A stretch of 15,925 nucleotides of DNA, taken from a candidate division WOR-3 bacterium (lineage in GTDB: Bacteria; Hydrothermota; Hydrothermia; Hydrothermales; Hydrothermaceae). The stretch is from NCBI GenBank assembly GCA_039803745.1, contig JBDRZD010000042.1, positions 1 to 15,925 on the forward strand, read 5' to 3'. Position 1 is the stretch's first letter; each line of letters begins with the position of its first letter. The notes under the pieces are model-generated. The model saw nothing but the letters and a program-made list of their open reading frames with translations, made no database searches and was not told where the DNA came from. The translations under genes and the position numbers were made by a program. Shown in pieces: positions 1 through 15,925 of this stretch.

Positions 1-600
1 ATAATATCTCTTGGTTTTTCAGGAGATCCAATTGCAGGTGGTGTAAGTTTTAAAATAGGATTTGAAAAGGGATTAAGAGCACATTTGATAATGTATTTAG
101 ATAATGGAGAAGTATTTGTTGACTCTCTGAAAGAAATATATCACCCCGAACCAGGATATACAGAAACAGTGTATAGAGAAAATTTCTGGAGACCTTATTT
201 TAAGATAAATACTGAAATAAGAACAGAATATACTTTTACAAAAAAGGATTGGTTTAAACCTTATATTGGAATGGGATTCGGAATTAAAAATGAAAAAAAT
301 TGGGATACAAGATGTGAGCGAGAAGATACAATTTGGACATGTACACCTGAAAAGGTTAAGAAAAATTTTTTAGGATTAGGAATTATTGGAGGTATTGAAT
401 TCTTTCCATTAGAAATAATCTCAAAATTTTTAAAGCGTGAAATTTCTTTTGCATCTACTATTTCTTTTGATGTTGAAATTGTTGGATATCATTTTTTAAT
501 ACACAAATCTAAAGGAATGATTCTTGATTGGTGGGAATGGGAGTATAAAAGGAAATTCACAGGTTTGGAATTAAGCGGAGGTATCCATTTTAATTTTTAA
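1..600 (+). CDS. Outer-membrane beta-barrel-like protein, 5'-truncated by the window edge
   Basis: Frame is open from base 1 (IISLGFSGDPIAGGVSFKIGFEKGLRAHL...), so the listed start at 85 is not the true start. It has amphipathic strand motifs (FKPYIGMGFG, GIIGGIEFF) and ends in a beta-signal-like GGIHFNF with terminal Phe. Confidence 0.6.
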   Translation: MISLGFSGDPIAGGVSFKIGFEKGLRAHLIMYLDNGEVFVDSLKEIYHPEPGYTETVYRENFWRPYFKINTEIRTEYTFTKKDWFKPYIGMGFGIKNEKNWDTRCEREDTIWTCTPEKVKKNFLGLGIIGGIEFFPLEIISKFLKREISFASTISFDVEIVGYHFLIHKSKGMILDWWEWEYKRKFTGLELSGGIHFNF

Positions 601-631
601 ATCAAATTCCTTTAAAATAAATTCCTTAATT

Positions 632-705
632 GCCCCCGTAGCTCAGGAGGATAGAGCGGCGGTTTCCTAAACCGCAGGCCGGGTGTTCAAGTCACCCCGG
701 GGGCA
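632..705 (+). tRNA. tRNA-Arg, anticodon CCT (reads AGG); 3' CCA not encoded
   Basis: Acceptor stem GCCCCCG(632-638)/CGGGGGC(698-704) with discriminator A705. D-stem GCTC/GAGC, anticodon stem GCGGT/ACCGC with loop TT-CCT-AA (CCT at 666-668), T-arm GGGTG-TTCAAGT-CACCC. Confidence 0.97.
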
Positions 706-2013
706 TTATTTAGATACATAAAAAAGGTGCGGAATTAATTTTCTTTCCCATGCCTCTTTTTCAAGTTCTTCCCTGAATTTTGGATGGGCAATCTCAATTA
801 ATGCCCTTGCCCTTTCTTTAAGTGGTTTACCCCATAAATGAGCAACCCCGTATTCTGTAACAACATAATGGACATCTGCTCTTGTTGTTACAACTCCTGC
901 TCCTTTCTTTAAATATGGAACAATCCTTGAAACTTCACCCCCTTTTGCAGTAGAAGGTAATGCAATAACCGGTTTTCCATATTTTGCCCTTGCTGCTCCT
1001 CTTATGAAATCCAATTGTCCACCAAATCCTGAATATATGTATGTCCCTATTGAATCAGAACAAACCTGCCCTGTTAGGTCAACCTCTATTGCGGAATTAA
1101 TTGCCACAATGTTCTCATTCTGGGAAATTACAAAAGGATCGTTAACATATTCAACAGGATGAAGTTCAAAAATTGGGTTATCATTCACAAAATCATAGAG
1201 TTTTCTTGTCCCCAGAATGAAAGTGCATATAACCTTGCCTTTATGAATTGTCTTTTTTGCACCTGTTATAACCCCTGTTTCTATCAGTTTCATCACACCA
1301 TCTGAAATCATTTCAGTATGAATTCCGAGGTCTTTTTTATCTTTCATATAAAATAAAACGGCATTTGGTATCCCACCAATACCAAGTTGTAATGTGGCTC
1401 CATCTTCAATTAAATCCGCTACATATCTACCAATTTTTTCCTCAACTTCTGTAAAACTACCCTCTTCAAGTTCCGGTAAGAAATCTTCTACTTCAACTAT
1501 ATAATCAACTTTTGAGATATGAACAAAGGAATCACCAAGTGTTCTTGGCATATTAGGATTAACCTGCGCAATAACAAGTTTTGACCTTTCAAGTGCTGCC
1601 TTTGTCGCTATTACCTCTACTCCTAAAGATAAAAATCCATGTTCATCAGGAGGCGAAGTATGTAAGAATGTTACATTTATATCAATTATCCCGCTTCTTA
1701 TTGCCTTTGGAATTTCATGAAGATGTATAGGAACTGCATCTGATTCACCTTTATTTACAGCCTCCCTATCACCAGGACCTACAAAAAGGCTAACATGCCT
1801 TATTTTGCCTTTTTTATCTTTAAAAGGGTCCTCTCCCATTAAAAGAACATGGTATATTTTAACATCTTCTAAATCATCCCTTCTGGCTAAAGCATTTAAA
1901 AGAGTAAATGGTGTTGCTGCATTACCTGGCACATAAATTCTATCACCACTTTTTATAAAAGAAATTGCCTTCTCCACAGAAATTTTTTTCTTATGATAAA
2001 TATCTGTTACCAT
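706..2013 (-). CDS. Acetyl-CoA hydrolase/transferase family protein (4-hydroxybutyrate CoA-transferase Cat2/AbfT-like)
   Basis: Motifs TLQLGIGGIP, LGIHTEM (catalytic Glu), INSAIEVDLTGQV, SGFGGQLDF, VVTEYG, IAHPKFR. SD AGGAGG at 2018-2023 (minus). Confidence 0.9.
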   Translation of the reverse strand: MVTDIYHKKKISVEKAISFIKSGDRIYVPGNAATPFTLLNALARRDDLEDVKIYHVLLMGEDPFKDKKGKIRHVSLFVGPGDREAVNKGESDAVPIHLHEIPKAIRSGIIDINVTFLHTSPPDEHGFLSLGVEVIATKAALERSKLVIAQVNPNMPRTLGDSFVHISKVDYIVEVEDFLPELEEGSFTEVEEKIGRYVADLIEDGATLQLGIGGIPNAVLFYMKDKKDLGIHTEMISDGVMKLIETGVITGAKKTIHKGKVICTFILGTRKLYDFVNDNPIFELHPVEYVNDPFVISQNENIVAINSAIEVDLTGQVCSDSIGTYIYSGFGGQLDFIRGAARAKYGKPVIALPSTAKGGEVSRIVPYLKKGAGVVTTRADVHYVVTEYGVAHLWGKPLKERARALIEIAHPKFREELEKEAWERKLIPHLFYVSK

Positions 2014-2021
2014 CTTACCTC

Positions 2022-3137
2022 CTAAATTTTTATTTCTTCAACTGGGAATCCTTCTGCCCATGTGTATTTTCTTATAAATTTTCCATTTTTTATATATGTT
2101 CCTTTATAAATTGCAGGATTCTCAAAAATTGTTTTTTCTATACCTTTTTTTGCCATTTCTTTTAAATATGGAATAATCGCATTATTTATACCATGAGAAG
2201 CAGTTCTTGCAACAAAGGAAGGAACATTTGGAACACAGAAATGTATAATACCTTCTTCTTTATAAACATAGGTTTCATCAGGGGTCGGCCTTGATGTCTC
2301 TGAACATCCTCCTCTATCAATTGAAAAATCTATAAAAACACCTCCATCCCTCATTTTCTTCAGCATCTCTCTTTTAATAACAATCGGAGCCCTTTCACCG
2401 GGAATCTGAACCGCTCCAATTAAAACTTCAGCAAAAGAGACAAATTTTTCAATATTTTTGGCTGTTGCATAAGCAGTTATAACTCTTCCATCAAAAAGCA
2501 AATCAATTTCTTCGAGCCTTCTTGTATTTACATCAAGAATATAAACAGTAGCACCAAGCCCAAGGAAACTCCTCGCTGCATAATATCCAAGTGTTCCACC
2601 TCCAACAATAACAACATCAGCAGGGGGTATCCCTGTTAATCCACCTATTAAAATTCCGAGACCGCCTCTTGTTATTTCTAAATATCTCCCAGCAATCTGA
2701 GGGGCAAGTTTTCCTGCTATCTCAGAAGAAATTCTTAAAACTGGATAAATCCCCTTTTCTTCAATTCCTTCAAAACCTATTACTGTTAATTTTTTCTGTA
2801 TATATTTTTCAATAATCTTTTTTGGTACTATAAAAATATCTTGAAAGGAAAATACCGTTTGTCCCTCAGAAAGTAAATCGATTTCTTCTTCCTTTGGAGG
2901 GCTTATTTTAAGCACAATATCTCCTCTTTTAAAAGCCTCTTCCTTTGAAAAAACTATTTGAGCACCTGCATGGGTATATTCTTCATCAGAAAACCCAAGG
3001 TCCTTTCCTGCATCTTTTTCAATATAAATTTTAACTCCATATTCATTTAATTCCTTTACACCTGCAGGTGTTAGTGGTACCCTCCTTTCAATTGAACCCC
3101 TATATCTCTCTTCCTTTGGTATTGAAATTGAAAGCAT
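2022..3137 (-). CDS. ald: Alanine dehydrogenase-like protein (AlaDH/PNT family) with a divergent active site
   Basis: Motifs IPKE..ERRVPLTPAGV, SEIAGKLA, GGLGILIGG, Rossmann VVIVGGGTLG, IGAVQIPG, IDRGGCSETSRPT, CVPNVP. SD AAGGAGGTG at 3140-3148 (minus). Canonical KVKEP and FLH motifs are altered (see findings). Confidence 0.8.
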   Translation of the reverse strand: MLSISIPKEERYRGSIERRVPLTPAGVKELNEYGVKIYIEKDAGKDLGFSDEEYTHAGAQIVFSKEEAFKRGDIVLKISPPKEEEIDLLSEGQTVFSFQDIFIVPKKIIEKYIQKKLTVIGFEGIEEKGIYPVLRISSEIAGKLAPQIAGRYLEITRGGLGILIGGLTGIPPADVVIVGGGTLGYYAARSFLGLGATVYILDVNTRRLEEIDLLFDGRVITAYATAKNIEKFVSFAEVLIGAVQIPGERAPIVIKREMLKKMRDGGVFIDFSIDRGGCSETSRPTPDETYVYKEEGIIHFCVPNVPSFVARTASHGINNAIIPYLKEMAKKGIEKTIFENPAIYKGTYIKNGKFIRKYTWAEGFPVEEIKI

Positions 3138-3160
3138 ATCACCTCCTTATGAAGTTATAA

Positions 3161-3190
3161 ATTATAATAGATTGATTGAATATTTTGTAA
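3161..3190 (-). promoter_or_regulatory. Putative sigma70 promoter for the ald-like/CoA-transferase operon
   Basis: Minus-strand TATAAT at 3161-3166 and a weak -35 TTACAA at 3185-3190 (18-nt spacer), upstream of the SD. Confidence 0.45.
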
Positions 3191-3205
3191 TCAGGAGTTT
3201 ATAAT
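3176..3205 (+). promoter_or_regulatory. Putative sigma70 promoter for eno, likely giving a leaderless transcript
   Basis: TTGAAT (3176-3181), 18 nt, TATAAT (3200-3205), 6 nt, ATG (3212). Confidence 0.6.
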
Positions 3206-3211
3206 TTAACT

Positions 3212-4492
3212 ATGAAACCAATAATTAAAGATATTTATGCATTGGAAATTTTTGATTCAAGAGGTAATCCAACTCTAAAGGTTTTCTGTGAGCTTGAGAA
3301 TGGAATAAAAGGAAGTGCCTGTATTCCTTCAGGTGCATCAACTGGAAAATATGAGGCACTTGAATTAAGGGATAATGATAAAAAAAGGTTTCTTGGAAAA
3401 GGTGTTTTAAAGGCAATAAAAAATATTGAAGAAAAAATTGCACCAAAATTAAAAGGAATGGATGCCTCAAATCAAAGAGAAATAGATTATTTATTGATTG
3501 AACTTGATGGGACAGAAAATAAAACAAACCTTGGTGCAAATGCAATTTTAGGAGTTTCATTAGCCTGTGCGAGAGCATCAGCCCTTTTTTACAATTTACC
3601 TCTTTATAAATATCTTGGTGGATTAAATGCCTGTATTTTACCAATACCTCTTTTAAATATAATAAATGGAGGGGTTCATGCTGATAATCCACTTGATATA
3701 CAGGAATTCATGATAGTTCCTCATGGATTTGAATCTTTTAAAGAGGCAATAAGATGTGCTTCTGAAGTATTTCATAACCTAAAATCAATTTTGAAGGAAA
3801 ACAAATTAGGAGTATCTGTTGGGGATGAAGGTGGATTTGCACCTCAAATTGAAAATACCGAAGAAGCAATAAAATTTATAATTAGAGCAATAGAGAAAGC
3901 AGGATATAAACCTTCTGAAGAGGTTTCATTAGCACTTGACTGTGCAGCATCTGAATTTTTTGATGAAGAAAAAGAGATTTATAAAATTGAAGGTAAAGAA
4001 TTAAAAAGAGAGGAACTTATATCCTTTTACGAAAATCTTGTTAATAAATACCCAATTGTTTTAATAGAAGACGGAATGGCAGAAGAAGATTGGGAAGGAT
4101 GGAAGATGTTAACAGAAAGACTTGGGAAAAAGATTTTGCTTGTTGGAGACGATGTGTTTGTAACAAATAAAAAAAGGATTGAAAAAGGGATAAAAGAAAA
4201 ATGTGCTAATGCAGTTTTAATAAAATTAAATCAAATAGGAACTTTAACCGAAACGCAAGAAGCAATTCATCTTTCCCATAAAAATAATTATAAAACAGTT
4301 GTATCACATAGATCTGGTGAAACAGAAGATACATTTATTGCTGATTTTGCAGTTGCAATGGGAACAGGTTTTATAAAGACAGGTTCTGTATCAAGAAGCG
4401 AAAGAACAGCAAAATATAACAGGTTAATTGAAATAGAAACAGAAATAAAGAATTCGATTTATCCTGGGACAGAGTTCTTAAAAGTGAAATGA
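3212..4492 (+). CDS. eno: Enolase (phosphopyruvate hydratase)
   Basis: Motifs [68 protein letters not shown]. Confidence 0.99.
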
Positions 4493-4764
4493 GAAAAATT
4501 TTAAAGTTATTCTATTTAATTTTTGTCTTAATTTTGCTATGGAATCTTTTTTTTGATAAAAGAGGAATAATAAGTTATATAAAACTTCAAAAAAATAAAA
4601 ATGAACTTATCCAGAAAATAGAGGAACTTAAAGCAAGAAAAATTGTGTTAATCCATAAGAAAAATTTTATCCAAAGTAGCGAAGGGCTTAAAGTTTTGCT
4701 TGCTTTAAGATGTGGAAAAATTCAAATTTTAAAGGAGGAAAAAATTGGCAGCAAAAATAATTGA
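4489..4764 (+). CDS. ftsB: Septum formation initiator (FtsB/DivIC-like)
   Basis: Short basic N-terminus, one TM helix, 'FDKRGIISY' then a coiled coil. ATGA overlap with the eno stop, and eno-ftsB synteny is common. The C-terminal motif is degenerate. Confidence 0.7.
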
Positions 4765-5635
4765 TGGTAAAGAGGTATCAAATTTTATTTTAGAAAATTT
4801 AAAAAAAGAGGTTGAAAGATTAAAGGAAAAAGGAATTATACCAACTTTAAAGATATTTCTTGTAGGAGAAAATCCTGCATCAGTTGTATATGTTGGAAAT
4901 AAAGAAAAATCATCAAAAAGTATAGGAATTGATGCAGAAGTTTTAAAATATGATGAAAAAATAACTGAAAAAGAACTCATTGAAGAAATAGATAAACTCA
5001 ATAAAGATAAAAGTGTAAATGGTATAATAGTTCAGCTTCCTTTACCCTCACATATAGATGAAGATAGAGTTTCAATTTCAATTTCCCCTGAAAAAGATGT
5101 TGATGGATTCCATCCGTATAATTTAGGGATGCTTTTACGCGGAACACCTACCCTTCTACCTGCCACACCTTATGGAATTTTAGAACTTTTAAAATATTAC
5201 AATATACAAACTGAAGGAAAACATGTAGTTGTTGTTGGAAGAAGTAATATTGTTGGAAAACCTGCAGCAGTTATATTTCTTTTAAAGGATAAATTTGGGA
5301 ATGCAACTGTTACTGTTTGCCATTCAAAATCTAAAAATCTTGAAGATTATACAAGGCAAGCAGACATTCTTATAGTTGCTGCAGGACAGCACCATTTAAT
5401 TTCAAAGGATATGGTAAAAGAAGGTGCAGTTGTTATTGATGTTGGAATTCATAGAATAGATGACCCTACAAAAAAATCAGGATACAGACTTGAAGGTGAT
5501 GTTAATTTCTCTGAAGTTAAAGAAATTGCTTCCTATATTACACCTGTTCCAGGTGGTGTGGGTCCTATGACTGTTGCAATGCTTTTAAAAAATGTTATAA
5601 AGGCAACAAAAGCACAGAATGGAATCCCTGATTGA
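4745..5635 (+). CDS. folD: Bifunctional methylenetetrahydrofolate dehydrogenase/cyclohydrolase
   Basis: Motifs IIDGK, GIIVQLPLP, EKDVDGFHP, VVGRSNIVGKP, TVTVCHS, VIDVGI, ITPVPGGVGPMT. TTG start with SD AGGAGG at 4733-4738. Confidence 0.98.
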   Translation: MAAKIIDGKEVSNFILENLKKEVERLKEKGIIPTLKIFLVGENPASVVYVGNKEKSSKSIGIDAEVLKYDEKITEKELIEEIDKLNKDKSVNGIIVQLPLPSHIDEDRVSISISPEKDVDGFHPYNLGMLLRGTPTLLPATPYGILELLKYYNIQTEGKHVVVVGRSNIVGKPAAVIFLLKDKFGNATVTVCHSKSKNLEDYTRQADILIVAAGQHHLISKDMVKEGAVVIDVGIHRIDDPTKKSGYRLEGDVNFSEVKEIASYITPVPGGVGPMTVAMLLKNVIKATKAQNGIPD

Positions 5636-6674
5636 GATATTAAAGCCTGTTTTCGAGATAGAAAATATCAAAAAAACAAAAAGAGGTATTTTCTTTATAG
5701 GAAATTTCACAGCAGAAGAAAATTATGCAATAGAATACATAAAGGAAAATTTTAAAACATTAGGAGCTATTCCATCCTTTTCAAGAGACAATAATAAAAT
5801 TGAGATAGGTGTTTTCCCGCTTGTAAAAGAAACAAAGATAGATTTTTTAACCCCTGCAATTTTATTTTCTCTTACAATTCTTACAACCTTATTTGCAGGA
5901 AGCATTCAGGCAGGAGCAAACCCATTTAAAAATCCCTATGATCTTTTAAAAGGAATACCTTTTTCATTTTCGCTTATGACAATATTACTTTTCCATGAAA
6001 TGGGACACTTTTTAACTTCAAGATATTTCAAAGTCCAGGCTTCCCCTCCCTATTTTTTACCTGTTCCCCATCCTCTTCTTGGAACATTTGGTGCCTTCAT
6101 AAAGATGAAATCACCTGTCCCGACAAGAAAGGCTTTGCTTTTTATAGGAAGTGCAGGTCCTTTAACAGGGTTTGCCATTGCATTACCAATAACAATTATA
6201 GGACTGAAATTTTCAAAACCTGTTTCTCTTGAGGAAGTTAAAGGTGCGTTATCCTTAGGAGACTCAATTATCTTTAAAATTCTTGCCTCAATATTTGCTC
6301 CTGAAGCAGGAAAAGGAAAAGATCTACTTTTACATCCAATGGCATTTGCAGGATGGATTGGGATGTGGGTAACAGCACTTAACTTACTTCCCCTTTCCCA
6401 ACTTGATGGAGGCCATATAATTTATTCTCTAATAGGTAAAAAATCTAAATATGTTGCAATGATTACAATTTTAATAATGCTTTTCCTTGGACTCTTATGG
6501 CCTGGCTGGATTTTATGGGCAATAATCCCGCTTTTTCTCGGACTTGACCATCCCCCACCCTTAGATGGACTTAAACCTATTGGAAAAAAAGAAAAAATAA
6601 TCAGCTTTTTATGTTTTTTAGTTTTTATATTAACTTTTATTCCTTCCCCTTTTAATGTAGTAAATATAAAATAA
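5619..6674 (+). CDS. Site-2 protease family (peptidase M50) membrane zinc metalloprotease
   Basis: HExxH (HEMGH), GTFGAFI, AGPLTG and NLLPLSQLDGGH motifs; multiple TM helices; overlaps the folD end. Confidence 0.92.
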   Translation: MESLIEILKPVFEIENIKKTKRGIFFIGNFTAEENYAIEYIKENFKTLGAIPSFSRDNNKIEIGVFPLVKETKIDFLTPAILFSLTILTTLFAGSIQAGANPFKNPYDLLKGIPFSFSLMTILLFHEMGHFLTSRYFKVQASPPYFLPVPHPLLGTFGAFIKMKSPVPTRKALLFIGSAGPLTGFAIALPITIIGLKFSKPVSLEEVKGALSLGDSIIFKILASIFAPEAGKGKDLLLHPMAFAGWIGMWVTALNLLPLSQLDGGHIIYSLIGKKSKYVAMITILIMLFLGLLWPGWILWAIIPLFLGLDHPPPLDGLKPIGKKEKIISFLCFLVFILTFIPSPFNVVNIK

Positions 6675-6676
6675 AA

Positions 6677-7183
6677 TTAAAAAGCGATTGTTTTCAATAT
6701 TTTTTCTTTCAAATTTGCAATTTCATCAGTAGGAATATATTTTTCAAGTATATCCACAATTTCCTGAGAAGTGATTGATAGTCTTTTTGATTCAAGTTTT
6801 AAAAGTTCAAATAGAAAAAGAACAGCACCCCTTTTCCCTTCCATTATTTTCTTTTTAAGAACATCACCATCAATTCTTAGTACTTCCATATCTGTTTTTG
6901 CCTTTAAAGTTGCACTTCTTTTCTCACCTAATATCCATGCAATTTCCCCTACAATATTACCTTCCTCAACTTCTGCAATTTTAAATTCTTTCTCCTTTCC
7001 TTTTTTTATTATTTCTCCTTTACCCTTTTTTATAATATAAAGATCAGCACCATATGAACCTTCTTTAAAAAGAATTTCTCCCGGCTTTATTTTTAAAGAA
7101 AATGAAAATTCTAAAAATTCCTTTATCTCTTCCTCACTAAAATCTTTAAAGAAAGTAAATTTTTTTATTTCTTCTATCTTCAT
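6677..7183 (-). CDS. Stand-alone cyclic-nucleotide-binding domain protein (no HTH)
   Basis: cNMP beta-roll motifs FFKDF, PGEILFKEG, LYIIKKG and phosphate-binding cassette GNIVGEIAWILGEKRSATLKA. Only a helical tail follows. Confidence 0.88.
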   Translation of the reverse strand: MKIEEIKKFTFFKDFSEEEIKEFLEFSFSLKIKPGEILFKEGSYGADLYIIKKGKGEIIKKGKEKEFKIAEVEEGNIVGEIAWILGEKRSATLKAKTDMEVLRIDGDVLKKKIMEGKRGAVLFLFELLKLESKRLSITSQEIVDILEKYIPTDEIANLKEKILKTIAF

Positions 7184-7184
7184 T

Positions 7185-8351
7185 TTATATACCCTTCATT
7201 CCAATTAATTTCATTATTCTTCCAAGTGCTATCATATAAGAGGATTTTTTAATGGAAAGATTCTTAGCAATGCCTATTCCAAGGATATCTCTATAAACTT
7301 CAACCAATTTTTTCTTTACTTTTAAAAGGATTTCTTCATCTTTGATATTTTCCTTACCTTTTAAATGTTCCTCAAAGTAAATGGAATTTAAAATTCCTTT
7401 AATAAAAATATCAGGAAGAAGAGCAATATTTCTTTTGGCAAGCACTTCTTCTGCATGGGGTTCTACCCCAAAAAATTTCATCTCTATTACATATCTTGAA
7501 TTCAAAAAATCAGCCTTCTCTTTTTTTAAACTTTCAACAGATCCTGATATTATAAAAATATCACTTTCATAATTTATCATTTCTTCTTTTAAAATTCTTA
7601 TAAATTTTGACCTTATTTTATCTTCAACACTTAAATATCTTTCTTCCTCCATATCTATTATAAAATTTTTAACACCTTCTTGATAAAGTTTTTCAATAAG
7701 CAAATTAGAATATCTATCAAAACCATAAAATGTAACCCTTTTATCCTTTATCTTCTCTCCATAATCTTCAAGCATTGTTTCTATACCAAAAATCAACGCA
7801 TCACAGAAAATATTATCAATTTGTGAAAAACCGTATATAGAAGGTGGTTTTCCAAGAAGCTGGGTATAAGAGTTTAAACTTTTCCTTGAAATCTCATCAT
7901 ATAAAATCATCATTGACTCCTCATTAATTCCTTCACCTTTTACAAATAAAGAATTTTTAAAATAATCTGATTCAAAAATAATTTCAAATATGTTTTTAAA
8001 AATTATTTTTCTTTCCCATAAACTGTAATTATCTTCTGAAATTCCTATCTTTATACACATGCCACCAAAAGGAAAATCAAACAAAGAGTTGGAAAAAACA
8101 TTTAAAAAAGCAATAAGGGGAACTTCATGAAAATCTTCTTTTAAATAAATTTCACCAAAATAAGGACCTTTAATCTTTGATGCAAAAAATGCTTCCCAAT
8201 CAATTTTTACAAATTCGCCCCTCCTTCTTTCAAAAGGAAGAAAGAATTTTAAATAAGCATCTCCTTTCCCGATAAATTCAACAAATTTTTCTGAAATTCC
8301 TAAATTTTTTGCACTTACTTTTAAATAAAAATCTACATAATCTCTTTTCAT
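7185..8351 (-). CDS. Glu/Leu/Phe/Val dehydrogenase-fold protein, predicted catalytically inactive (pseudo-GDH)
   Basis: Colinear with GDH by eye: KGPYFGEI (GPxKGGI), FPFGGMC (LPFGGxKGG), LLGKP, KRVTFYGF (VAVQGFG), AEEVLAKRNIALLPDI (ADEIL..RGI.V.PDI), IYFE (SYFE), SSYMIALGRI (AAY..A..RV). Catalytic residues are substituted. Confidence 0.8.
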   Translation of the reverse strand: MKRDYVDFYLKVSAKNLGISEKFVEFIGKGDAYLKFFLPFERRRGEFVKIDWEAFFASKIKGPYFGEIYLKEDFHEVPLIAFLNVFSNSLFDFPFGGMCIKIGISEDNYSLWERKIIFKNIFEIIFESDYFKNSLFVKGEGINEESMMILYDEISRKSLNSYTQLLGKPPSIYGFSQIDNIFCDALIFGIETMLEDYGEKIKDKRVTFYGFDRYSNLLIEKLYQEGVKNFIIDMEEERYLSVEDKIRSKFIRILKEEMINYESDIFIISGSVESLKKEKADFLNSRYVIEMKFFGVEPHAEEVLAKRNIALLPDIFIKGILNSIYFEEHLKGKENIKDEEILLKVKKKLVEVYRDILGIGIAKNLSIKKSSYMIALGRIMKLIGMKGI

Positions 8352-8404
8352 TTTTATAATTTTAAAGCAATATAATAAAAGTCTTCAAACAAAAGGAGGA
8401 AGAG
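8352..8404. promoter_or_regulatory. Overlapping divergent promoters for pseudo-GDH (minus) and rocD (plus)
   Basis: Minus strand: TTGAAG (8383-8388), 18 nt, TAAAAT (8359-8364), 7 nt, ATG. Plus strand: TATAAT at 8355-8360 and 8371-8376, and SD AGGAGG at 8394-8399. Confidence 0.55.
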
Positions 8405-9652
8405 ATGTTAAAAGAAATTATGGAAAGAGGGATTGAGGGAATTTTAAAAAATTTATCACAAGAGGAAATAATAAAAATTACAGAAAAATATGGTGCCCAT
8501 AACTATAAACCATTAAAAGTCGTCATTACAAAAGGGAAAGGAGCATATGTATGGGATAAAGAAGGAAATAAATATCTTGATTGTATAGGATGTTATTCAG
8601 CAGTCTCTCATGGCCATTTGAATAAGAATATAATAAATTCTGCAATAAAACAGATGAAAAAATTAACTTTAACAGGAAGACCTGTTTATACAGAAGAACT
8701 TGCGATTTTCTTTAAAGTTTTATCAGAATATACAAAGATGGATATGGTTTTACCAATGAATACAGGAGCAGAGGCAGTGGAAACTGCGATAAAGGCTGCA
8801 AGAAGATGGGGATATTTTAAAAAGAAAGTTGAAGAAGACAAAGCTGAAATAATTGCCTGTGAAAAAAATTTTCATGGCAGAACAGTAACAATAGTAGGCT
8901 TTTCAACAGAAGAGGGCTATAGAAAAGGATTCGGACCTTTTACTCCTGGTTTTAAAATAATACCTTATGCAGATCCTGATGCTTTAAAAAAAGCCATTAC
9001 AAAAAATACAGTTGCATTTTTAGTTGAACCAATTCAAGCAGAAGGTGGAGTTATAATCCCATATGATGGTTATTTAAAAGATATAAGAAAAATATGTGAT
9101 GAAGAAAACATTCTTTTAATATTTGATGAAATACAGACAGGGTTTGGAAGAACAGGTAAAAGGTTTGCATGGGAATGGGAGAATGCAAAACCTGATTTAA
9201 TCACACTTGGGAAAGCGCTTGGTGGTGGAATATTTCCTGTTTCAGCAGTTGCAGGGAAAAAAGAAGTAATGGAAGTATTTGATCCGGGTTCACATGGAAG
9301 CACATTTGGCGGGAATCCACTTGGAGTAAGAATAGCAATTGAAGCAATTTTAGAAATGGAAAGATTGAAATTGCATGAAAATTCAAGGAAAATGGGTGAA
9401 AAACTTTTAAAAGGATTAAAAGAGATAAAAAGTGATATAATAAAAGAAGTAAGGGGAAAAGGACTTTTAATAGGAGTTGAAATAAAAGAAGAAGCAGGGG
9501 AAGGAATGAAATATGCAGAGATGCTTTTAAAAGAAGGAATAATCACAAAAGATACTCATAAATATACCTTAAGAATAACACCCCCTTTAATCATAGGAGA
9601 AAAAGAAGTTGATTTAATTTTAAAAGCCTTTAAAAAAGTTTTTGAAAAATAA
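8405..9652 (+). CDS. rocD: Ornithine--oxo-acid aminotransferase (class III PLP enzyme)
   Basis: OAT-type motifs YGAHNYKPL, YSAVSHGH, LPMNTGAEAVETA.KAARRWGY, NFHGRT, GFGPFTPGF, DEIQTGFGRTG, LGKAL.GG (PLP Lys), HGSTFGGNPL. Confidence 0.93.
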   Translation: MLKEIMERGIEGILKNLSQEEIIKITEKYGAHNYKPLKVVITKGKGAYVWDKEGNKYLDCIGCYSAVSHGHLNKNIINSAIKQMKKLTLTGRPVYTEELAIFFKVLSEYTKMDMVLPMNTGAEAVETAIKAARRWGYFKKKVEEDKAEIIACEKNFHGRTVTIVGFSTEEGYRKGFGPFTPGFKIIPYADPDALKKAITKNTVAFLVEPIQAEGGVIIPYDGYLKDIRKICDEENILLIFDEIQTGFGRTGKRFAWEWENAKPDLITLGKALGGGIFPVSAVAGKKEVMEVFDPGSHGSTFGGNPLGVRIAIEAILEMERLKLHENSRKMGEKLLKGLKEIKSDIIKEVRGKGLLIGVEIKEEAGEGMKYAEMLLKEGIITKDTHKYTLRITPPLIIGEKEVDLILKAFKKVFEK

Positions 9653-9655
9653 AAT

Positions 9656-10912
9656 TTGAATACAATTTTAATCACAATATTTTTAAATTATTTGGGAGTT
9701 GAATGGCAAAAAACATATGGAGGTATACTTGATGAAGCAGGTTTTTCCCTTGTTGAATCAAATGACTCTCATTATATCATACTCGGAAATACCCACTCTT
9801 TTGGTAATGGTGGTTCTGATATTTACATTATTAAAATAAATAAAAATGGTGATACTCTCTGGACAAAATTTTATGGAACACAGAATGACGAATTTTCCCA
9901 TTCTATAAAAGAATATAATGGAAACTATATAATTGTGGGAAATACACAACTTCCAGATTCTTCAGAAAGTGATATTTATATTTTAAAAATTAACAAAAAT
10001 GGGAATTTAATATTTGAGGAAATAATAGAGACCCCATCCTGGGAATATCCAAGGGATTTTGAAATTTCAGAAAACGGTGATATTATAATCGCAGGCTCTA
10101 TAAAACCTGAGGGTGGAGATTTTAATCTCTATGTCTCAAAAATTGATTCCCTCGGTAATATGATATGGCAAAAAAGGTATGGCGGGAATGCCGATGATTT
10201 TGGGTATTCTATTTGTAAAACAGAAAATGGGTATATGATAGTTGGTTATACCTTTTCCTTTGGAAACGGTGGTTCTGATATCTATTTAATAAAAATAAAT
10301 GAAAATGGTGATACTTTATGGACAAACACATTTGGTAGAGAAGAAAACGACTACGGATTTTTCATAGCAAAAGATGATGATGGAAATTATATCATATGTG
10401 GTTCTTCTTATTGGTTATTATTAGGCTATGAAATATGCTATATGAAAATTTCACCTGATGGAAATTCCATATGGCAAAAATATAATGGAAGTTTAAGCAA
10501 TGACTTTGCATGGTGCATGGGAAAAACATATGACAATGGATATGTTATAACAGGAAATTTTGGAACACTTGTATGGCTTTTAAAAACTGATTCTATTGGA
10601 CTCCCCTTATGGTCAGAAATGTATGGAGGGAATGGATTTGAAACAGGTTATTTTATAAAAGTATTAAAAGATACTTCTTATATAATTGTCGGAAAAACAA
10701 ATTCTTTCGGGGCAGGTGGTTATGATGTTTATGTAATAAAGACGACGAAAGATATCAAGGTTAAAGAAAAAATAAAACTTTATAACCGTAAAATTTCAAA
10801 AGAATTAAAAATATTTGATATATCCGGGAAAAAAATTTTAAAACCAGAAAAAAAGGGAATCTATTTTAAAATTTTAAATACCAGTAAAGAAAAATTGATA
10901 ATAATAAAATAA
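9656..10912 (+). CDS. Secreted 7-bladed beta-propeller repeat protein with a T9SS type A-like C-terminal sorting tail
   Basis: Seven ~50-aa repeats W.K.YGG...D.G.S....YII.G......D(I/V)Y.IK...NG, a hydrophobic N-terminus, and C-terminal KIFDISGK...KKGIYF...KLIIIK. The TTG start is uncertain (no SD). Confidence 0.75.
   Translation: MNTILITIFLNYLGVEWQKTYGGILDEAGFSLVESNDSHYIILGNTHSFGNGGSDIYIIKINKNGDTLWTKFYGTQNDEFSHSIKEYNGNYIIVGNTQLPDSSESDIYILKINKNGNLIFEEIIETPSWEYPRDFEISENGDIIIAGSIKPEGGDFNLYVSKIDSLGNMIWQKRYGGNADDFGYSICKTENGYMIVGYTFSFGNGGSDIYLIKINENGDTLWTNTFGREENDYGFFIAKDDDGNYIICGSSYWLLLGYEICYMKISPDGNSIWQKYNGSLSNDFAWCMGKTYDNGYVITGNFGTLVWLLKTDSIGLPLWSEMYGGNGFETGYFIKVLKDTSYIIVGKTNSFGAGGYDVYVIKTTKDIKVKEKIKLYNRKISKELKIFDISGKKILKPEKKGIYFKILNTSKEKLIIIK
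9797..10326 (+). repeat. Intragenic direct repeat (9797-9867 and 10256-10326)
   Basis: SFGNGGSDIYIIKINKNGDTLWT vs SFGNGGSDIYLIKINENGDTLWT (21/23 aa identical), offset 459 nt. Confidence 0.85.
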
Positions 10913-10916
10913 AAAT

Positions 10917-11627
10917 TTATTTTAATAAACCTTTGCTTTTGAAACTAAGATAAGAATTTTCAGTAATAATTATGTGATCCAGAACTTCAATACCTAATAT
11001 TTTTCCTCCTTCTACAAGTTTTTTAGTTATTTTTATATCATCTTCTGAGGGTGTTAAATCACCTGATGGATGATTATGAACCAAAATTATACTATTTGCT
11101 CTATTTTTAATCGCCTCTGCAAAGACTTCTCTTGGATGAACTAAACTTGCATTTAAAGTTCCAACAGAAATTTCACAAACTATAGAATTTTTAGTATTCA
11201 AAGCAAGAATATAAAAATGTTCCTTTTTATAATCTTTAATCTTACTTTTAACAATTTTAAAAACATCTTCAGGGGATGAAATCCTCTTAAAGTTTTCTTC
11301 CTGATACAAGTTATAACGCCTTGCAAGTTCAAAAACTGCTTTTATCTGGGCAGCCTTTGCAAAACCCATCCCTTTTACTTCCATCAGTTCTTCAATACCT
11401 GCTTCAAGTAACCTTTTTAAATTCCCAAAATGGGATAAAAGTTTCTGAGAAAGCAGAGCAACAGATTCCCCTTTATGTCCGCTCCTTAAAATTATTTGTA
11501 GCAATTCCTGAACCGAAAGGGACTCACATCCAAATTTTAAAAGTCTTTCCCTTGGTCTTTCTTCCTTTGGCAAGTCCCTCAATGTAAAAGATTTACTTTT
11601 CTTTACCTTATATTCTTTTTCCTTCAT
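10917..11627 (-). CDS. radC: RadC family protein (N-terminal HhH plus JAB domain)
   Basis: Motifs ERPRERLL, ELL.IILRSG, KGMGFAKAAQI, GTLNASLVHPREVF, HNHPSGD..PSEDD, LDHIII. Confidence 0.96.
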   Translation of the reverse strand: MKEKEYKVKKSKSFTLRDLPKEERPRERLLKFGCESLSVQELLQIILRSGHKGESVALLSQKLLSHFGNLKRLLEAGIEELMEVKGMGFAKAAQIKAVFELARRYNLYQEENFKRISSPEDVFKIVKSKIKDYKKEHFYILALNTKNSIVCEISVGTLNASLVHPREVFAEAIKNRANSIILVHNHPSGDLTPSEDDIKITKKLVEGGKILGIEVLDHIIITENSYLSFKSKGLLK

Positions 11628-12904
11628 TTTAATTTTTTAATAACATTTCTTATTATTTCAAGAACCTTTCCAAGCAAATTCTTATCATGATAGATGGACA
11701 GAAATATTGCCTCAAAAGGAGAAGGCGGAAATAAAATTCCCCTTTCAAATAATTTTTTATAAATTTTAATAAAAATTTCCTTATCTGTTTTATTCACTTC
11801 TTCAAGATTTTCAGGCTCCTTTTCAGAGAAAAATATGCTGAAAAATGTAGCAGTTGCAGGTGTGCTCACGGCTATTCCTTTTTCTTTGAATATATCCTTG
11901 ATTTCATAAAGGAAATAATCAAGATTCTTTTTCATCTTTTCATAAGGATTTTCCCTTTCAAGAATTTCAATCGTTTTAATTCCTGCTGTTAAAGATACAG
12001 GGTTACCTGAAAGTGTCCCTGCCTGATAAACAGGTCCTTCAGGAGAAATCATCTCCATTATTTCTTTTTTTCCTCCATAGGCACCTACTGGAAAACCACC
12101 ACCTATAACTTTTCCAAGTGTAATAAGATCAGGTATTATACCTTTTTCTGTGCTAACACCACCAAGACCCACTCTAAATCCTGTTATAATTTCATCAAAT
12201 ATAAGAAGGGAATCATATCTTTTTATAATTTCTCTTAACCCTTCAAGAAATCCTTCTTTTGGTAAAACAACACCCATATTCCCTGCAACTGGCTCAACAA
12301 TAACACAGGCAATTTTCTCCCCTTCTTTTTCAAAAACTTCTTTTACCTTTTCAATATCATTATAAGGAAGGGAAATTGTGTCTTTTACTATGTTTTCAGG
12401 AATACCCGATGAAGATGGAATGCCATGAGTAAGCAATCCTGAACCACCTTTTACTAATAAAAAATCTGAATGACCGTGATAGCATCCCTCAAACTTTATT
12501 ATCTTATTTCTTTTTGTATAAGCCCTTGCAACCCTTATAGCACTCATTGTTGCTTCTGTCCCTGAATTTACAAACCTTATCTTTTCAATAAAGGGGAAAA
12601 ATTTTTTTATTTTTTGGGCAAGCAAAATTTCCTTTTCTGTAGAAAGTCCAAAAGAAAAACCATTTTTAACTTCTTTAATTATTTCTTTTACAACTTCTGG
12701 ATGCGAATGTCCTAAAATTAAAGGACCCCATGAAAGAATAAAATCAATATATTTTTTACCATCAACAGAATATATATAAGGACCTTTACCCTTTTTAACA
12801 AAAATAGGGGTAAGTTCAACAGATTTGAATGCTCTTACAGGAGAAGAAACACCACCCGGCATAAATTCCTTTGCCTTTTTATAAAGTTCCTTAGAATTTT
12901 TCAT
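11624..12904 (-). CDS. hemL: Glutamate-1-semialdehyde 2,1-aminomutase
   Basis: Motifs MPGGVSSPVRAF, SWGPLILGH, FVNSGTEATMSA, KFEGCYHGH, EPVAGNMG, GKVIGGGFPVGA, YQAGTLSGNP. Confidence 0.97.
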   Translation of the reverse strand: MKNSKELYKKAKEFMPGGVSSPVRAFKSVELTPIFVKKGKGPYIYSVDGKKYIDFILSWGPLILGHSHPEVVKEIIKEVKNGFSFGLSTEKEILLAQKIKKFFPFIEKIRFVNSGTEATMSAIRVARAYTKRNKIIKFEGCYHGHSDFLLVKGGSGLLTHGIPSSSGIPENIVKDTISLPYNDIEKVKEVFEKEGEKIACVIVEPVAGNMGVVLPKEGFLEGLREIIKRYDSLLIFDEIITGFRVGLGGVSTEKGIIPDLITLGKVIGGGFPVGAYGGKKEIMEMISPEGPVYQAGTLSGNPVSLTAGIKTIEILERENPYEKMKKNLDYFLYEIKDIFKEKGIAVSTPATATFFSIFFSEKEPENLEEVNKTDKEIFIKIYKKLFERGILFPPSPFEAIFLSIYHDKNLLGKVLEIIRNVIKKLK

Positions 12905-13111
12905 AAAGAAATTTAAAATAAAATAAAAAATATAAAAAAGTCAAATAGAAAAAGAACATAATTATTATTCCATTCAATTTGAGGCAAGCCTCTATTTTCC
13001 TTTCAAATTCACAATTTTCAACTTAATCCTTCCCTTTTTCTGGAGTTGACCAAATAAATAGTAAAGTTTATTTTAAATAAATACTTAAAAACTTTATAAT
13101 TTTTTTCTAAT

Positions 13112-14302
13112 ATGAAAAGAACAATTCTCATCCTCTTTTTTATTTTTACAGGTATAGGTAAAAGATATGAAAAGGAGTATCCTAATAATGTATGGGAAGG
13201 AATTAACCAATTTTGTTTTAATTTTTATTTTGAATTAAAGGATAAAGAAGAAAATATACTTTTTTCTCCATTTAGTATAACTTCTGCTTTTTTGATAGTT
13301 TATGAAGGAGCAAGAGGTAATACAAAAGAAGAAATTGAAAAAGTTTTCTTTTTCCAAAAGGATGAAAAATTGAGAAGGGATAAATTCAATAAAATTTTAA
13401 GAGAAATAAATAAAAGTAGTAAAAAATATGAATTTTGTGTTGCAAATGCATTATGGGTTCAAAAGAATTTCAAAATTTTGAAAGAATATCTCAATATAAG
13501 TCAAAAATTTTATTTCTCATTTATAAAAAACCTTGATTTTATAAAAGAACCTGAAAAATCGGTAAGAGTTATAAACTCCTGGATTTCCAAAAAAACCAAG
13601 AGGAAAATAAAAGAACTTATCTCAAAGGACATAATAACCCCTCTTACAAGAGTTATTATAACCAGCGTAATATTTTTTAAAGGGAAATGGTTAAAAGAGT
13701 TTGATAAGAAGAATACAAAAGAAGAAGACTTTATAATTTCTGAAAATAAAAAAGTTAAGGTAAACATGATGAGAATGGAAAAGGAGATTTTTAACTATTA
13801 TGAGGATAAAAAAATTCAGGTTCTTGAAATGCCTTATGATGGAGAAGAAATTTCAATGTTCATATTTTTACCAAAAAATTTTGAGATAGATTCAATAGAT
13901 GAATATATAAATTATGAAAAATTTAAAGAAATAAGGGAAAGTATGAAAAAAGAAGAAATTGATATTTATATTCCAAAATTTAAAATGGAAACAAAATGCT
14001 CACTGAATACATATCTCCAGAATATGGGGATAAAAGATGCCTTTTCAGATACTGAAGCAGATTTTTCAGGTATAACAGGTAAAAGGGAACTATATATAAG
14101 CCATGCACTTCATAAAGCATTTATTGAAGTAAATGAAGAAGGAACAGAAGCAACAGCAGCAACAGGAATTGTTATGGAATTAAAGGCAGTAATAAAAAGG
14201 AAAATTTTTCGGGCAGATCATCCTTTCATATTCTTAATCTATGATAAAAAAACTGAAAATATAATATTTTTTGGAAGAATCATAAATCCTGAAAGATTAT
14301 GA
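13112..14302 (+). CDS. Serpin (serine protease inhibitor, I4 family), probably exported
   Basis: Motifs NILFSPFSI, GARGNT, ANALW, INSWISKKT, FFKGKW..EF, LEMPY, IPKFK, ADFSGI, hinge EVNEEGTEATAAT, FRADHPFIFLI, IIFFGRI. Basic then hydrophobic N-terminus. Confidence 0.96.
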   Translation: MKRTILILFFIFTGIGKRYEKEYPNNVWEGINQFCFNFYFELKDKEENILFSPFSITSAFLIVYEGARGNTKEEIEKVFFFQKDEKLRRDKFNKILREINKSSKKYEFCVANALWVQKNFKILKEYLNISQKFYFSFIKNLDFIKEPEKSVRVINSWISKKTKRKIKELISKDIITPLTRVIITSVIFFKGKWLKEFDKKNTKEEDFIISENKKVKVNMMRMEKEIFNYYEDKKIQVLEMPYDGEEISMFIFLPKNFEIDSIDEYINYEKFKEIRESMKKEEIDIYIPKFKMETKCSLNTYLQNMGIKDAFSDTEADFSGITGKRELYISHALHKAFIEVNEEGTEATAATGIVMELKAVIKRKIFRADHPFIFLIYDKKTENIIFFGRIINPERL

Positions 14303-14319
14303 AATTTTTCAAGTAGATA

Positions 14320-15621
14320 ATGGAAATAATAAAAATTATTGAAAAGAAAAGGGATGGTAAAAAATTAAATGAAGAGGAAATAAAATTCTTTATTGAAAAA
14401 ATAGTAAAAGGAGAGGTTCCGGATTATCAGATTTCTGCTTTCCTAATGGCTTCTTATATAAATGGACTTTCAAAAGAAGAAACCTTATATTTAACAAAAT
14501 ATATGATTTTAACAGGAAAAAGAATTGATTTAAGTGATATTGAAGGACCAAAAATAGATAAACATTCAACAGGTGGAGTTGGTGACAAAATTTCTATAAT
14601 TCTTCTTCCAATTGTATCAAGTTTTGGGATAAAAATTCCAATGATTGCAGGAAGGGCACTGGGTCATACAGGTGGAACAATTGATAAACTTGAATCAATT
14701 CCAGGGTTTAAAACAAATTTAAGTATAGAGGAATTCAAAAAAGTTATTAAAAAAATCGGCTTTAGTATTATTTCACAAACAGAGGAAATTGCACCCTGTG
14801 ACAAAATCTTATACTCATTAAGAGATGCAACAGGGACTATTGAAAGTAACCCCCTAATAACTGCCTCTATAATGAGTAAAAAACTTTCAGAAGGAATAGA
14901 TGGGCTTGTCCTTGATGTAAAAGCAGGTAAAGGTGCATTCATGAAAAAAATAAAAGATGCAGAAAAACTTGCCGAAAATATGGTATGGGTCGGTAAAAAA
15001 TATGGAGTAAAAATAGTTGCAATTTTAACAGATATGGATACTCCACTCGGAAGATATATTGGCAATTCCCTTGAAATATATGAATCAATAAAGTTTCTTG
15101 AAGGTGAGGAAATAAAGGAGTTAAAAGAGTTAACCTTTACTCTTGGTGCATATATGCTCATTTTAGGCAAAAAAGTGAAAAATTTTGATGAAGGATTTAA
15201 AATGATGGAAAAAAAATGGAAAGAGGGAAAAGGAATTTTAAATTTAAAAGAATTTGTAAAAGAGCAAGGTGGAAATATTGAAATTTTCAAAAATCCTGAA
15301 AGATTAAAAGAATCAGATTATTATGAATATATAAAGGCGGAAAAAGATGGAATAATTGAGGAAATTGATGCATATAAGATAGGTTTATGTGCAAGAGAAC
15401 TTGGAGCAGGAAGATTTAAAAAAGAGGATAATATTGATCCTTCAGCAGGAATAATAATTTATAAAAAAGAAGGAGAGAAAGTTAAAAAAGGAGAAATAGT
15501 TTTAAGAATTCAGGCAAGGGATAAAAATAAAATTTTAAAATCAATAGACTTCGCAAAAAATTCCTTTAAAATTGGAGAAAAATTTAAAAAAAGAAAATTG
15601 ATTAAAGAAATAATAAAATAA
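14320..15621 (+). CDS. pdp: Pyrimidine-nucleoside/thymidine phosphorylase
   Basis: Motifs KKRDG, DYQISAFLMA, DKHSTGGVGDK, GRALGHTGGTIDKLESIPG, ASIMSKK, LDVKAGKGAFMK, LGAGR. Confidence 0.96.
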   Translation: MEIIKIIEKKRDGKKLNEEEIKFFIEKIVKGEVPDYQISAFLMASYINGLSKEETLYLTKYMILTGKRIDLSDIEGPKIDKHSTGGVGDKISIILLPIVSSFGIKIPMIAGRALGHTGGTIDKLESIPGFKTNLSIEEFKKVIKKIGFSIISQTEEIAPCDKILYSLRDATGTIESNPLITASIMSKKLSEGIDGLVLDVKAGKGAFMKKIKDAEKLAENMVWVGKKYGVKIVAILTDMDTPLGRYIGNSLEIYESIKFLEGEEIKELKELTFTLGAYMLILGKKVKNFDEGFKMMEKKWKEGKGILNLKEFVKEQGGNIEIFKNPERLKESDYYEYIKAEKDGIIEEIDAYKIGLCARELGAGRFKKEDNIDPSAGIIIYKKEGEKVKKGEIVLRIQARDKNKILKSIDFAKNSFKIGEKFKKRKLIKEIIK

Positions 15622-15730
15622 TATTTTTATTTTAACACTTTATGCCTTAAACAACACTAAGAATAAAGAGATTTTCCTTAGTATTTAATACAACTTCTCA
15701 TTAACTCTTTTTCATACCAAAAATAAAATA

Positions 15731-15779
15731 TTGAAAATGAAAAATAATTCCTTTATAATGAGTAATATAAAAAAGGAGG
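15731..15779 (+). promoter_or_regulatory. Near-consensus sigma70 promoter and SD for the downstream gene
   Basis: TTGAAA (15731-15736), 17 nt, TATAAT (15754-15759); SD AGGAGG at 15774-15779. Confidence 0.75.
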
Positions 15780-15783
15780 GAAA

Positions 15784-15925
15784 ATGATATTTTTATTAAT
15801 TTCAATCCTTTATTCACAGAGTGGTTGGGGACCTGAAATAGTAGCGGTTTATAGGGATAGCATGCCTTTTTATACAAGTTATATGCTTAGACCGCAAATT
15901 GCTGCTTTTGGTGATACTTTACATC
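15784..15925 (+). CDS. Secreted protein of unknown function, 3'-truncated by the window edge (not in the ORF track)
   Basis: Open frame MIFLLISILYSQSGWGPEIVAVYRDSMPFYTSYMLRPQIAAFGDTLH... to the window end, preceded by a strong SD and promoter; hydrophobic N-terminus. Confidence 0.8.
   Translation, partial: MIFLLISILYSQSGWGPEIVAVYRDSMPFYTSYMLRPQIAAFGDTLH

Follow-up and report, generated by a model that had tools for sequence, protein, structure and literature searches.

A probable glutamate dehydrogenase pseudoenzyme encoded next to a cyclic-nucleotide-binding protein in thermophilic WOR-3 bacteria

We describe pGDH, a gene of a hot-spring bacterium of candidate division WOR-3 whose product is most likely a catalytically dead protein of the glutamate dehydrogenase (GDH) fold, judging by the residues it has lost. 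Since these residues are gone, yet the gene is selected and shares an operon with a gene for a cyclic-nucleotide-binding (cNMP-binding) protein, pGDH is most likely a regulator and not an enzyme. The reading we favor, to which we give about even confidence, is that of a non-catalytic GDH-fold subunit that, jointly with the cNMP sensor, would control the breakdown of glutamate or ornithine. The features discussed here are collected in Table 1. They lie in the window, i.e., the whole 15,925-nucleotide stretch of DNA that was analyzed, which corresponds to one contig (C42) of the genome.

Table 1 Features of the window and motif replacements in pGDH
Feature	Coordinates	Strand	Description
Stand-alone cNMP-binding protein (partner)	6677..7183	-	168 aa; starts 1 nt past the pGDH stop codon; pGDH upstream
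pGDH (P0001)	7185..8351	-	388-aa predicted GDH-fold pseudoenzyme; catalytic, substrate-binding, and dinucleotide-binding motifs all replaced
Divergent intergenic region pGDH/OAT	8352..8404	.	53 nt
Ornithine--oxo-acid transaminase (OAT)	8405..9652	+	TIGR01885, 484.8 bits vs cut-off 378.4; divergent from pGDH
GPxKGG in pGDH			G62-P-Y-F65-G-E67
MTWK in pGDH			N84-V-F-S87
GGxKGG in pGDH			G96-G-M-C99-I-K101
PAPD in pGDH			F136-V-K-G139
GGSxGR in pGDH			Y-G-F-S-Q-I178
GxGxxG in pGDH			G210-F-D212-R-Y-S215
E(L/G)AN in pGDH			E290-M-K-F293
PDxxANAGG...S in pGDH			P313-D-I-F-I-K-G-I-L...Y325

RESULTS

pGDH is a full-length homolog of GDHs

An earlier note on this DNA had described an uninterrupted 388-codon open reading frame, colinear with hexameric GDHs from end to end. 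The frame is indeed there, beginning with ATG and ending with TAA, but it runs on the minus strand; the plus strand across the same interval is full of stops. Colinearity holds as well, both in the phmmer alignments with solved GDHs (E 3.7e-16 to 7.6e-16, the alignment with 1bvu covering residues 10-383) and in the fold match described below. Of the two profile matches proposed as a check, only the C-terminal one was obtained. Specifically, Pfam ELFV_dehydrog (PF00208) matches residues 242-383 only (33.7 bits vs a cut-off of 23.4, E 4e-8), whereas ELFV_dehydrog_N (PF02812) reaches 17.0 bits on the window protein and stays under its cut-off of 25.3. Among the orthologs, PF00208 is a precomputed match in all eight clusters, and PF02812 is reached by some, i.e., in two of the eight clusters (P0007 and P0009) and by the G004 copy at 38.5 bits.

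The distance from working GDHs is large. The NCBIfam GDH equivalogs NF040817 and NF041398 score 62.8 and 53 bits on pGDH, against cut-offs of 750 and 620, and 657.8 and 476.3 bits on the canonical GDH of the same genome, to which pGDH is 16-17% identical. No Pfam or NCBIfam family besides GDH relatives matched pGDH.

Structure prediction gives a GDH fold for pGDH, in line with the earlier proposal. The AF2 model has a pLDDT of 94.4 and a pTM of 0.93 with a 126-row alignment that is dominated by canonical GDHs; from the nine family rows alone, the mean pLDDT is 61.4, with the N-domain below 50. In a Foldseek comparison with GDH structures, the model matches at TM 0.88/0.83 (E 7.7e-27, 17% identity, 412 aligned columns to 8owm). 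In addition, a separate ESM Atlas model (pTM 0.89) matches a GDH at TM 0.91 over residues 1-388. pGDH is thus predicted to keep the two-domain GDH architecture over its whole length.

Catalytic and cofactor-binding residues are replaced throughout the family

In GDHs, a Lys/Lys/Lys/Asp/Arg/Ser set serves glutamate/2-oxoglutarate binding and catalysis. To read out these positions, we aligned pGDH to the canonical GDH of its own genome and to 114 other GDH-family matches. Every motif change that had been listed from manual alignment was recovered (Table 1). The catalytic Lys of GGxKGG is Cys99 in nine of nine pGDH-family rows and Lys in 95 of the 115 other rows. The remaining substrate positions are occupied across the nine family rows by F65, S87 (Ala in two), G139 (Ser in one), I178 (Phe in three), and Y325. 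The dinucleotide loop reads G210-F-D212-(R/K)-Y-S215 in all nine, and position 234 after strand 2 is D, N, or S, i.e., there is no conserved acidic residue. The Gly-rich loop of PDxxANAGG now consists of bulky hydrophobic residues. Overall, the replaced key positions are the same in 9/9 rows, with variation limited to S/A, G/S, I/F, and position 293.

The earlier note had named K101 as a residue that might restore activity. Across the family rows this position is K in seven, N in one, and S in one, and because it is not conserved it cannot be the rescue lysine. Compared with the canonical GDH (contig C72), pGDH shares the two-domain fold and end-to-end colinearity and keeps the structural Gly/Pro residues, G167-K168, D264, E290, P313-D314, and E328, whereas it is without the three Lys, the Asp, Arg, and Ser, GxGxxG, and the ANAGG loop.

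pGDH is selected, with broken alleles in close strains

The pGDH orthologs comprise eight intact clusters of 388-390 aa with 53-99% identity. They are confined to one family (f1) of thermophilic WOR-3 bacteria around Ca. Hydrothermus pacificus and, out of 1.84 billion representatives, fill a single cluster at 50% identity. A related-locus pattern search of the genome contigs returned one locus from 46 pattern matches. Against the congener G003, dN/dS is 0.146 (NG86) or 0.126 (YN00), at a dS of 0.54-0.64; on the strength of these ratios, we consider the window pGDH a selected gene. All regional values are below 0.23 (0.157 for residues 1-105, 0.226 for 106-195, 0.156 for 196-312, and 0.054 for 313-388), and the parts under the strongest purifying selection are the C-terminal helices, with 43% of positions invariant, and the N-terminal (oligomerization) domain, with 44%. 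Former motif positions are invariant in 25 of 50 cases, compared with 106 of 338 elsewhere (131 in total), a comparison that is indicative only since the rows are kin. The remodeled cleft holds the invariant polar residues Y64, E67, N84, N88, C99, D212, K292, N322, and Y325.

In the phylogenetic tree, the stem of the pGDH family measures 2.4 substitutions/site and is followed by short branches of at most 0.28. The tree gave no placement of the family; it is a polytomy, has many long branches, and came with composition warnings. The degenerate GDH-like proteins of 385 aa from the sister family f2 are not grouped with the pGDH family in it.

Broken alleles do occur in close strains, namely, a 163-aa truncation in two assemblies (P0171 and P0179) and a frameshifted copy (P0180), while the frame is intact in six full-length near-identical variants. 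The broken alleles imply that part of the population can do without the pGDH module. Four further hot-spring studies yielded contigs that are 95-100% alike to the window, with no piece spanning the whole stretch, and that carry no indels. Their eight differences in pGDH, most of them at a depth below 5, which is too shallow for testing a population, divide into four synonymous ones and four that are not (E351G, K202R, M193V, and E144D). The low dN/dS, the intact orthologs, and the invariant replacements support the proposal that pGDH is a pseudoenzyme kept by selection rather than a pseudogene in decay. Of the two signs of decay that had been named in advance, a dN/dS near 1 was not found, and frameshifted copies were, in some close strains.

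A cNMP-binding protein is the operon partner of pGDH

pGDH and the gene for the cNMP-binding protein are inherited, degraded, and missing together, in about nine related and non-independent genomes or contigs of one narrow clade. The spacing between the two genes is 1, 0, and 0 nt in G000 (the window genome), G003, and G004, respectively, i.e., in all three intact loci with DNA, and an RBS-like GAAGGG lies within the 3' end of pGDH. Six of 11 partner homologs sit on contigs of the same sizes as pGDH-ortholog contigs (39630, 6106, 39117, 55836, 25977, and 2016). The dN/dS of the partner, 0.141, is the same as that of pGDH. In G002, pGDH carries a CAG->TAG change at codon 164 and a 1-nt deletion, and the partner carries four indels, whereas the flanking genes FolD, M50, and OAT have no such lesions. 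In G001, which is 93% complete, no ortholog of pGDH, the partner, or OAT was found. The conserved adjacency can, however, be plain operon inheritance.

The partner matches Pfam cNMP_binding (PF00027) with 64.8 bits (cut-off, 27.5), and its family profile matches the cyclic-nucleotide-binding (CNB) domains of PKG and PKA R subunits at E 5e-21. Across 12 rows, G79, E80, R89, A91, and T92 do not vary and position 90 is either S or T, so that the G-E...R-S-A-T of the phosphate-binding cassette is intact. The likeness to PKA R subunits and stand-alone CNB proteins thus extends to the CNB domain and its cassette, and ligand-gated binding to a partner protein, which is the R-subunit paradigm, is what we propose here. 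Unlike the R subunits, the partner is a single CNB domain with a 45-residue tail without any match, and its ligand and its binding to pGDH are putative. A cyclic-nucleotide signal is plausible in this genome, which encodes three class III cyclase domains.

Complex prediction for pGDH and the partner gave a score of 0.37 (runs, 0.37, 0.00, and 0.47), and the best of three controls gave 0.00. In the calibration of this procedure, 116 of 157 solved complexes attain the mark, as do 2 of 215 mismatched pairs. With a score of 0.60 or less, just 18 of the 157 solved complexes attain it, along with both passing mismatches. The runs agreed in at least 0% of contacts (none was shared), and the partner pLDDT was at least 76. 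The prediction is unstable and lends weak support to the pairing.

The divergent promoter region and OAT

On the pGDH strand of the intergenic region, TTGAAG-N18-TAAAAT ends 6-7 nt before the ATG (7 nt in the window) and is kept in four of four aligned genomes, including one with a 53%-identical protein. A consensus promoter scan found 16 promoter-like sites vs 12.6 +/- 3.5 in shuffles, which is not significant. Hence the promoter of its own that had been ascribed to pGDH is backed by conservation and not by the scan. Since no Shine-Dalgarno sequence precedes pGDH, its mRNA looks leaderless. The OAT strand carries TATAAT boxes and AAGGAGG. A terminator scan found none.

Of the f1 genomes, four contain the locus, and each of them keeps the divergent OAT arrangement; the locus has the same housekeeping neighbors across two genera. 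OAT itself occurs widely in the class, in 37 of 61 genomes, and its neighbor in f2 is another gene.

DISCUSSION

How the pair might act, and what else it might be

In the reading we favor, pGDH and the cNMP-binding protein would form a complex in which the latter is the sensor and the dead GDH a scaffold or adaptor, in the manner of a PKA R subunit or of the Thermus protein APRTh. Binding of a cyclic nucleotide would then change the effect of the pair on an enzyme at the metabolic node of glutamate and ornithine. The most likely target would be the canonical GDH, through mixed oligomers as in Thermus GdhA/GdhB, and the divergently transcribed OAT is a second candidate. The pair has no physical link to either GDH or OAT, the assignment of a target is a proposal, and the fact that OAT has other neighbors outside f1 counts against a link to it. 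The fully specified second-messenger switch, in which a complex of the cNMP protein and the dead GDH would insert into or dock on the canonical GDH hexamer or OAT in a cAMP/cGMP-dependent way and control amino-acid catabolism, is a tentative idea that we regard as rather doubtful.

pGDH could instead be a subunit of the Thermus GdhA type only, forming hetero-hexamers with canonical GDH that tune its activity or allostery, with the cNMP gene a mere neighbor. Canonical gdh is present in all five f1 genomes searched (G000-G004), and the best-conserved parts of pGDH (N-terminal domain, C-terminal helices) are those that build the GDH hexamer; the Thermus system is a precedent. Even so, we consider this account unlikely, given that pGDH is unlinked to the canonical gene and that the 0-1 nt coupling and the co-degradation with the cNMP gene would be left unexplained. 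In addition, it is uncertain whether pGDH retains an interface compatible with canonical GDH, because of their low identity and the long stem of the family. A different account starts from the cleft, whose invariant polar residues would also be in keeping with ligand binding or with a newly formed active site. On this account, pGDH would be a neofunctionalized enzyme or small-molecule binder whose remodeled cleft (Cys99, Glu67, Asp212, Lys292, Tyr64/325, and Asn84/88/322) binds or converts another ligand without NAD(P), a candidate being a cationic or hydrophobic amino-acid derivative tied to ornithine metabolism. The higher share of invariant positions among the former motifs, the replacements common to all nine rows, the long stem followed by strong conservation, which fits a change of function, and the conserved OAT neighbor within f1 all point this way. 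We nevertheless hold it to be distinctly improbable: no known catalytic constellation is recognizable, Pfam and NCBIfam return GDH relatives only, and I320 and L321 (from Gly), F65, I178, F293, and Y325 would probably fill the cleft rather than line it.

The two remaining explanations draw on the broken alleles of the locus, the first also on its patchy presence. Were the genes an accessory, defense-like two-gene module, the cNMP protein would sense a cyclic-nucleotide alarm in the manner of Pycsar effectors, with the GDH-fold protein as the effector; the partner has PADLOC domain-level matches to PycTIR and Pycsar CNB effectors (E 3e-9 to 1e-5). These matches cover the generic CNB domain only, pGDH matches no PADLOC model, no cyclase is adjacent, and the constant housekeeping neighbors are unlike a defense island, which makes this a very remote prospect. 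That the window pGDH is a recently dead gene drifting to loss, with no function, we find scarcely credible. The nonsense and frameshift alleles of close strains and a G+C content of 0.25, the lowest of the neighborhood (0.30-0.34 in the others), would fit, but a dN/dS of 0.13-0.15 at a dS of about 0.55, orthologs that keep length and 131 invariant positions at 53% identity, the intact frames of the six near-identical variants, and the contigs of four further studies without indels argue against it.

Comparison with the Thermus systems

In Thermus, the inactive and the catalytic gdh genes are adjacent. The earlier note had proposed to look for a canonical gdh elsewhere in the genome of pGDH, and this was found on contig C72 of G000, apart from the window; likewise, the two genes lie on contigs C6 and C2 in G004. 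The T. thermophilus GdhA of the GdhA/GdhB hetero-hexamer (PDB 3AOE) resembles pGDH in that both are GDH-fold paralogs without GDH activity (predicted, for pGDH) that coexist with a catalytic GDH in a thermophile. The pGDH model matches 3aoe_A at TM 0.85; at the sequence level, the two 3AOE chains match only weakly (E 0.0043 and 0.063). In contrast to GdhA, pGDH retains none of the catalytic and cofactor motifs, is shorter by about 30 residues, and lies apart from the catalytic gdh, and its coupling is to a cNMP-binding protein and not to an APRT homolog; a hetero-oligomer of pGDH with GDH is putative. As a precedent, Thermus GdhA therefore holds for an inactive GDH homolog that coexists with a canonical one and fails for gene linkage, so that the analogy is loose. 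Published accounts describe Thermus GdhA as a regulatory subunit without catalytic activity, and APRTh as an inactive protein that senses AMP on GDH (bioRxiv 10.1101/2025.10.31.685773; PMC9570180). APRTh, a separate small-molecule sensor that docks on the complex, parallels the proposed role of the cNMP partner. A literature search for a dead bacterial GDH paralog acting as a regulator returned the Thermus GdhA system only, and one on Hydrothermus/Hydrothermae returned taxonomic or ecological papers only, both among the papers open to the search. We thus regard pGDH and its partner as a variation on the Thermus GdhA pseudoenzyme theme, in which the coupling to a cNMP-binding partner is new.

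Significance

GDH is where carbon metabolism and nitrogen metabolism meet. pGDH is much more radical than Thermus GdhA, in that none of the catalytic or cofactor motifs survives while selection preserves fold and length, and it comes with a ready-made candidate partner, the cNMP sensor. If the fully specified second-messenger switch is real, this would be the first GDH under cyclic-nucleotide control through a dedicated pseudo-subunit. The importance is limited by the narrowness of the family, a single 50% cluster, and by its loss in some strains. Pfam annotation names pGDH a Glu/Leu/Phe/Val dehydrogenase, and therefore reconstructions from WOR-3/Hydrothermus MAGs may count a non-working GDH.

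The same window also holds a gene for an ADLP-type dead alanine dehydrogenase, which adjoins a CoA transferase gene. As described in a preprint, Thermus ADLP is a dead alanine dehydrogenase that regulates a CoA transferase and keeps NAD(H) binding (bioRxiv 10.1101/2025.10.31.685773; PDB 9VAE). On that description, ADLP and pGDH would follow the same logic, an amino-acid-dehydrogenase fold without the catalytic Lys as regulator of a neighboring enzyme; they differ in fold family, and NAD(H) binding is retained in ADLP, whereas the dinucleotide motif of pGDH is gone. Together with the ADLP-CoAT pair of this 16-kb window and with other degenerate GDH-like proteins from metagenomes, the second-messenger switch, if real, would suggest that dehydrogenase-derived pseudoenzymes are a common regulatory device in thermophiles.

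The pseudoenzyme lacks the GDH motifs and retains the predicted fold

In the host genome (1.67 Mb, 100 contigs, 93% complete), the window is one entire contig, and the gene of the pseudoenzyme with a glutamate dehydrogenase (GDH) fold, here pGDH, is open on the minus strand only, with a product of 388 residues (P0001). A phmmer search of PDB sequences returned 40 GDH chains at E ≤1 (top E 3.7e-16 to 7.6e-16); the match to 1bvu runs colinear over residues 10–383. The domain search proposed in the earlier note gave a match for the C-terminal half only, where Pfam ELFV_dehydrog scores 33.7 bits (cut-off 23.4), and not for the N-terminal domain model (17 bits, under the cut-off of 25.3); the NCBIfam GDH equivalogs score 53–63 bits, far under their cut-offs of 620–750.

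Motif positions were read off with the canonical GDH of the host genome as ruler in a 126-row alignment, A3, comprising pGDH, 8 orthologue clusters, 2 degenerate GDH-like proteins of the sister family, this canonical GDH and 114 of the 149 further matches in the profile-search listing, from which sequences well below or above GDH length were excluded. The replacements are exactly those that the earlier note had listed. In GDHs, the replaced positions are those of substrate carboxylate binding, the catalytic lysine and the dinucleotide loop, and pGDH cannot be a GDH. K101, which the earlier note named as a possible rescue, is retained in 7 of the 9 family rows and is N and S in one row each; functionally, it is thus not a residue that the family conserves.

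Replacement of GDH motifs in pGDH
GDH motif	pGDH
GPxKGG	G62-P-Y-F65-G-E67
MTWK	N84-V-F-S87
GGxKGG	G96-G-M-C99-I-K101
PAPD	F-V-K-G139
GR	Q-I178
GxGxxG	G210-F-D212-R-Y-S215
ExAN	E290-M-K-F293
ANAGGxxxS	I-K-G-I320-L321-N-S-I-Y325

AlphaFold2 gave a pLDDT of 61.4 on the 9 family rows alone (N-terminal 105 residues <50) and 94.4 (pTM 0.93) on the 126-row alignment, which is dominated by canonical GDHs, so that this model leans to the GDH fold. As an independent check, the ESM Atlas single-sequence model of the identical protein (pTM 0.89) has a GDH cluster as its closest structural neighbour (TM 0.91, residues 1–388). Among the Foldseek matches listed for the AlphaFold2 model against the PDB, only GDH-family structures occur, the best being 8owm (E 7.7e-27, TM 0.88, 17% identity). 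Altogether, the predicted structures show that pGDH retains the GDH fold, and the observation of the earlier note is confirmed.

pGDH is under selection in a very narrow lineage

The homologue search found 8 clusters of pGDH orthologues (388–390 aa, 53–99% identity). Across the 9 family rows, 131 of the 388 positions do not vary, replacement residues among them (Y64 F65 G66 E67, F82 L83 N84, N88, P94–C99, T207–D212, Y214 S215, E290 K292 and G319–N322). Between the host copy and that of a congener (G003; 84% amino acid identity, dS 0.54–0.64), whole-gene dN/dS is 0.146 by NG86 and 0.126 by YN00; by NG86 it is 0.141 for the neighbouring cyclic-nucleotide (cNMP)-binding gene, 0.086 for the M50 protease, 0.063 for FolD and 0.057 for ornithine–oxo-acid transaminase (OAT). 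Along pGDH, it is 0.157 (residues 1–105), 0.226 (106–195), 0.156 (196–312) and 0.054 (313–388); both domains are constrained, most strongly in the C-terminal helices. Thus, the orthologue clusters, the invariant positions and the low dN/dS support the earlier note's reading of a selected pseudoenzyme rather than a decaying pseudogene.

Scored against 1.84 billion cluster representatives, the 9-row profile found a single family cluster (712 bits; runner-up, 107.5 bits). In a set of 61 related genomes, matches at family level (E ≤4e-122) are confined to the host's family (f1), namely the host, G003, G004 and a broken copy in G002; all others (E ≥6e-15) are canonical or otherwise divergent GDHs. 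The stretch is also present in hot-spring metagenomes from several studies. In a quick ML tree, the pGDH family is a clade (SH-aLRT 100) whose stem measures 2.4 substitutions per site, with inner branches of ≤0.28; this tree does not resolve its place among GDHs.

A cNMP-binding partner and a probable divergent promoter flank pGDH

The stop codon of pGDH lies 1 nt (host) or 0 nt (G003, G004) from the start of the partner gene, whose product (168–171 aa) comprises a single cNMP-binding domain (Pfam 64.8 bits; E 5e-21 against CNB domains of PKG and PKA R-subunits) and a tail of ~45 residues, for which no match was found. A G-E...R-S/T-A-T cassette is kept across 12 rows. Of 11 partner homologues (69–99% identical), 6 sit on contigs equal in length to those of pGDH orthologues. 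pGDH is genetically coupled to this protein.

Upstream, a 53–60-nt spacer separates pGDH from the divergently transcribed OAT gene (TIGR01885, 484.8 bits; cut-off 378.4). The spacer is nearly invariant in 4 aligned genomes, even between loci whose proteins share 53% identity, and carries TTGAAG-N18-TAAAAT ending 6–7 nt ahead of the pGDH ATG; no Shine-Dalgarno sequence was seen on its pGDH strand. Judged by sequence, it probably acts as a conserved promoter and yields a pGDH mRNA with no leader or almost none. OAT is widespread in the class (37/61 genomes) and has another neighbour in the sister family (f2); therefore, the pGDH–cNMP pair is an f1-specific addition beside an older gene. The operon partner, the probable conserved divergent promoter, the extremely narrow distribution of the family and the co-decay of the pair are elements beyond the earlier note.

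Coordinates of features in the window and in f2
Feature	Location	Position	Strand
CoA-transferase homologue, directly downstream of the AlaDH-like gene	window	706–2013	-
"Alanine dehydrogenase" (AlaDH-like, ADLP-type); best PDB match 9VAE, E 6.5e-93	window	2022–3137	-
cNMP-binding partner	window	6677–7183	-
pGDH	window	7185–8351	-
G002 assembly break, inside pGDH	window	7547–7551	
OAT	window	8405–9652	+
418-aa protein, TTG start, directly after OAT	window	9656–10912	+
Serpin, full-length	window	13112–14302	+
Degenerate GDH-like	L013	1072–2229	+
Degenerate GDH-like	L020	1498–2655	-
Degenerate GDH-like	L016		
Degenerate GDH-like	L026		

A regulatory role for pGDH and its rivals

In Thermus, by published accounts, GDH owes its response to leucine and AMP to two inactive proteins, a GdhA subunit and a homologue of APRT. 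A dead GDH paralogue as regulator is already known, and by analogy we propose that pGDH would be an adaptor letting a cyclic-nucleotide sensor act on GDH, with OAT a less likely target. Canonical GDH, which the earlier note had suggested looking for elsewhere in the genome, is present in 5/5 f1 genomes, unlinked to pGDH, and the host encodes 3 class III cyclase domains and 4 cNMP-binding ORFs. We infer that pGDH and its partner may bind each other: the predicted complex scored 0.37 (runs 0.37, 0.00, 0.47; best of 3 controls 0.00), which is weak support, with contact agreement of at least 0% and partner pLDDT of at least 76. The mark is passed by 116/157 solved complexes and 2/215 mismatched pairs, and passes at ≤0.60 comprise just 18 of the 157 and both mismatches; by the tool's own guidance, a pass of this kind tends to be false if the pairing was not likely beforehand, and here the genetic coupling provides a reasonable prior.

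pGDH might instead be a GdhA-like subunit in which the sensor takes no part, a reading close to the Thermus precedent that leaves the operon partner aside. Alternatively, a remodelled, conserved cleft might have a new ligand-binding or catalytic function; invariance is higher at former motif positions (25/50) than elsewhere (106/338; Fisher p = 0.015, indicative only, as the rows are kin).

Less likely rivals are an accessory defence-like module and drift. The data on close strains cut both ways. In G002 (same genus as the host, 75% complete), the pGDH copy, 98–99% identical in DNA, is interrupted by a stop at codon 164 (CAG->TAG) and has lost 1 nt at nt 665. Its cNMP gene has lost 39 nt in one place and 1 nt in another and has gained single nucleotides at two sites; the FolD, M50 and OAT genes of the same contigs differ by substitutions alone. 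Truncated products of 163 aa occur in 2 different assemblies (P0171, P0179; unlike at several residues), and one is not a contig-end artefact, because its 21.9-kb contig also holds a 106-aa C-terminal piece; P0180 has a frameshift near residue 118, and 6 full-length variants share the 90% cluster of the broken alleles. These copies give the picture of a decaying gene, which the window copy does not fit; they also show that pGDH and the cNMP gene decay together and that some populations can dispense with the module. In G001 (93% complete), no orthologue of pGDH, partner or OAT was found, an absence that is not proven because the syntenic contig stops exactly after the M50 gene. Separately, the G002 assembly breaks inside pGDH between C57 and C131 (L031, L011), which are 96% and 99% identical to the window, suggesting strain mixing at a locus with pGDH and cNMP pseudogenes.

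Other pseudoenzymes and neighbouring genes

The AlaDH-like protein of the window scores below the alaDH equivalog cut-off (TIGR00518, 304.6 versus 391.85). Its match 9VAE is identified in a preprint as Thermus ADLP, an inactive AlaDH homologue regulating an adjacent CoA transferase (bioRxiv 10.1101/2025.10.31.685773), and the window pair matches this ADLP–CoAT regulatory pair. At the catalytic-lysine position, the AlaDH-like protein has Ser79 where ADLP has Ala77. Therefore, the lineage has at least one pseudoenzyme–enzyme pair of a type described from Thermus, and a regulatory role for pGDH gains plausibility from it.

Family f2 holds another, distinct lineage of degenerate GDH-like proteins, 385 aa long, whose key positions read L/I, Q, S, E, R and G-G-S; in the quick ML tree, they form their own clade, not joined to the pGDH family. 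Their genes overlap both neighbours, dapF upstream and, downstream, a gene for an S9-type hydrolase (≥500 aa), which suggests one operon. In A3, 26/115 non-family rows (from proteins P0010–P0158; a sample biased by the degenerate query profile itself) and 37/126 rows overall lack one or more of four residues, the three Lys and the Asp; P0106 has I-L-F-N. Even so, uncultured bacteria seem repeatedly to have evolved GDH-fold proteins without catalytic residues.

In the 418-aa protein, beta-propeller-like units (...GNGGSDIY(I/L)IKIN.NGD..W...) recur, and its Pfam matches are all sub-threshold (DUF5122, Lactonase). The serpin (Pfam Serpin, 394 bits), here in a bacterial thermophile, has an N-terminal hydrophobic stretch and lies within the most AT-rich part of the window (G+C 0.24–0.26).
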